Origin: Bacteroidales bacterium
Lineage (GTDB): Bacteria > Bacteroidota > Bacteroidia > Bacteroidales > UBA3663
Length of the DNA: 64,000 nt
NCBI GenBank assembly: GCA_017618715.1
Contig: JAFZTS010000032.1
Span: forward strand, 19,111 to 83,110
Reading direction: 5' to 3'
Part shown: in pieces, positions 1 to 64,000 of the stretch
How positions within the stretch are numbered: position 1 is the first letter of the stretch
Layout: each line of letters opens with the position of its first letter
Made by a program: the position numbers and the translations under genes
The notes under the pieces: generated by a model
The model's input: the letters and a program-made list of their open reading frames with translations, nothing else
What the model was told of the DNA's origin: nothing
Databases searched by the model: none

Positions 1-55
1 GAGGGATTTTTTTGATTGCTTTCATCTGAGTATTATTTAGTTTGATTTTGTGGTG

Positions 56-63
56 CAAAGATA
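56..63 (-). promoter_or_regulatory. Bacteroidota-type -7 promoter box (TATCTTTG read on minus strand)
   Basis: CAAAGATA on the + strand is TAnnTTTG on the - strand. About 30 nt downstream (CAT at 23..25) a leftward ORF (MKAIKKIP...) starts and runs off the window edge. Confidence 0.4.
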
Positions 64-150
64 TGAACAATTTATTACCGATACAATAATATGTTAAAGC
101 ATCTTAGCTTTTAACTTATTGGAAATAAATGTATTGAAAGAGTGGAAAAA

Positions 151-1809
151 TTACTTTTTGCCATCACTTTTAACATTGGGCATCGGTTTTTCAGGGCATC
201 CGCGTTCCAGATTGAAGCACTTCAAAAGCGATTGAATCTCAAGAGATGAGGGAGCCGCTGTCAGAAGCTTTTGCTTAATCTGTGACTTGGTGGCACGAAA
301 AGCCGCTTCGTTGGAACAACCCGCATAGTACCACAATTGCTTGGGGTCATGCTTGTGTTCACTAATCAGCAGACAAATGGCTTTATGACGAGGAGTCAGA
401 GATAGTTTGTTGAGTTCATCGATAAGATGGCGACGTTTTGCCGTTGACTCACGATAAATAGCTAACAACTCCTCAAAAATGGATGAAGGCCACGAAGCAT
501 TCAAGTCAAGGAGGATAAAACGACGCAACATATACTCTATCTGAACATGCAGAGATTGATTGGTTGTGACCGATTCCTTGAATTGCTGTTTCCATTTCTC
601 TTCTTTGTCTTGGCTTTCAGCAATTTGCCGGTTCATCTTCGCTGTAATACCAGATATGCGTTGCTCAAGTTGTTTCACCCGCTGGATTCGACGCAGCCAA
701 AGTATGAACATAATCAGGATAACAAGTAAAGCAATAGCAACAATGATGATGACGATATTTTCGTAATGCCGTTGCTGTTGTACTTTTTGATACCGGCCTT
801 GTGCTTCAGCGAACTCCGTTCCCAACTTTGACTGACGTTCAATCTTTTGCTGTGCAGCCAACGACTTGCGATAAGTAAGGGCGGAATCAAGCATTCCCAG
901 CTGTTCAAACTGATTGGAACGACGCAAATAGGCCAAGGAAAGAAGTTCAGGCTTATCATCAGAATGAGCAATTATCCAGTTCAACAGGCTGTCCGCCTCT
1001 GCAAAGCGTTTGTGCTCTTGATAATAGTCAACAATGATGGCATAGATGCGGCAACTGTCAGTACGCGTACATTCCTCAAATGGGATTTGGCTCAACAAAA
1101 AGTCACCGCCTTCTTCATCAAGCCCGAAGAAATGATGTAAATGCGCAGAATTGGCATATAATGCTGCGAGTTCTCTTTTGGGGAGATGTGGAGCCAGGAA
1201 AAGAGCCTTATCGGAATAATACAGCGCTGAATCACCATTCTCAAGCTTATAAAAGGAATAAGCCAGATGCATATAGGACAAAGCAATATCCGTGGTATCG
1301 CCAACTTGATAAGCATTTTGCAAAACCTTGCGGAAAAAAGTCGGCGCCAGATAATAATTCCCATTCCGCATATTGATAATAGCAATGCGGTCATTGACCA
1401 CTCCCTTCAAATAAGGTCCAGGGAGCAGATCCACATTCCTCTCGACTTCCAAAAACAACCGATAGGCCTTTGTCATCTCTAAGGTGTAGGCATCCATATC
1501 TGGCTTCAGTTCTTGTGCCCTGTCATGGTGACGAATCCCTTCGAAGAGCATGCATTCGGCTTGTTGCGGTGAGGAGGTCAAGGATGATAGCGTTGTATCT
1601 CCTTTCGCCAGTTCGGGCAGATAATAGCTGGTTGCTACATCGAGGAGTGAATCGCATATTATCTTCTCGGAATGGTATTGTTCGTCCACGTTTTGCAGAG
1701 CCTCCTTTGCACGAAGTTCCGCTTGCCGATCCACGTGACAGGAAGCAAGCAGAATGCCCATAAGGACAATAACTGAAAATGGAAGCACGCAAAGATTGAT
1801 CCTGGACAT
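151..1809 (-). CDS. TPR-repeat membrane protein with C-terminal LuxR/GerE-like HTH (putative transmembrane one-component regulator)
   Basis: 552-aa ORF. It has an N-terminal signal peptide with lipobox-like LLASC, TPR-like helical repeats, a single TM helix (IVIIIVAIALLVILIMFILWL) and a coiled coil. The C-terminal LSLTPRHKAICLLISE...TKSQIKQKL resembles a LuxR-type HTH. Assignment by eye only. Confidence 0.5.
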   Translation of the reverse strand: MSRINLCVLPFSVIVLMGILLASCHVDRQAELRAKEALQNVDEQYHSEKIICDSLLDVATSYYLPELAKGDTTLSSLTSSPQQAECMLFEGIRHHDRAQELKPDMDAYTLEMTKAYRLFLEVERNVDLLPGPYLKGVVNDRIAIINMRNGNYYLAPTFFRKVLQNAYQVGDTTDIALSYMHLAYSFYKLENGDSALYYSDKALFLAPHLPKRELAALYANSAHLHHFFGLDEEGGDFLLSQIPFEECTRTDSCRIYAIIVDYYQEHKRFAEADSLLNWIIAHSDDKPELLSLAYLRRSNQFEQLGMLDSALTYRKSLAAQQKIERQSKLGTEFAEAQGRYQKVQQQRHYENIVIIIVAIALLVILIMFILWLRRIQRVKQLEQRISGITAKMNRQIAESQDKEEKWKQQFKESVTTNQSLHVQIEYMLRRFILLDLNASWPSSIFEELLAIYRESTAKRRHLIDELNKLSLTPRHKAICLLISEHKHDPKQLWYYAGCSNEAAFRATKSQIKQKLLTAAPSSLEIQSLLKCFNLERGCPEKPMPNVKSDGKK

Positions 1810-1962
1810 AATAAACTATGAGTATCCTATACGAAATATGGTTACATTGTCTTCTTTTATGACAATGGTATAAATACAACGAACAAATTCGTGTTTTATT
1901 GTCTGAAAAGGATGAAATAATTACCATCTTGCCCTTATGAGGTTTTTCGCTATATAAAACAT

Positions 1963-1996
1963 CGAAGGCGTAACACCACACGATGCCGCGCCTTCG
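1963..1996 (-). terminator. possible terminator hairpin downstream of the Nif3-like gene
   Basis: CGAAGGCG (1963..1970) pairs with CGCCTTCG (1989..1996). The loop is large (18 nt). A T-rich stretch follows on the minus strand. Confidence 0.35.
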
Positions 1997-2065
1997 GGTT
2001 AAAATATAGGGGGAAGATTGACGTTTTCTATGATTTGATGTAGAAAGTGGTCAAGTTACTGCAAA

Positions 2066-2854
2066 TCAAAGATAATGATAAAATGGACTATGATGGCAGT
2101 TGGTCGTGAGACATTCCACATCGGGACAGGCCTGCTTGATGATATCAGCAAGAAGGGCGGGAGCGATTTGTTCGGTCTCGAAATGACCGGCCTCGATGAT
2201 AAGGATATCGGGATGACCGAACCAACTGTGGTAATGCATTTCTCCCGTGAGGAAGGCTTCGGCGCCTAATGCCTCGGCTTCAGCGATGAAGTCACTGCCT
2301 GACCCTCCGCAGAGGGCAAGACGATGGATGATGCCGACCTTGGAATCGCGGTTCCAACGCAGATGACATGCCTCGATAGCTTTGGCTTTAGCGGGGGTGA
2401 GCCGCTGACAAATAAACTGGAGCAGCTGGTTTGTCTCCATGGGACGAGGCAAGGTGCCGATGACTCCGCACTCCGACATCGGACGGATATCTTGTAGCTC
2501 GAGCAAGGCAGCCAGACGATGGTTGATGCCTCCCTCGGCCTTGTCGAGATTGGTATGAGCGCTGTAGATGCCGATACCATAACGGATGGCGGCCATGAGG
2601 ATGCGGCTGATGTAGTCTTTCTCTGGATTGACGACCTTCAAACCATGGAAAAGCAGCGGATGATGGCTCACCACAAGCTGGCAACCGCGACGATGCGCCT
2701 CATCAATGACTTCCTCGGTGATGTCAAGACAAGTAAGGACGCGACTGACCTCCATGCGGGGGTCACCGCACTGGAGGCCAGCGTTGTCGTAGGATTCCTG
2801 CAGCTCTCGTGGCGCAATTGCCTCGATAGCGCAGGCGATATCGTGGAGATTCAT
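2066..2854 (-). CDS. Nif3-like dinuclear metal center protein (GTP cyclohydrolase I type 2 homolog family)
   Basis: 262-aa ORF. The N-terminus MNLHDIACAIEAIAPRELQESYDNAGLQCGD, then VVSHHPLLF and the C-terminal GHFETE are typical of NIF3/YbgI. It lies 4 nt downstream of the preceding gene. Confidence 0.85.
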   Translation of the reverse strand: MNLHDIACAIEAIAPRELQESYDNAGLQCGDPRMEVSRVLTCLDITEEVIDEAHRRGCQLVVSHHPLLFHGLKVVNPEKDYISRILMAAIRYGIGIYSAHTNLDKAEGGINHRLAALLELQDIRPMSECGVIGTLPRPMETNQLLQFICQRLTPAKAKAIEACHLRWNRDSKVGIIHRLALCGGSGSDFIAEAEALGAEAFLTGEMHYHSWFGHPDILIIEAGHFETEQIAPALLADIIKQACPDVECLTTNCHHSPFYHYL

Positions 2855-2858
2855 TTAC

Positions 2859-3806
2859 TTACCACTTATATGAGAGACCGAAGCTGAGGAGCTCGGTGAA
2901 CTGGAAGTAACCCCAGCCTTCACCCTTCTTATCGCAAGGTACAGCGTCGTCGAAACGAAGGTGGGTGTAGAGCTTTGTCGAGAAGTACTTGTTAAGAGGC
3001 ATGTCGAAGGTATTCTCCCAATCAACCTCGGTATAGACATTGTCCTTATACTTGCCGAAGTTCCAAAGAGGAGAATAGTAGGTGGCCTGGCTGGTCCAAG
3101 TCAGATACTTGCTGACCTTGTACTCGAGGGTAGCCTTGGCACCAACACCGAAGTCATACAGGTTGAAGTCGCCCGGGTGCAGACCGAACTGTGTACCATC
3201 AATGCGGCCCTCGTGCCAAACGCCATCGGAATCAAAGTGACGACGCGGATCGCTGACAAACTTGAGGTTGTAGCCGAAGGGCGACATGTAGAGCGAAGCC
3301 TTGACCTTCTCGGTCTCCTTCTTCCAGTCCATACCGACGGAAACGTTGACGGTTCCCGGGTTGAGGAACTTCGAAACCTCGACCACCTCTTCGCCTACCT
3401 CCTGCCAGCCGGTGCAGAACTGTGTCTGAGCAATACCCTGCAAGGTGTAGTACCAATGCTCAGTAGCCTGATAACCGAGTTTGGAGGTCCACTTGAGAAT
3501 GTCGTTGTTGGTGATGAAGGTGCGGTACTGGCTGCTGGCGTTCACGAAACCGAGCTTGGCCTCGATGGCGTTGTCCCATGCGAACTTTTCGTACTTGTAG
3601 TTAAAGGTGTAGTCGGCTGTACCGAGCAAGGCAAAGCTTGACACACCACCCTTGTACCAGTTCTTCGAGATGTAGCCCTGGGTGAACTGCAGGCTGGCAT
3701 TGCCCGACTTTGTCCAACGCTTGTTGGCATCTTCGGCAGCATCCTCTGCCATAACACTCGTTGCTGCCATCGACAAGGCGATGACTGAAAGGATTAGTTT
3801 TTTCAT
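2859..3806 (-). CDS. DUF3078-like outer-membrane beta-barrel protein
   Basis: 315-aa ORF with a signal peptide (MKKLILSVIALSMAATSVMA). It shows an alternating aromatic/polar beta-strand pattern and ends in an aromatic residue (SYKW). It resembles the Bacteroidota DUF3078 family. Confidence 0.65.
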   Translation of the reverse strand: MKKLILSVIALSMAATSVMAEDAAEDANKRWTKSGNASLQFTQGYISKNWYKGGVSSFALLGTADYTFNYKYEKFAWDNAIEAKLGFVNASSQYRTFITNNDILKWTSKLGYQATEHWYYTLQGIAQTQFCTGWQEVGEEVVEVSKFLNPGTVNVSVGMDWKKETEKVKASLYMSPFGYNLKFVSDPRRHFDSDGVWHEGRIDGTQFGLHPGDFNLYDFGVGAKATLEYKVSKYLTWTSQATYYSPLWNFGKYKDNVYTEVDWENTFDMPLNKYFSTKLYTHLRFDDAVPCDKKGEGWGYFQFTELLSFGLSYKW

Positions 3807-3955
3807 AATTTTATGGTTTTGAGTTATGAGTTTTTGAGTTTTGGGTCATGAGGTATTTTGTCAAATACCAAAGGCAAAATTATGAGATTTTTTCGTGAAT
3901 TGCAAAAAAAACAAATAAAACGACAAAAAAATTTGCTTTTTCTCCATTTTTTGCC

Positions 3956-3963
3956 TATCTTTG
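3956..3963 (+). promoter_or_regulatory. -7 promoter box TATCTTTG
   Basis: Exact TAnnTTTG match. The next + strand start codon is 4168, implying a ~195-nt leader or a separate small RNA (see findings). Confidence 0.5.
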
Positions 3964-4167
3964 CAACCGCTAAAAGGCAAAAGATGCTATATAAACGTCC
4001 GCCCAAGCGGTCTGATTCACTCGGCCGAATGGGAATGGTGACCAGAGGTTATGACAAAATCATGTCATGACCAATAGGTTAGACCAAAAAAGACGGGTAT
4101 ATGGCTTTTTTGTGTCCCAAAACAAAAATGTATATTATTAATTGTTCATTGTTAATTTCATATTATT

Positions 4168-4959
4168 ATGCCAAAGATTGAAAAAGAACTTTCAGTAGAA
4201 GAGAAGCTTGCCAACCTTTACAAGTTGCAGCTTTATGTATCGGAAATCGACCGTATCAAGGGCCTGCGTGGCGAACTGCCCCAGGAAGTGGAGGACATGG
4301 AGCGCGAGGTGGAAGACCTGAATGCTCGCATCAACAAATTCCACGAGGACATCGATGCCTGCCATCACAAGATTGAAGAGATGCAGGAGAAGATCACCCA
4401 GGCCGAACAGTTGATCGATCAATATACCCACCAGCAGGATGACGTGCAGAACAACAAGCAGTACGAGTTCCTGACCAAGGAAATCGAGTACCAGGGTCTG
4501 GAGATTGAGCTTGCCAACAAGCGTATCCGCGAGAACATCGACCAAATTGCACTCCTCGAAGAGAAAGAGGCTGGCTGCCGCAAGGATGTGGAAGAGCGCC
4601 GTGGCGATCTGGAGACCAAGAAGGGTGAGCTCGACGAAATCATTGCCGAGACACGCAACGAAGAGGAAGTGATGCGTGAAAAAGCCAAGAAGATCGAGAA
4701 CTCGATGACCGACAAGGGTCTAATGACCATGTTCACACGCATCCACCGCAAGGCACACAACGGCCTGGCCATCGTTCCCATCGAGCGTGAGTCATGCTCA
4801 GGATGCTTCAACAAGGTGACTCCACAGCGCCAGATCGAAGTGAGAATGCGCAAGAAGATCATCACCTGTGAGTACTGCGGTCGTATCCTCATCGACGAGG
4901 ATCTGGCCAACCAGAACGAGATGCGTCGTCGCAAGAAAGGCTTGCTTGCATCCCTTTGA
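4168..4959 (+). CDS. coiled-coil C4 zinc-ribbon protein (DUF164/COG1579 family)
   Basis: 263-aa ORF with a long heptad-rich coiled coil, followed by CSGC...CEYC zinc-ribbon cysteines. Confidence 0.75.
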   Translation: MPKIEKELSVEEKLANLYKLQLYVSEIDRIKGLRGELPQEVEDMEREVEDLNARINKFHEDIDACHHKIEEMQEKITQAEQLIDQYTHQQDDVQNNKQYEFLTKEIEYQGLEIELANKRIRENIDQIALLEEKEAGCRKDVEERRGDLETKKGELDEIIAETRNEEEVMREKAKKIENSMTDKGLMTMFTRIHRKAHNGLAIVPIERESCSGCFNKVTPQRQIEVRMRKKIITCEYCGRILIDEDLANQNEMRRRKKGLLASL

Positions 4960-4968
4960 TAAGCAATA

Positions 4969-6555
4969 ATGCCTACCAACAACAACTTTAACGCGAACGG
5001 CGGCGCGCCTTCGTCCAACCGTCGTACATCCAGAACACAGGCGCCCCAACAGCCTGCGCTGGGCAAGGTGCAGCCTCAGGCCACAGATGTGGAAGAGGCT
5101 GTGCTGGGTGCCCTCATGCTCGAAAAAGACGCCTACTCGGTCATCTCGGATCTGCTTAAACCGGAATCGTTCTACGACCACAAGCACCAGCTCATCTTCA
5201 CGGCCATCCAGGAACTAGCATTCAACCAGGAGCCTATCGACATGCTGACGGTGACCAACCGCCTGCAGCGCAATGGCGTAATCGACGAAGTGGGCGGCCC
5301 CTACTACATCGCCACCTTGACGAGCAAGGTGGGTTCGGCGGCCAACATCGAATACCATGCGCGAATCATTGCACAAAAGTCGTTGGCCCGCCAACTGATC
5401 AACTATGCCGGCAAGCTCGAAACCGCCGCGTTCGACGAGACCACCGACATCGAGGCTTTGATGCAATCGGCCGAGGGAGAGCTTTTCCACCTCGCGCAGC
5501 ACAACATCAAGAAGGATGTGGTCCAGATAGACCCCATTATCCAAGATGCATTGAAGAAGATCGAGCAGGCTTCGAACCGCCAAGACGGCTTGTCGGGTCT
5601 GCCTTCGGGTTTCCACGACCTCGACAAGATCACCTCGGGTTGGCAGAACACCGACCTCGTGATCATCGCTGCACGTCCAGCCATGGGAAAAACGGCATTG
5701 GTGCTCTCGATGGTCAAGAACATGGCAGTGAACTACAACATCCCCGTGGGCATGTTCAGCTTGGAGATGAGTGACCTGCAGCTTGTCAATCGTCTGCTGC
5801 AGAATGTCTGCGAGATTTCGGGCGAAAAGGTGAAGAGCGGAAGGCTGTCCAGCGAAGAGTGGACCAAACTGACCACACGCATCACCCAGTTGCAAGGTGC
5901 ACCCATCTACGTGGACGATACCCCGGGCCTTTCGGTGTTCGAACTGCGTACGAAGGCACGCCGACTGGTGCGCGAACATGGCGTCAAGGTCATCATGATC
6001 GACTACCTGCAGCTGATGACGGCTGCCGGTATGCAATTCGGCTCGCGTGAGCAGGAGGTCTCGACCATCTCGCGTTCGCTGAAGGGCCTGGCCAAGGAAC
6101 TCAATATCCCTATCATCGCCCTCTCGCAGCTGAACCGTGGTGTGGAGACGCGTCAAGGAGAAGGCAAGCGTCCGCAGCTGGCCGACCTTCGCGAGTCGGG
6201 TGCCATCGAGCAGGACGCCGACATGGTGTGCTTCATCCACCGTCCGGAATACTACAAAATCTACGAGGATGAGAAGGGTAACGACCTGCGCGGCATTGCC
6301 GAAATCATCATTGCCAAGCATCGTAGTGGTTCGGTGGGCGACATCCGATTGAGATTCCGTGGCGAGTTTGTGCGTTTCCAGAACATGGACGAGGATACAA
6401 GCCTCACCTCTACCCTCACTGTATGGGGCGGTGAAGGGGAATTGTCCTCGCGCATGGATAAAGAATCACGACCCGACATGAGCCAGCAGCCGAACGGCTT
6501 CGACTCATCTTCGAGCGGCTTCAACGCCCCCGAACCGGGCGATGCACCGTTCTAA
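4969..6555 (+). CDS. dnaB: replicative DNA helicase DnaB
   Basis: 528-aa ORF. It has the DnaB N-terminal domain (EEAVLGALML...), Walker A (ARPAMGKTALVLS), IDYLQLM and a RecA-like core. It also carries disordered N- and C-terminal tails. Confidence 0.93.
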   Translation: MPTNNNFNANGGAPSSNRRTSRTQAPQQPALGKVQPQATDVEEAVLGALMLEKDAYSVISDLLKPESFYDHKHQLIFTAIQELAFNQEPIDMLTVTNRLQRNGVIDEVGGPYYIATLTSKVGSAANIEYHARIIAQKSLARQLINYAGKLETAAFDETTDIEALMQSAEGELFHLAQHNIKKDVVQIDPIIQDALKKIEQASNRQDGLSGLPSGFHDLDKITSGWQNTDLVIIAARPAMGKTALVLSMVKNMAVNYNIPVGMFSLEMSDLQLVNRLLQNVCEISGEKVKSGRLSSEEWTKLTTRITQLQGAPIYVDDTPGLSVFELRTKARRLVREHGVKVIMIDYLQLMTAAGMQFGSREQEVSTISRSLKGLAKELNIPIIALSQLNRGVETRQGEGKRPQLADLRESGAIEQDADMVCFIHRPEYYKIYEDEKGNDLRGIAEIIIAKHRSGSVGDIRLRFRGEFVRFQNMDEDTSLTSTLTVWGGEGELSSRMDKESRPDMSQQPNGFDSSSSGFNAPEPGDAPF

Positions 6556-6576
6556 CCCCTCTTAACCCTTTACAGA

Positions 6577-7266
6577 ATGAATATTTCCAACAAGATAGGA
6601 GTAGCCGCCCTGCTGACACTCTGGGCTGCAACAGCAACAGCACAGGAGGTCGGTGCGCCCAACTATCGAGAGATACGCACGTCAATCCAGAACAGCAAGA
6701 GTGCAAACTACTACCCGCTCCTCATGCGTCGCTATCTGGAGAACGACACGACACTCACGCTCGAACAGTATCGATGCCTCTACTACGGCTACACCCTCCA
6801 AGAGGATTTCGTACCCTATCAGAAGGAAAGGGAGAAACTCTTCGAGGTACGCCGTGAACTGGTCACCACCAACGGCAGCATGGCCACGTGCGCCGAGGCT
6901 ATCAAGGTGGCAGCTTCGGCACTCGAAGACGACCCCTTCGACCTGCTCGCAATTTCCACTCTCTCGTTCTCATACCTTCAGTTGAAGGACACAGTGAGCT
7001 ACACGCTGTGGAACAACAAACAGGATGCCTTGCTTGACGCCATCGTGTCGAGTGGAGATGGCGATGATGTAGAAGATGCCATCCACGTCATCAATCTTGA
7101 GCATGAATACGAGGTGCTCAACCGACTGGGTTTGCAGATCGAGTCCGACTCGCTCTGCAACGACAACGTCGAATACCTGAAGGTTCAACCCAATGCCGAA
7201 GATGTGCGTGGTGTCTTCTTTAACTTCGGTGCTTGCCGCCAGGTCTATCTCAAGAAATATGAATAG
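6577..7266 (+). CDS. DUF4919-like secreted protein
   Basis: 229-aa ORF with a signal peptide (AATATAQE). The motif LTLEQYRCLYYGYTLQEDF is typical of the family. It ends in TAG, which is rare as a terminator in this window. Confidence 0.55.
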   Translation: MNISNKIGVAALLTLWAATATAQEVGAPNYREIRTSIQNSKSANYYPLLMRRYLENDTTLTLEQYRCLYYGYTLQEDFVPYQKEREKLFEVRRELVTTNGSMATCAEAIKVAASALEDDPFDLLAISTLSFSYLQLKDTVSYTLWNNKQDALLDAIVSSGDGDDVEDAIHVINLEHEYEVLNRLGLQIESDSLCNDNVEYLKVQPNAEDVRGVFFNFGACRQVYLKKYE

Positions 7267-7318
7267 GCGATAGTGACTATAATAACTATAGTGACTATAG
7301 GAACTATAATGACTTACG

Positions 7319-7358
7319 ATTTAGGGGCGTATCACGCAATTGTGATACGCCCCTAAAT
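7319..7358. terminator. bidirectional intrinsic terminator (17-bp stem)
   Basis: ATTTAGGGGCGTATCAC (7319..7335) pairs with GTGATACGCCCCTAAAT (7342..7358), with a 6-nt loop. It sits between convergent genes. Confidence 0.8.
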
Positions 7359-7375
7359 CTATGAAAAAAATCACC

Positions 7376-8884
7376 TTACTTTGAAAGATCGACTGCGAAG
7401 TAGCCCACACGACCCTGGGCTGTAACTGCTGAGATGAACATCACAGGATCCTGGTCGGCCGAACGCTTGGTGGTGAGCTGGTTGAAGATGGTCTCAACGT
7501 CCTTGTCGCTCTTTATGGCCTGATCGTTGATCTTGATGATGACCATCTTCTCGCGTAAGCCAGCACGGTAGAAGAGGCCGTTGGTCTCAAGCTTATCAAT
7601 CTGCACGCCTGTACGCACACCGTAACGGATGAGCTCCTGGGCAGAAAGGTTCTTGAAGGTAACACCCAGCTTGTCGATACCCTTGGGCTGAATCACGTCG
7701 GTATTGCCCTTGGGGTTCTTGAGTGTGACAGTGAAGTTCTTCTTTTCACCCTTGCGATCCACAACCACCTTGACCTTGTCGCCTGGACGGTAACGAGCAA
7801 TCTCGCCCTGCAGCTGTGCCATCGTGTTGATGGTTGTACCGTTCACCGAAGTGATCACATCACCTGGCTTGATGCCAGCCTCGGCTGCACCACCTTCTTC
7901 CGAAACCTGATCGACATACACACCTTCGTTGACTCTCAAATCCTTCTGCTCAACTACATCAGCATTCACGTCGCCACCGATGATGCCGAGCAATGCGCGC
8001 TGAACCGTACCATATTGCTTGAGGTCGGTCACTACCTTGCTAACGATGCTCGAAGGCACGGCGAAAGAGTAGCCGGCATAGTTGCCTGTCTGTGAATAGA
8101 TGGCCGTATTGATGCCTACAAGTTCGCCTGCAGTATTGACCAGCGCGCCACCCGAGTTGCCCGGGTTCACTGCTGCATCGGTCTGGATGAAACTCTCGAT
8201 ACCCAGCTTGCTGCTGCCTACGCTGATGCTGCGTGCCTTGGCGCTCACAATACCTGCGGTCACGGTGCTGGTGAGATTGAAGGGGTTGCCCACGGCAAGT
8301 ACCCACTCGCCAACCTTCAAGGCGTCGCTCTGTCCCATAGGAATGGTAGGAAGATCCTTTGCATCAATCTTGAGCAAGGCGATATCGGTGGTGGGGTCGG
8401 TGCCTACGAGGGTCGCGGTGAACTGACGGCGGTCGTTGAGCGTCACGGTAAGCTCATCGGCACGATCAACCACGTGATTGTTGGTGACGATATATCCGTC
8501 GCTCGAAATGATGACACCCGAACCCGCGCCCACTGGCATAGGATCGTTCGACTGTGGTTCCTGCTGGCGCTGGCCGCGCTGGCCGAAGAAGAAGTCGAAG
8601 AAGGGGTCATTCATGCCGCCAAACGACTGCGCTTGACGAACCTGCTTATTGGTGATACCTACCACAGCGTTCACAGTCTTCTCAGCCGCACGCGTGAAGT
8701 CATTGTCGGTCACCGAAGCCGACGATGTGGTGAAGAATCCTGTGGGAGTGAGGGAAATTGAACTACCCTCTTGGGCAAGACTGCTAACCATCCTGCCCTC
8801 CATTACCTTAAATGTAGCGGCGGCTGTCACACCACTCACAACAACCATTGCTCCCAAGAGCTTTAAAATACTACTTGTTTTCAT
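7376..8884 (-). CDS. htrA: periplasmic serine endoprotease, HtrA/DegP/DegQ (Do) family, two PDZ domains
   Basis: 502-aa ORF with a signal peptide. The catalytic triad contexts are TNNHVV, DIALLKI and GNSGGALVN. Two PDZ-like regions follow. Confidence 0.9.
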   Translation of the reverse strand: MKTSSILKLLGAMVVVSGVTAAATFKVMEGRMVSSLAQEGSSISLTPTGFFTTSSASVTDNDFTRAAEKTVNAVVGITNKQVRQAQSFGGMNDPFFDFFFGQRGQRQQEPQSNDPMPVGAGSGVIISSDGYIVTNNHVVDRADELTVTLNDRRQFTATLVGTDPTTDIALLKIDAKDLPTIPMGQSDALKVGEWVLAVGNPFNLTSTVTAGIVSAKARSISVGSSKLGIESFIQTDAAVNPGNSGGALVNTAGELVGINTAIYSQTGNYAGYSFAVPSSIVSKVVTDLKQYGTVQRALLGIIGGDVNADVVEQKDLRVNEGVYVDQVSEEGGAAEAGIKPGDVITSVNGTTINTMAQLQGEIARYRPGDKVKVVVDRKGEKKNFTVTLKNPKGNTDVIQPKGIDKLGVTFKNLSAQELIRYGVRTGVQIDKLETNGLFYRAGLREKMVIIKINDQAIKSDKDVETIFNQLTTKRSADQDPVMFISAVTAQGRVGYFAVDLSK

Positions 8885-8964
8885 AATTATTCCTTTGTTA
8901 TTTAAATACCTATATTAATTGTTATTTGCTAATAGAAAACTGAATTTCGTCATATTTGACGCTG

Positions 8965-8972
8965 CAAAGATA
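8965..8972 (-). promoter_or_regulatory. -7 promoter box (TATCTTTG on minus strand) for htrA
   Basis: CAAAGATA on the + strand, about 80 nt upstream of the htrA start. Confidence 0.55.
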
Positions 8973-9088
8973 AGGAAGTTTAAGCGAATTAAGTTAAAAT
9001 GGGATGAAATTTTAACATTTTCTATTAAAAAAGGCACAAAGTTTTAATTTTTTGATTTCCGTTTACATTCATTTTAAATAATTTTGCG

Positions 9089-9096
9089 TATATTTG
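9089..9096 (+). promoter_or_regulatory. -7 promoter box TATATTTG for rnpB
   Basis: Exact TAnnTTTG ending 5 nt before the predicted 5' end of the RNase P RNA P1 helix. Confidence 0.7.
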
Positions 9097-9100
9097 CGCC

Positions 9101-9485
9101 CGCAGTAGGCCTGTCTGTCGCTCGCAACACTTTGCGTGAGGAAAGTCCGGGCTGCATAGGGCTCCATGCCGGTTAATGGCCGGTAGGCGGCGACGTTTAG
9201 GTAACGTAACAGAAAATAACCGCCCCGCAAGGGGTAAGGGTGAAAAGGCGAGGTAAGAGCTCACCGCACACTTGGCAACAAGGCGTGGCAGTACGTCCCA
9301 TGGGTTGTAAGATCATATATACTGGTGTATGGCGCATGTCGTTCGCGATACTGCGTCAGGAAGGGCGGCCCGTCCGAGCCAGGGGGTAGATTGCTAAAGT
9401 GTGTCAGTAATGGCTCACTCAGATCAATGGCAGACACCTGTCACTACGGTGGCAGACACAGAACCCGGCTTATCGGCCTACTGCG
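9101..9485 (+). ncRNA. rnpB: RNase P RNA, bacterial type A
   Basis: Universally conserved GAGGAAAGTCCGGGC lies at 9138..9152, with its P4 partner ACAGAACCCGGCTTA at 9458..9472. The P1 helix is CGCAGTAGGCC (9101..9111) paired with GGCCTACTGCG (9475..9485). A T6 run follows. Confidence 0.93.
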
Positions 9486-9504
9486 TTTTTTATCAAGGCA
9501 TCCA

Positions 9505-11511
9505 ATGGCGGACAAGAACAAGCCCACTAAGACATACGACAAGGTAGTACGGCGGCTGATGAACGGACAACTGCAGAATGCGTTGACGTTGATCAGCAAG
9601 CGTTGCGTTTTGGAGCCTCGGCTTTACTCCATCGGTGAAGAAGCCGACGCACTTCAAAAGGACTACGATCGTATGCTCGGGTTCCTTGCCAATGGCTCTC
9701 ACGACCCCAAGCTGTCCGAACAGCACGACATCCTGATGGAACGTGCGTGGAAACTTGCCGAACGGCTCTACGATTTCGAACGACCCGTTATCCTTCCCTT
9801 TGAAGAACCTGTTGTCCAACTTCTCGAGTCGCTACAGGCAGAACCCGACAGCGACACCAGCTTGGGTCGTGTCTTTGAGCAGGTGGTCGAAAGCCCCCAC
9901 CTCACCAAGACCGAACGCAAGGCTCTTCATCAGGCCGTACTTGATGACAGCACCCCCGAATACGTACGCGCTACCCTTCTTTCGGCCATCACCCTCCACC
10001 TGACACAACATTTCGACGACCATATTGTCGAAGACCTTTACACATACACGCTCGATGACCAACCCGTGCAGTTGCAGATGCAAGCCTGGGTTACACTTGT
10101 CTTCGTCGCTCTGATCCATTCCCATCGCATCGAGCACCTCCCCCGCTTGCGGGAACAGTACCAGTTCATCTGTGAGAGCGCACCCGACCTGCTCTTCGAC
10201 ATCCAGATTGCCCTTTTGCAATGCCGCGAAGCATTTTCCTTCGACAAGAAGCTTCACAAGATCATCAACCAGGATGGCGAAGAGGAGGAGCTCAGCGAAC
10301 AGGAACGCTTGAGGGAGTTCTTCGAGTTTATTACCGAAGGCATCGACACCACCCTCTCGTTGTTTTCTCACCTCAAGAAGATTTCCTTCTTCAGCGGCGA
10401 AGGCACACGACACCACTGGTTCGAACCATTCAGCCTCGAACAACCCGATGTACGTGCCATCCTCGAAGAGAACCCCAAAGCAGAACCGTGGTCGCGGATG
10501 CTTATGTCGTCGTTGGCTCAATGCAATACCGACAAGTATGGTTCGTTCTTCACCATGCAAGCCTACAACAAAGACCTCATGGCTACCATCAGCGAGAAGC
10601 TCGAGGAGAAAGGCATGCAGTTCGACCAGATTCTGCCGCCCAGCCCACTCTACGTCATGCGAAATTATCTGCACGACCTCTTCCGCTACTGCAATATGCA
10701 CCCCAAGGGCGAGGCGATGCGCTATCCCCTCTTCGAACGTGACCTCGACATGAGCCAGTGCAAATGGCTCAGCACGGGCATCAGTCACCCCGACCAACTC
10801 AAGAAAACCGCCGAATTCCTCTTCCGCAAGGAACGTTTCGACGAGGCATGTGTGACCTACGGTACATTGCTCAAGCAAGAAGTCACCGAAGAGTCCATGC
10901 AGAAGCTCTACTACGCCATGTTGCACAGCGACAGTACGGCCGACAACCGTCGCGCCATGCAAACGCTCATCAAATGTAACATGCTCTTCCCGGGCAACAA
11001 GTGGACGTTGCGTCACCTTGCCGATGCCTTTCATGAGGCCAAGGAATATCAGTTCGAAGGACAAGTGCTCCACGAAGCCCTTGAGCATTATCCCGACGAC
11101 CCGACACTTTTGATGCGAATGGGACGTTGTCTCACTTGCCAAGACCGTATCGACGAGGCCATCGAGATCCTCTACAAGGCCGACATCCAACGTGAGGGAC
11201 AACTGCGCGTACATCGCGAACTCGCCAACGCCCTCTTCCTGACCAGCGACCATGCACGCGCCGAGAAGTTCATCCGCATGGTGCTCAGTCGCCCCGAACC
11301 CGAGGGCGATGACTGGATTCTCGGAGGGCACATAGCCTTGCAAGGCGACGATATTCCGTTGGCTGTCGAGCGCTATCGTCGTGTCGAGGACATCGCCTAC
11401 ACATACGGAAACATCCTAAGCGACAAGAGCAAACTCCTCCATGCCGGCATTGCCGAGCACATCATACAATTGGTCATGGAGCTTCTTTTGAGAGAAATGA
11501 GACAAGGATAA
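9505..11511 (+). CDS. TPR-like repeat protein (function unknown)
   Basis: The ORF track starts at 9325, but that start lies inside rnpB. The first ATG after the RNA is 9505 (MADKNKPTK...), giving 668 aa. The C-terminal third has TPR-like helical repeats. Confidence 0.6.
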   Translation: MADKNKPTKTYDKVVRRLMNGQLQNALTLISKRCVLEPRLYSIGEEADALQKDYDRMLGFLANGSHDPKLSEQHDILMERAWKLAERLYDFERPVILPFEEPVVQLLESLQAEPDSDTSLGRVFEQVVESPHLTKTERKALHQAVLDDSTPEYVRATLLSAITLHLTQHFDDHIVEDLYTYTLDDQPVQLQMQAWVTLVFVALIHSHRIEHLPRLREQYQFICESAPDLLFDIQIALLQCREAFSFDKKLHKIINQDGEEEELSEQERLREFFEFITEGIDTTLSLFSHLKKISFFSGEGTRHHWFEPFSLEQPDVRAILEENPKAEPWSRMLMSSLAQCNTDKYGSFFTMQAYNKDLMATISEKLEEKGMQFDQILPPSPLYVMRNYLHDLFRYCNMHPKGEAMRYPLFERDLDMSQCKWLSTGISHPDQLKKTAEFLFRKERFDEACVTYGTLLKQEVTEESMQKLYYAMLHSDSTADNRRAMQTLIKCNMLFPGNKWTLRHLADAFHEAKEYQFEGQVLHEALEHYPDDPTLLMRMGRCLTCQDRIDEAIEILYKADIQREGQLRVHRELANALFLTSDHARAEKFIRMVLSRPEPEGDDWILGGHIALQGDDIPLAVERYRRVEDIAYTYGNILSDKSKLLHAGIAEHIIQLVMELLLREMRQG

Positions 11512-11532
11512 TTATTCAAAAACTAACAATAT

Positions 11533-14376
<2,844 letters not shown>

Positions 14377-14397
14377 GCGTTATACATTATATATAAT

Positions 14398-14434
14398 AAT
14401 ACAGGCTGCGAGCGTTTTGCTTGCAGCCTGTATT
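14398..14434. terminator. bidirectional intrinsic terminator (12-bp stem)
   Basis: AATACAGGCTGC (14398..14409) pairs with GCAGCCTGTATT (14423..14434). It sits between convergent leuS and asnS. Confidence 0.75.
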
Positions 14435-14454
14435 GTTATTGTCTTGTCGGCTCT

Positions 14455-15879
14455 TTAGAACTCTGCCGACTTGGGAGTACGTGGGAACGGGATGACGTCG
14501 CGGATGTTCTGCATACCGGTGACGAAGAGGATGAGACGCTCGAAGCCGAGGCCGAAACCTGCATGTGGGCAGGAACCGAAACGACGGGTATCGAGATACC
14601 ACCACATGTCCTTCATCGGGATGTGACGAGTTGTGATCTCGTTCATGAGCTTGTCGTAATTCTCCTCACGCACCGAACCTCCGATAATTTCGCCGATCTG
14701 CGGGAAGAGGACGTCGGTTCCCTGTACGGTTTCCTCCATCTCCTCACCATTGAAGATAGGACGTTTGTCATCAATCTTCATGTAGAACGACTTGATCTTC
14801 TTCGGATAGTTGGTCATGATGACGGGCTTCTTGAAGTACTCCTCTACAAGGAAACGCTCGTGCTCGGAAGCAAGGTCGTCGCCCCAGTTGCAGGGGAACT
14901 CGAACTTGCGACCATCCTTCATGGCCTGCTGGAGGATCTCGATGCCCTTGGTATAGGGCAAGTGTACGAAACTATCCTTCAACACACCTTCGAGACGTTC
15001 GATGAGCGTAGGATCGATGAGCTTGTTGAGGAACTCGAGCTCCTCGCGGCAGTTGTCGAGTGCCCAGCGCACGCAATGCTTGATGAAGTCCTCTTCGAGG
15101 GCCATCAGGTCATCCATGTCGTAGAAGGCAACTTCGGGCTCAATCATCCAGAACTCGGCCAAATGGCGTGGTGTGTTGGAGTTCTCGGCACGGAAGGTGG
15201 GACCAAAGGTGTAAATCTGGCCCAAAGCCGTAGCGCCCAACTCGCCTTCGAGCTGACCGGAAACAGTGAGCGAGGTCATCTTGCCGAAGAAGTCGTCATC
15301 GTAGATGATGGAGCCATTCTCGTCCTTCTTGAGGTCGTAGAGGTTCTTGGTGGTCACCTGGAACATCTGACCGGCACCTTCGCAGTCGCTGGCCGTGATA
15401 AGCGGCGAGTGGAAATAATAGAAGCCATGCTCATGGAAATACTGATGGATAGCAATGGCCATGTTATGACGAATGCGGAGGATGCAACCAAAGAGGTTGG
15501 TGCGTGGACGCAGATGTGCCTTCTCACGCAGGAACTCCATCGAATGACCCTTCTTCTGCAAAGGATATTCATTGGGATCGCAGTCACCGAGCACTTCGAT
15601 GACGCTGGCCTGAATCTCGCACTTCTGGTTGCCTCCCTGACTGGCCACAAGCTGACCTACGACCTTAAGGCAGGCACCCGTGGTAATGCGCTTGAAGAGG
15701 GCATCGTCGAACTTGGCAACGTCAGCAACTACCTGCACACCCGACACGCATGAGCCGTCGTTGAGTGCAATGAACTTGACGACCTTATTGCCACGCATCG
15801 AACGAACCCATCCGCATACGGTGACTTCACGATCGAGGACCTCTGACTGAAGGAGGCCTTTTATGATTTCTCTTTTCAT
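14455..15879 (-). CDS. asnS: asparagine--tRNA ligase
   Basis: 474-aa ORF with an OB anticodon-binding N-terminus and a class II core. It carries [21 protein letters not shown] and the C-terminal GFGLGFERL. Confidence 0.93.
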
Positions 15880-15898
15880 TGTTTTTTAAAAGTAGTAA

Positions 15899-15920
15899 AA
15901 GGGCACTTTTCAATGCCCTT
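15899..15920 (-). terminator. intrinsic terminator after the pseudouridine synthase gene
   Basis: AAGGGCA pairs with TGCCCTT with an 8-nt loop. On the minus strand it is followed by TTTTACTACTTTT. Confidence 0.55.
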
Positions 15921-15929
15921 CAGTAATAA

Positions 15930-17528
15930 TTATTCGAAAGCACCCATCTTGAGCATGCTAACCTCCTGCTGGGTGAGGTGACGCCAACGGCCACGTGGCA
16001 GGTTCTTCTTGGTGAGGCCTGCGAAATAAACGCGGTCAAGCTTCACGACGCGATAACCGAGATGCTCGAAGACACGGCGAACGATACGGTTCTTTCCTGA
16101 GTGGATCTCGATGCCCACCTGGTTCTTGTCCTCTTCGTTGGCGTAAGCGATGGCATCGGCGTGGATCGGACCATCGTCGAGCTCAACACCAGCAGCGATG
16201 CGAGCGAGGTCGGTTTCGGCCACGTCCTTGTCAAGCCATACGTGATAGATCTTCTTCTTGATGTACTTGGGATGTGTGAGCTTCGAAGCGAGGTCGCCGT
16301 CATTGGTGAGAAGCAATACACCTGTGGTGTTGCGGTCAAGACGACCAACGGGATAGATGCGCTCGCGGCTTGCATTGCGCACGAGATCCATGACTGTCTG
16401 ACGACCCTGTGGATCATCGCTGGTGGTAACGGTATCCTTCGGTTTGTTGAGAAGTACATAAACCTTACGCTCCAGGCTGACGGGCTGGTCGTTGAAGGTC
16501 ACCTGATCCTTGCGGGTTACCTTGGTGCCAAGCTCGGTCACAACGACGCCATTTACCTTGACCATGCCTGCTGCGATGTGCTCGTCTGCTTCACGACGTG
16601 AGCAGACACCTGCATTGGCAAGGTACTTGTTGAGACGCAGTTCCTCATTCGGATCGACGATAGCCTCAACATATTCTACTGGGCGATGTGGATTGTAACC
16701 TTGTTTGCGATTGAACTTCTGCTTCTGGGGACGACCGTAGCCACCCTGCTGGGGACGGCCATATCCACCCTGCTGGGGACGACCGTAGCCACCCTGCTGG
16801 GGACGGCCATATCCACCCTGCTGGGGACGACCGTAGCCACCTTGCTGGGGACGACCGTAGCCACCCTGCTGAGGACGGCCGTAGCCACCCTGCTGGGGAC
16901 GACTGTAGCCACGGGGCTGATAGCCACCACGAGGCTGGTAGCCGCCACGGGGCTGATAACCCTGCTGATAACCTTCCTGCGGCTGCTGTCCTTCCTGAGG
17001 TTTGCCTTCCTGAGTCTCGTTCTGCGGCTGCTGGAAGCCTTGATTCTCAGTGTAGCGCTGATAACCATTGTTGGGACGCTGTGGACGCTGATAACCCTGA
17101 TAAGCGTTCGGGTCGCCATCCTGATTATAGCGACGATAGTTGTTCTGCGGACGCTGTGGACGCTGGTAACCGGGATAACCACCCTGGGGACGCTGATAAC
17201 CGCCCTGCTGTGGGAAACCTTCCTCACCGGTTTGTGGACGCTGATAACCTTCGCCTTCTTGCATTGGACGCTGGTAGCCACCTCCACGGGGGTAGCCGCC
17301 ACTACGAGGATAACCGCCTCCACGCGGATAATTGCCACGACCATAACCGCTATAGTCGTTAGCGCCGCCGCGTTGATAAGAATTGCGTGTTTGGGGATCG
17401 TAGGTAGCTGCATTACTGAAGCGGCTCTCGCCGATTCGGGGACGACGTTTTGGTGCCTGTGGTGCACCTTCGGGTGCTGCATTACCCTCTTGTGGGGTGT
17501 TTGCCTGTGGGTTTTGATTTTCTTCCAT
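15930..17528 (-). CDS. rluB: RsuA/RluB-family 23S rRNA pseudouridine synthase with long low-complexity N-terminal extension
   Basis: 532-aa ORF. The S4 domain starts near aa 305 (LRLNKYLANAGVCSRREAD) and the catalytic motif is YPVGRLDRNTTGVLLLTNDG. Residues 1-~295 are Gly/Gln/Pro/Tyr/Arg low complexity. Specific assignment to RluB rather than another family member is tentative. Confidence 0.8.
   Translation of the reverse strand: MEENQNPQANTPQEGNAAPEGAPQAPKRRPRIGESRFSNAATYDPQTRNSYQRGGANDYSGYGRGNYPRGGGYPRSGGYPRGGGYQRPMQEGEGYQRPQTGEEGFPQQGGYQRPQGGYPGYQRPQRPQNNYRRYNQDGDPNAYQGYQRPQRPNNGYQRYTENQGFQQPQNETQEGKPQEGQQPQEGYQQGYQPRGGYQPRGGYQPRGYSRPQQGGYGRPQQGGYGRPQQGGYGRPQQGGYGRPQQGGYGRPQQGGYGRPQQGGYGRPQKQKFNRKQGYNPHRPVEYVEAIVDPNEELRLNKYLANAGVCSRREADEHIAAGMVKVNGVVVTELGTKVTRKDQVTFNDQPVSLERKVYVLLNKPKDTVTTSDDPQGRQTVMDLVRNASRERIYPVGRLDRNTTGVLLLTNDGDLASKLTHPKYIKKKIYHVWLDKDVAETDLARIAAGVELDDGPIHADAIAYANEEDKNQVGIEIHSGKNRIVRRVFEHLGYRVVKLDRVYFAGLTKKNLPRGRWRHLTQQEVSMLKMGAFE
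16704..16915 (-). repeat. in-frame 24-bp tandem repeat (about 8 copies) encoding RPQQGGYG
   Basis: On the + strand, CGACCGTAGCCACCCTGCTGGGGA and CGGCCATATCCACCCTGCTGGGGA units are read directly. They encode the octapeptide run at aa ~210-275 of the synthase. Confidence 0.9.
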
Positions 17529-17530
17529 AA

Positions 17531-18880
17531 TTAAATGCCTGTGTAGTTTGATGGAGCGAGCGCATGCAACTCTGCTTTCACTGACTCCGATACGTTTAAT
17601 GATTCAATAAATTTAGATATAGTTTGTTCGTTCATACCAGTATTGACACGGGTCAAAGCCTTAAGTGTCTCGTAGGGTTTTGGATAACCTTCACGACGAA
17701 GGATAGTCTGAATGCCTTCTGCCACGACAGCCCAAGCGTTGTCGAGGTCACGACGGATGGCTGCCTCGTTGAGCAAGAGCTTGCCAAGACCCTTTCGGGT
17801 GGAAGCCAAGGCGATGAGGGTATGCCCCATGGGGACACCGACGTTACGCAGGACGGTAGAGTCGGTGAGGTCGCGTTGCAGACGGCTCACGGGCAACTTG
17901 GTAGCCAAATGTTCGAGAATGGCATTGGCGATGCCGAGGTTACCCTCGGAGTTTTCGTAATCGATGGGGTTGACCTTATGGGGCATGGCGCTGGAACCAA
18001 CCTCACCGGCTTTGATCTGCTGTTTGAAATATTCCATTGAAATATACTGCCAGAAGTCGCGATCAAGGTCGAGCAACACAACGTTGATGCGACGCATGGC
18101 GTCGAAGAGGGCTGCAAGGTTGTCGTAGTTGGAGATCTGTGTGGTCCACTCTTCGCGCTCGATGCCAAGGCGTTCGCTGAGGAAACGGCTACCGAAGGCG
18201 CGCCAGTCGCGGTCGGGGTAGGCGATATGATGGGCATTGAAATTACCTGTAGCGCCACCGAACTTGCCGCTGATCTTGACCTGACGAAGGCTGTCGAGCT
18301 GCTGGTTGAGACGATAGACGAAGACCATCACCTCCTTGCCGAGACGGGTGGGTGAAGCCGGCTGGCCATGGGTGCGGGCAAGCATGGGGATATCCTTCCA
18401 TTCCTCGGCATAGCGTGCCAAAATGTCGATGACTTCCTGAAGAGCTGGAATATAGACCTCGTAGATGGCCTCTTTGATTGACATGGGCACCGAGGTATTA
18501 TTGATGTCCTGACTGGTGAGGCCGAAGTGAATGAACTCCTTGTAGCGCTGGAGACCAAGACGATCAAATTCCTCCTTGATGAGATACTCCACGGCCTTCA
18601 CATCGTGGTTGGTCACTTTCTCGATGTCCTTGACACGCTGGGCTTCGGCTGGAGTGAAGTTGCGATAAATGGCACGAAGCTCGTCGAAAATATGGGCATC
18701 GACATCGGCCAATTGGGGTAAAGGAAGTTCACAAAGTGCAATAAAGTATTCGATTTCAACACGAACGCGATACTTGATAAGCGCGAACTCGGAGAAATAA
18801 TTGCTCAGAACCTCCGTCTTGGAATGATAACGTCCATCAATAGGCGAAACGGTCGTGAGCGGACTAAAGGGAAAATCCAT
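17531..18880 (-). CDS. purB: adenylosuccinate lyase
   Basis: 449-aa ORF with the fumarate-lyase signature GSSAMPHKVNP and a PurB-type N- and C-terminus. Its stop lies 2 nt before the start of the downstream synthase gene. Confidence 0.93.
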   Translation of the reverse strand: MDFPFSPLTTVSPIDGRYHSKTEVLSNYFSEFALIKYRVRVEIEYFIALCELPLPQLADVDAHIFDELRAIYRNFTPAEAQRVKDIEKVTNHDVKAVEYLIKEEFDRLGLQRYKEFIHFGLTSQDINNTSVPMSIKEAIYEVYIPALQEVIDILARYAEEWKDIPMLARTHGQPASPTRLGKEVMVFVYRLNQQLDSLRQVKISGKFGGATGNFNAHHIAYPDRDWRAFGSRFLSERLGIEREEWTTQISNYDNLAALFDAMRRINVVLLDLDRDFWQYISMEYFKQQIKAGEVGSSAMPHKVNPIDYENSEGNLGIANAILEHLATKLPVSRLQRDLTDSTVLRNVGVPMGHTLIALASTRKGLGKLLLNEAAIRRDLDNAWAVVAEGIQTILRREGYPKPYETLKALTRVNTGMNEQTISKFIESLNVSESVKAELHALAPSNYTGI

Positions 18881-18902
18881 TATTTTGGGGGAATAATAAG
18901 AC

Positions 18903-18958
18903 TGATGGGATTAATGGGAATTGATGGGAATAATGGGAATCAACGGGAGCAATAGGAT
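18903..18958. repeat. six helically phased ATGGGA-like hexamers upstream of purB
   Basis: ATGGGA occurs at 18905, 18914, 18924 and 18933, ACGGGA at 18943 and ATAGGA at 18952. Spacing is 9-10 bp. Confidence 0.8.
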
Positions 18959-18960
18959 GA

Positions 18961-19641
18961 TTACTTCCAGAAATGGAATCCTACATTGAAGATGAGGGCA
19001 CTAACTCTAGCTGTACTGCCTTCGATGACATCATACCAAACGCCCGGCATATAATCGACACCGAGAGATAAACGTTTCCAGTCGTATCCAATACCGACCA
19101 CAGGGCCGAAATCCCAATTGTTGGCATCGTCGTAAGAGCCAACGATACGCGAAGCGAAGATGCCGGCATCGAGGGAGAGGCGGCTCTTGTAAGTCAAAGG
19201 AATGAAATAGCGATACTTACCTTGAACCATCACCTCGTTGAGGTGTATCTGTTCGGTCAAATCGTAGCGCTGCTGACGTCCGTAACCAAGACCAAGATCA
19301 TAGTAATAAATCTTTTCCCCGCCAAACTGCGCATACCCTGCGGAGACACGAAAACCATGGTGCTTCTTCTTGTTATAATCCCATGCAAAGCTGAAAGCGT
19401 ATGAATCGCGAGTGTTCTGATAGGCACCGGTTCGGCCAAAGGATGTTTCGGTGAAACGATCGCGTGTCAACCAACTATGAACGTAGCCGGACGAAAAGGT
19501 GAAGGAGTTTCCATAAAAGTAGTTAATGGCACGGGCTTCACGCTTGGCCTGTTCTTTTTTGGTAAATCGTTGAGCGAAAGATGGCATCGCAACAGCCAAA
19601 ATAATGCAAATAAGTAATACTGCTCTCTTATTGATATGCAT
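18961..19641 (-). CDS. small outer-membrane beta-barrel protein (porin/OmpW-like fold family)
   Basis: 226-aa ORF with a signal peptide (AVAMPSFAQ), an alternating beta-strand pattern and a C-terminal aromatic (FHFWK). Confidence 0.6.
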   Translation of the reverse strand: MHINKRAVLLICIILAVAMPSFAQRFTKKEQAKREARAINYFYGNSFTFSSGYVHSWLTRDRFTETSFGRTGAYQNTRDSYAFSFAWDYNKKKHHGFRVSAGYAQFGGEKIYYYDLGLGYGRQQRYDLTEQIHLNEVMVQGKYRYFIPLTYKSRLSLDAGIFASRIVGSYDDANNWDFGPVVGIGYDWKRLSLGVDYMPGVWYDVIEGSTARVSALIFNVGFHFWK

Positions 19642-19707
19642 AAAAAATCTCTTGTAATGATAGACAACCTGCTGCTCTAATCAAAGAAATATAATAATTG
19701 AGGGCGC

Positions 19708-19715
19708 AAAGTTAA
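19708..19715 (-). promoter_or_regulatory. -7 promoter box (TAACTTTG on minus strand)
   Basis: CAAAGTTA on the + strand, 67 nt upstream of the 19641 start codon. Confidence 0.5.
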
Positions 19716-19800
19716 TAATTTTCCAGACAGGTTGCAAATCGGAAGGGGGCTTTTAACTTACTATAACCCCATAAAAGGGATGAATGGCACGTTGTGTTTA

Positions 19801-19834
19801 CAAAAACGCGCAAAGACTCACGCCTCTGCGCGTT
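19801..19834 (-). terminator. intrinsic terminator after the small membrane protein gene
   Basis: AACGCGCA (19805..19812) pairs with TGCGCGTT (19827..19834). On the minus strand the hairpin is followed by TTTTTG. Confidence 0.55.
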
Positions 19835-19878
19835 CTGTGTGTTGTTCCAAGAAAATATTGAAGTGGTCCGATATCGGA

Positions 19879-20082
19879 TTACTTGTCGCCACCAATCTTG
19901 TCGGCCGACTTGCCACCGAAGATGTTCAAAAGAACACCGGCAACAACGAGTACGAAGCAAACGCCAAGAATAACGGTATTAAGACGAGCATCCTGAAGTG
20001 CCTCAGTATAGAAACTGATAGCTAAAACCACGACAACGATAAGGATGAGGATTGAACCTCCATACTGTTTAAGAGCTCTCAT
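19879..20082 (-). CDS. small two-TM membrane protein (67 aa)
   Basis: The track ORF (108 aa) begins in an A/T-rich intergenic stretch. The internal ATG at 20082 gives MRALKQYGGSILILIVVVVLAI...VILGVCFVLVVAGVLLNIFGG, with two hydrophobic helices. Coding status was judged only from hydrophobicity and context. Confidence 0.5.
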   Translation of the reverse strand: MRALKQYGGSILILIVVVVLAISFYTEALQDARLNTVILGVCFVLVVAGVLLNIFGGKSADKIGGDK

Positions 20083-20204
20083 AATGTATAGTTTTGTGTT
20101 TTTAAAATGTCTTTTCGACTTATATTTTGGGGCAAAGTAACAAAAAAAAACAATATGTCGGTCAAAAAAAACAAAAAAAATGCTTGTTTTAACGAAAAAA
20201 AGCA

Positions 20205-20212
20205 TATCTTTG
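20205..20212 (+). promoter_or_regulatory. -7 promoter box TATCTTTG for plsC
   Basis: Exact TAnnTTTG about 80 nt upstream of ATG 20294. Confidence 0.55.
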
Positions 20213-20293
20213 CCCCGAAAATACTAAAAATGGTGTGTTTTTCATCAATTAATTGACAAAAACTGACGGTTCCGACGCGGAACCAAAGACTAT

Positions 20294-21034
20294 ATGAAAG
20301 CTCTGTATTTCGTGTATCAATGGCTCATCTTTGTGCCACTACTCATTATCGTGTCCATTTTAGCCTCCCTTGCTACAATCGTTGGATGCTGGCTCGGCAA
20401 CAAGAATTTCTGGGGCTACTGGCCGGGAGTTCTTTGGGCGCGATGCATCATTCGCTTATCGCTTTGCCCGGTGACAATAAAAGGGCGCGAGAACATCGAC
20501 AAGAACACTGAATATGTCTTTGTCGCCAACCATCAGGGCGCGTTCGACATTTTCCTCCTCTTCGGTTTCCTGGGACATGACTTCCGCTGGATGCTCCGCA
20601 AGGGGCTCCGCAAGATAATCTTTGTGGGTGCAGCTTGCGAACGCGCAGGCCATATCTATGTAGATTCGCACGGATCTTCGGGCATGATGCACACCATTCG
20701 TCAGGCATTGGCCACACTGAAGGAAGGCCATTCGCTGATCATCTTCCCCGAGGGCACACGTTCGAACGACGGACATTTGGGAACGTTCAAGAAGGGAGCC
20801 TTTACGTTGGCCGCCATGCTCAAGGTTCCCGTGGTTCCCATCACCATCGAAGGTCCGTACAAGGTGATGCAGAAAGGCTCTTGGCTCATCCATCCGCATC
20901 ATCTGTATCTCACCATCCACCAGCCGCTCGAACCCGTCAGCCGCAAGGAAGGCACTGATGCCGGCGTGGATCGTCTGCTCCACGAGTCGCAGCGTGTCAT
21001 CGCCGAGTCGCTGGGCGAACCTGTGCAGAAATGA
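20294..21034 (+). CDS. plsC: 1-acyl-sn-glycerol-3-phosphate acyltransferase
   Basis: 246-aa ORF with an N-terminal TM helix, the acyltransferase HX4D motif (NHQGAFD) and FPEGTRS. Confidence 0.85.
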   Translation: MKALYFVYQWLIFVPLLIIVSILASLATIVGCWLGNKNFWGYWPGVLWARCIIRLSLCPVTIKGRENIDKNTEYVFVANHQGAFDIFLLFGFLGHDFRWMLRKGLRKIIFVGAACERAGHIYVDSHGSSGMMHTIRQALATLKEGHSLIIFPEGTRSNDGHLGTFKKGAFTLAAMLKVPVVPITIEGPYKVMQKGSWLIHPHHLYLTIHQPLEPVSRKEGTDAGVDRLLHESQRVIAESLGEPVQK

Positions 21035-21058
21035 CATTTTTTCTACGGCAACTCTCAA

Positions 21059-21880
21059 ATGCCAATGAAGATCATTGAGCAATATACTGAAGGAAAGTCC
21101 GCCACTACCCCATCGGAAGATGCCGTAGTGGTGACTGCTTCTTATGCGGCAGTCATCGACGGAGCCACACCCAAAACCGACTTCCGCTATCCTGGAGGAG
21201 AGACACCAGGACACCTTGCTGCACGGTTGCTGAGTGATGCTGTGCGCTCCCTGCCAGCTGACATTGATGAAGAAGAATGTACTACAAGATTGACCAAGGC
21301 CCTGCACCAAGACAATGTGTCACCTTCCAATCGACCCATCGCTTCGCTGGTCATCTATTCCGAATCACGACGCGAAGTGTGGATGATTGGAGATTGCCAA
21401 TTCGGATACCTCGACGCGAAGAACACCTTTCGCACGTTTACAAACGTCAAGTTCATCGACAAGGTGCTTTCGGAATGGCGGCGAGACATCATCCTAAGCT
21501 ATCTGAGCCGAGGCTGCATGAATGCCGAAGAAATTGCTGCCAATGACCCAGGACGACGCATCATCCAGCCCATCATCACCCACCAGGTGCGCTATCAGAA
21601 CGCCAAAACGCCGAATCGCTTCAACTACACCATGCTGGATGGCGAACCCATTCCAAAACACTACATCAAAGTATTCCATCTTCCTGTAGATGTGCACCAA
21701 CTTGTCCTCGCCACCGACGGTTATCCTGTATTGATGCAGAACCTTGAGGAATCGGAGGAGAAACTCCATTGCATGCTGACAGAAGACCCACTCTGCATCG
21801 GACCCTTGCTTGCCACGAAAGGCGTGCGCCCCGGCAACAAGAGTAACGATGACCGCACATATTTGAGACTGGAGATATGA
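21059..21880 (+). CDS. PP2C-like protein phosphatase domain protein
   Basis: 273-aa ORF. The acidic metal-ligand contexts are spaced as in PP2C: SEDAVVV, AVIDGAT, LVLATDGYP and NDDRTYL. Assignment by eye. Confidence 0.5.
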   Translation: MPMKIIEQYTEGKSATTPSEDAVVVTASYAAVIDGATPKTDFRYPGGETPGHLAARLLSDAVRSLPADIDEEECTTRLTKALHQDNVSPSNRPIASLVIYSESRREVWMIGDCQFGYLDAKNTFRTFTNVKFIDKVLSEWRRDIILSYLSRGCMNAEEIAANDPGRRIIQPIITHQVRYQNAKTPNRFNYTMLDGEPIPKHYIKVFHLPVDVHQLVLATDGYPVLMQNLEESEEKLHCMLTEDPLCIGPLLATKGVRPGNKSNDDRTYLRLEI

Positions 21881-22287
21881 AAACCAAGAAAGAATCGACC
21901 GAGATGCCAGCCATCCTTGTCAGGTTACAGCAGTTCATGGAACACGAACAGCTTTCAGCCTATCAGGTCAACAAGGAGTCGGGGCTTTGCAAGGGCCTAC
22001 TCATTAATGCCTTTGCCAACCAGCGGGGACTCACGACATCGACACTCGAAGCCATACTTAATGCATACCCCCGACTCAATGCCAACTGGCTCATCGTGGG
22101 GCGGGGTGAGATGCTCAATGCAGAACCAAACGCTGCCGTCCCGCCTTCGGTGACTGAAAAACATATCCAAAACCTGGATGAGCTGCAGAAGCAATGCGTC
22201 GAGATGATCAAGACGATACAACAGATGAAGCAGAGGGAACAAGAGGAGGCCGACAATCGCCTGATCGAAAGCCTGCTCAAAGGATAA
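21877..22287 (+). CDS. phage CI-repressor-like HTH protein with C-terminal coiled coil
   Basis: 136-aa ORF. Its ATG overlaps the upstream TGA (ATGA at 21877..21880). It has an HTH region ending in NANWLIVGRGEML, typical of Bacteroidota CI-type HTH proteins. Confidence 0.6.
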   Translation: MKTKKESTEMPAILVRLQQFMEHEQLSAYQVNKESGLCKGLLINAFANQRGLTTSTLEAILNAYPRLNANWLIVGRGEMLNAEPNAAVPPSVTEKHIQNLDELQKQCVEMIKTIQQMKQREQEEADNRLIESLLKG

Positions 22288-22294
22288 AAAATGA

Positions 22295-22335
22295 TTTCGG
22301 GGGCTTTCCACTTTTCTTGTGGAAAGCCCCCGAAA
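22295..22335. terminator. bidirectional intrinsic terminator (17-bp stem)
   Basis: TTTCGGGGGCTTTCCAC (22295..22311) pairs with GTGGAAAGCCCCCGAAA (22319..22335), with a 7-nt loop. Confidence 0.8.
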
Positions 22336-22357
22336 CGTTTCGAAATAGACCCCTTTT

Positions 22358-23512
22358 TTACAAGATCTTCTTATAAAGGGCGACGATGTCGTCGCGAGTC
22401 ACCTTGCGCGGGTTACCTGGTGTACAAACGTCGGCGATAGCCTGATCGGCCAATGCGTCGATGTCCTTCTCGAAGATACCAATCTCGCTGAGGTGCTGTG
22501 GGATACCCACTTCGATAGCCAGAGCACGTACGGCATCGCAAGCAGCCTGTGCAGCCTCGATCTGTGTCATGCCCTTCTTGTATGCGCCCATTGCCTTGGC
22601 AATCTCGACATACTTCTCGCGGCATACGGGAGCATTGAACTCCATAACGGTAGGCAGGAGGATAGCATTAGCTACGCCATGAGGAATGTTGTGGAGCGAG
22701 CCCATCGGATGGGCCATACCGTGAACGACGCCAAGACCTACATTCGAGAATGCCATGCCAGCTACATACTGTGCAAGTGCCATGCCTTCGCGTCCCTTGG
22801 GATTCTCTGGATCGAAGACGGCCAGACGCAGGTACTTGTTGATGAGACGAATTGCCTCGATCTCGAACATGTCACTAAGCTCCCAGGCAGCCTTGGTGAT
22901 ATAGCCTTCGATAGCGTGGGTCAAGGCATCGAGACCAGTGGCAGCGGTAGTGGCCTTAGGGAGAGAGTACATCAGCTCGGCATCGACGATAGAGCAGCAG
23001 GGGATATCGTTAGGATCGACACAAACCATCTTCTTGTGGGCCTCCTCGTCAATGATTACGTAGTTGATGGTGGTTTCAGCAGCCGTACCAGCTGTGGTGG
23101 GGAAACAGATCACTGGCACGCTCTTGTGCTTGGTGGGAGCCACACCTTCGAGGCTGATGACGTCATTGAACTCGGGATTGTTGGTAACAATACCGATACC
23201 CTTGGCAGTATCCATCGAAGAACCGCCGCCGATAGCTACCATGAAGTCGGCCTTGGCGTCGGCAAATGCCTTCACACCATTCTTCACGTTGGTTACAGTT
23301 GGATTGGGTACTACATCTGAAAAGATTTCGTAAGGAATGCCGGCTTCGTCCATGACGTCGGTTACCATTTTGCAGACACCGAACTTCACAAGTCCCTTGT
23401 CAGTAACAACAAGTGCTTTCTTGAAGCCAAGACGTGCAACTACAGCCGGCAACTCCTTGCGAGCACCAGCACCAAAATAGCTAAGTTCATTCAGAATAAA
23501 ACGATTTACCAT
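22358..23512 (-). CDS. fucO: lactaldehyde reductase (iron-containing alcohol dehydrogenase)
   Basis: 384-aa ORF that is collinear with E. coli FucO as I recall it. Shared motifs include NRFILNE, GGGSSMDTAKG, PTTAGTAAE, LTHAIEGYIT and GLGVVHGMAHP. Confidence 0.85.
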   Translation of the reverse strand: MVNRFILNELSYFGAGARKELPAVVARLGFKKALVVTDKGLVKFGVCKMVTDVMDEAGIPYEIFSDVVPNPTVTNVKNGVKAFADAKADFMVAIGGGSSMDTAKGIGIVTNNPEFNDVISLEGVAPTKHKSVPVICFPTTAGTAAETTINYVIIDEEAHKKMVCVDPNDIPCCSIVDAELMYSLPKATTAATGLDALTHAIEGYITKAAWELSDMFEIEAIRLINKYLRLAVFDPENPKGREGMALAQYVAGMAFSNVGLGVVHGMAHPMGSLHNIPHGVANAILLPTVMEFNAPVCREKYVEIAKAMGAYKKGMTQIEAAQAACDAVRALAIEVGIPQHLSEIGIFEKDIDALADQAIADVCTPGNPRKVTRDDIVALYKKIL

Positions 23513-23560
23513 AAGATAGTTGTTTAAAAGATTGGATAGATATAACGGTTAGTACCTTAA

Positions 23561-25759
23561 TTATAGGTTATATTTCTCATAGAAGTCGCGTTCGGAAATG
23601 ATCTCCACGCCCAATTGACGCGCCTTGTCGAGCTTGTTCTGTCCCGGCGCATCGCCCGTCACCACATAATTTACCTTACCACTCACCGAGCCTACATACT
23701 TAGCGCCATGACCGGTAAAGAAAGCCTTGATATCGTCGCGCTTGAAGCGATAGCTTGTGCCCGTAAATATCACGGTCATCCCCTCCAACGCATTGCCAAG
23801 CTTCACGGCACCCTGGTAATCCTGCTGGAACTGATAGTCGGGCGAGTCGATGCAACTGTAATCGCTGAGATCAGCCTCGAGAATGTTTCTGGCCATGATT
23901 TCTCCAATTCCATCGATAAGGAGAAGCTCTTCGAACGTTGCAGCGCGGAACTTTGTCCAAGAGCCGAAATGTTCGGCAAGAAGTTTGCCGGTAATCTTAC
24001 CCACGCCATCAATACCAAGGCCTCCGATGATGCGGTCGAGGGTCAATGTATGGATGCTTTGCGCTACGCCATCGAACATCAGCGCCACCGACTTCTCGGC
24101 ATAACCCTCTCCCAACTGCTGCTGGATGTGCGTACGGTAATTGGGGCAGAAGACATCAGGCTCCCACGTGTGTTCTTCTTTTACAAAGACGCGATAGAGG
24201 TCATCAACCGATGCGATGTTCAGCTTGTCATAAAGGTCGGCCAAGACGTTTGGCCCAAGACCCTTGATGTTCGCGCAATCCTTGCCGCACCAATACTCCA
24301 GACGCTGAATGGCTTGCTCCCGGCAATGATGATTCGGACAGATCCAATATTCACCTTTCTTTTCGAGTGCTGTTGAGCAACAAGGGCAAGTTGTGGGGAA
24401 CTGGATAGCCTTGAGCTGCACCTCCTCGGCCGCATTGCGCAGGGCATCTATGCCGGTCACCTGCGGTATCACTTCGCCTGCCTTCTGCACAAAGACATAA
24501 GAGCCGATGGCCAAGTGAAGGCTGCGGATATACGACTCGTTGTTCAACGTGGCACGTGCAACTACTGAGCCGGAAATGGTCGTCGGGTCAAGCTCGGCCA
24601 CAGGAGTGATATGACCCGTCATACCGACTTGGAAAGTCACATCACGTATCACCGTGGATTGCGCCTCCTGCGGGAACTTGCGTGCCTTGCACCAGTTGGG
24701 GAACGTAGTGTTTAAGCCAAGGTATTCCTGGTGCCGCCGCTCATTGACCTTAACGACAACACCATCACAATCGTAGGGAAGCATACGACTGATGCGAACC
24801 TCGTTGAAGGCATTGATGGCATCGGTGAGCTGCTTCAGGTCGCTGAAAGCCTGTCGTCCAGGAGTCTTGTAGTAATCAAAACCCATTCGTCCAAGCAGTT
24901 CAAGCGTCTTCTCTTGACTGCTCAACACATCATGTTGGAACGCTTCGTCGGTTGAATAGGCAGCGTATGCATTCACGACAAGCCCACGTTTGGCGGTCAC
25001 CTTCGGGTCGAGTTGTTTCAACGAGCCACTGGCTGCATTGCGCTTGTTGGCGAACGGACGTTCTCCGTTCTTCTCCTTTTCGGCATTGAGTCGATCGAAG
25101 GCACCTTGCGGCATCAGCACTTCGCCACGCACCTCGAAATAGGCAGGCAGCTGGAGCTGAATATCTGCATCGTCGGTTTCTTCGGCGAACAGATCATCAA
25201 ACAGCGAAGGCTCTTTCGAAACAGCTTTTGGTGTTTTCTTCGTAGTCTCATCGACCGACAGTTTCAGCGGCACATTTCGAATAGTGCGCACATTTGCGAT
25301 TACCGATTCGCCCTCGATCTGATTGCCGCGTGTCACCGCATCGACGAGCACTCCATCGCGATAGACCAGCGAAACCGACAGTCCATCGTACTTGGGCTCG
25401 TAAGTGAACGAAATCTCATCGTCGGGGAAGGCAGCCTTCAGCTTTTGGCTGGTCGAAAGCAACCATTCCTGCAGTTCTTCGTCACTATAGACATTCTCGA
25501 TGCTCTGCATGGGGATGACATGACGATGCTTCTCGAAAGCACCTTGTATGTCCGAGCCGACACGTTGGGTGGGGCTATCGGGCAAGACTACCCCTGAAGC
25601 CGCCTCCAAAGCCTGCAATTGCTTGAACTCCATGTCGAACTCGAAGTCCGACATGGGAGGATCATTCTCAATATAATATTTATAGGAGGCCCAAGCCAAA
25701 GCCGCGGTCAAGCTGGCTTGATCGTTAATATCACGTTTATTGAATTCCTCAAGTGTCAT
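23561..25759 (-). CDS. ligA: NAD-dependent DNA ligase LigA
   Basis: 732-aa ORF. It has domain Ia, the adenylation motif EPKYDGLS, an OB fold, a Cys4 zinc finger (CPCC...CPNHHC), HhH repeats and a C-terminal BRCT. Confidence 0.92.
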   Translation of the reverse strand: MTLEEFNKRDINDQASLTAALAWASYKYYIENDPPMSDFEFDMEFKQLQALEAASGVVLPDSPTQRVGSDIQGAFEKHRHVIPMQSIENVYSDEELQEWLLSTSQKLKAAFPDDEISFTYEPKYDGLSVSLVYRDGVLVDAVTRGNQIEGESVIANVRTIRNVPLKLSVDETTKKTPKAVSKEPSLFDDLFAEETDDADIQLQLPAYFEVRGEVLMPQGAFDRLNAEKEKNGERPFANKRNAASGSLKQLDPKVTAKRGLVVNAYAAYSTDEAFQHDVLSSQEKTLELLGRMGFDYYKTPGRQAFSDLKQLTDAINAFNEVRISRMLPYDCDGVVVKVNERRHQEYLGLNTTFPNWCKARKFPQEAQSTVIRDVTFQVGMTGHITPVAELDPTTISGSVVARATLNNESYIRSLHLAIGSYVFVQKAGEVIPQVTGIDALRNAAEEVQLKAIQFPTTCPCCSTALEKKGEYWICPNHHCREQAIQRLEYWCGKDCANIKGLGPNVLADLYDKLNIASVDDLYRVFVKEEHTWEPDVFCPNYRTHIQQQLGEGYAEKSVALMFDGVAQSIHTLTLDRIIGGLGIDGVGKITGKLLAEHFGSWTKFRAATFEELLLIDGIGEIMARNILEADLSDYSCIDSPDYQFQQDYQGAVKLGNALEGMTVIFTGTSYRFKRDDIKAFFTGHGAKYVGSVSGKVNYVVTGDAPGQNKLDKARQLGVEIISERDFYEKYNL

Positions 25760-25771
25760 CTGTCATTCGTC

Positions 25772-26410
25772 TTACAGGTAGTCAATCTTGATGACAATCT
25801 TTCTAGGGGTACACGGCTGCTTGCCGATGCCGGTTGCCTGATGAATATCGTTGGGGAAGAAGAGATAGAAATGCTTGGGGTCGGAATCAATGACCAGGCA
25901 CTCTTCAGCAGTAGGAATCTTCTTCTTGTCCCAACCGAAGTTCTGGACATCCTTTTTCTCGTTGTATTCGTTGCGAGGCTCAAGGCATTCGGGCGAATGG
26001 GTCAAGTGATAGCGTTCCGAACCGGTCACATCCCACTGCAGGTCGATGGTGTGGCGATGCTGTTCCCACTGACAGTTCTCTGGCGTACGCAATGCCTGAT
26101 TAAGCACTTTCACGTAGGCATGGCTCCACTGCATGGCATTGTTGCTTGGCTCCATCTTTACGGGATCAACACTGGCGAGCCAAGCGAAAATGGAATCCCA
26201 CATGGCGGGAGCCTTCTGATACTGCTCATAGAACGTCTGCACATCAATATATTCATAGGGCTTCACCTTGAAACCATTCTTCCACTTGCCTTTTTTGAAC
26301 CATGCTTGAGCCTCATCCGTTGCTACAGGTTTGGCGAATGCAGCTTCTTGTGCCATAACCACACAAAGGTTGGTCAGCAAGAGAATCAAGGTAAGGAAAA
26401 TCTTTTTCAT
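25772..26410 (-). CDS. YhcH/YjgK/YiaL (DUF386) family protein with signal peptide
   Basis: 212-aa ORF. It has an N-terminal signal peptide (LLLTNLCVVMAQE), HRHTIDLQW and FFPNDIHQA typical of the cupin-like DUF386 family. Confidence 0.6.
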   Translation of the reverse strand: MKKIFLTLILLLTNLCVVMAQEAAFAKPVATDEAQAWFKKGKWKNGFKVKPYEYIDVQTFYEQYQKAPAMWDSIFAWLASVDPVKMEPSNNAMQWSHAYVKVLNQALRTPENCQWEQHRHTIDLQWDVTGSERYHLTHSPECLEPRNEYNEKKDVQNFGWDKKKIPTAEECLVIDSDPKHFYLFFPNDIHQATGIGKQPCTPRKIVIKIDYL

Positions 26411-26444
26411 CGCATAAAATAGGGTTAAGAATTATTTTTCGGAG

Positions 26445-26452
26445 CAAAGATA
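26445..26452 (-). promoter_or_regulatory. -7 promoter box (TATCTTTG on minus strand)
   Basis: CAAAGATA on the + strand, about 35 nt upstream of the 26410 start. Confidence 0.55.
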
Positions 26453-26527
26453 AGCTTTTTTATTCAAAGTTGTATCGCCAAACTCAAAAAAAATGTGTGA
26501 TTTTTTGTTTTGTTAGGAAAAACCCAT

Positions 26528-26535
26528 TATCTTTG
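26528..26535 (+). promoter_or_regulatory. -7 promoter box TATCTTTG
   Basis: Exact TAnnTTTG 32 nt upstream of ATG 26567. This supports the internal start of the ACT-domain gene. Confidence 0.6.
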
Positions 26536-26566
26536 CAGCGAAAACCCACAAAAAACACCCCATAGC

Positions 26567-26983
26567 ATGATCATCAAGCAAGTCAGCGTCCGCATCGAGG
26601 ACCGTGTCGGTTCAACTTGGCAGGTTTTCCAAACCCTGGCCGACAACCGCATCAACATCTTGTCGTATAGTATTGAAGACACTCCGCCACAGGGCACTCT
26701 GCGCCTCATCGTCGATGATTCCACCAAGGCGGACGAAGTACTTCGCAATGTCGGCTTCATAACACAACTCACCAATGTCTATTCGATGAATGTCCCGAAC
26801 CACGTCGGCTCGATGAGTCGTGTGCTGAAATACCTGACGGAAAATGAAGTGTCGATTGACTTCATGTATGTTTTCCAATACATGGGCATTTCGCAGACCG
26901 TTCTGCATTCGCGCAACATGAAGCAACTTGAGCAGGTGCTCACACGTTATGAGCAAGAGCAGCTCAATCTGACATCCAAATAA
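26567..26983 (+). CDS. ACT domain-containing protein
   Basis: The track ORF starts at 26510, upstream of the promoter box. ATG 26567 gives 138 aa (MIIKQVSVRIEDRVGS...) with two beta-alpha-beta-beta-alpha-beta-like ACT halves. Confidence 0.55.
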   Translation: MIIKQVSVRIEDRVGSTWQVFQTLADNRINILSYSIEDTPPQGTLRLIVDDSTKADEVLRNVGFITQLTNVYSMNVPNHVGSMSRVLKYLTENEVSIDFMYVFQYMGISQTVLHSRNMKQLEQVLTRYEQEQLNLTSK

Positions 26984-27059
26984 GACAACCGTACAGGTTT
27001 AGTAGTGGGGATTTAGGATTTTTTAAGATGTTATATTTTGGTCATAGGCAAAATATTCG

Positions 27060-27067
27060 TATATTTG
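27060..27067 (+). promoter_or_regulatory. -7 promoter box TATATTTG
   Basis: Exact TAnnTTTG about 100 nt upstream of ATG 27168. Confidence 0.5.
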
Positions 27068-27167
27068 CACCGAGTAATCACACACAATTGCCCCAACGTA
27101 AGATGGGGAAAGAGTTGACGAAACCATTTATTGTTCAAATTTTATAATAATTCTTTTTTGAACCACT

Positions 27168-27479
27168 ATGAACAAGATCTACAGCGACCCTATCGAGAAA
27201 GCTCAGATGCTCATCGAAGGACTAAAGAAAAATCGTTCCTATCTTGAAACCAAAGGCTACGATCTCTCGATTATCGAGCGTCTTGAAAAAGCCTGTGAGG
27301 AAATGACCCGTGAAGGTGAGGCTGTTGCTGCTGAAGAGGAAGCCCTCTCGAAGCATCGTGTCAAGTGCCACACCATACTCAGCAGCCTGAAGCGGGATCT
27401 TTACTCTGGCAAAAATGCCATCAAGCTGATGTTCGACCAAGAGCAGTGGAATCAGTACGGCGTGCCTGACAAACGTTAA
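27168..27479 (+). CDS. small helical hypothetical protein
   Basis: 103-aa ORF with no recognisable motif. It is the first gene after a promoter box and lies upstream of the beta-helix gene. Confidence 0.45.
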   Translation: MNKIYSDPIEKAQMLIEGLKKNRSYLETKGYDLSIIERLEKACEEMTREGEAVAAEEEALSKHRVKCHTILSSLKRDLYSGKNAIKLMFDQEQWNQYGVPDKR

Positions 27480-27523
27480 TCACCATCGGTCTATGGCAAT
27501 GGACGGGACCAAACAATCATAAT

Positions 27524-29494
27524 ATGAAGATATCGCCCATCGCTATTGCAATCATTATCCTCAACCTGACCTTCGCTAAGAGTTGGGCTGAGGATTTTCG
27601 TATTTATGTGTATGCTGCCGGCAATGACACTTGTTCGGGAACAATTAAGGAACCTGTTGCCACTCTCCAGCAAGCGCTTCACATAGCTCGACAAAAACGG
27701 CGAACAGGGTGGAATGAGGGGGCTATCGTCATCAGCCATCCCGACCTCAGCTTCCTCGGCGAACCAATCCGCATCCGGCCTGAAGACAGCGGCACGCCCG
27801 AAGCACCACTCATCATTAGTGGCCAAATGGGGGACGTATGGAACGAATTGAACGGTGCCATGCCTATTCTGAATTGGAAACGACAGGGAAAACTTCTTAT
27901 AGCCGAAGTGCCGGAATGGAATGGCTATCCCATCGACTTCCGCCAGTTCTATAGCCCCATCAAGGCAGTGCGTGCCCAGGATGTTCCCGTGGAACTTGAC
28001 CCCGAGAAGGATGGGTTCGAAAAGATGTCGCGCATCCTGAGTCTCGACAAAAGGCAACGCATCCTCTATGTTCCTGCCACACCAGCCATCCGTAAGATAG
28101 CACGTCAGGGCGTTGGTCATACCGAGATGGTGTTGCATACGATGTGGTGTACCAATAATCTGCGCATCAAGACAATAAAAATACTGGGAGACTCTGCTGC
28201 CATTCAGTTCCATGAGCCTGAGGCGGATGTTTTCTGGGAACATCCCTGGCCCTTCCCCTTCACCGGAGAACATGCCTCCCCATTCTATCTCACCAATCAC
28301 ATGGCCTTGCTGGATGAGCCTGGAGAATGGTTCCACGACATCGGTTTGCACAAGCTGTACTACTATCCACGCAATAAAGAAGAAGCAAGCTGGATGCTAG
28401 ATCCCGAGTGGTTCTACCTTCTGCATCCTTATGTGCCTGCGCTCGAGAATATCCTTATCATCGAAGGCACGCCCGAACGTCCCGTTCACGACGTTCAAAT
28501 AAAAAACATAACCTTCTCGGGGTCCACTTGGATGAGACCCTCAACTCACGGCCATGTGCCGTTACAGGCGGGCATGTATCTTACCGAAGGTTACAAGCTG
28601 CGTCCTGCCATCGTCAGACCCGACCGCAACCACAAGCTCGACAACCAAGCCTACTGCGGTCGTCCTGCTGCCGCAGTTCGCGTACACGATGCCCAACGAA
28701 TCGTATTTGACCGATGCACGTTCTCGGAGACGGCATCCACGGGCCTCGACTTCGAAGAAGGCACGTTGGACTGCATCGTGGCAAATTGTTCTTTTTATAA
28801 TATAGGAGGTGCTGCCATTGTGGCGGGCTCATTCAGTCCGGAATCCTTTGAGGGACATCTCCCCTATTTACCACAAGATTCCCGCCAGCTTTGCCGTGGC
28901 CTCATCATCGCCAATAACTGGATCGAGAATACGGGACTTGAAGATTGGGGCACTCCTGCCATCTCAGCCGGATGGGTCACCGATGCCACCCTTGCCTACA
29001 ATACCATCCAAAATGTTCCCTACACGGGCATCTCGCTGGGCTGGGGTTGGACGCAATCGCTCAACTGCATGAGTGGTAACGAGATTTATCGAAACCGTAT
29101 CACAAAATTTGCTCGACACATGTACGACGTAGCTGGCATCTACACCCTCAGCGCACAGCCTAAGACATTTATCACCGAAAACGTGATCGACAGCATCTGC
29201 CATCCCTCCTACGTGCATGACCCCAACCATTGGTTCTATCTTTATACCGACGAAGGATCTTCGTTCATCACCGTGCAGGACAACTGGTGCCCTACTGAAA
29301 AGTTTCTGCAGAACGCCAATGGACCCGGTAACACTTGGTTGAACAATGGGCCAATGGCTGGCGACTCTATTCTCGAAAATGCCGGTTGCAAATATTGGCT
29401 TTTCGAGGAAGACACTCCAATGCCATCGATGAGTCTCGATGAAATCAAAAGCATTCGTCCATGTATCCAAACTCGAAAACCCCGCAAAGAATAA
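27524..29494 (+). CDS. secreted right-handed parallel beta-helix (pectin-lyase-fold) protein
   Basis: 656-aa ORF with a signal peptide. It shows repeated short beta-helix rungs (NCSFYNIGGAAIVAG, NNWIENTG, YNTIQNVPYTGISLGWGW). No catalytic family can be assigned by eye. Confidence 0.55.
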   Translation: MKISPIAIAIIILNLTFAKSWAEDFRIYVYAAGNDTCSGTIKEPVATLQQALHIARQKRRTGWNEGAIVISHPDLSFLGEPIRIRPEDSGTPEAPLIISGQMGDVWNELNGAMPILNWKRQGKLLIAEVPEWNGYPIDFRQFYSPIKAVRAQDVPVELDPEKDGFEKMSRILSLDKRQRILYVPATPAIRKIARQGVGHTEMVLHTMWCTNNLRIKTIKILGDSAAIQFHEPEADVFWEHPWPFPFTGEHASPFYLTNHMALLDEPGEWFHDIGLHKLYYYPRNKEEASWMLDPEWFYLLHPYVPALENILIIEGTPERPVHDVQIKNITFSGSTWMRPSTHGHVPLQAGMYLTEGYKLRPAIVRPDRNHKLDNQAYCGRPAAAVRVHDAQRIVFDRCTFSETASTGLDFEEGTLDCIVANCSFYNIGGAAIVAGSFSPESFEGHLPYLPQDSRQLCRGLIIANNWIENTGLEDWGTPAISAGWVTDATLAYNTIQNVPYTGISLGWGWTQSLNCMSGNEIYRNRITKFARHMYDVAGIYTLSAQPKTFITENVIDSICHPSYVHDPNHWFYLYTDEGSSFITVQDNWCPTEKFLQNANGPGNTWLNNGPMAGDSILENAGCKYWLFEEDTPMPSMSLDEIKSIRPCIQTRKPRKE

Positions 29495-29495
29495 A

Positions 29496-31643
29496 ATGAC
29501 ATGGATTTGGTATCCCGCCGACTTTGAAATATGGCTCGGCAATCGCTTCAACAACCGACGCACAGAACGTGGCGCCATGTTTCCACCTTTCTGGAAACAG
29601 GACAGCCATTGGGCCACTGTCGAATTCAGTCGCGAATATGACTTGGAACGACCCGAAACCATACGCATCTATGCAGAAGGGCGCTACAACTTCATGTTCG
29701 ATGGCAAGCTACAGTTCGGTGAACCCAAAGAGTGGCTGATACCCGCAGGGCGGCACAAACTCAACATCAAGGTTCACAACCAGACTACACCTCCTGCCCT
29801 CTTCATCGAAGGAGAAACAATCCACACCGACTCCAGCTGGCACGTCACCCACGAGGATAAGATATGGATTGACGAAGTTGGCGTCGCACATGGTTCAGGC
29901 ATTTATCTGACCCCCGGTTTCTGGAATTTCAATACGCCTTCCGATCGTCCTTCACTCTTCCAACTGGCTCGCGAAGAGTGGCAAGCAGTCGCGACACATC
30001 TCTTGTCCCCCCAATCTTCCGATGAACAGTCGAGAGAAAAAAACACTTCTCTCCTCGTCGATTTCGGCAAGGAGACGATGGGCTTCATTGTCTTGAACGG
30101 TATCCATGGCCAAGGCATCGTTGAATTCTATTACGGTGAGAGCGAAGCCGAGGCACTCGACAAGGAATACTGCGAGACACTGGACAAGCTTGAGGTCGAA
30201 GAAGAGCCACGCTTCGTTGTTCCCGAGTCAAAGGCTTTTCGTTTCGTGCAAGTCGTACTTCCCAAAGGCATGACCGTCGAAAGCATCAGCATGGAGTATG
30301 AATATCTGCCGCAAGATCCTTCGCGCAGTGGTTCATTCGAATGCTCCGACGAAGAATTGAACCGCATCTGGCAAGTTGGTGCTTACACCATGGACCTCAC
30401 TACTCGTGAGTTCATGATGGACGGTATCAAACGTGACCGCTGGACCTGGTCGGGTGATGCAATCCAGTCCTATCTGATGAACTATTATCTGCGTTTCGAC
30501 AGCGAAACCGTAAAGCGCACCATCCACCAACTGCGCGGCAAAGATCCTATCACCTCACACGTCAACACCATCCTTGACTATACCTTCTACTGGTTCAAGT
30601 CGGTGTATGATTACTATCAATATACTGGTGACCGCGACTTCGTCGTCGAGATGTATCCGCGTATGCTCACCCTCATGGACTATTGTCTGGGACGACTACA
30701 CGAAGGATGGGCCATCGGGCAACCCGATGACTGGGTCTTCATCGACTGGGTAGATTTCCCGATGCACAAGCGCGGCATCGTCTGCTTCGAACAAATACTA
30801 TTCTGCAAGAGTCTCGAAACCATGCAGCGCTGCAAGGATCTCGTCGGTCCCCTCTCCGATATGCATATGAGCAACCTCCATCTCACCTATCCGGATGTGG
30901 ACTATGGGGCTAAAGCCGCAGAGCTTCGTGAAAAGATTGACAAGACTTTTTGGAGTCCCGCCGCTCATGCCTATCTCCACGCATTGGAGCCCACCACTCC
31001 TAAATATTATCTAGAATCTCTAGGGAAACTGGAGAATTTGGAACTCAACACCCAAGTCAACAAGTTCGCCAGCATGTTTGCCATCCTTTATGGCTATGCT
31101 GACGAAACACGCCAGCAGGAAATACTGCACCATGTGCTTCAGAATCCCGACATTCCAGCCATCACCACACCATACATGCGCTTCTACGAACTTGCAGCCC
31201 TTTGTCAATTGGGCATGCATGACGACGTGCTCAAGGAAATCAGAGCTTATTGGGGTGGCATGCTCCACGAAGGAGCTACCTCGTTCTGGGAGAAATACAA
31301 CCCGGAGATGCACGGTGACGAACATCTTACCATGTATGGGCGTCCTTATGGCAAATCTCTCTGTCATGCCTGGGGTGCCAGTCCAGTCTATTTGCTCGGA
31401 CGCTATTACCTTGGTATCGAGCCCACAGCTCCAGGTTATGCTTCATGGCAAGCGAAACCTCATCTTTCCAATCTCGATTGGATGCGTGGTGCTGTTCCTA
31501 CGCCATTCGGCCCAATCCGAATCGAAGTCACTCCCCACAAGGTCAGCATTACCACACCTAATGGCATAGGGAACGGAACGCTTTTCATTGCTGACAAGAC
31601 GATAAAGATTGAGGCAGGTCAGACCACAACGATAGAATATTAA
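29496..31643 (+). CDS. alpha-L-rhamnosidase-like (GH78-type six-hairpin) glycoside hydrolase
   Basis: The track start at 29439 overlaps the upstream gene. ATG 29496 lies 1 nt after its stop (MTWIWYPADF...), giving 715 aa. RDRWTWSGDA and the (alpha/alpha)6-like C-terminal half ending CHAWGASP resemble bacterial rhamnosidases. No signal peptide is present. Confidence 0.55.
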   Translation: MTWIWYPADFEIWLGNRFNNRRTERGAMFPPFWKQDSHWATVEFSREYDLERPETIRIYAEGRYNFMFDGKLQFGEPKEWLIPAGRHKLNIKVHNQTTPPALFIEGETIHTDSSWHVTHEDKIWIDEVGVAHGSGIYLTPGFWNFNTPSDRPSLFQLAREEWQAVATHLLSPQSSDEQSREKNTSLLVDFGKETMGFIVLNGIHGQGIVEFYYGESEAEALDKEYCETLDKLEVEEEPRFVVPESKAFRFVQVVLPKGMTVESISMEYEYLPQDPSRSGSFECSDEELNRIWQVGAYTMDLTTREFMMDGIKRDRWTWSGDAIQSYLMNYYLRFDSETVKRTIHQLRGKDPITSHVNTILDYTFYWFKSVYDYYQYTGDRDFVVEMYPRMLTLMDYCLGRLHEGWAIGQPDDWVFIDWVDFPMHKRGIVCFEQILFCKSLETMQRCKDLVGPLSDMHMSNLHLTYPDVDYGAKAAELREKIDKTFWSPAAHAYLHALEPTTPKYYLESLGKLENLELNTQVNKFASMFAILYGYADETRQQEILHHVLQNPDIPAITTPYMRFYELAALCQLGMHDDVLKEIRAYWGGMLHEGATSFWEKYNPEMHGDEHLTMYGRPYGKSLCHAWGASPVYLLGRYYLGIEPTAPGYASWQAKPHLSNLDWMRGAVPTPFGPIRIEVTPHKVSITTPNGIGNGTLFIADKTIKIEAGQTTTIEY

Positions 31644-31687
31644 AAACAATGACGGCAAATCCATCGTCGGCACCAACTATGCAGAAC

Positions 31688-31695
31688 TATTTTTG
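31688..31695 (+). promoter_or_regulatory. possible -7 promoter box TATTTTTG
   Basis: TAnnTTTG match 15 nt upstream of ATG 31710. This would give a very short leader. Confidence 0.4.
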
Positions 31696-31709
31696 ACAAA
31701 CCACGACAA

Positions 31710-32300
31710 ATGAATAAAGCGAATCGTCTTCACCTCATCCTTCTGATCTTTGTTCTCATCGTCTTCATTTGGTCAGTGATCAATGTGCAGGACACTTACC
31801 TTACCTGGGTGCTCGAGGCTGCGCCTGTCATCATCGCGCTACCTATCCTCATCTTTACCTATAAAAAGTTCAAATTCTCTAATCTTCTATATGTCTTCAT
31901 AGCTATTCACATGGCTATACTACTCGTTGGTGCGCATTATTCTTATGCAGAAGTACCTCTTGGTGAATGGATGAAGGATTGGTTTGGCTTCGAGCGCAAC
32001 AACTATGACAAGATCGGACATTTTATGCAGGGCTTCACTCCTGCTCTTGTTTCTGTTGAAATCATTCGACGATATACCCCTCTGACATCAATCCATTGGA
32101 TAGGTTTCTTCTCATTCTGCGTCTCGATGACCGTTGCAGCAATTTACGAAATCATCGAGTGGCTCTCTTCACTCGGCAATCCAGAAGATACCGAAGCCTT
32201 TCTTGGCACACAAGGCTACATTTGGGACACCCAATCGGATATTTTCATGTGCTTATGTGGAGCCGTTTTTGCCCTCCTTATCTTTGGAAAAAAGAAATGA
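31710..32300 (+). CDS. DUF2238 (YjdF-like) inner-membrane protein
   Basis: 196-aa ORF with about six TM helices and NNYDKIGHFMQGF, typical of the family. Confidence 0.65.
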   Translation: MNKANRLHLILLIFVLIVFIWSVINVQDTYLTWVLEAAPVIIALPILIFTYKKFKFSNLLYVFIAIHMAILLVGAHYSYAEVPLGEWMKDWFGFERNNYDKIGHFMQGFTPALVSVEIIRRYTPLTSIHWIGFFSFCVSMTVAAIYEIIEWLSSLGNPEDTEAFLGTQGYIWDTQSDIFMCLCGAVFALLIFGKKK

Positions 32301-32321
32301 GATATTTCAAACCCGAATCGT

Positions 32322-32361
32322 AATAGACCCAGGCCATCCAATTGGATAGTCTGGGTCTATT
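32322..32361. terminator. bidirectional terminator, extended palindrome
   Basis: AATAGACCCAG (32322..32332) pairs with CTGGGTCTATT (32351..32361). There is an inner palindrome, ATCCAATTGGAT. Confidence 0.7.
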
Positions 32362-32402
32362 AATCATTATTCAATGAGGAGGTTTATCCTTTTTATTATT
32401 TA

Positions 32403-34211
32403 TTATTTTTTCTCATACCATTCCTTCAGCACATAAAATGCCTTTTTCTTTTCTCCCTGATCAGAGAAGAGGCCTTTCCTATTGTAGTAGTCTTGAACTC
32501 CATTAAGTACTCGACGAGGTGAGCGGAAATCCTTCAAGATCCACGGAGAGGTGCCTGCCAAACCATCAATCTTGTCGAGCATGGCAACATTTTCGCGATA
32601 GAGGTTCTCCTGGAACTCCTCCGTCCAACGTTGGTTCTTGGCACCATGAAGACCGAACTTGGCACCGCCACCGAACTCGCTGACGATGACAGGTTTGTCA
32701 TATGGAATCTCCCAAGACATTTTCGCAGCATCGTTCACATCGCGATACCAACCGATATATTGGTTGAAGCTAACCACATCAACATATTCGTGCATATTGT
32801 CCTGCAGACGATTCTTGAAGTTGGAAGCCGATGTAACCTCCATCGCCATGGAGATGAGACGTGTGTTGTCGAGCGAACGGGCATGCTTGGCCAAGCGGCT
32901 CAAGAACTGGTCACGTTCAGGAGAATGAGGTGTCTCGTTTGCAATGCTCCAGATGATGACATTCGCACGGTTCTGGTCACGCCGAATCATGTCGGTCAAC
33001 TGACGCTCTGCATTACTATAGGTGTTGGGATTGGTCCAAGCAATGGTCCAATAGACAGGTATCTCCGACCAAACGAGGATACCCATGCGCTCGGCTTCGC
33101 GCACAGCATATTCGTTATGAGGATAATGGGCAAGACGCACGAAGTTGCAGCCTAGTTCCTTTGCCCATGAAAGCAGCGTGTGGGCATCTTCAGTCGAATT
33201 GGCACGTCCTCCTCCATTGGGTTTCTCCTCATGGATACTTATTCCCTTGAGGAAGATCGGCTGACCATTGAGCAGTAACTGCTTGCCGCGTGTCTCGATG
33301 GTGCGGAAACCAATCTCATCCTTGATAACTTCTTCGCCCAAACGAATCTCAACCTGATAGAGTTTGGGATTCTCGGGTGACCAGAGTTGTAGTTTCTTGG
33401 CCTTCACGGTAACTGACGCTGTACCATCGCTGCCGGTCGTGACAACCTGATGCATCTTCAACTCGGGGATGTCGAGCGTTACCTGCTGGCCAGCCTCAGC
33501 CTTATTGAGCTTGACGCTGAAGGTGATAGGACGAGTGCCCCGCTTGTCAACCTCCTTGCCAGCAAGGTCTATTCGATAGTTTTCGACATATACAGGAGCC
33601 ACATCAATAAGTAAAACGTCGCGGGTGATACCGCCATAGTTCCACCAGTCGAAAATCTGGGTTGGAACAGCTTCGGCATGACGTTTGTTATCGACCTTGA
33701 GGATAACAAAGTTTTCGCCTTCCTTCAGCAAATCGGTCACATCGAAATTAAATGGAGTGAAACCTCCCACATGGTGACCTGCAAGTTTGCCGTTCACATA
33801 GACATATGTATCATAGTTAACCGCTCCGAAATAGAGCAGCGTGCGATGGTCTCCATTGGGTTTCCAATTGAATGAACGCTTGAACCATACCGTACCCTCA
33901 TAGAAGAATAGTCGTTCATCTTGAGTATTCCAATCGCCTGGCACCTGCATGGTCGGTGCCTTATCGAAGTCGTATTCGATGAGGTCTTCGGGTCGCTGCG
34001 GTTTTGCATTGATAAAAAATCCTCCACGCATGGGCTTCATACGATAATCGTAGTAGCCCTCTTCCTGCACATCGATGATATAATTCCACGTGCCATTCAG
34101 CGAGGTAATATTTCGAGCAAGTACATTGGTCACTTGTGGCACTTCATTGGCCACGACTGTCCCACTGGCAAAGCCAAAGAGACAGCATAAAGAAGTCATG
34201 AGACGTTTCAT
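32403..34211 (-). CDS. glycoside hydrolase family 2 (beta-glucuronidase/beta-galactosidase-like), secreted
   Basis: 602-aa ORF with a signal peptide. It has a sugar-binding N-domain and a TIM barrel carrying NFVRLAHYPH, WSIANE (acid/base) and VSEFGG (nucleophile context). Confidence 0.8.
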   Translation of the reverse strand: MKRLMTSLCCLFGFASGTVVANEVPQVTNVLARNITSLNGTWNYIIDVQEEGYYDYRMKPMRGGFFINAKPQRPEDLIEYDFDKAPTMQVPGDWNTQDERLFFYEGTVWFKRSFNWKPNGDHRTLLYFGAVNYDTYVYVNGKLAGHHVGGFTPFNFDVTDLLKEGENFVILKVDNKRHAEAVPTQIFDWWNYGGITRDVLLIDVAPVYVENYRIDLAGKEVDKRGTRPITFSVKLNKAEAGQQVTLDIPELKMHQVVTTGSDGTASVTVKAKKLQLWSPENPKLYQVEIRLGEEVIKDEIGFRTIETRGKQLLLNGQPIFLKGISIHEEKPNGGGRANSTEDAHTLLSWAKELGCNFVRLAHYPHNEYAVREAERMGILVWSEIPVYWTIAWTNPNTYSNAERQLTDMIRRDQNRANVIIWSIANETPHSPERDQFLSRLAKHARSLDNTRLISMAMEVTSASNFKNRLQDNMHEYVDVVSFNQYIGWYRDVNDAAKMSWEIPYDKPVIVSEFGGGAKFGLHGAKNQRWTEEFQENLYRENVAMLDKIDGLAGTSPWILKDFRSPRRVLNGVQDYYNRKGLFSDQGEKKKAFYVLKEWYEKK

Positions 34212-34301
34212 AGGGTTGTGAGTTATAAGATTATGCGGTTTTTATATCAATCCGTGGTAGCCGATTTGACTGCCACGGATTGTAAGAGATATTAGATAAA
34301 A

Positions 34302-35456
34302 TCATCGGATGTTAAACAGGGCATACCAAGCGACACCGCAAGCAAGCACAGCTGCACCAAAAACGATAAGGAGCTGCCACCATGTCATCGGATTGTCAAT
34401 GTACTTGAAATCCTTCCATTCCTTGCGTTGCCAGAGCTTGATATTTTCGCGCAGCCAGCCTGCAAACTGCTGCAAGTTGAGCGGCTCACCCTCATGGTCA
34501 CGGGCCCAACTCTCAAGGGCGAGTTCCATCTGTGGTTCGTCCATCCAACTGAAAGCATTGCACCACTTGAGCACATACGGGTCTTCGACAATACTGTCAG
34601 ACGAATCGCTCACCTTGGGACGTTCAACGCCAAGGCAGATGGTAAACTCGTTTTTGTTGCCTCCATGCCAATAAGCACGCTGCTTCTCAGCTATCGTCAA
34701 TCCCTTGCTGGCATCATATATAAGGACAAAGAAATGCACTTGGCATGAACTACCCATCGTCGCATTAAGCAGTTGGAAAGCTCGCTGGTCAGCATCGGTA
34801 GCGATGTCAAGGCCGACAATGGGCTGCTGCTCATAGTTGTGTATGGCAGGATAGTCGTAAAGTCCCATTTCGTTTGCATCCTGCGCAGAAATCTCCTCAT
34901 AGCGGAAGATGGAGTTCGAACGATCGAGCGGGTTGTCATAGCGATGGGGATAGGTCTGTGTCTGCATGTGCTCAATGTTCTGATCCCACACGCAAAGATC
35001 ACCACCGCCACCTGCCACACAATTTGCATGGAAAGTGGAGAAGTAGGACGTATGCCCACCCCACAACCACACCAACTGCTGATAGACCGCTTGGGAAATG
35101 TTCTCCACATGTCCCGTGTTGAGTCCCCATTGCCAATAAGGCGGATGCTCGACAAAACGTACGCGCTGCACCTGACGCGTATTGCCTCTGCCATCGCTGA
35201 TGGTCTCGATATAGACTACACGCTCGGTCCATGCACGATAGTACCGCACCTCGGTGACATATCCGCTCAAGAATTCGGTATCAAGTCCGGCACGTCGCGC
35301 CAGATAATGTGCCAGTCCCACAACGCCTTCAGCCGCAACAAATGCTACCGCGTAGATTTGATAATCCACGTGGTATGCACCGCCCCCTCCTTGGTTGACC
35401 CACAACCAATGGGCAAAGAGGGCGATAGGGGGAAGCAGATAGGCTATGCGATGCAC
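34302..35456 (-). CDS. uncharacterised three-TM membrane protein
   Basis: 384-aa ORF. It has two N-terminal TM helices and one C-terminal TM helix flanking a ~290-aa Trp/Tyr/His-rich domain. No recognisable family. It starts 10 nt after the LemA-like gene. Confidence 0.6.
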   Translation of the reverse strand: MHRIAYLLPPIALFAHWLWVNQGGGGAYHVDYQIYAVAFVAAEGVVGLAHYLARRAGLDTEFLSGYVTEVRYYRAWTERVVYIETISDGRGNTRQVQRVRFVEHPPYWQWGLNTGHVENISQAVYQQLVWLWGGHTSYFSTFHANCVAGGGGDLCVWDQNIEHMQTQTYPHRYDNPLDRSNSIFRYEEISAQDANEMGLYDYPAIHNYEQQPIVGLDIATDADQRAFQLLNATMGSSCQVHFFVLIYDASKGLTIAEKQRAYWHGGNKNEFTICLGVERPKVSDSSDSIVEDPYVLKWCNAFSWMDEPQMELALESWARDHEGEPLNLQQFAGWLRENIKLWQRKEWKDFKYIDNPMTWWQLLIVFGAAVLACGVAWYALFNIR

Positions 35457-35466
35457 TTTCTAAATC

Positions 35467-36000
35467 TTATTTCTTCTTGAAAAGCTCGACATCGTCATCA
35501 ATGCCCGTTGTGGTAACGGTCTTCGAGCGAGTACTTGAGATAACGGTATAGTCGATCTTGCTCTTGTTCGAGATAAAGAACTTGGAAGGAATGGTCTCAA
35601 GCAACGTGTCACGCTGACGAATGATGTCGAGCATACGCGTCTGTGCCTGTGTAAAATAGGAACGTTGTACCTCGATGGCCTGCATCAAGTCCTTGTAGAG
35701 AGCTGTGTCGAAATCAGGATTGCTTTCCTGAATCCACTTCATGGCTGTGCTACCGTCTTGGCTATAACGTCCCGAAATAATTTCAGGGTAAACCTTCTCG
35801 AACGTCTCACGATACTCCTCGGTGACACCAGCCTTCTGCTGGATGATCTTCCACATCTGGTCGTGTACGCTCTCTACCTTTCCCTTCTGGGCATCTGCCT
35901 CCTTACGAAGGGCCACTTCCTTGTTGTTGTAAACGATATACATGCCGATGAGGATAATTGCCACAACGGCAATGATAGCGATTAAAATCAAAGTTGCCAT
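35467..36000 (-). CDS. LemA-like membrane-anchored protein
   Basis: 177-aa ORF. It has an N-terminal TM helix followed by YNNKEVALRKEA... and a helical bundle with YPEI...F..A.E...R, which resembles LemA topology and spacing. The similarity is loose. Confidence 0.5.
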   Translation of the reverse strand: MATLILIAIIAVVAIILIGMYIVYNNKEVALRKEADAQKGKVESVHDQMWKIIQQKAGVTEEYRETFEKVYPEIISGRYSQDGSTAMKWIQESNPDFDTALYKDLMQAIEVQRSYFTQAQTRMLDIIRQRDTLLETIPSKFFISNKSKIDYTVISSTRSKTVTTTGIDDDVELFKKK

Positions 36001-36074
36001 GTTTTTACTTGTATTTTTATAGTTTATAATTGATATTGTACTCTATAATGAATGAATTGGTCTATTCAACGCCG

Positions 36075-36082
36075 CAAAGATA
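36075..36082 (-). promoter_or_regulatory. -7 promoter box (TATCTTTG on minus strand) for the LemA-like operon
   Basis: CAAAGATA on the + strand, 75 nt upstream of start 36000. Confidence 0.55.
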
Positions 36083-36251
36083 GAAACTAATTTGTGATTG
36101 TGCAAGTTTTTTTGCAAAAAAATTTAGAAACGACACAAAACACCTCCTATTTTTTGCAAACAAACGTTAACAAATGGCTAAAATGTCAATATTTTTGCAA
36201 AAATAACTTAAATAAAATATACTTTGCAATACAAGGTACTAAAATAATGCA

Positions 36252-36259
36252 TATCTTTG
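36252..36259 (+). promoter_or_regulatory. -7 promoter box TATCTTTG for the PadR operon
   Basis: Exact TAnnTTTG 57 nt upstream of ATG 36316. Confidence 0.6.
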
Positions 36260-36315
36260 CAGCGGCAAAACGAAATAGCCGAAAAACGAATAAAAAACAA
36301 AACAACAGAAGCAAA

Positions 36316-36666
36316 ATGAATACAGAAAACGCCAAATCACAGATGCGGAAAGGTATGCTGGAATATTGCATCCTTCTCTTGCTCCACAAAGGGCCGGCCT
36401 ACGCCTCTGATATCATCCAGCAACTCAAGGAGGCACAGCTCATCGTAGTGGAAGGCACGCTCTATCCCCTGCTGACACGTCTCAAGAACAATCGGTTACT
36501 ACGATACGAATGGCAGGAATCGACCCAGGGACCTCCGCGCAAGTATTATGCGTTGACGCTCGACGGGGAGGAATTCCTCCGCCATCTTGATTCAGCCTGG
36601 AACGAATTGACCAACACCGTCAACATCCTTCGTAGCGGTAGTGTAGCTGAAGTCATTCTCACATAA
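36316..36666 (+). CDS. PadR family transcriptional regulator
   Basis: The track ORF begins at 36094 in A/T-rich intergenic DNA. ATG 36316 gives 116 aa, with LEYCILLLL, the winged-helix motif GTLYPLLTRLKNNRLL and RKYYALT. Confidence 0.85.
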   Translation: MNTENAKSQMRKGMLEYCILLLLHKGPAYASDIIQQLKEAQLIVVEGTLYPLLTRLKNNRLLRYEWQESTQGPPRKYYALTLDGEEFLRHLDSAWNELTNTVNILRSGSVAEVILT

Positions 36667-36714
36667 TTATTATAATGAGGAAATCAAATCATCAAACAAC
36701 AAAACGTCATCAAT

Positions 36715-38436
36715 ATGAAAACAAGCATAAACATCAACCTCTTTGGCACGCTGTACGCCATTGACGAAGACGCACATCAGTTGCTGCAACAATATCTCGC
36801 CAGTATGAAGAGCTACTTCAGCAGGCAAGAAGGTGGCGATGAAATATCAGACGACATCGAGCATCGCGTGGCTGAGCTCTTTTGGGAGTTGAAACAAAAT
36901 GGCTGCGAATCGATCAGCATCGAGCAAGTGAAAAGCATAATTCAGGAAATCGGCAATCCCGAGGAACTGGGTGAGCAACAGTCGGGTAATGAGTCGCGAA
37001 GCACTGACGGAAGACAACAAACGACCAACGACGGACAACAGTCCACCGACGACACACAGCGCTTCAGTCAGAAAGTGGAAGACACAGCCCGTGAAGCAGG
37101 CTCGAAGGCTAAGGTATGGTTGAGCAAGCGTCGTTACTATCGCGATCCTCAAGACAAACTCGTGGGCGGTGTGCTCTCAGGTCTGGCCCACTACTTCGGT
37201 GGCGGTGACCCCATCGTATGGCGTCTGCTCTTCGCTCTCCTGACTTTCTTCTCTGGTTTCTTTCCTGCCATCCTGATCTACATACTGATCTGGCTCTGTG
37301 CCCCCGAGGCAAGGACAGCCGAAGAACGCCTACGCATGCAGGGCAAGGAGGTGAATCCTGAAAATATCAAATCACAAGTTCTGAGCTATGGTGAAGACCC
37401 GACCATCGGTCAGCAGAATCGCAGCGGATGCTTGGGCAGCACTACAGGTTTCCTGGCCGTCTGCTTTAAGATACTGCTTGTACTCCTTGCCATCCCTGGC
37501 CTCTTCGTCATTGCAATTATAGTCTTTGCGCTCTTCGTCGCCCTCCTCGCTGTGATAGGTGCCTTGTTCGGAGCGGCTACAGGAATCTCCGTGGGTGGTG
37601 TCTCACTGGGTACGGCTCTTCTCGCTGGCGAAAAGTGGACGCTCATCGCCTGCATCCTTTCAGCCCTGGCATTCATTGCACTCGGCATCTACACGCTCTA
37701 TCGCATTTTCCATCGCGACCGCACACCATTCAGCGGTCTTACGCTCACCATCTTGTTGGGCCTGATGCTCCTCTCGGCCCTCATCTGCTGGCAGGGTGGC
37801 CGTCGCATTTCTAACAAATTACATGATTTCGACTGGACTACCATCTCTCCGTTCGACGGCACAGATGACGACGAAGATTTCTCCAACTACCGCGATTCAG
37901 TTTACGTGGTTAGCCCATTCAATGAGGTGGATGTCCAAGGTATTGCCAGAGTCATTTATCGTCAAGCCGACAGCTGCTCGGTCAGTGTGAAAGGCAGCGA
38001 ATGGCTTCACAAGCACACCATCATCGAGGAAAACGATGGACGTCTGACCATCTCCCAGGACGACCAGCTGGGAAAAGGCAAGAACAATATCAGCAGGAAT
38101 GCTTATCGCATCTACGTCACCGCTCCCTATATCACCAACCTTAAAATGCGCGGCATCGGAAGCATCGAGTTTGAAGGCGATATGCAGCAAGAACAACCCA
38201 TAAATGTAGAAATGGAGGGCATCGGAATGATCGACATCGACAAAGTGACCTGTCCCAAACTCAATGCAGTCAACAAGGGTGCCGGCATGGTAAAGATTGA
38301 AGCTTACGTCGATAGCCTCATTGTTCACAACAAGGGCATCGGTGCCATTGAAATCGAAGGACGTACCTTCAACTACCAGCGCAACAATGACGGTATCGGC
38401 AGCATCAATGACAACGAACTGAAAATCGGAATGTAA
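36715..38436 (+). CDS. PspC domain membrane protein with DUF1700/HAAS-like N-terminus and C-terminal DUF2807/GIN beta-helix domain
   Basis: 573-aa ORF. Its parts are an N-terminal helical module, the PspC motif DKLVGGVLSGLAHYFGGGDPIVWRLLFALL, several TM helices, and C-terminal repeated GIG/GAG rungs (GIGSIEFEG, GIGMIDID, GAGMVKIE, GIGAIEIEG). Confidence 0.75.
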   Translation: MKTSININLFGTLYAIDEDAHQLLQQYLASMKSYFSRQEGGDEISDDIEHRVAELFWELKQNGCESISIEQVKSIIQEIGNPEELGEQQSGNESRSTDGRQQTTNDGQQSTDDTQRFSQKVEDTAREAGSKAKVWLSKRRYYRDPQDKLVGGVLSGLAHYFGGGDPIVWRLLFALLTFFSGFFPAILIYILIWLCAPEARTAEERLRMQGKEVNPENIKSQVLSYGEDPTIGQQNRSGCLGSTTGFLAVCFKILLVLLAIPGLFVIAIIVFALFVALLAVIGALFGAATGISVGGVSLGTALLAGEKWTLIACILSALAFIALGIYTLYRIFHRDRTPFSGLTLTILLGLMLLSALICWQGGRRISNKLHDFDWTTISPFDGTDDDEDFSNYRDSVYVVSPFNEVDVQGIARVIYRQADSCSVSVKGSEWLHKHTIIEENDGRLTISQDDQLGKGKNNISRNAYRIYVTAPYITNLKMRGIGSIEFEGDMQQEQPINVEMEGIGMIDIDKVTCPKLNAVNKGAGMVKIEAYVDSLIVHNKGIGAIEIEGRTFNYQRNNDGIGSINDNELKIGM

Positions 38437-38437
38437 G

Positions 38438-38995
38438 ATGATTACCGAACAGCAACTCATCGAGGTGGGATACATCGCCAAACTTCACGGGCTGAAGGGC
38501 GAGATGCAGGCACGAATCACTGACAGCGTCATCGACGATGTCGAACGATGCCCCTACCTGGTTTGCGAGATAGATGGCATCTATGTGCCTTTCTTCCTCG
38601 ACAGCTTCCGTTTCCGCTCCTCCGAGAGTGCACTCCTGAAATTCGAGGATATCGACTCAGCGGAGAAAGCCGAACCTTTCTGCGGACTGAAACTATACTT
38701 CGATCGCAAGTGTTTCAGCCCCGAAGAGCAGAAGCAATATGATCAAAAGGCCGAAGACGACCTTGGCCTCATCGGCTACAAGATCATCGACAAAACCTTG
38801 GGGCCCATCGGCGAAATCACAGATATTAACGATCTGACCGAAAACGTGCTTTTCATCGTCGATCATGATGGGGACGAAATAATGATTCCCGCCGCCGATG
38901 ACCTTATCCTTGCCATCGATGACGAGAATGCAACCATCCTCATGGACCTGCCTGAAGGATTGGTCAATATAGAGGATGCTGAAACAGAAGAATAA
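38438..38995 (+). CDS. rimM: ribosome maturation factor RimM
   Basis: 185-aa ORF with VGYIAKLHGLKGE at the N-terminus and a PRC-barrel C-terminal half. It starts 1 nt after the upstream stop. Confidence 0.8.
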   Translation: MITEQQLIEVGYIAKLHGLKGEMQARITDSVIDDVERCPYLVCEIDGIYVPFFLDSFRFRSSESALLKFEDIDSAEKAEPFCGLKLYFDRKCFSPEEQKQYDQKAEDDLGLIGYKIIDKTLGPIGEITDINDLTENVLFIVDHDGDEIMIPAADDLILAIDDENATILMDLPEGLVNIEDAETEE

Positions 38996-39003
38996 CTAAT
39001 ACA

Positions 39004-39888
39004 TTAATAGTATTTATTGAACCGAATCACCACCCAGTCGTGATGACTACGATGATGATGATATGTAAGGCCCAGCTGTTCGGCGCAAGTTCGGATGGCT
39101 GGGATATCTGTTTCATAGAAACCACTCATCAATAGGATGGAACCCGGACGCATGACACTGATGTAACGCTCCATGTCTTGAAGCAAGACGTTACGATTGA
39201 TATTTGCGAGAACGAGGTCATAAGTGGGACCCTCGGTGAGAAGAGAGGCATCGCCACAATCAACCTTCATCTTGCCAGCCAATCCATTGTAAAGCACGTT
39301 GTCAATTGCATTGGATGCTACCCAATCGTCAATCTCAATGGCTCGCACATATTCTGCTCCAACGAGGGCGCAGAGAATGCCAAGCACTCCCGTACCAGTT
39401 CCCATATCAAGCACCTTGCCTGTCGGCTTGATTTCCAGAATCTCCTCAAGAAGTTGGCTCGTCGTCTCATGAGTGCCCGAACCGAACGACATGCGTGGGT
39501 CAATGATCACCTCGTATCGACACGATGGAATCTGACTGGCAGGCGTGAGAGGTGAATGCACACAACACTCCTCTCCTACTACAATAGGATCGAACTGGTG
39601 ACTCTGCTCCCATTGTTGGTTCCAGTCTTGCATCTCGACAACCGTGGATTCCCATTTCACCTCGACATCAGGTAAGGGCAGGTTGTCAAGCACGGCAGTC
39701 AGTTGCTGTTCCGAGAACCCTTTCTCAGGGATATATGCCTTGAGACAAGCCGATTCTTCCGTTTCGACGGAAAATGAATCGTATCCCAGCGGAGCCAACA
39801 GCGCAGCAAGGACGTCACATGTGTCTTCTGAAAATGGGCTCGATGTCAATCTGACTTCTATATAATTCATAGATTTATTCGAAAACAA
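39004..39888 (-). CDS. prmA: ribosomal protein L11 methyltransferase
   Basis: 294-aa ORF with a PrmA N-domain, the SAM motif VLDMGTGTGVLGI and LANI. Confidence 0.88.
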   Translation of the reverse strand: MFSNKSMNYIEVRLTSSPFSEDTCDVLAALLAPLGYDSFSVETEESACLKAYIPEKGFSEQQLTAVLDNLPLPDVEVKWESTVVEMQDWNQQWEQSHQFDPIVVGEECCVHSPLTPASQIPSCRYEVIIDPRMSFGSGTHETTSQLLEEILEIKPTGKVLDMGTGTGVLGILCALVGAEYVRAIEIDDWVASNAIDNVLYNGLAGKMKVDCGDASLLTEGPTYDLVLANINRNVLLQDMERYISVMRPGSILLMSGFYETDIPAIRTCAEQLGLTYHHHRSHHDWVVIRFNKYY

Positions 39889-39953
39889 CTGTTAAAAGTT
39901 AAATTATAACTGTTAAATGAAACCTTGTTTTGTTAAAACCAATTTCTATGCCG

Positions 39954-39961
39954 CAAAGATA
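39954..39961 (-). promoter_or_regulatory. -7 promoter box (TATCTTTG on minus strand) for prmA
   Basis: CAAAGATA on the + strand, 66 nt upstream of start 39888. Confidence 0.55.
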
Positions 39962-40059
39962 GTGTATTTTTTGCTATCAAGGGTCAAAATAATCAAAGTT
40001 TTTTTAAACTTTTATTAGCTTTCCTCGTCCAAACACTGAAAATTAAAACCAACATAGCA

Positions 40060-41292
40060 ATGATGAAACGTATGATTCTGGCTGCAATGGCAGTGTTAGT
40101 CACACTACCTGCAGCAATTTCGACTATGGCTCAGGACGACGTCTATTACAGCCGTAAGAACAGCCGCAAGCTGACTTACGAATCGACCTCGAACGACGTC
40201 TGGTCCACCAAGGCCAACGACGATTGGGATGTGGACGCCTACAACCGTCGATCGTCTTCGTTCAACACCACACCCGAAATAACTCTGCAAAGCGACAGTC
40301 TGATGCTTTCTGCACGACCCAAGACTGTGCCTGACACCATCTATGTGGTGGAACAGTATTATAACAGCAACCGTATCCGTCGCTTCCACAATCCTCGCTT
40401 CACATGGTGGATGTGGGATCCTTGGTATGACGTTGCTTATTGGGATCCCTACTTCTGGGATTACTGCTACTGGGATCCCTGGTGGTATGTTACTCCCGCC
40501 TTCGGTTTTCACTGGGGCAACTGGTGGTATGGCTGGAACTATGGCTATTACACTGGTTGGTATGGCGGATGGTATTCTCCATTCTATCGTCCTTATCCCC
40601 ACTATTGGGGTCCCTACTGGTATGGCGGCGGTGGTTACCGTAGCAACACAGGCGGACACTATGCCCACTTCAATAGTCATGGACGTAGCAGTTTCCACAG
40701 CGGACGCAGCAGCACACGCACTCCGGGCATGACTTCCCAGCACGGCATTGCCAGCCGCAACGGCACCGGCATCCACAACAGCAACCTGCGCAGCCATGGC
40801 AATCGCGGACGTAATGGCAACAACGTGGCTACACGCGCTGGCAATAGCATTTCTCGTGGCGGCGGTTCACGCGGCACACTGGGCTCCAGCAGTAGGAACA
40901 GCTCACGCGGCTCTGCAATAGGATCCTCTCGCGTTGATGGCAGCACCCACAGCAGCCGCAGTCTCGACAACAGCGGTGCACGTCGCAGTGCAAATGGCAT
41001 GCGCCAGTCCGACACCGGTCGCACAACATCGCGTCAATCTGGCGTTGGTGCCACCCGCAACGGTGCACGCACCAGTGCAGGTGTAAGCAGCAGAGGCACC
41101 GGTACGTATAGAAGTAATGGAAGTTACGTCGGCGGCGGCAGTCACAGCGGCGGTGGCGGCTACAGTGGCGGCAGCACACGCGGTGGCGGCTACAGTGGCG
41201 GCGGCGGTGGCGGCAGTCACAGCAGCGGCGGCGGTGGCGGAGGAAGCCATAGCGGCGGTGGCGGTGGTCACAGCGGCGGTGGTCGCCGATAA
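40060..41292 (+). CDS. secreted Trp/Tyr-rich and Gly/Ser/Arg-rich low-complexity protein (WxxGxW-like repeats)
   Basis: 410-aa ORF with a signal peptide (LPAAISTMAQD). The aromatic core contains three WDP decapeptides plus HWGNWWYGW and HYWGPYWYG. A Ser/Arg/Gly/Asn-rich region follows. The C-terminus is GGGSHSGGGG repeats ending in RR. Confidence 0.7.
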   Translation: MMKRMILAAMAVLVTLPAAISTMAQDDVYYSRKNSRKLTYESTSNDVWSTKANDDWDVDAYNRRSSSFNTTPEITLQSDSLMLSARPKTVPDTIYVVEQYYNSNRIRRFHNPRFTWWMWDPWYDVAYWDPYFWDYCYWDPWWYVTPAFGFHWGNWWYGWNYGYYTGWYGGWYSPFYRPYPHYWGPYWYGGGGYRSNTGGHYAHFNSHGRSSFHSGRSSTRTPGMTSQHGIASRNGTGIHNSNLRSHGNRGRNGNNVATRAGNSISRGGGSRGTLGSSSRNSSRGSAIGSSRVDGSTHSSRSLDNSGARRSANGMRQSDTGRTTSRQSGVGATRNGARTSAGVSSRGTGTYRSNGSYVGGGSHSGGGGYSGGSTRGGGYSGGGGGGSHSSGGGGGGSHSGGGGGHSGGGRR

Positions 41293-41298
41293 AGACTA

Positions 41299-41331
41299 TG
41301 ATAGCGGCAATCTGAAACTGGTTGCCGCTAT
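41299..41331 (+). terminator. hairpin between the low-complexity protein gene and the barrel gene (possible terminator or attenuator)
   Basis: GATAGCGGCAA (41299..41309) pairs with TTGCCGCTATC (41321..41331). No clear T-run follows. Confidence 0.4.
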
Positions 41332-41392
41332 CTTCAAGAATCTCAACGTGAACTACTATTCAATTTGTCTTTCATTGAATATCGTCATATAT

Positions 41393-42976
41393 ATGAAACG
41401 CAGTATATTTTTGGCAGTCACCGCTTTCATGGTTGCTGCTTCGACAAACGCACAGAATATTGTCAACGCTGTACATATCGGCACCGAAAGCATCAGTGGA
41501 ACAGCACGCTATCGGTCGATGGCAGGAGCCTTCGGCGCTTTGGGCGGTGACCCATCGGTGATGACCGACAACCCTGCTGGCTTGGCAATTTACCGTGGCA
41601 CCAATGTCTTGACCGTTACCCCACACTGGGGATTCACCGGCACAAAGTCAAAAGGAACGGAGGAAGCCACGAACAAGGACAACAACTTCGCTCTTTCGAA
41701 CCTTTCGGCCATCTTCTCATACCGAACACCCAACAGCGACAACCTCGTGAACTTCACGTTCGGCCTCAGCATTGACCGACAGTACGAGAACAACTCGAAA
41801 TACAACACCATCATCGATGGCGGAAGCAGCTTCGGCGAATACCTAACGAACCAGGCGAACAACTATCTGGGCGGCACATTGTCACCATCTACAGCCTTCG
41901 ACTGGCACAACGAAGGTACAACCGCACCCTTCCTTACCATGCTGGCTTATGATCAATTCGCCGTTGTCGATGACCCCTTCAACCCGCATGCTGTTCTCAA
42001 TCCCGTGAAAGTGTATAAAGAGAATAACAAAGAACCATATATTCCCTACAAGCGTCTCTATGTGAACGAGGAAACTCGTCTGGACCACTATAACATCTCG
42101 GGTGCCTTCAATATCAACGACATCTTCTATTTGGGTGCAACAATGAGCATCTCCGACTATCGTTCCATCCAAAGGACGGAGTTCTGCGAAGACTACGACT
42201 ACGACTATATGGGCAGTTTCGTTGACTATAACAACGATGTGGAGTTCAAGGGTTCGGGCATCGGCTTCCAAGCAGGTGTAATCTGGTCGCCTTTTGACAG
42301 CTGGCGTATCGGTGCATCGGTGCACACTCCTACTTGGACCACCATTGACGAATATTACATAGGATCCATGCTCACCGATGACGAACGTGTGGATGATTGG
42401 ACCGACTTCTCCGACAGTTGGAGGTATGAGTTCAGCACACCGTGGGAATACCAGTTCTCGGCAGCCTATATCTTCGGCACACGTGGTTTGTTGAGCTTTG
42501 AGTATGACATGCGCGACTTCACAACGATGGAGTATTCGCACAACCGCAGCTATGGTCTGACCGACAACTTCTTCAATGGCGCCAACGATTGTATCGACCG
42601 CTATCTCCAGGCACAACACACCTTCAAGGTGGGCAGCGAATATCGTATCACTCCTAATCTAAGTGCGCGACTGGGATATGCTTTTTCCACTTCTCCCTAT
42701 ACTGATGAAGCACTCTATGGCAACATCGCTGCGAGTGACATCAACCAGTGCTATTACGAAACCACCAAGATCAACTACCAGACGCTCGGCAACCAGTACT
42801 ACATCACCGGCGGTCTGGGATGGACAGGCACCAACTGGTATGTCGATGCTGCGTTCATGTACCATCATTCAAAGTATCATGCTGCCGCCTATCCCGGCGA
42901 CTTCGCTCCAACCGAGCCTATCGACGTGAACTTTGGCGAGAAGAACTTTGATGTGACCATCGGATACAGATTCTAA
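41393..42976 (+). CDS. FadL/PorV-like outer-membrane beta-barrel protein
   Basis: The track start at 41117 is an out-of-frame read-through of the upstream Gly-rich repeats. ATG 41393 gives 527 aa with a signal peptide (MVAASTNAQ). The N-terminal plug-like ARYRSMAGAFGALGGDPSVMTDNPAGLA is typical of the FadL/TodX/PorV family. The C-terminus is YRF. Confidence 0.65.
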   Translation: MKRSIFLAVTAFMVAASTNAQNIVNAVHIGTESISGTARYRSMAGAFGALGGDPSVMTDNPAGLAIYRGTNVLTVTPHWGFTGTKSKGTEEATNKDNNFALSNLSAIFSYRTPNSDNLVNFTFGLSIDRQYENNSKYNTIIDGGSSFGEYLTNQANNYLGGTLSPSTAFDWHNEGTTAPFLTMLAYDQFAVVDDPFNPHAVLNPVKVYKENNKEPYIPYKRLYVNEETRLDHYNISGAFNINDIFYLGATMSISDYRSIQRTEFCEDYDYDYMGSFVDYNNDVEFKGSGIGFQAGVIWSPFDSWRIGASVHTPTWTTIDEYYIGSMLTDDERVDDWTDFSDSWRYEFSTPWEYQFSAAYIFGTRGLLSFEYDMRDFTTMEYSHNRSYGLTDNFFNGANDCIDRYLQAQHTFKVGSEYRITPNLSARLGYAFSTSPYTDEALYGNIAASDINQCYYETTKINYQTLGNQYYITGGLGWTGTNWYVDAAFMYHHSKYHAAAYPGDFAPTEPIDVNFGEKNFDVTIGYRF

Positions 42977-42980
42977 AATA

Positions 42981-44924
42981 GTGGAGAATTACCTATCATC
43001 CCTCAATGAGAGCCAACGGGCCGCCGTAGAATACTGCGACGGCCCTCAACTTGTAATTGCCGGTGCCGGATCGGGCAAAACGCGAGTGCTGACCATGAAG
43101 ATTGCCTATCTGCTGACGCATGGATACCATCCTCAAGACATCATCGCACTGACCTTTACCAAGAAGGCGGCGACTGAGATGCAGCAACGCATCCAGCAGA
43201 TCGTTGGTCCAGCGCCAGCCCGTCGTCTCTGGATGGGCACCTTCCACTCTCTCTTTTGCCGTATCCTGCGGCGCGAAGCGAGTCGTCTTGGCTTTCGTTC
43301 AGACTTCACCATCTACGACCAGTCTGACTCACGTTCCTTGATCAAGACCATCATCAAGGAGATGGAACTCGACGACAAGATATACAAGCCCAACTCCGTG
43401 CAGGCGCAAATCTCGAATGCAAAGAACAACCTGATCACGCCAGGCATGTACAGTGCAAACAAGGAACTCCTCTCCTACGACATCCGCTCCAAGCGACCCA
43501 AGCTGCACATAATCTATCAAAACTACTGGAACCGCTGCTTCCAAGCAGGAGCAATGGATTTCGACGACCTGCTGGTCTATACCAACATCCTCTTCCGCGA
43601 CCACCCCGATGTTCTCGAATTCTACCAGCAGTATTTCAGCTATGTGCTCGTCGATGAGTATCAGGATACCAACCGCGCCCAACATCTTATCGTCGAACAA
43701 CTGGCCGCCAAGCATTGTCATCTCTGCGTAGTGGGTGACGATGCTCAATCAATCTATTCATTCCGTGGCGCAAATATCCACAACATCCTGGATATGCAGC
43801 ACAAGATACCCGATACCAAGCTCTTCAAGTTGGAGCAGAACTACCGTTCAACTCAAAACATCGTGGATGCCGCCAACTCTCTCATCGCCAAAAACAAGGA
43901 TCAGATCCACAAAACAATCTTCAGTGAGAAGGACCGAGGTTCAAAACTCATCCTCACCGGCACCTATTCCGACTTGGAGGAATCCTATCAGGTAGCGGGA
44001 CGCGTACAGACGCTTCACGACGACCAAGGGTATAGATATCGGGACATCGCCATACTTTACCGCACAAACGCTCAGAGCCGAACGTTGGAAGAGGCGCTCC
44101 GCAAACGCAATATCCTCTATCGTATCTATGGAGGTCTGTCATTCTATCAGCGCAAGGAAATCAAGGATATCATCAGCTATCTGCGACTCATCACCAACCC
44201 TGCCGACGAAGAGGCCTTCAAACGCGTCATCAACTATCCAGCCCGCGGCATCGGACAGACCACCGTCAACAAAGTGGCAAGTATCGTTGCGACCGGAAAG
44301 ACCTTCTTTGAAGTTTGCGCCGACCCCGAAGCGTACCAACTGGATGTCAATAAGGGAACGTCAGCCAAACTGCGTGGTTTCACGGCCCTCATCCAGCATT
44401 TCCAGGAGTTGAATGCAGAACTCAATGCCTATCAGCTTTGCGAACGCGTCATCACCGAGAGCGGCATTAAGGCCGACTTGGCACAAGATATTACGGTTGA
44501 AGCCATTAGCCGAAGGGAAAACGTTCAGGAACTTCTATCTGCCATTCAAACCTTTACGTTGGGTGCTGTCGAAGAAGGCCGCGAAGTCAAGCTTGTCGAT
44601 TTCCTGGCCGACGTTTCATTAAGTGGCGACATGGAACCGGAAGTTCACAATGCCGATGATGACATCAAGAATTCCGATTACGTCTCATTAATGACTATCC
44701 ATTCGGCCAAGGGTCTGGAGTTCAAGAACGTTTTCATCGTGGGCATCGAGGAGAATCTCCTGCCTTCCGAAATGTCGTTGAACGAACCGGGCGGTTTGGA
44801 AGAAGAACGTCGCTTGCTCTACGTGGCCCTCACCCGTGCCGAAGAGAATTGTTATCTGAGCTATGCCAAGTCCCGCTTCCGCAATGGAAAGAGCGAAGCG
44901 TGCAAACCCAGCCGTTTCCTGTAG
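42981..44924 (+). CDS. uvrD: UvrD/PcrA/Rep-family (SF1A) DNA helicase core, terminated by an in-frame TAG
   Basis: 647-aa ORF with a GTG start. It has Walker A (AGAGSGKT), VDEYQDTN, YRSTQNI and motif VI (YVALTRAEE), and ends ...PSRFL-TAG. The frame stays open downstream (see next feature). Confidence 0.88.
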   Translation: MENYLSSLNESQRAAVEYCDGPQLVIAGAGSGKTRVLTMKIAYLLTHGYHPQDIIALTFTKKAATEMQQRIQQIVGPAPARRLWMGTFHSLFCRILRREASRLGFRSDFTIYDQSDSRSLIKTIIKEMELDDKIYKPNSVQAQISNAKNNLITPGMYSANKELLSYDIRSKRPKLHIIYQNYWNRCFQAGAMDFDDLLVYTNILFRDHPDVLEFYQQYFSYVLVDEYQDTNRAQHLIVEQLAAKHCHLCVVGDDAQSIYSFRGANIHNILDMQHKIPDTKLFKLEQNYRSTQNIVDAANSLIAKNKDQIHKTIFSEKDRGSKLILTGTYSDLEESYQVAGRVQTLHDDQGYRYRDIAILYRTNAQSRTLEEALRKRNILYRIYGGLSFYQRKEIKDIISYLRLITNPADEEAFKRVINYPARGIGQTTVNKVASIVATGKTFFEVCADPEAYQLDVNKGTSAKLRGFTALIQHFQELNAELNAYQLCERVITESGIKADLAQDITVEAISRRENVQELLSAIQTFTLGAVEEGREVKLVDFLADVSLSGDMEPEVHNADDDIKNSDYVSLMTIHSAKGLEFKNVFIVGIEENLLPSEMSLNEPGGLEEERRLLYVALTRAEENCYLSYAKSRFRNGKSEACKPSRFL

Positions 44925-45422
44925 GATATCGATAGGCAGTTTATCCAGCAGACAGGCGCAAGTAATTCAAGCACCGACTACGGCAGCGCAGGAGGCGGAA
45001 GGTTCGGCTATGATTATGGCGGACATGGCGGCTTTGGATCGGGATATGGCGAAGAAAAGAAGATAGACAAGCGAAATATCGTATGGGAACATCCGGCAGA
45101 GCGGCCGAGAACACAAAACAAGCCAGAACAAAAAGCTTCACCCCTCGATCTGTCTGGTCCTATCCGAAAGACCATCCGTCCCAATGGAGCATATTCAGAG
45201 GGCATGAAGCCTCAAACACCCCCCACTCCGTCCGAATCGGCTACCATCACCTACAATGGCCAACTTTTGAAGGCCGGCTTACGCATAGCCCATGACCGAT
45301 TCGGCGAAGGCACCATCACTTCCGTTGATGGCAGCAACGACAATGCCCGCATCTCCGTCCATTTCGACCATGTAGGAAACAAGACCCTGCTTCTGAAATA
45401 CGCAAAAATCAAAGTGCTGTAG
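44925..45422 (+). pseudogene. in-frame continuation of the helicase: low-complexity linker plus Tudor-like UvrD/PcrA C-terminal domain
   Basis: My hand translation in the helicase frame from 44925 shows no stop until TAG at 45420..45422. The text is DIDRQFIQQ...GGRFGYDYGGHGGFGSGYG...HDRFGEGTITSVDGSNDNARISVHFDHVGNKTLLLKYAKIKVL. The track ORF 45204..45422 is in the same frame. Confidence 0.75.
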
Positions 45423-45440
45423 GCACAAGGGTTCATCAAC

Positions 45441-45481
45441 CGACAAGCGCGTCAAGGCAAATTGCCTTGACGCGCTTGTCG
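45441..45481. terminator. bidirectional terminator, 41-nt near-perfect palindrome (20-bp arms)
   Basis: CGACAAGCGCGTCAAGGCAA, then A, then TTGCCTTGACGCGCTTGTCG. It sits between the convergent helicase and tig genes. Confidence 0.8.
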
Positions 45482-45541
45482 TAATTATTTAGTAGTTATT
45501 ATCTTCTATAGTTACTATGAATACTATAGTATCTATATCAA

Positions 45542-46891
45542 TTAAGCCAGCAGCTTCTGGAACTCGTCGATGGTAACCTCCTTCTGTTCAAGGGTGATGG
45601 CATTACCCAGGAAGTTCATAATCTTGCGAGTGATGGCGCTGTCACGAAGCTGACCACGCTGCTTCTCATCCTTGAGCATATCCTCGGCGTACTGCTTCAT
45701 GTACTCTTCTGGGATGTTCGTGAATCCATACTGGGCCATCTGTGCCTGTACGCGGCCCTGAGCCTCAGCCTTGATGTCGTCATCGGTGATATTGATTTCG
45801 TTGGCGGCTACGATCTTCTCCTCAATGAGCTGCCATGTCAAATCCTCCAGCATCTTGGGGAAGTCCTCATCGAGCTTTTTTGCATCGCGTTTCTCGTCCT
45901 TCGAAAGAAGCCACTTCTTGAGGCTTGCCTCAGGGAACTTGAGCTGCCCCACCTGGTCAATGAGCGTCTTGCGCGTATCCATGCTGAACTTGTAGTCGCT
46001 GTTGCTCTTGTACTGAAGTGCAATCTGAGTGGCTACGGTTTTACGGAACTGCTCCTCGGTGGTGCACTCGTCACCAAATACCTTCTTGAAGAACTCCTCG
46101 TTGAGTTCTGCGGGTTCGTGGTGATTGATCTCGGTGATGGTGAAGCGGAAATTGGAAGTGAGACCTGCGACCTCCTCCTTGGTCTTGCCAAGCAACGATG
46201 AGAGTTCGCTTGCATTGTTGTTGTAGGCAGCAGCGGGATTGAAATCTACGCTTGAGAATTTCTTTGCTCCCTCAAACTTGGCCTTCTCCTCCTCGCTATT
46301 CATGTAGCGAGGATAAACCGTTGTGCCTTCGTACAAGATGCCACCTTCCTTGATGCTGCCGTCGGCATCAAGCTCGGCGATATCACCCTTGATGACATCA
46401 TCCTGGGTAGCCGTGTCAGTGTTGACATATTCGCCATACTGAGCCTGGTAGGTCTTCACTTGAGTGTCAATCATCTCATCGGTCACCTTGATGTTATAGT
46501 AAGGCACCTTCACGCTCTTGTCAACGGTAAGGTTGAACTCGGGAGCAATGGCAATATCGAAACTTACGGTGAAATTCTCCTCGTTAGCAAAATCGACAGG
46601 TTTCTGATCCTGTGCCACCATAGGTTCGCCGAGGACATTGAGCTTGTTGTCTGCGATATACTTGTACATCGAATCGTTGATCAACTTATTGACCTCATCG
46701 ATAATGATCTGCGTGCCATACATCCTCTTCACGAGGCTTGCAGGAACCATACCCTTACGGAAACCGGGCATCTGTACCTTCTTACGGGTCTCCTTGATCT
46801 GCTTCTCAACAGCTTCTGCGTAGTCAGCCTTCTCAATATCGAGGCTGAGGACGATATTCACGTCATCTACGACTTTCTTAGTAATATTCAT
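45542..46891 (-). CDS. tig: trigger factor
   Basis: 449-aa ORF with the ribosome-binding N-domain motif GFRKGMVP, an FKBP-like middle and a helical C-domain. Confidence 0.88.
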   Translation of the reverse strand: MNITKKVVDDVNIVLSLDIEKADYAEAVEKQIKETRKKVQMPGFRKGMVPASLVKRMYGTQIIIDEVNKLINDSMYKYIADNKLNVLGEPMVAQDQKPVDFANEENFTVSFDIAIAPEFNLTVDKSVKVPYYNIKVTDEMIDTQVKTYQAQYGEYVNTDTATQDDVIKGDIAELDADGSIKEGGILYEGTTVYPRYMNSEEEKAKFEGAKKFSSVDFNPAAAYNNNASELSSLLGKTKEEVAGLTSNFRFTITEINHHEPAELNEEFFKKVFGDECTTEEQFRKTVATQIALQYKSNSDYKFSMDTRKTLIDQVGQLKFPEASLKKWLLSKDEKRDAKKLDEDFPKMLEDLTWQLIEEKIVAANEINITDDDIKAEAQGRVQAQMAQYGFTNIPEEYMKQYAEDMLKDEKQRGQLRDSAITRKIMNFLGNAITLEQKEVTIDEFQKLLA

Positions 46892-46934
46892 TTTTGTTTG
46901 TATTAAATATAATGATTTCTATTTCTTACGATGA

Positions 46935-48881
46935 TTAAGCGTCAATCTCGGCGTATGTAGCGTTCTGCTCAATGAAATCACGACGTGGAGCCACCTCTTC
47001 ACCCATAAGGAGCGAGAAGGTCTGATCAGCCTGAATGGCATCTTCAATATTGACCTGCTTCAAGCGACGACGAGCAGGATCCATGGTGGTATCCCACAGC
47101 TGTTCGGCATTCATCTCACCGAGACCCTTGTATCGCTGGATCTTGACCTTGTCTTCCTTGCCCTGACCATAGTTCTGGAGGAAGGCATCACGCTCGCTAT
47201 CGTCCCAACAATACTCATCGTACTTGCCGATGGTGCAACGATAAAGGGGTGCCTGTGCGATATATACATATCCACCATCGATGAGCGGACGCATATAACG
47301 GAAGAAAAGGGTAAGGATGAGGGTTGCGATATGGGCACCATCGACATCGGCATCGGTCATGATGATGACCTTGTGGTAACGGAGGTTGTCAATGTCGAGA
47401 GTCTTGTCCTCGCGGAGGTTTACGCGGAAGGCGCGGAACATGTTCTGTATCGCCTCCGAATCGAGCATCTTGTGGATAAGCACCTTCTCGACGTTCAGGA
47501 TCTTGCCACGCAGGGGAAGAATGGCCTGATACAAGCGGTTGCGTCCCGACTTGGCCGTGCCGCCTGCCGAGTCACCCTCGACGATGAAGATCTCGCACTC
47601 CTCGGGGTTCTTGCTTGAGCAGTCCGACAACTTGCCGGGGAGACCGCCACCTGTAAGCTTGGACTTCTTCTGCACGTTCTCACGAGCCTGACGGGCTGCT
47701 ATACGGGCCTGTGCTGCAAGGACGACCTTCTCGATGATGATATGAGCCTGCTCGGGATGTTCCTCAAGGTAATTGTCCATCGCCTTGCGGACAGCCTTCT
47801 GTACGGCAGGTCGCACCTCCACATTACCCAACTTCGTCTTGGTCTGGCCTTCGAATTGAGGTTCAGCGACCTTGACGCTGACAACGGCTGTAAGTCCTTC
47901 CTTGAAGTCCTCGGCCTTGATGTCGTTGGCGAGCTTGGCCTTCTCAAACATCTTCCCTCTGGTTCCGTATTCCTTCAAGGCGCCACCCAAGGCAGCGCGG
48001 AAGCCATCGAGGTGTGTACCACCCTCGTAGGTGTTAATGTTATTGACAAAGCTGTGGATGGTCTCTGAATAGCCGGTGTTGTAGGTCAGTGCCACTTCGA
48101 CAGGGACACTGTCGCTTTCGGTAATGAGGTGGATGATATCAGGGATAAGGGGTGTGCGGCTCTCGTCCATCCACTTCACGAATTCCTTCAGTCCTTCGGT
48201 GCTGTAGAACATCTGATATCGAGGCTTGCCATCGGCCTGTAAGGCCTCAGCACGCAAATCGGTCAGCGAGAGGCGGATGCCCGTATTCAGGTAGCAAAGG
48301 TCACGCAGACGCTCAGCAAGGCGATCCCACTCGAATTCCGTTTCAGTAAAGATGGAATCATCCGGATGGAAAGTGATAGTAGTTCCCGTGTTATCAGCAT
48401 CGCCAATGACTTCGACTCCAGTGACTGGCTTTCCGAAAGCATACTCCTGGCGATAGATATGGCCCTGGCGATGAACCTCGGCAACAAATTTGTCCGACAA
48501 TGCATTGACGCAGCTCACACCCACGCCATGCAGACCACCGGAAACCTTGTAAGTATTCTTGTCGAACTTACCGCCAGCATGCAGCACGGTCATCACGACC
48601 TCGAGAGCCGAACGCTGCTCCTTCTGATGCATGTCCACAGGAATGCCTCGCCCGTCATCGACCACCTTGATGGAGTTTCCCGGGAGGATATATACCTCGA
48701 TATTGTGGCAATAGCCGGCAAGAGCCTCATCGATACAGTTATCGACAACCTCGCTCACGAGGTGATGCAAACCCTTCACACTGGTATCGCCAATATACAT
48801 GGCCGGGCGCTTACGTACGGCTTCAAGACCCTCAAGGACCTGAATATGACTGGCGTCGTAGTTGTTCTCAATCTGTGACAT
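46935..48881 (-). CDS. gyrB: DNA gyrase subunit B
   Basis: 648-aa ORF. It has the GHKL ATPase (LEAVRKRPAMYIG, YKVSGGLHGVGVSCVNALS), Toprim (EGDSAGG, PLRGKILNVEK) and a GyrB-type tail. Gyrase versus Topo IV ParE was judged from these motifs only. Confidence 0.85.
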   Translation of the reverse strand: MSQIENNYDASHIQVLEGLEAVRKRPAMYIGDTSVKGLHHLVSEVVDNCIDEALAGYCHNIEVYILPGNSIKVVDDGRGIPVDMHQKEQRSALEVVMTVLHAGGKFDKNTYKVSGGLHGVGVSCVNALSDKFVAEVHRQGHIYRQEYAFGKPVTGVEVIGDADNTGTTITFHPDDSIFTETEFEWDRLAERLRDLCYLNTGIRLSLTDLRAEALQADGKPRYQMFYSTEGLKEFVKWMDESRTPLIPDIIHLITESDSVPVEVALTYNTGYSETIHSFVNNINTYEGGTHLDGFRAALGGALKEYGTRGKMFEKAKLANDIKAEDFKEGLTAVVSVKVAEPQFEGQTKTKLGNVEVRPAVQKAVRKAMDNYLEEHPEQAHIIIEKVVLAAQARIAARQARENVQKKSKLTGGGLPGKLSDCSSKNPEECEIFIVEGDSAGGTAKSGRNRLYQAILPLRGKILNVEKVLIHKMLDSEAIQNMFRAFRVNLREDKTLDIDNLRYHKVIIMTDADVDGAHIATLILTLFFRYMRPLIDGGYVYIAQAPLYRCTIGKYDEYCWDDSERDAFLQNYGQGKEDKVKIQRYKGLGEMNAEQLWDTTMDPARRRLKQVNIEDAIQADQTFSLLMGEEVAPRRDFIEQNATYAEIDA

Positions 48882-49028
48882 GGTAAATTTATGTGTTTTT
48901 GTAGTTTTCTCCTGATTATTCAGAAGAAGTCTTACACGTGCGTACGCGCGCGTAATATAATAATGTCCGCAAGGTCCAATATGGGCACACTACGGGCATT
49001 ATCGAGGTCTGATGACCCCAATTCAAGC

Positions 49029-49280
49029 TTAAAGCTTGTTGACGTACTTGGCGAGCTTGGACTTGAGGTTACCAGCCTTGTTAGCGTGGATAACGTTCTT
49101 CTTAGCCAGCTTGTCGAGCATTGCAGACACCTTTGGGAGTGCTGCCGTTGCCTCTGCCTTATCGGTAGTGGCGCGGAGCTTGCGAACGGCGTTACGAGCA
49201 GTCTTGGCATAGTAACGGTTTGCGGTGTTGCGGGTGATGGTCTGCTTAATGCGCTTCTTTGATGACTTATGATTTGCCAT
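49029..49280 (-). CDS. rpsT: 30S ribosomal protein S20
   Basis: 83-aa basic ORF beginning [13 protein letters not shown]... Confidence 0.92.
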
Positions 49281-49516
49281 TGTTTTGTAATTGTTTTTGC
49301 GGCATTGGAGTTACAAGCGGCCGCGTTTTGATTGTTGATTTTTTATATGTGAATTGCCTTCCCCTTCTCCTCCAATGTCTTCGTCATAACGAAAAACCCA
49401 TAGAACTCTCCAGCCAAGCACCGCCATGTCGCTCCCGCTGGTATTGCCCGATCACGAAGCCGGGACTTTTCGTGCACCTCTGTGCACTTTTTGAAGGAAA
49501 AGCTCAAAAGCGGGTG

Positions 49517-49524
49517 CAAAGGTA
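49517..49524 (-). promoter_or_regulatory. -7 promoter box (TACCTTTG on minus strand), candidate rpsT promoter
   Basis: CAAAGGTA on the + strand. It is the only TAnnTTTG match upstream of rpsT, implying a ~230-nt leader. Confidence 0.45.
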
Positions 49525-49598
49525 GTTAAATTTTCTCATATATACAAACTTTTTTGAAGAAAAATGGAATAAATCTTTGTTTTTAAATCAAAACACGC

Positions 49599-49606
49599 TA
49601 TATTTG
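49599..49606 (+). promoter_or_regulatory. -7 promoter box TATATTTG for recO
   Basis: Exact TAnnTTTG 53 nt upstream of ATG 49659. Confidence 0.55.
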
Positions 49607-49658
49607 CACACAAATTTGGCAATCGAGATTAACAAACTTTGCATCAAGCACTCCGATA

Positions 49659-50399
49659 ATGGCATCTGAAACCGATAAGACACAAGCCATTGTACTCGGC
49701 ACAGTACCCATCAACGACCATTCGCAATTCGTGCACCTCTACACGGAAGGATTTGGTCGAATGACGTGCCGCATCCCTTTGTATTCAAAAGGGAAACGAG
49801 CCAATCAACTGCGCACGATGATGACTCCCATGACGGTGCTCGACCTGGTGCTCAAGGGACATCCTTCGCAGGAGATACGGCAAATCGGGGAAGCACGAAT
49901 CGTTCAATCTCCCTACATGCTCACCTTGAGTCATCCCGACAAATCGGCACAATGTCTCTACATGGCCGAAATCATCGCGCACACGGTACGTGAAGAAGAA
50001 GCCAATCCCCAACTTTGGGAGTATTTCATGAGCAGTTTGGAAATCCTCGAACAATGTGAAGCGGGATGGGCCAACTTTCACCTCGTCTTCACCTGCGGCT
50101 TGATCAGCCAGCTCGGATTCAGCGTCGATACAGGCAAGTACGTGCAGGGATGCCGTTTCGACCTCGTCGAAGGCATCTTCACCATGAACAATATCGTCCA
50201 TCCATATTACCTGAACGAGGAATCCTCGCGATGGTTCTGCAAACTCTTCGACACGCGTTTCGATGCCCTTGACCAGCTCGTGTTGAACCGTGCAGGACGT
50301 TCTTACCTGCTCGATACCCTGCTGACTTTCTTGGGTCAACACATCCCCGAAATGGGGCATCTGAAAAGTGTGGATGTGCTCAAAACCCTTTTTGAATAA
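49659..50399 (+). CDS. recO: DNA repair protein RecO
   Basis: 246-aa ORF with an OB-fold N-terminus (KTQAIVLGTVPINDHSQFVHLYTEGFGR) and a helical C-domain. The length and layout fit RecO. Confidence 0.75.
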   Translation: MASETDKTQAIVLGTVPINDHSQFVHLYTEGFGRMTCRIPLYSKGKRANQLRTMMTPMTVLDLVLKGHPSQEIRQIGEARIVQSPYMLTLSHPDKSAQCLYMAEIIAHTVREEEANPQLWEYFMSSLEILEQCEAGWANFHLVFTCGLISQLGFSVDTGKYVQGCRFDLVEGIFTMNNIVHPYYLNEESSRWFCKLFDTRFDALDQLVLNRAGRSYLLDTLLTFLGQHIPEMGHLKSVDVLKTLFE

Positions 50400-50439
50400 A
50401 TTTTTTGCTTCTTCTCTTGACAATCTCAGAATAAATATG

Positions 50440-50447
50440 TATCTTTG
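50440..50447 (+). promoter_or_regulatory. -7 promoter box TATCTTTG
   Basis: Exact TAnnTTTG 33 nt upstream of ATG 50480. Confidence 0.6.
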
Positions 50448-50479
50448 CGCCAAAATAAACAGAATAATTCTCTACCACT

Positions 50480-52063
50480 ATGCATAAGCTTCTCAGTTTC
50501 CTTTTCGCATGCTCCATCTTCTTCAGCGCATGCTCCATCGGCCATCAGAATTCAGATGCGCCCGTCATCACGATTATTCATACCAACGATACCCACTCAC
50601 AGATTGAGCCGGGCAAGACTCGCCAAGGTGCTCTGCTGGGCGGCGTTGTGGAACGTGCAGCCATGCTTCAATACCAGCGTCAGCAGGACCCCGACCTCCT
50701 CTATTTTGATGCCGGAGATATGTTCCAAGGCTCACCCTACTTCAATATCTTCAAAGGCGAACTCGAGATACTGTGCATGAACCAGCAGAAACTCGTGGCC
50801 GGCACGTTGGGCAACCATGAGTTCGACAATGGTCTGGAATTCTTGAGCGAAATGCTGAAGAAAGCCGACTTCCCCCTGGTGAGCTGCAACTATCACTGTG
50901 AAGGCACTTCGCTCGAAAGCCTGATCCTGCCCCATCTCATCATCGAGCGTCATGGCGTGAAGATAGGCATCACCGGTGTCACCGTGTCGCCCGAAGGACT
51001 CATCGCCAACCGCAATTGGAAGGGTATCACCTTCGAAGATCCCCGCACTGCCGTCAATCGCGAAGCCGACTACCTGCGCAACGAGGGTTGCGATCTCGTC
51101 ATCGTGCTGAGCCATCTGGGCTATCTTCCCGAACCCGAGCCCGACCGTACCAATGTTTATGACAATGACCTTGTTCCGGCCATCCATGGTGTCGATATCA
51201 TCATCGGCAGTCACACCCATTACAACATCGAGCAGGGTGTCTATTTCAACGATGCCGACGAACAGCCCGTGCTCGTCACACAGACTGGCGGAAAGATGTT
51301 GCCTATGGGTTATCTGAAGATCACCATGCAGAAAGGCAGCCGTTATCCGAAATGCAAATACAGCGTAGCAACCATCGAATGCAAGAAGCTCCATCCCGAC
51401 GACTTTGACCTCAGCGCATACGGCAAGGAGATGCGCGATGCCATCAAGCCCTATCAAGAAGCGCTTGTCGATCAGATGAATGTGCGTCTGGGCACCGCCC
51501 CCGAGCCATTGGTCAAGGGCAAGCCGCAAAGCACCCTGGGCAACTTCGTAGCCGATGCCTACATACAGATAGGTCAGAAGAAGACCGGCAAGAAGGTGGA
51601 CTTCGCCATCGCCAACCTCGGAGGATTGCGTTCCGAAATCGATGCCGGCGACGTGACCATCGGCACGATGTTCAACATCTTCCCCTTCGAGAACAAGATT
51701 GTAGTTCTCGGCCTCAAGGGCAGCGACTTGAAACAGCTCATCGAGAGCAACGCAGGCCGTAAGCTCGATGCCACGGGTGGCGCCGTCATCACACTCGAGA
51801 TGGATGGCGACCGCTGCATTGCTTCCAGCATCCTGATTGACGGCAAGCCCATCAATCCCGACAAGATCTATTATGTCAGCACCCTCGACTTCCTCGCCGA
51901 AGGCAACAGCGGCATGTCTGCCCTGACCCGTGCTGTCGAAACCTACGATCCGAATATCTCGGCCCGTGACGCAATGATCGAATACGTCAAGGAGCTCGAT
52001 GCGGCCGGTAAGCCTGTCAGCGCCAAGATCGATGGTCGTGTCATTGACAAAACCAAACCATAA
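50480..52063 (+). CDS. bifunctional metallophosphatase/5'-nucleotidase lipoprotein (UshA-like)
   Basis: 527-aa ORF with a lipobox (FFSAC), metallophosphoesterase motifs HTNDTHS, GDMFQG and GNHEFD, and a C-terminal 5'-nucleotidase substrate-binding domain. Confidence 0.85.
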   Translation: MHKLLSFLFACSIFFSACSIGHQNSDAPVITIIHTNDTHSQIEPGKTRQGALLGGVVERAAMLQYQRQQDPDLLYFDAGDMFQGSPYFNIFKGELEILCMNQQKLVAGTLGNHEFDNGLEFLSEMLKKADFPLVSCNYHCEGTSLESLILPHLIIERHGVKIGITGVTVSPEGLIANRNWKGITFEDPRTAVNREADYLRNEGCDLVIVLSHLGYLPEPEPDRTNVYDNDLVPAIHGVDIIIGSHTHYNIEQGVYFNDADEQPVLVTQTGGKMLPMGYLKITMQKGSRYPKCKYSVATIECKKLHPDDFDLSAYGKEMRDAIKPYQEALVDQMNVRLGTAPEPLVKGKPQSTLGNFVADAYIQIGQKKTGKKVDFAIANLGGLRSEIDAGDVTIGTMFNIFPFENKIVVLGLKGSDLKQLIESNAGRKLDATGGAVITLEMDGDRCIASSILIDGKPINPDKIYYVSTLDFLAEGNSGMSALTRAVETYDPNISARDAMIEYVKELDAAGKPVSAKIDGRVIDKTKP

Positions 52064-52092
52064 TTTCTGAATATTGGTACCCAAGAAACTGT

Positions 52093-54660
52093 ATGTTCAA
52101 TCTTAATATTTTTGACTCTTTTTGCCATCGCCTCGCACGGCGATGGCTCATCCTTATTGGTTTATTATCCTTCTGCCCGACAACTACTGTCGGACAGGAG
52201 ATGCTTCGAAAAGTGGATCAGGAAAAGATGAAGGAGTGGGTTGATGAACAGATGGAGAAACTCACCCCGGAGCAACGTCTGGGTCAGCTCATCATGCCGA
52301 TCTACTATATGCCCGAGGCCACCACAGCCAATCTCAACAGCATCACCCGCGACATCCAGGAGTATTCGTTCGGCGGTGCCACGCTGAGCAAAGGTTCGAT
52401 GGCCACCCACGCCAAGCTCGTCAACCACATCCAAGAGGTGGCGCAAGAAGCCGGTTTGCCGAACCTGATGATCTGCATGGACGTCGAATGGGGTCTTGCC
52501 ATGCGTCTGAAGGATGCCATCAAGTATCCGCGAAATGGTGCCCTCGGGAAAATCAACGACGACGTGCGCGACACGCTTTGCTATATGTATGGCTTCGAAG
52601 TGGGACGACAGTGCCGCGAACTTGGCATTCAGGTGGACTTCGCTCCCGTGCTCGATGTGAACACCAATCCCAAGAATCCCGTCATCGGCACCCGATCGTT
52701 TGGCAATGATCCCGAACTCGTCAGCCTCGCTGCCACAAGCTTTGCGCACGGACTTGAGGATGCAGGTGTGCTGGCCGTTGGCAAGCACTTCCCCGGGCAT
52801 GGCGACACCCAGACCGATTCGCACAAGGATCTGCCGACGCTGAACCATTCCGTCAAGCGGCTCAACGAGGTGGAACTGCCGCCGTTCCAGCACTATATCA
52901 ACCAAGGCTTGGGCGGCATCATGACAGCTCATCTCGACGTCCCGGCCCTCGCCGAAAAGAAAGGAATGCCGGCCACTGTCAGCAAGCGCATCATCACCAA
53001 CATCCTGCGCAATACGATGCACTTCGAAGGACTGGTTTTTACCGACGGATTGGGCATGGTGGGAGCAAAATACAAGGATGTAAGCATCAATGCGCTCCTC
53101 GCCGGCAACGACATCCTGCTCCAACCCACACCCATGAAAACCCAAATGACAGCTCTCCGCAACGCTTTGAAGAAAGGCTACAAGGGCAACGGATACAAGC
53201 TCACGGCCCAGGAATTCCAACAGATAGTGGACGAGAAATGCCGGCGCGTGCTCGAATGGAAATATGCCTTGGGGCTCGACCAGCCGCAGATGGTCGAGGT
53301 AGAAGGTCTTGCCGAGCGTGTCAACACCGAATTCGCCATGCACTTGAAGGATGAACTCGAACGCATGAGCGGCAATCCCAAGCTCGACGAATACGATCCG
53401 ACATTGCAGAACCAGTTCAACGACATCGCCATCAGGGAGGCTGAGGACCTTGAGACAAAACCGGCAGTTGAAGAAGAGGTCCTGGAAAACTTTGTGCCGC
53501 CCGTTCCGCTTATCGCTTTGCCCACAGCCACACCTTCGCAGGTCGGCATGGACGCAGCCAAACTGGGAGAAGTCTCGCGCATCGCCAACGAGGCAGTCTC
53601 TTCCGGGGCAGTGCCGGGTTGCCAGATAATCGTGATGCGAAAGGGGCAAATTGTCTATGACCAGACGTTCGGACTGGTAGGCGGCACCAGGCAACAGAAC
53701 CCATACGCAGGACGTCTGGTCACTGCCGAAACCATGTACGACCTTGCTTCGGTCAGCAAAACCCTCGGCACTGTTCCTGCCGTGATGCTATTGCTTGACG
53801 ATCGCAAAATCCGACTGAGAGACCGCATCACCAAATGGTTGCCCGAACTCAAGGGCACGCATTATGCAAAAGTCACCATCCAAGACCTCCTCTACCACGA
53901 GTCAGGACTTGCGGCAAGCTACTCGTTCTACAAACTCACCGAAACTCCCGATTCGCTCTTCCGCTACAAGACCATGCTGCAGACCATAGCAACACTTCCG
54001 CCCAAGCGGAAACAAGGTCGTTTCCTCTATTCCGACCTCAGCTTTGTTTTGCTACGCTATATCATCGAGCGTCAGACCGGCGAGCGTCTCGACCATTTCC
54101 TCGAACATCGTCTGCCCGACTTCTACGGTCCCTGGCTCTGTTACAATCCATTGGAACACGGCGTTCATCGGGGAGCCATCGCCCCCACCGAACAGGACGA
54201 CAAGATCAGGCATCGCTTCATCCACGGCACCGTTCATGACGAGACGAGCGCCTGGGCCTCGGGTGTCGAGGGAAACGCAGGTCTCTTTGGCTCTGCCGAA
54301 GCCCTTGCCCCGCTGATTCAGATGATTTATAACGGAGGTGAACTCAACGGTAAGCGCTATCTGACAAAGGAGACCTGCCGATTGTTCACCACCCAACGTT
54401 CGTCCAACAGTCGCCGTGGTCTTGGATTCGACCGTCAGAGCCAGGAACACGACAATCCGAACCTTCCCGAGGAGTGCAGTCCCCAGACATGGGGTCACAC
54501 AGGATTCACAGGCACCTGTTTCTGGGTTGATCCGAAACGCGACCTGATCTATATCTTCCTGTCCAACAGAGTATGTCCTACACGCGAGAATGCGGTCTGG
54601 AACGATAGCCATGTACGACCACGCATCCAGCAAGCAATCTACGACGCACTAAAAAAATAA
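52093..54660 (+). CDS. fusion of GH3 beta-N-acetylhexosaminidase (NagZ-like) and serine beta-lactamase/PBP4*-like hydrolase
   Basis: 855-aa ORF. The N-terminal half has the GH3 motif KHFPGHGDT. The C-terminal half has the SxxK motif (ASVSKT) and the class C-like fold pattern. Confidence 0.8.
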   Translation: MFNLNIFDSFCHRLARRWLILIGLLSFCPTTTVGQEMLRKVDQEKMKEWVDEQMEKLTPEQRLGQLIMPIYYMPEATTANLNSITRDIQEYSFGGATLSKGSMATHAKLVNHIQEVAQEAGLPNLMICMDVEWGLAMRLKDAIKYPRNGALGKINDDVRDTLCYMYGFEVGRQCRELGIQVDFAPVLDVNTNPKNPVIGTRSFGNDPELVSLAATSFAHGLEDAGVLAVGKHFPGHGDTQTDSHKDLPTLNHSVKRLNEVELPPFQHYINQGLGGIMTAHLDVPALAEKKGMPATVSKRIITNILRNTMHFEGLVFTDGLGMVGAKYKDVSINALLAGNDILLQPTPMKTQMTALRNALKKGYKGNGYKLTAQEFQQIVDEKCRRVLEWKYALGLDQPQMVEVEGLAERVNTEFAMHLKDELERMSGNPKLDEYDPTLQNQFNDIAIREAEDLETKPAVEEEVLENFVPPVPLIALPTATPSQVGMDAAKLGEVSRIANEAVSSGAVPGCQIIVMRKGQIVYDQTFGLVGGTRQQNPYAGRLVTAETMYDLASVSKTLGTVPAVMLLLDDRKIRLRDRITKWLPELKGTHYAKVTIQDLLYHESGLAASYSFYKLTETPDSLFRYKTMLQTIATLPPKRKQGRFLYSDLSFVLLRYIIERQTGERLDHFLEHRLPDFYGPWLCYNPLEHGVHRGAIAPTEQDDKIRHRFIHGTVHDETSAWASGVEGNAGLFGSAEALAPLIQMIYNGGELNGKRYLTKETCRLFTTQRSSNSRRGLGFDRQSQEHDNPNLPEECSPQTWGHTGFTGTCFWVDPKRDLIYIFLSNRVCPTRENAVWNDSHVRPRIQQAIYDALKK

Positions 54661-54751
54661 GTAGAGAAAGCAAAATAGAGAAAAAAGCCGCGAAAAGCTT
54701 AGGAATTATCCGTTTTTCGCTGTTTTTCTTGTATTTTCCTCTTTGATTGAT

Positions 54752-54759
54752 TAACTTTG
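54752..54759 (+). promoter_or_regulatory. -7 promoter box TAACTTTG for the decarboxylase operon
   Basis: Exact TAnnTTTG 54 nt upstream of 54813. Confidence 0.55.
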
Positions 54760-54812
54760 CACACTGAGATTATACCAGCGTTTTCAAAACATATTCAAAC
54801 AATATTTTCTAT

Positions 54813-55079
54813 ATGGAAGGATTACAGCCAATGGAAACCGCCCTACTGCTAATGATTGTCGGTATGGGCACTGTGTTCATTATTCTGTTCCTTATCATCA
54901 CCCTGTCCAGGCTGATGATCAAGGCCGTCAACAAGTTCGCTCCTGAAGAAGAGACAGCGCCCAAGCGTGCTGCGACTCCTGCTCCAGCAGCCGTTCCTGC
55001 TAACATTGAGGCCGCCATCAAGGCCGCCATTGCCCAAGTGGCTCCTAAAGCAATGGTTACAAAGATTACAAAGGGCTAA
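54813..55079 (+). CDS. OadG-family decarboxylase gamma subunit
   Basis: 88-aa ORF with one TM helix (ALLLMIVGMGTVFIILFLII) followed by an Ala/Pro-rich tail. The start could instead be the ATG at 54831. Confidence 0.7.
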   Translation: MEGLQPMETALLLMIVGMGTVFIILFLIITLSRLMIKAVNKFAPEEETAPKRAATPAPAAVPANIEAAIKAAIAQVAPKAMVTKITKG

Positions 55080-55119
55080 TTAAAAACTTCTAAAAAGAAA
55101 TCGCATTTACTAAAAAATT

Positions 55120-56958
55120 ATGGCAAAAGAAGTTAAGTTTTCGCTTGTCTTTCGTGACATGTGGCAGAGTGCTGGCAAGTACCAGCCTCGCGTTGACCAG
55201 CTCGTTAAGGTAGCCCCCAAAATCATTGAAATGGGCTGCTGGGACCGTGTAGAGACCAATGGTGGTGGTTTCGAGCAAGTGAACCTTCTCTATGGTGAGA
55301 ATCCCAACAAGTCGGTTCGCGAATGGACCAAGCCTTTCCATGAGGCTGGCATCCAGACCCACATGCTCGATCGCGCGCTCAATGCCCTCCGCATGTTCCC
55401 ATGTGCGAAGGACCTTCGCAAATTGTTCTACGTCGTCAAGAAGAAGCAGGGAACCGACATCACCCGCATCTTCTGCGGCTTGAACGACCCACGCAACGTC
55501 ATCCCATCTATCGGATATGCCAAGGAGGCAGGTATGATTGCTCAGGCTGCTCTCTGCATCACCTTCTCGCCCATCCATACCGTCGAATACTATGTCAACC
55601 TCGCCAAGAAGTTCATCGAGGCAGGCGCCGACGAGATCTGTCTGAAGGACATGGCCGGCATCGGTCGTCCCGATAGCCTCGGCAAGATTGTAGCTGGCAT
55701 CAAGGCATATAAGAAGGACATCGTCATCCAGTACCACTCGCACGCAGGCCCTGGCTTCAACACCGCCTCTATCCTTGAGGTATGCAAGGCCGGTTGCGAC
55801 TACATCGACTGTGGCATGTCGCCCCTCGCTTGGGGCACTGGCCACGCCGACATCATCACCGTGCAGGAGATGCTCAATGACGCTGGCTTCAAGGTGAAGG
55901 ACATCAACATGAAGGCTTACATGGAAGTTCGCACACAGATCAAGGAGATGATGGACGACTTCCTCGGCTACTATATCCCACCGCTCAATCACCTCAACAA
56001 CTCGCTACTCGTCAAGCCCGGTCTCCCCGGCGGCATGATGGGTTCGCTGATGACCGACCTTGAGGAGAACCTCGAAGGCCTCAACCGCTGGAAGGAGAAG
56101 AACAACCAGCCCAAGCTCTCGACCGACGACCTGCTCATCAAGCTGTTCGACGAGGTGGCTTATGTTTGGCCACGCGTGGGTTATCCCTGTCTCGTCACCC
56201 CATTCAGCCAGTATGTCAAGAACCTCTCGCTCATGAATGTCATGCAGATGGAGAAGGGCAAGGAGCGTTGGAGCCTCATCGCCGACAACATCTGGGATAT
56301 GATTCTCGGCAAGTCGGGCCAGCTCCCCGGCCCCGTGGCTCCCGAACTCGTAGAGCTTGCCAAGAGCCAGGGTCGAAAGTTCGAGACCGAAGACCCGCAG
56401 ACCTATGCTCCCGACTGCCTCGACGAATTCCGTGCCAAGATGAAGGCCAACGGCTGGGAACTTGGTCAGGACGACGAGGAGCTCTTCGAGTATGCTATGC
56501 ACCCATCGCAGTACGAAGCCTACAAGAGCGGCAAGGCAAAGGCCGACTTCGAGGAAGACCTTGCCAAGCGTAAGGCTGCCAAGAATGCTCCTAAGGGTGA
56601 GATCAAGGCACAGGATCTCAAGGTTACCGTCAATGGTGAGGTTTACACCGTGAGCATTGCGCCCAACGACGGCTCTGCTCCTGCCGGTGCTCCCGCCGCT
56701 GGTGCAGCTCCCGTTGCTGCCGGCGAAGGTGCCGATGTCCTCGCTCCTCTTGAGGGCAAGTTCTTCCTTGTAAAGAACGCCAACGAGGCTCCTGTCAAGG
56801 TGGGCGACATGGTGAAGAAGGGTCAGACCATCGGCTACATTGAGGCCATGAAGACCTACAATGCCGTAGCTGCCGACTGCGATGGCCAAATCACCGCCAT
56901 CCTTGTCAATCCCGGCGACAAGGTTTTCGAGGACGACCCGATCTTCAAGATCAAGTGA
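55120..56958 (+). CDS. oxaloacetate decarboxylase alpha subunit-like carboxyltransferase with C-terminal biotinyl domain
   Basis: 612-aa ORF with a TIM-barrel carboxyltransferase (5S) domain, an Ala/Pro linker and the biotin attachment context IEAMKT. Confidence 0.85.
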   Translation: MAKEVKFSLVFRDMWQSAGKYQPRVDQLVKVAPKIIEMGCWDRVETNGGGFEQVNLLYGENPNKSVREWTKPFHEAGIQTHMLDRALNALRMFPCAKDLRKLFYVVKKKQGTDITRIFCGLNDPRNVIPSIGYAKEAGMIAQAALCITFSPIHTVEYYVNLAKKFIEAGADEICLKDMAGIGRPDSLGKIVAGIKAYKKDIVIQYHSHAGPGFNTASILEVCKAGCDYIDCGMSPLAWGTGHADIITVQEMLNDAGFKVKDINMKAYMEVRTQIKEMMDDFLGYYIPPLNHLNNSLLVKPGLPGGMMGSLMTDLEENLEGLNRWKEKNNQPKLSTDDLLIKLFDEVAYVWPRVGYPCLVTPFSQYVKNLSLMNVMQMEKGKERWSLIADNIWDMILGKSGQLPGPVAPELVELAKSQGRKFETEDPQTYAPDCLDEFRAKMKANGWELGQDDEELFEYAMHPSQYEAYKSGKAKADFEEDLAKRKAAKNAPKGEIKAQDLKVTVNGEVYTVSIAPNDGSAPAGAPAAGAAPVAAGEGADVLAPLEGKFFLVKNANEAPVKVGDMVKKGQTIGYIEAMKTYNAVAADCDGQITAILVNPGDKVFEDDPIFKIK

Positions 56959-56996
56959 TCCCCATCCAATTGTTAATTGTTAATTGTTAATTGATA

Positions 56997-58304
56997 ATGG
57001 ATTTCATCAATACTATATTCACCAAACTGTATGAGATGACGGCGTTCAGCAACATTGCTGCCGAGCCCACCTTCCTCATCATGTATGCGCTTGGCCTCCT
57101 GTTCCTCTATCTGGGCATCGCCAAGCACTACGAGCCATTGTTGCTCGTCCCGATTGCGATGGGTATCCTTCTGGCCAACTTCCCCGGCGGTGAGATGGGT
57201 GTCTTTGGTGCTGCTGATTGGATCGATGAAGCGACAGGCATCGTTTATCACAATGCAATCACGCTTGCCGACGGCACAATCTGGCGCGATGCTAATGGTG
57301 TGCCTTACGACATCTACCACTGCTCACTCCCTATGATAGCCCATGACCTCGGTCTAATGAACATGATCTACTACTGGCTCATCAAGACAGGCTTCATCCC
57401 ACCGGTAATCTTCATGGGTGTAGGTGCCATGACCGATTTCGGCCCTATGCTCCGCAACCTGAAGCTTGCCATCTTCGGTGCTGCTGCCCAGCTCGGCATC
57501 TTCGGCGTGATCCTCTTTGCTGTTGGTTCGGGTCAGTTCACTCCTAAAGAGGCTGGAGCTCTCGGTATCATCGGTGGTGCCGATGGTCCTACCGCCATCT
57601 ATACAACCATCAAGCTGGCGCCTCACCTCCTTGGTCCTATCGCCATCGCTGCATACTCTTACATGGCGTTGGTTCCGGTTATCATCCCATTGGTAGTGAA
57701 GCTTTGCACCACCCAGAAGGAGCGCGAAATCAACATGAAGGAGATGGACAAGCTCTATCCCGACACGCTTAAGATCAAGAATATGCGTGTGGCAAAGATT
57801 GTCTTTCCCATCTTCGTCACCATTCTTGTGGCCATCATCGTTCCTTCGGCCGTCAGCCTCATCGGTATGCTGATGTTCGGCAACCTCATCAAGGAGATCG
57901 GCTCCGACACTGCCCGTATCGCCGACACCGCATCTAACGCCCTGATGAACATTGCTACCATCTTCCTCGGTCTTTCAGTGGGTGCTACCATGACCGTCCA
58001 GTCATTCCTCAACTGGCAGACCATCGGTATCGTATTTGGAGGCTTCTGCGCATTTGCAGTTTCCATCGCCGGTGGCATTTTCCTCGTGAAGCTCTTCAAC
58101 TGCTTCTCAAAGAAGAAGATCAACCCGCTCGTAGGTGCCTGTGGTCTTTCAGCCGTGCCTATGGCCAGCCGTGTAGCCAACAATATCGCTACCAGCATCA
58201 ACCCCAAGAACAACATCCTCAATTACTGTATGTCGGCCAACATCTCCGGCGTCATCGGTTCGGCTGTTGCAGCGGGTGTATTGATCCAATTCCTGCGTTA
58301 TTGA
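56997..58304 (+). CDS. sodium ion-translocating decarboxylase beta subunit
   Basis: The track begins at TTG 56991; the first ATG is 56997. This gives a 435-aa polytopic membrane protein with GAMTDFGPML and GGADGPTAIY, typical of OadB/GcdB/MmdB. Confidence 0.88.
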   Translation: MDFINTIFTKLYEMTAFSNIAAEPTFLIMYALGLLFLYLGIAKHYEPLLLVPIAMGILLANFPGGEMGVFGAADWIDEATGIVYHNAITLADGTIWRDANGVPYDIYHCSLPMIAHDLGLMNMIYYWLIKTGFIPPVIFMGVGAMTDFGPMLRNLKLAIFGAAAQLGIFGVILFAVGSGQFTPKEAGALGIIGGADGPTAIYTTIKLAPHLLGPIAIAAYSYMALVPVIIPLVVKLCTTQKEREINMKEMDKLYPDTLKIKNMRVAKIVFPIFVTILVAIIVPSAVSLIGMLMFGNLIKEIGSDTARIADTASNALMNIATIFLGLSVGATMTVQSFLNWQTIGIVFGGFCAFAVSIAGGIFLVKLFNCFSKKKINPLVGACGLSAVPMASRVANNIATSINPKNNILNYCMSANISGVIGSAVAAGVLIQFLRY

Positions 58305-58340
58305 TCCAGTTCCTTTGATAATCGTATCACCAAATAGAAA

Positions 58341-58381
58341 AGGGAGCAAACCGGACGATTGTCCCGTGGTTCCCTTTTTTC
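58341..58381 (+). terminator. intrinsic terminator of the decarboxylase operon
   Basis: AGGGAGC pairs with GGTTCCCT around an inner GGAC/GTCC stem. A T6 run follows. Confidence 0.5.
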
Positions 58382-58454
58382 TTACCGAATTAAACCTTTT
58401 CGGCGTCTTCACGTCAAAAGTGCGAATTTAACCATCAACCATAATCAACAAGAA

Positions 58455-59708
58455 ATGTCAAGAGTATTGCTTATCGGCTGCGGAGGTGTAGGTACCGTAG
58501 CAGCACACAAGTTGGCACAAAACGCCGACGTGTTTACCGACATCTGTATTGCCAGCCGCACCAAGAGTAAGTGCGACGCTACCGCCGAGGCCATCCGTGC
58601 CAAGGGCTACAGCAAGAACGGTGTGGTGGCCAACATCACCACAGCGCAGGTCGATGCCGACAATGTCCCCGAGCTCGTGGCACTCATGAAGGATTTCAAG
58701 CCCGAACTCTGCATCAACCTCGCCCTCCCCTATCAGGACCTCACCATCATGGATGCCTGTCTCGAAGCCGGTGTGAACTACATGGACACCGCCAACTACG
58801 AACCCAAGGATGAGGCGCACTTCGAATATAGCTGGCAATGGGCTTACCGCGAGCGTTTCGAGAAGGCCGGTCTTTGCGCCATCCTCGGTTGTGGTTTCGA
58901 CCCGGGTGTGACTTCCATCTTCACCGCCTATGCCGCCAAGCACTATTTCAAGGAGATACAGTATCTCGACATCGTCGATTGCAATGCCGGCAATCACCAC
59001 AAGGCATTTGCCACCAACTTCAACCCCGAGATCAACATCCGCGAGATTACTCAAAAGGGTCTCTACTGGGAAGATGGCAAATATATCGAGACCGAGCCGA
59101 TGGAAATCCACAAGCCACTTACCTACCCGGGTATCGGCCCCAAGGAATCCTATCTGCTCCATCACGAGGAGATCGAGTCGCTCGTCATCAACTATCCTAC
59201 CATCAAGCGTGCTCGTTTCTGGATGACCTTCGGACAGCAATACCTCACCTACCTCGACGTAATCCAGAACATCGGCATGGCTCGCATCGACGAGATCGAA
59301 TACAAGGCACCTCTGGCCGACGGTTCAGGCGACGCTGTGGTCAAGATCGTTCCCTTGCAGTTCCTCAAGGCCGTGCTGCCCAACCCCAAGGAGCTCGGCG
59401 AGAATTACGACGGCGAGACCTCCATCGGCTGCCGCATCCGTGGCATCGGCAACGACGGCAAGGAGCACACCTACTACGTATGGAACAATTGCAGCCACCG
59501 CGAGGCATACCTCGAAACAGGTATGCAGGGTGTAAGCTACACCACTGGCGTTCCCGCCATGATCGGTGCCATGCTCTTCCTCAAGGGCATCTGGAGCAAG
59601 CCGGGCGTCCACAACGTCGAGGAGTTCGACCCCGATCCGTTCATGGCCGAACTCAACATCCAGGGCCTGCCCTGGCATGAGGAGCACGACGGCGATCTCG
59701 AATTATAA
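58455..59708 (+). CDS. saccharopine dehydrogenase family protein (carboxynorspermidine/carboxyspermidine dehydrogenase-like)
   Basis: The track start at 58359 lies within the terminator region. ATG 58455 gives 417 aa, beginning MSRVLLIGCGGVGTVAAHKL (Rossmann fold). The length and C-terminus fit CASDH. Confidence 0.8.
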   Translation: MSRVLLIGCGGVGTVAAHKLAQNADVFTDICIASRTKSKCDATAEAIRAKGYSKNGVVANITTAQVDADNVPELVALMKDFKPELCINLALPYQDLTIMDACLEAGVNYMDTANYEPKDEAHFEYSWQWAYRERFEKAGLCAILGCGFDPGVTSIFTAYAAKHYFKEIQYLDIVDCNAGNHHKAFATNFNPEINIREITQKGLYWEDGKYIETEPMEIHKPLTYPGIGPKESYLLHHEEIESLVINYPTIKRARFWMTFGQQYLTYLDVIQNIGMARIDEIEYKAPLADGSGDAVVKIVPLQFLKAVLPNPKELGENYDGETSIGCRIRGIGNDGKEHTYYVWNNCSHREAYLETGMQGVSYTTGVPAMIGAMLFLKGIWSKPGVHNVEEFDPDPFMAELNIQGLPWHEEHDGDLEL

Positions 59709-59741
59709 TTAATTCTCTAATTCTTGACAAAAGAGATAAAA

Positions 59742-59771
59742 AGCCCTCGGAACCACGTGGTTCCGAGGGCT
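59742..59771. terminator. bidirectional terminator, perfect 30-nt palindrome
   Basis: AGCCCTCGGAACCAC pairs with GTGGTTCCGAGGGCT. It sits between convergent genes. Confidence 0.8.
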
Positions 59772-59792
59772 AATTCGTATCCAGTCCTAAGT

Positions 59793-60275
59793 TTAGCGGA
59801 GGCGTTCAGAATCCCTGATCAGCACAATGTCAAAAATCACACCACGAACAGCCATAATCAAAGCGAAGATGCTGACAACTGGCATGATGAGCATCATGAT
59901 GTTGTAACGTACATCAACGACACCACTCTGTGAGAGCGAAGCCACATAATCCTTGAAGCGGTAACACTCCCAGAAGAAGAGACCGAAATAGAGCACGTTG
60001 AGCACTATTGTGAAGATGAGGATACGCAGCTGCAGCTTGCGATTCCTGTAGAGGAAGATGTTCACAAGCGGCAGAGCCACCATCAGGAGCAGGACAATAA
60101 AGAGCTCCCACACCATGCGGTCGGTCTCAAATCCCTTCGTTGCACACACCAGGCCCAACGAATTCAGTTCGAAAGTGGCCTCTGGTATTGCAAAAGATGC
60201 CAGCCAGAAGAAGTGCATCGTCAGGATGGCAATCACGCTGGCCAGCATGTAAATGGTTTGAACGCGCTGGATCAT
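59793..60275 (-). CDS. DUF4293-like membrane protein
   Basis: 160-aa ORF beginning MIQRVQTIYML, with four to five TM helices. It lies directly downstream of rpoZ, as is common in Bacteroidota. Confidence 0.65.
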   Translation of the reverse strand: MIQRVQTIYMLASVIAILTMHFFWLASFAIPEATFELNSLGLVCATKGFETDRMVWELFIVLLLMVALPLVNIFLYRNRKLQLRILIFTIVLNVLYFGLFFWECYRFKDYVASLSQSGVVDVRYNIMMLIMPVVSIFALIMAVRGVIFDIVLIRDSERLR

Positions 60276-60278
60276 AGA

Positions 60279-60626
60279 TTAGAAACGCTGCGAGCCGGTC
60301 TGCTCATCCTTGTTCTGGTTCAAACGCCAATAGACGTTGCCGTCCGAATACTCCTGAGTAGCGATGAGTGATGGTTTGGGCAACTTCTCATAGTAGCGGC
60401 TGATCTCGATCTGCTCGCGGTTCTCAAACACCTCGTCAAGATTATCGTTGTTGGTGGCAAACTCCTGAAGCTTCTTGTCAAGATCATGCTTCATTTCACT
60501 GGCGATCTGGTTGGCACGACGAGCGATAATCTCGACGGTCTCGTAGATGTTACCGGTATCTTCGCACAGGGCGATGATGTCGCGCGTCACAGTATTGCTT
60601 GGCGCATTGGTCTTCTTATAATCCAT
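60279..60626 (-). CDS. rpoZ: DNA-directed RNA polymerase subunit omega (Bacteroidota long form)
   Basis: 115-aa ORF. NIYETVEIIARRANQI matches the omega/Rpb6 helix. It sits in the bamD-rpoZ-DUF4293 gene order. Confidence 0.7.
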   Translation of the reverse strand: MDYKKTNAPSNTVTRDIIALCEDTGNIYETVEIIARRANQIASEMKHDLDKKLQEFATNNDNLDEVFENREQIEISRYYEKLPKPSLIATQEYSDGNVYWRLNQNKDEQTGSQRF

Positions 60627-60777
60627 TATTCCGTTTTATATTAATTTGTTTCAAATAATGCTTCTTTTCAAATTCTCAATCAAAATCCCGAAAAAGCGAA
60701 TAATCGAATAAAGGCGTATTAAAAAATCTCTAATTCTCTAATTCGTGATAAAAAGAATAAATTCCTGATAAAGAAAA

Positions 60778-61596
60778 TCAGTCAATATAAGCAGCGAGTT
60801 TCTTCTGGATTCGCTCGTTCAGCCTGTTCACTTCCTTCGAATATTTCCCCTCGGGATAACCATTGATGAAGGTATAGTACTCGTCCGAAGCCTCTCTCAG
60901 TCGGTCCTCAGCCTTCTCGTCGATCGAGTTCATAGCCGCCTCGTAACGGGCACGGAAGATGATGTAGGCCAAATCCTCGCGGTACTTGCTGTAAGGGAAC
61001 TCGTTCTGGGCATTGCGGGCAGTGATTACCGCCGATTCGTAGTTGTTGCCCATATAGCTTCCGAGGTTCAGATAAAGCTTCGCGCTCAAGTACTCCTTGT
61101 AGCAAAGCTTGTCGGTCAGTTCCAGACGCATGATGGCAGCACTGTCGGCCAAAGAACTGTGCGGATAGATATCGACGAACGAGTCAATCTCCTTGATAGC
61201 TCGACGGGTAATCTCCTGATCCAAGCGTGCATCGGGTGAATCCTTATAGTCACCGTAGGCCACATTGAAACGCGACTCCATAGCATGCTCTCCCCTTGGG
61301 TAGTTGTTGGCATAGCGAACGAAGTACTCGCCGGCCGACAGGTAATCCTTCTGCTTGAAATAGCTCATGGCCAGCAGCCAAAGTGCATTCTCGGCCTCTT
61401 CGGTGCCTCGGTATATCGGAACTACATCTGACAGCAATGTCGCGGCCTTCGCATATTTGCCCTGCTCGTAATAGATCTTGGCGTAGTCGTATTTCTCGTC
61501 AGGGTCATTGCTCTTCAGCAGCTTGTTGTATTCTCCGCATGAGGAAAGAACAACCATGCTGAACATCAGATATAATGCTATATTCTTGATTCTCAT
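60778..61596 (-). CDS. bamD: outer membrane protein assembly factor BamD (TPR lipoprotein)
   Basis: The track start at 61713 lies upstream of the promoter box. ATG 61596 gives 272 aa with a lipobox (VLSSC), then YNKLLKSNDPDEKYDYAKIYYEQGKYAKA and TPR repeats. Confidence 0.82.
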   Translation of the reverse strand: MRIKNIALYLMFSMVVLSSCGEYNKLLKSNDPDEKYDYAKIYYEQGKYAKAATLLSDVVPIYRGTEEAENALWLLAMSYFKQKDYLSAGEYFVRYANNYPRGEHAMESRFNVAYGDYKDSPDARLDQEITRRAIKEIDSFVDIYPHSSLADSAAIMRLELTDKLCYKEYLSAKLYLNLGSYMGNNYESAVITARNAQNEFPYSKYREDLAYIIFRARYEAAMNSIDEKAEDRLREASDEYYTFINGYPEGKYSKEVNRLNERIQKKLAAYID

Positions 61597-61622
61597 TTTG
61601 CGATATTTATCGAATTTGGGCG

Positions 61623-61630
61623 CAAATATA
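61623..61630 (-). promoter_or_regulatory. -7 promoter box (TATATTTG on minus strand) for bamD
   Basis: CAAATATA on the + strand, 27 nt upstream of ATG 61596. Confidence 0.6.
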
Positions 61631-61782
61631 CTCATTTTCCACCACATCACCAAATATTTTAACCAATACTTGACATTTCGCACAGGTTTTTTGAGTAATT
61701 TAATAATCGACATGGCATTTTACAACGATAGAGCACCCCGTGACGTCGGGATGCTCTATTCATTTTGTATGCTTGTGAAATA

Positions 61783-62673
<891 letters not shown>

Positions 62674-62700
62674 TTAGATTTGTGTAATATAGTTATATGA

Positions 62701-63384
62701 TTATTGCTTCGGCGAGATAAGTCCAGCCTTTTCGAGGATAGGGAGGATATGTGAAGCCAGCAAACGCTTTGATTCACTTTTCTCAGACCAGTACTCGAAA
62801 TGAAGCTCTTCGTTATCCTTCACTATCTCATGCATCACTTTATCGTCAATGAGCCGTATGGCAATACGTCCTTTGGCATTGGCACCGTTCGAAACGATAT
62901 AGCAGTACTGCTGTTTTACCAAGTTGGCTGCAACCATAGCACCACCGATGGCACCACCGATGGCACCGACAAAGAAGCCTGACACCGCTGCCTCTTTTTG
63001 TGCTTCACGACCAATCTTCCTGTTTACAAAAAGCAGTCCTCCATCATGCATGGGTGTTGCTATCGTATAACCGTTGCCGAAGCGAGTCTTTTCAAATCGC
63101 AAATTGCGACAGTTCACAAACAACGTATCATCTTTCATAATAGCGAAAGCTTCCTTCTTTATTACTTTATCCATTGCCTTATCGCCAGTATGAATAGTGT
63201 AGTCATTTCCGCCCAACCATACTTGACGTTTTTTACTATGACTTTTGTAATAGAAGATGTCCAATGATTCCCATCGTCCATCAAGATAGTCTTCGTAGGA
63301 TTTACAGTAACGGCTTTGCGCATTGGCCGTGATGAAACTCAGCGTGCAAAACGCCAACAATGAGAGCAGAATAATCTTTTTCAT
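62701..63384 (-). CDS. hypothetical secreted/membrane protein with glycine-zipper segment
   Basis: The track start at 63426 overlaps the promoter box. ATG 63384 gives 227 aa with a signal peptide (FITANAQ) and an internal GFFVGAIGGAIGGAMVAANL. No family is recognised. Confidence 0.55.
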   Translation of the reverse strand: MKKIILLSLLAFCTLSFITANAQSRYCKSYEDYLDGRWESLDIFYYKSHSKKRQVWLGGNDYTIHTGDKAMDKVIKKEAFAIMKDDTLFVNCRNLRFEKTRFGNGYTIATPMHDGGLLFVNRKIGREAQKEAAVSGFFVGAIGGAIGGAMVAANLVKQQYCYIVSNGANAKGRIAIRLIDDKVMHEIVKDNEELHFEYWSEKSESKRLLASHILPILEKAGLISPKQ

Positions 63385-63423
63385 TTCCTTCAAATAAATG
63401 AATGTAATAATTTTTGACGAGTG

Positions 63424-63431
63424 CAAAGATA
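63424..63431 (-). promoter_or_regulatory. -7 promoter box (TATCTTTG on minus strand)
   Basis: CAAAGATA on the + strand, 40 nt upstream of ATG 63384. Confidence 0.55.
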
Positions 63432-63589
63432 CAGATTATAAATCATCTTAACAAGAAATACACCTATTTTTTACACATTAATAAGAAAAACCAATGAAAA
63501 ATACAACCAGAAAGGCTTTTTTCATACTTATTCTGTATGTTTTTGAGTGCAATACCCACCCCATGAAGGGGAAAACCTATCTATTTTGA

Positions 63590-64000
63590 TGCAAGCATTC
63601 TGTCGGCCGACATAGTGCTTTCTACGAATGGAAAGAGCACTCTGACGCGCGACATAGTGCTTGCTACGACGGAAGTAGCACTCTGACGCGCGAAATAATG
63701 CTTGCTACGGCGGAAGTAGCACTCTGACGCGCGACATAATGCTTGCTACGACGGAAGTAGCACTCTAACGCGCGACATAATGCTTGCTACGGCAGAAGTA
63801 GCACTCTGACGCGCGACATGATGCTTGCTACTATGGAAGTAGCACTCTGACGCGCGACATAATGCTTGCTACGGCGGAAGTAGCACTCTGACGCGCGACA
63901 TAGTGCTTGCTACGACGGAAGTAGCACTCTGACGCGCGACATAGTGCTTGCTACGACGGAAGAAGCACTCTGACGCGCGACATAATGCTTACTACGATTT
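63590..64000. repeat. tandem array of 41-bp hairpin-containing units (9 complete plus partial units, truncated by window end)
   Basis: Units start at 63609 (42 bp), then 63651, 63692, 63733, 63774, 63815, 63856, 63897, 63938 and 63979 (partial). The consensus is GACATARTGCTTGCTACGRCGGAAGTAGCACTCTGACGCGC. Positions 63590..63608 look like a degenerate half unit. Confidence 0.95.

Follow-up and report, generated by a model that had tools for sequence, protein, structure and literature searches.

What kind of element is the head-to-tail array of 41-bp units with which the window (the whole 64-kb stretch of DNA analysed here) ends? A first-pass annotation had offered two answers, a protein-binding DNA array similar to F-plasmid sopC or to iterons, and a transcribed multi-hairpin RNA displaying GGA loops in the manner of CsrB and RsmZ. 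TRF places a tandem repeat of period 41 at window positions 63594-63997 (9.8 copies; 91% matches; indel-free; score 638); no other repeat in the 64-kb window comes near it in strength, and it is referred to here as array A. Its 22-nt core GTAGCACTCTGACGCGCGACAT occurs nine times at two or fewer mismatches versus none in 100 shuffles. Much of the original description holds: the array is spacer-less and composed of head-to-tail units able to form hairpins, the unit boundaries are as drawn (unit 1, 63609-63650, 42 bp; units 2-9, 41 bp each; partial unit 10, 63979-64000, 22 bp), units 2-9 vary at columns 3, 6, 7, 18-21, 26 and 35, and GGA is retained in eight of nine units. It is also non-coding, the longest stop-free run in six frames over 63590-64000 being 52 codons with no open reading frame (ORF) of 60 or more amino acids past 63426. 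Both ends needed correction. The array does not start at 63609 but at 63594, with one additional palindrome copy, AGCATTCTGTCGGCCGACATAGTGCT, and unit 10 is not truncated by the window end, as contigs of the same species stop the array at exactly ...CTACGATTT.

Two hairpins can be drawn per unit. The TGCTAC/GTAGCA hairpin emphasized in the first-pass annotation does exist, but is the less informative of the two, having a stability like that of shuffled sequence (-7.6 kcal/mol for a single unit, z = -0.36). More is learned from the imperfect palindrome AGCACTCTGACGCGCGACATAGTGCT, which spans the unit junction and is a variant form of a module (H) recurring at other loci. Two internal mismatches are present in every junction-spanning palindrome, and the palindromes are separated by 15-nt linkers, TGCTAC[GACGG]AAGT, the centre of which is the variable part (Table 1).

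Table 1. Features of array A and its visible flank, in window coordinates
Feature	Position	Strand	Remarks
Array A	63609..64000	.	9.5 head-to-tail units: 42 bp, 8 x 41 bp, 22-bp terminal partial; TRF, unit list
Leading H-type imperfect palindrome AGCATTCTGTCGGCCGACATAGTGCT	63594..63619	.	GGCC apex; copy nearest family consensus
Nine junction-spanning H palindromes AGCACTCTGAC-GCGC-GACATAGTGCT	63636..63989	.	26 nt each, spaced 41 bp; first, second and last at 63636-63661, 63677-63702 and 63964-63989
227-aa DUF6563 protein gene	62701..63384	-	Pfam PF20201; exact protein on 6 contigs; 5' end faces array
Bacteroidota-type -7 box TATCTTTG	63424..63431	-	Sequence reading; ~40 nt upstream of DUF6563 start codon
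31-codon ORF (probably not a gene)	63494..63589	+	Called as gene on 0/5 same-species contigs

Array A belongs to a family of arrays built from two modules, H (consensus AAGCAYTCTGwCGGCCGwCAGAGTGCTT) and C (consensus ATRMCCwwTCTTGGCCAAGAwwGGKYAT). Arrays of these modules, with a 42-bp period, are present at no fewer than 15 further sites in related metagenomic contigs, distinct sites being defined by grouping arrays through comparison of their flanks. The family was traced via the translated spurious ORF of a sister-species array, which led to ORFs called over related arrays elsewhere; the ORF over the array in contig L018 is open on both strands with frame shifts and was counted as non-coding. 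Contig L013, retrieved for an unrelated reason, also bears a family array. An H-HMM constructed from 70 modules at loci outside the window matches all 10 copies in array A (63593-63990, E 1e-9 to 3e-3), and its next best match in the 64-kb window has an E value of 0.66. The best match is the leading palindrome (E = 1e-9, 34 bits), and the sequence GCAAGCATTCTGTCGGCCG here exactly matches the opening unit of the arrays in L050 and L055; the nine junction palindromes come next (E 7e-7 to 3e-3). The palindromes of array A come within three mismatches of family H cores, with no such matches expected by chance.

A family unit comprises a 26-32-bp imperfect palindrome and a 10-16-bp linker, with ~10 tandem units per array. 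Arrays can be pure H, pure C, H-C, C-C-H or C-C-C-H, giving higher-order periods of 84, 126 and 168 bp, and all four H/C orientation combinations are present. Array length is 427±36 bp over 29 arrays (range 364-503, about 10 units), and array A totals 404 bp. The exact 24-nt H core was found in 27 metagenome contigs, all of which carry a 42-bp-period array, and short arrays were absent among these 27 contigs matched by the single-module probe. The L046 array mixes 41- and 42-bp periods, resembling the 1-bp shorter variant in array A, and the pure-H array of L042 has palindromes degraded as in array A and a linker, ATCTTCTCCAGCATA, that lacks GGA. Modules occur in both orientations and each keeps an A·A or T·T mismatch; at position 4 of 96 H modules the pairs are AA (38), TT (30) and TA (24) and never AT, so that the asymmetry is at no point "repaired" to A-T. 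The hosts are uncultured Prevotellaceae, apparently of the ruminant gut. This family of ~430-bp intergenic arrays appears to be previously undescribed, and a literature search for a described 42-bp Prevotella repeat returned nothing relevant.

Contigs of the window's own species show that the array is polymorphic. On a 191-kb contig, array A terminates at the window end and is followed by a unique 61-bp spacer and then by array B, a degenerate second 41/42-bp array with units only ~72% alike. The end position of array A is set by contigs L001, L002 and L004, and the number of units differs between samples, with 9.5 in the window, 8.5 in L001 and 3.5 in L002 and L004, the last of which could represent assembly collapse between the identical units 2 and 8. 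L003 carries different unit variants, and all five contigs of the species end within array A or B. Array B was matched by neither the H-HMM nor the C-HMM, and its local alignment to array A was not significant against shuffles. A marginal match between array B and the L018 unit (p about 0.03) was dropped, as the L018 array has its true orthologue at positions 16402-16749 of L067 and the C-HMM misses array B. That orthologue is a pure-C array in the same genome as array A, ~70 kb away on the same 191-kb contig; one contig of the window's species has two loci (three arrays) inside ~75 kb.

The arrays are found mostly behind genes. Of 20 loci, 17 have a gene 3' end 82 bp or less away (11 of 14 when only independent sites are counted), and gene 5' ends are 84-640 bp distant, counts in which orthologous loci are partly non-independent and ORF calls are crude. 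The adjoining genes are mutually unrelated (GH97, CotH, MFS, RecN-like, amylase-family, DPP4, GH28 and recombinase), and relative to the abutting gene H points one way in four site groups and the other way in five. In the retrieved loci, the surroundings of the arrays revealed no RAYT or HUH transposase and no partner gene that recurs, and the gene tables of these loci contain no RAYT (IS200/IS605-type Y1 transposase) gene. A link of the modules to IS605/TnpB ends was considered and rejected, the flanks of the TnpB-like gene in L020 being unrelated to the modules. Between species, the orthologous arrays of L018 and L067 are 87% identical, compared with 90% identity within each array and 96% in the flanks, and a species-specific variant has spread across five of six units. 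At the GH97 site the array persists across species at the orthologous position with its module order kept.

Array A itself is intergenic, and its visible neighbour, the DUF6563 gene, shows its 5' end at 225 bp (five contigs, all ending in arrays). The Bacteroidota -7 promoter consensus is TAnnTTTG. A box of this type lies between the gene and the array (Table 1), and array A is therefore upstream of the DUF6563 promoter and outside its 5' untranslated region. The motif TATCTTTGCA also precedes genes in L018, L039, L013 and L052. By eye, the DUF6563 protein has a hydrophobic, signal-peptide-like stretch at its N-terminus.

We give an even chance to the proposal that the family is a REP/BIME-like mosaic repeat, interspersed and evolving by unequal exchange, of which array A represents a single copy. 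Within the family, array A is a recently homogenised pure-H array with a unit 1 bp shorter than the family's 42 bp and an apex altered from GGCC to GCGC. A DNA-level interspersed repeat would persist in gene-free space directly after stop codons, and a putative recognising protein or transposase-like enzyme would keep its imperfect palindromes by sequence and not by RNA pair compensation. Any factor that mobilises or recognises the arrays is hypothetical. The arrays would grow, shrink and become homogeneous through replication slippage, unequal recombination and gene conversion. Read-through from a neighbouring gene would produce a chain of stem-loops, any 3'-end barrier or terminator effect on transcripts being, hypothetically, a by-product.

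Several features are shared with the RAYT-associated REP/BIME elements and REPINs of enterobacteria (such as E. coli) and Pseudomonas: these too are 20-40-bp imperfect palindromes with many copies per genome (PMC3116915; PMC3733652; PMC3479197). Both groups are extragenic and lie mostly downstream of genes, form mosaics of two unit types with linkers, have conserved unpaired stem positions, occur in both orientations and vary in copy number between strains. REPs are predominantly downstream of coding regions, are tagged by an unpaired GTAG or CGTC tetranucleotide at one palindrome end and are mostly singletons or inverted dimers with head-to-tail dimers under-represented; GTAG REPs are unreported in Bacteroidota, where only CGTC repeats are known (PMC3733652). 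The H/C arrays have no sequence similarity to REP/BIME elements and no family-wide unpaired GTAG or CGTC tag at the palindrome end. Array A does have a GTAG beside its palindrome, but there it pairs with CTAC, and other members lack it (flanks AAAGCAC...GTGCTTT); CGTC occurs in the family only within the H stem. BIME-2 elements contain up to about 12 Y/Z2 units. The H/C arrays further differ in their near-constant length, in that no singletons were found and in that no RAYT, a gene typically flanked by REPs, was seen in the retrieved loci. Counting against a REP/BIME reading are this lack of a RAYT or other recurrent partner in those loci, the strict head-to-tail arrangement and fixed period, unlike the usual REP singletons or inverted dimers, the failure of both HMMs to match array B, and the position of array A, which faces the 5' end of the one neighbouring gene in view.

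A second point of comparison is the BrickBuilt MITE/minisatellite of Porphyromonas gingivalis, which has a 23-nt unit, leader and tail subunits with inverted-repeat ends, internal bidirectional promoters and 19 copies per genome (PMC4596501). Like the H/C arrays, it is a species-group-specific, spacer-less, intergenic, multi-copy repeat of Bacteroidota that breaks short-read assemblies (PMC4596501). The H/C arrays differ in having 41/42-bp units, two palindromic module types and no internal promoter motif. No conserved leader or tail was found in the flanks of different sites, the arrays beginning and ending with C or H modules.

The narrow length of ~10 units and the 42-bp period (~4 helical turns) are unexplained by a selfish-repeat model, and point to structural constraint. 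Tentatively, the arrays may represent a new class of chromosomal nucleoprotein or single-stranded DNA-recognition elements, consisting of a fixed-size set of ~10 helically phased imperfect palindromes that would be read by a putative dimeric DNA-binding protein or HUH-type reader, spread as whole ~430-bp units and act as ectopic-recombination substrates reshuffling the genome; we regard this as possible, at about half the weight given to the REP/BIME-like proposal.

A little less probable is a phased protein-binding DNA platform, in which each 42-bp unit would offer a dyad site to a dimeric protein and ~10 sites on one helical face would nucleate a complex. Candidates for such a protein would be a nucleoid-associated protein, a roadblock or insulator, or a gyrase/IHF-like factor, in a layout resembling sopC but chromosomal and multi-copy. 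The period of 42 bp (41 in the window) is ~4.0 turns of B-DNA and is held in pure and mixed arrays, and total length clusters tightly near 10 units, although short-read assembly may censor the upper array length. Palindrome arms vary independently without compensation, as would be expected of protein-read half-sites, the asymmetric H position 4 is never restored to A-T, and module orientation is unrelated to the strand of the neighbouring gene. Against the platform, the retrieved loci show no array with a linked gene that could encode the binding protein, a separate protein would be required for each of the two unrelated site types unless a single one reads little beyond the GGCC centre, and the window palindromes are degraded (two mismatches per 11-bp arm), as are those of the pure-H array in L042.

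The specific form of this idea in the first-pass annotation, a sopC- or iteron-like site, was not upheld. F-plasmid sopC has 12 43-bp repeats, each with a SopB-binding inverted repeat, and shares with the H/C arrays the ~42-bp head-to-tail units containing an inverted repeat, the ~10-12 units and the ~4 helical turns. It is, however, a single-copy plasmid site beside sopAB, whereas the H/C arrays lie between genes at 15 or more chromosomal places, in most cases shortly after a stop codon, and their neighbours are unrelated genes for housekeeping and glycan degradation. No ParB- or Rep-like gene is present in the retrieved loci with gene or Pfam tables, and plasmid and phage collections contain no match to the A+B region or to an H-C array (blastn, distant mode). 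Scans of viral contigs with the C and H cores gave no matches, the exact 22-nt core of array A had none in genome, metagenome and viral contig collections, and a relaxed 16-mer of array A found only eight single, chance-level matches in viral contigs. The general idea of phased protein-binding DNA sites stays alive as a rival at the level of mechanism.

Marginally weaker again is an RNA-level element, in which the array would act as the 3' untranslated region of its neighbour or as a multi-hairpin noncoding RNA that stabilises mRNA, terminates transcription or titrates an RNA-binding protein. The proximity of arrays to gene 3' ends is consistent with this, as is the folding of four-unit segments, which exceeds that of shuffles (z = -2.2 and -3.9 for the + and - strands of the window and -3.5 for L055). 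Runs of A and T on either side of some H modules resemble a bidirectional terminator (e.g. GAAAAAGCAC...GTGCTTTTTCC in L013), and some locus groups have an excess of G·T over A·C pairs in the sense orientation (27:9 in the L050 group). Against an RNA role, we found no compensatory covariation in the palindrome arms, Watson-Crick pairs being no more frequent (H 716, C 826) than expected if the arms vary independently (753 and 892, respectively). The G·T/A·C asymmetry was rejected as an RNA-strand signal, since it follows module orientation and does not stay consistently on one transcript strand (reverse-complementing C·A with A·A gives T·G with T·T); with one representative per site the ratio is about 41:30 and not significant. 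The near-even split of H orientations relative to abutting genes argues in the same direction. No consistent promoter was found for the arrays: a promoter motif points toward the array at just 4 of the 15 loci, and none lies inside the arrays. In L050 a terminator-like hairpin sits between the array and the upstream gene, and searches of Rfam at gathering and permissive thresholds produced no match.

These results also speak against the GGA sponge of the CsrB/RsmZ type that was originally suggested. CsrB and RsmZ are promoter-driven genes in which GGA is conserved across homologues, and array A resembles them in having several hairpins in one stretch with GGA in the loop of most units. In the H/C arrays, by contrast, GGA falls in a variable linker of array A that is not conserved across the family (e.g. 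L042), there is no consistent promoter or compensatory covariation, and modules adopt either orientation to the neighbouring gene, as if at random. We know of no CsrA in Bacteroidota.

A functionless minisatellite (VNTR) that arose by local slippage and drifts neutrally would account for units that are 91% alike, for copy number and unit variants that differ across samples and for array B, which resembles a decaying array. This explanation is largely refuted by the family evidence and we regard it as very improbable; at most it would live on as the view that the whole family is functionless. As the first-pass annotation surmised, the unit is under constraint and is not a private neutral satellite: its conserved half is a module that recurs in the arrays of at least 15 further loci, spread over several taxa. 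Arrays also persist at orthologous sites between species, as at the GH97 site, and the single-module probe recovered no short ones.

Finally, a known guide or antitoxin RNA array is hardly credible. ToxI arrays are immediately upstream of, and co-transcribed with, a ToxN/AbiF-type endoribonuclease gene. TIGR units have two variable ~9-nt spacers between box C and box D, with a Nop-domain tas gene nearby (PMC12045711; bioRxiv 10.64898/2026.09.09.750476). Array A shares with these systems spacer-poor tandem units of ~36-42 nt that can fold (~36-45 nt without ORFs if all such arrays are considered), and its CTGA and ATGATG strings superficially recall box D and the AUGAUG-like box C; nevertheless, its units abut without unique spacers, excluding CRISPR as previously noted, its variation is confined to about nine scattered columns with no paired ~9-nt spacers and no Nop-domain Tas gene in the retrieved loci with gene tables, so that the TIGR reading fails the published array definition, its downstream gene encodes DUF6563, with its own promoter and signal-peptide-like N-terminus, and not a ToxN/AbiF-type nuclease, and arrays elsewhere in the family have unrelated neighbours.

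The evidence does not support array A as a Csr-like regulator, which would be unexpected in a phylum generally reported to lack CsrA, or as a concealed plasmid centromere. Prevotellaceae are dominant, largely uncultured rumen bacteria, and the biology of REP, BIME and REPIN elements (mRNA 3'-end protection, binding of nucleoid-associated proteins and gyrase, domesticated transposases) is known almost entirely from work on Proteobacteria. If the H/C family is real and specific to Prevotellaceae, it would be a Bacteroidota counterpart of these systems, would account for recurrent contig breaks in short-read metagenome-assembled genomes and would supply a hypervariable marker for strain typing. 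The puzzle that it would then pose is why there should be a 42-bp period, ~10 units and one retained mismatch per palindrome.

Some observations concern the surroundings of the arrays. One break in synteny between the window's species and its sister species lies ~35 bp from a family array. DUF6563 proved to be a poor guide to synteny, its homologues elsewhere (from genome contigs and a protein search) being non-syntenic and without 41-bp arrays, except in L013 where a family array is 1.7 kb away. The neighbours at the array A locus are the DUF6563, esterase, BamD and rpoZ genes, and an RNase P RNA is present in the window.

The final 407 bases of the window form a clean tandem repeat (array A), delimited by TRF at 63594-63997 with a period of 41, 9.8 copies, 91% matches, no indels and a score of 638, far above that of every other repeat within the window. 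A 22-nt core occurs nine times, against zero occurrences in 100 shuffles. The unit register of the first-pass annotation holds (42 bp for unit 1 at 63609-63650, 41 bp for each of units 2-9), and the variable columns (3, 6, 7, 18-21, 26 and 35) agree with its account. Array A cannot encode protein, as also concluded there, because in all six frames stop codons limit open stretches to 52 codons or fewer. The TGCTAC-N7-GTAGCA hairpin proposed for each unit is present, but its stability, taken alone, does not exceed that of shuffled sequence (z = -0.36). The array had been thought to be cut by the window end; instead it stops there, and three contigs of the same species read on past its terminus, ...CTACGATTT.

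Homologs of the 227-aa DUF6563 neighbor of array A show no synteny elsewhere with the window locus. The esterase beside the locus has a 91%-identical homolog on a syntenic contig of the sister species (L018), and just upstream of this homolog lies a 42-bp × 9.4 array unlike array A in sequence. A 152-aa ORF called over the L018 array is spurious, since it is open on both strands and its frame shifts at a 43-bp unit. Its translation, used as a probe against a protein database, returned eight similar "proteins", all of them ORFs annotated across related arrays elsewhere. The arrays of three related contigs (L034, L039 and L013, the last met at a locus retrieved for an unrelated reason) have a 42-bp period and a higher-order structure with two imperfect palindromes as building blocks, the C module (GCATAACCAATCTTGGCCAAGAAAGGTTATGC) and the H module (AAAGCACTCTGTCGGCCGTCAGAGTGCTTT). 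Read over the unit junction, the conserved half of the window unit is an H module (AGCACTCTGACGCGCGACATAGTGCT) with 3 differences from the family cores in 26 positions, and an extra copy at 63594-63619 retains the GGCC apex. An HMM of the H module, derived from 70 copies at other loci, gave ten matches in the 64-kb window, one for each copy in 63593-63990 (E 1e-9 to 3e-3), and none outside them. With the core match, this indicates that the segment first described as almost invariant is the H palindrome; the variable "loop" is the center of a 15-nt linker.

When metagenome and viral contig collections were scanned with the exact 24-nt H core, 27 metagenome contigs were matched, all 27 carrying an array (see table), and no viral contigs. 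Flank comparison resolves these into at least 15 distinct genomic sites, several of them in more than one taxon. Many of the family counts include loci that are partly orthologous and depend on rough ORF calls. The complete arrays span 427±36 bp (364-503, n = 29, partly non-independent), or ~10.2 units; the upper bound may be assembly-censored, the lower cannot be. Neither singletons nor short arrays occur among the single-module probe matches. Judging from the nearest named relatives, the array-bearing taxon is Prevotella/Prevotellaceae, and the relatives' record names (RUG, Goat_Abomasum, Sheep_Omasum) suggest a ruminant gut source. No counterpart of the family was found in Rfam or in the searchable literature.

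Arrays and associated features in the window and related contigs
Feature	Contig	Position	Size or period	Remark
DUF6563 -7 box, TATCTTTG	window	63431-63424		~40 nt from start codon
Spacer and array B	L001	1-340		same species; directly continues window position 64000
Pure C array	L067 (191 kb)	16402-16749	42 bp × 8.3	~8.5 kb beyond the window's left end
Pure C arrays	L058, L061			
Pure H array	L042		10.7 units	nearest analogue of array A
Alternating H-C arrays	L048-L055, L063, L065		84 bp	
C-C-H arrays	L013, L039, L040, L044, L056, L059		126 bp	
C-C-C-H array	L034		168 bp	

By crude ORF calls, 17 of 20 loci (11 of 14 independent sites) have a gene 3' end no more than 82 bp from the array, and the distances to gene 5' ends are 84-640 bp. 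Where genes are in tandem, the array always hugs the stop codon of the upstream gene. The neighbors are mutually unrelated, including GH97, CotH, an MFS transporter, an SMC/RecN-like ATPase, an amylase-family enzyme, DPP4, GH28 and a serine recombinase. The Bacteroidota -7 box has the consensus TAnnTTTG; among 15 loci such a box faces the array at only four and is found inside the array at none, so the arrays are not stand-alone genes. DUF6563 has its own -7 box, placing array A upstream of the promoter and outside the leader. On L018 (8780-8980) the array and the esterase are separated by a stretch with a hydrophobic ORF of 28 codons (MIAIAFFSTVVLFSIVLRVVAMCMEQRH) and one H-like hairpin bearing a T-run (GCGCTCTGTCGGGTTCGGCAGAGTGCTTTTT); the L050 and L055 arrays likewise have H-like hairpins beside them as apparent terminators.

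Several units together fold better than shuffled sequence (z = -2.2 and -3.9 for the plus and minus strands of the window, -3.5 for the related contig L055), a result that any palindrome array would give. We therefore compared pairing in 78 distinct H and 90 distinct C modules with the expectation for arms varying independently. There was no excess of Watson-Crick pairs (H, 716 observed vs 753 expected; C, 826 vs 892) and no compensation at variable positions (H 7, 8, 9, 12 and 14; C 4, 5, 11 and 12). Each module holds one position unpaired: H position 4 is A·A in 38, T·T in 30, T·A in 24 and A·T in none of 96 modules (a looser set also admitting hybrid CGGCCA/TGGCCG apexes), and C position 7 is T·T in 41 and A·A in 37 of 90. 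The missing A·T combination, equally complementary, would generate GACGGCCGTC. The A·A and T·T forms are mutual reverse complements, so the modules are asymmetric elements that occur either way round. H and C modules are combined in all four possible orientations, and with respect to the abutting gene the H module points one way in 4 site groups and the other way in 5. An excess of G·T over A·C, considered as an RNA-strand signal, is accounted for by module orientation. The pairing and orientation results argue against a strand-specific structured RNA and favor specific recognition of sequence or structure in the DNA, or else a complete lack of selection on pairing.

The 227-aa protein is found on five retrievable contigs of the window's species, all of which terminate within array A or B, indicating that the arrays break short-read assemblies. 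In the three extending past array A, a unique 61-bp spacer (AGGAAGCAAATTTAGAATCGAAACCGGGTTTTCTACGCTTCGATGAATATAAATACACCGC) with an inverted repeat (ATCGAA...TTCGAT) and a -7-like box (TAAATTTG) directed at array A and DUF6563 leads into array B. Array B, seen in this species only, has at least seven units of 41-42 bp (TGCACTACTTG...TACCATCTCGCCGCAATAT) with a mutual likeness of only ~72%; some form 8-10-bp hairpins, and none matches the H or C module models. Array A itself differs among samples, with 9.5 units in the window and 8.5 in L001, where unit 6 is different. L002 and L004 have 3.5 units, exactly the window array without units 3-8; as units 2 and 8 are identical, either a true deletion or a collapse in the assembly could account for this. 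L003 has additional unit variants and ends in Illumina adapter; its positions 1-35, an array-A unit fused to adapter (AGATCGGAAGAGCACACGTCTGAACTCCAGTCA), represent adapter contamination of a public assembly.

A gene 6 kb from the L018 array matches the left end of the window (151-1809, minus strand) with 96% identity. Array B was considered as the ortholog of that array and rejected; the true ortholog is the pure C array of L067, a same-species contig, since its flanks match. This array immediately follows an LRR_5 gene and is convergent with clpA. Within ~75 kb, two loci of the window's species thus contain at least three arrays. Synteny with the sister species breaks ~35 bp past the L067 array, so arrays are possible substrates for rearrangement. 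Between species the orthologous arrays share 87% identity, against 90% inside each array and 96% in the flanks, and an ATACCC-for-ATAACC variant occupies 5 of 6 units in one species and none of the compared units in the other. Arrays therefore change faster than their surroundings, with some concerted evolution, as expected from unequal exchange.

The best-supported reading, by analogy, is that the arrays would be a REP/BIME-like interspersed mosaic repeat. The likeness includes short imperfect palindromes of two types clustered with linkers, numerous extragenic sites, most of them a short way downstream of a gene, as REPs are (PMC3733652), positions kept unpaired, modules in either orientation and between-strain variation. 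The family is nevertheless not one of the REP families as defined, because the arrays lack an unpaired GTAG or CGTC tag, their units are strictly head-to-tail and not inverted dimers, and no RAYT was seen at the retrieved loci. The nearest Bacteroidota precedent is BrickBuilt, with a leader and tail (PMC4596501) and 23-nt rather than 41/42-bp units.

Array function we infer. A phased protein-binding platform on DNA is a serious rival to the REP/BIME-like reading, because a 42-bp period (~4 helical turns), a size of roughly 10 units and the independent variation of palindrome arms are unexplained by a purely selfish model. A stem-loop role in 3'-UTRs is possible as a secondary effect. The sopC- or iteron-like site first proposed is contradicted by a distribution that is chromosomal, spread over many sites and without partner genes, and by the lack of matches in plasmid and phage collections; the alternative Csr-like sponge is contradicted by GGA non-conservation, lack of a promoter, lack of covariation and random orientation. 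CRISPR, TIGR and type III antitoxin arrays were rejected, as the defining features of each are absent.

Some other repeats in the window are coding. The 24-bp and 18-bp tandem repeats at 16725-16958 and 17273-17331 lie in the gene for a 532-aa protein (15930-17528, minus strand) and translate as QQGGYGRP and GGYQPR repeats of its N-terminal half; the C-terminal half looks by eye like an RluB-type pseudouridine synthase. A 410-aa protein (40060-41292, plus strand) with an N-terminus resembling a signal peptide owes its Gly/Ser-rich C-terminal tail (GGGSHSGGGG...) to GGC-rich repeats at 41130-41282. A class A bacterial RNase P RNA at 9102-9488 (237 bits) confirms that the window is chromosomal. 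On the related contig L020 (11402-13125), a small CRISPR-like array comes after a 462-aa Cas12f1-like_TNB (TnpB-like) gene and consists of four 36-nt repeats (GATGTAACTGATATGCATTTGAAAGGTTAATCCAAC) with unique spacers of ~28-30 nt; the arrangement looks like a miniature type V locus.
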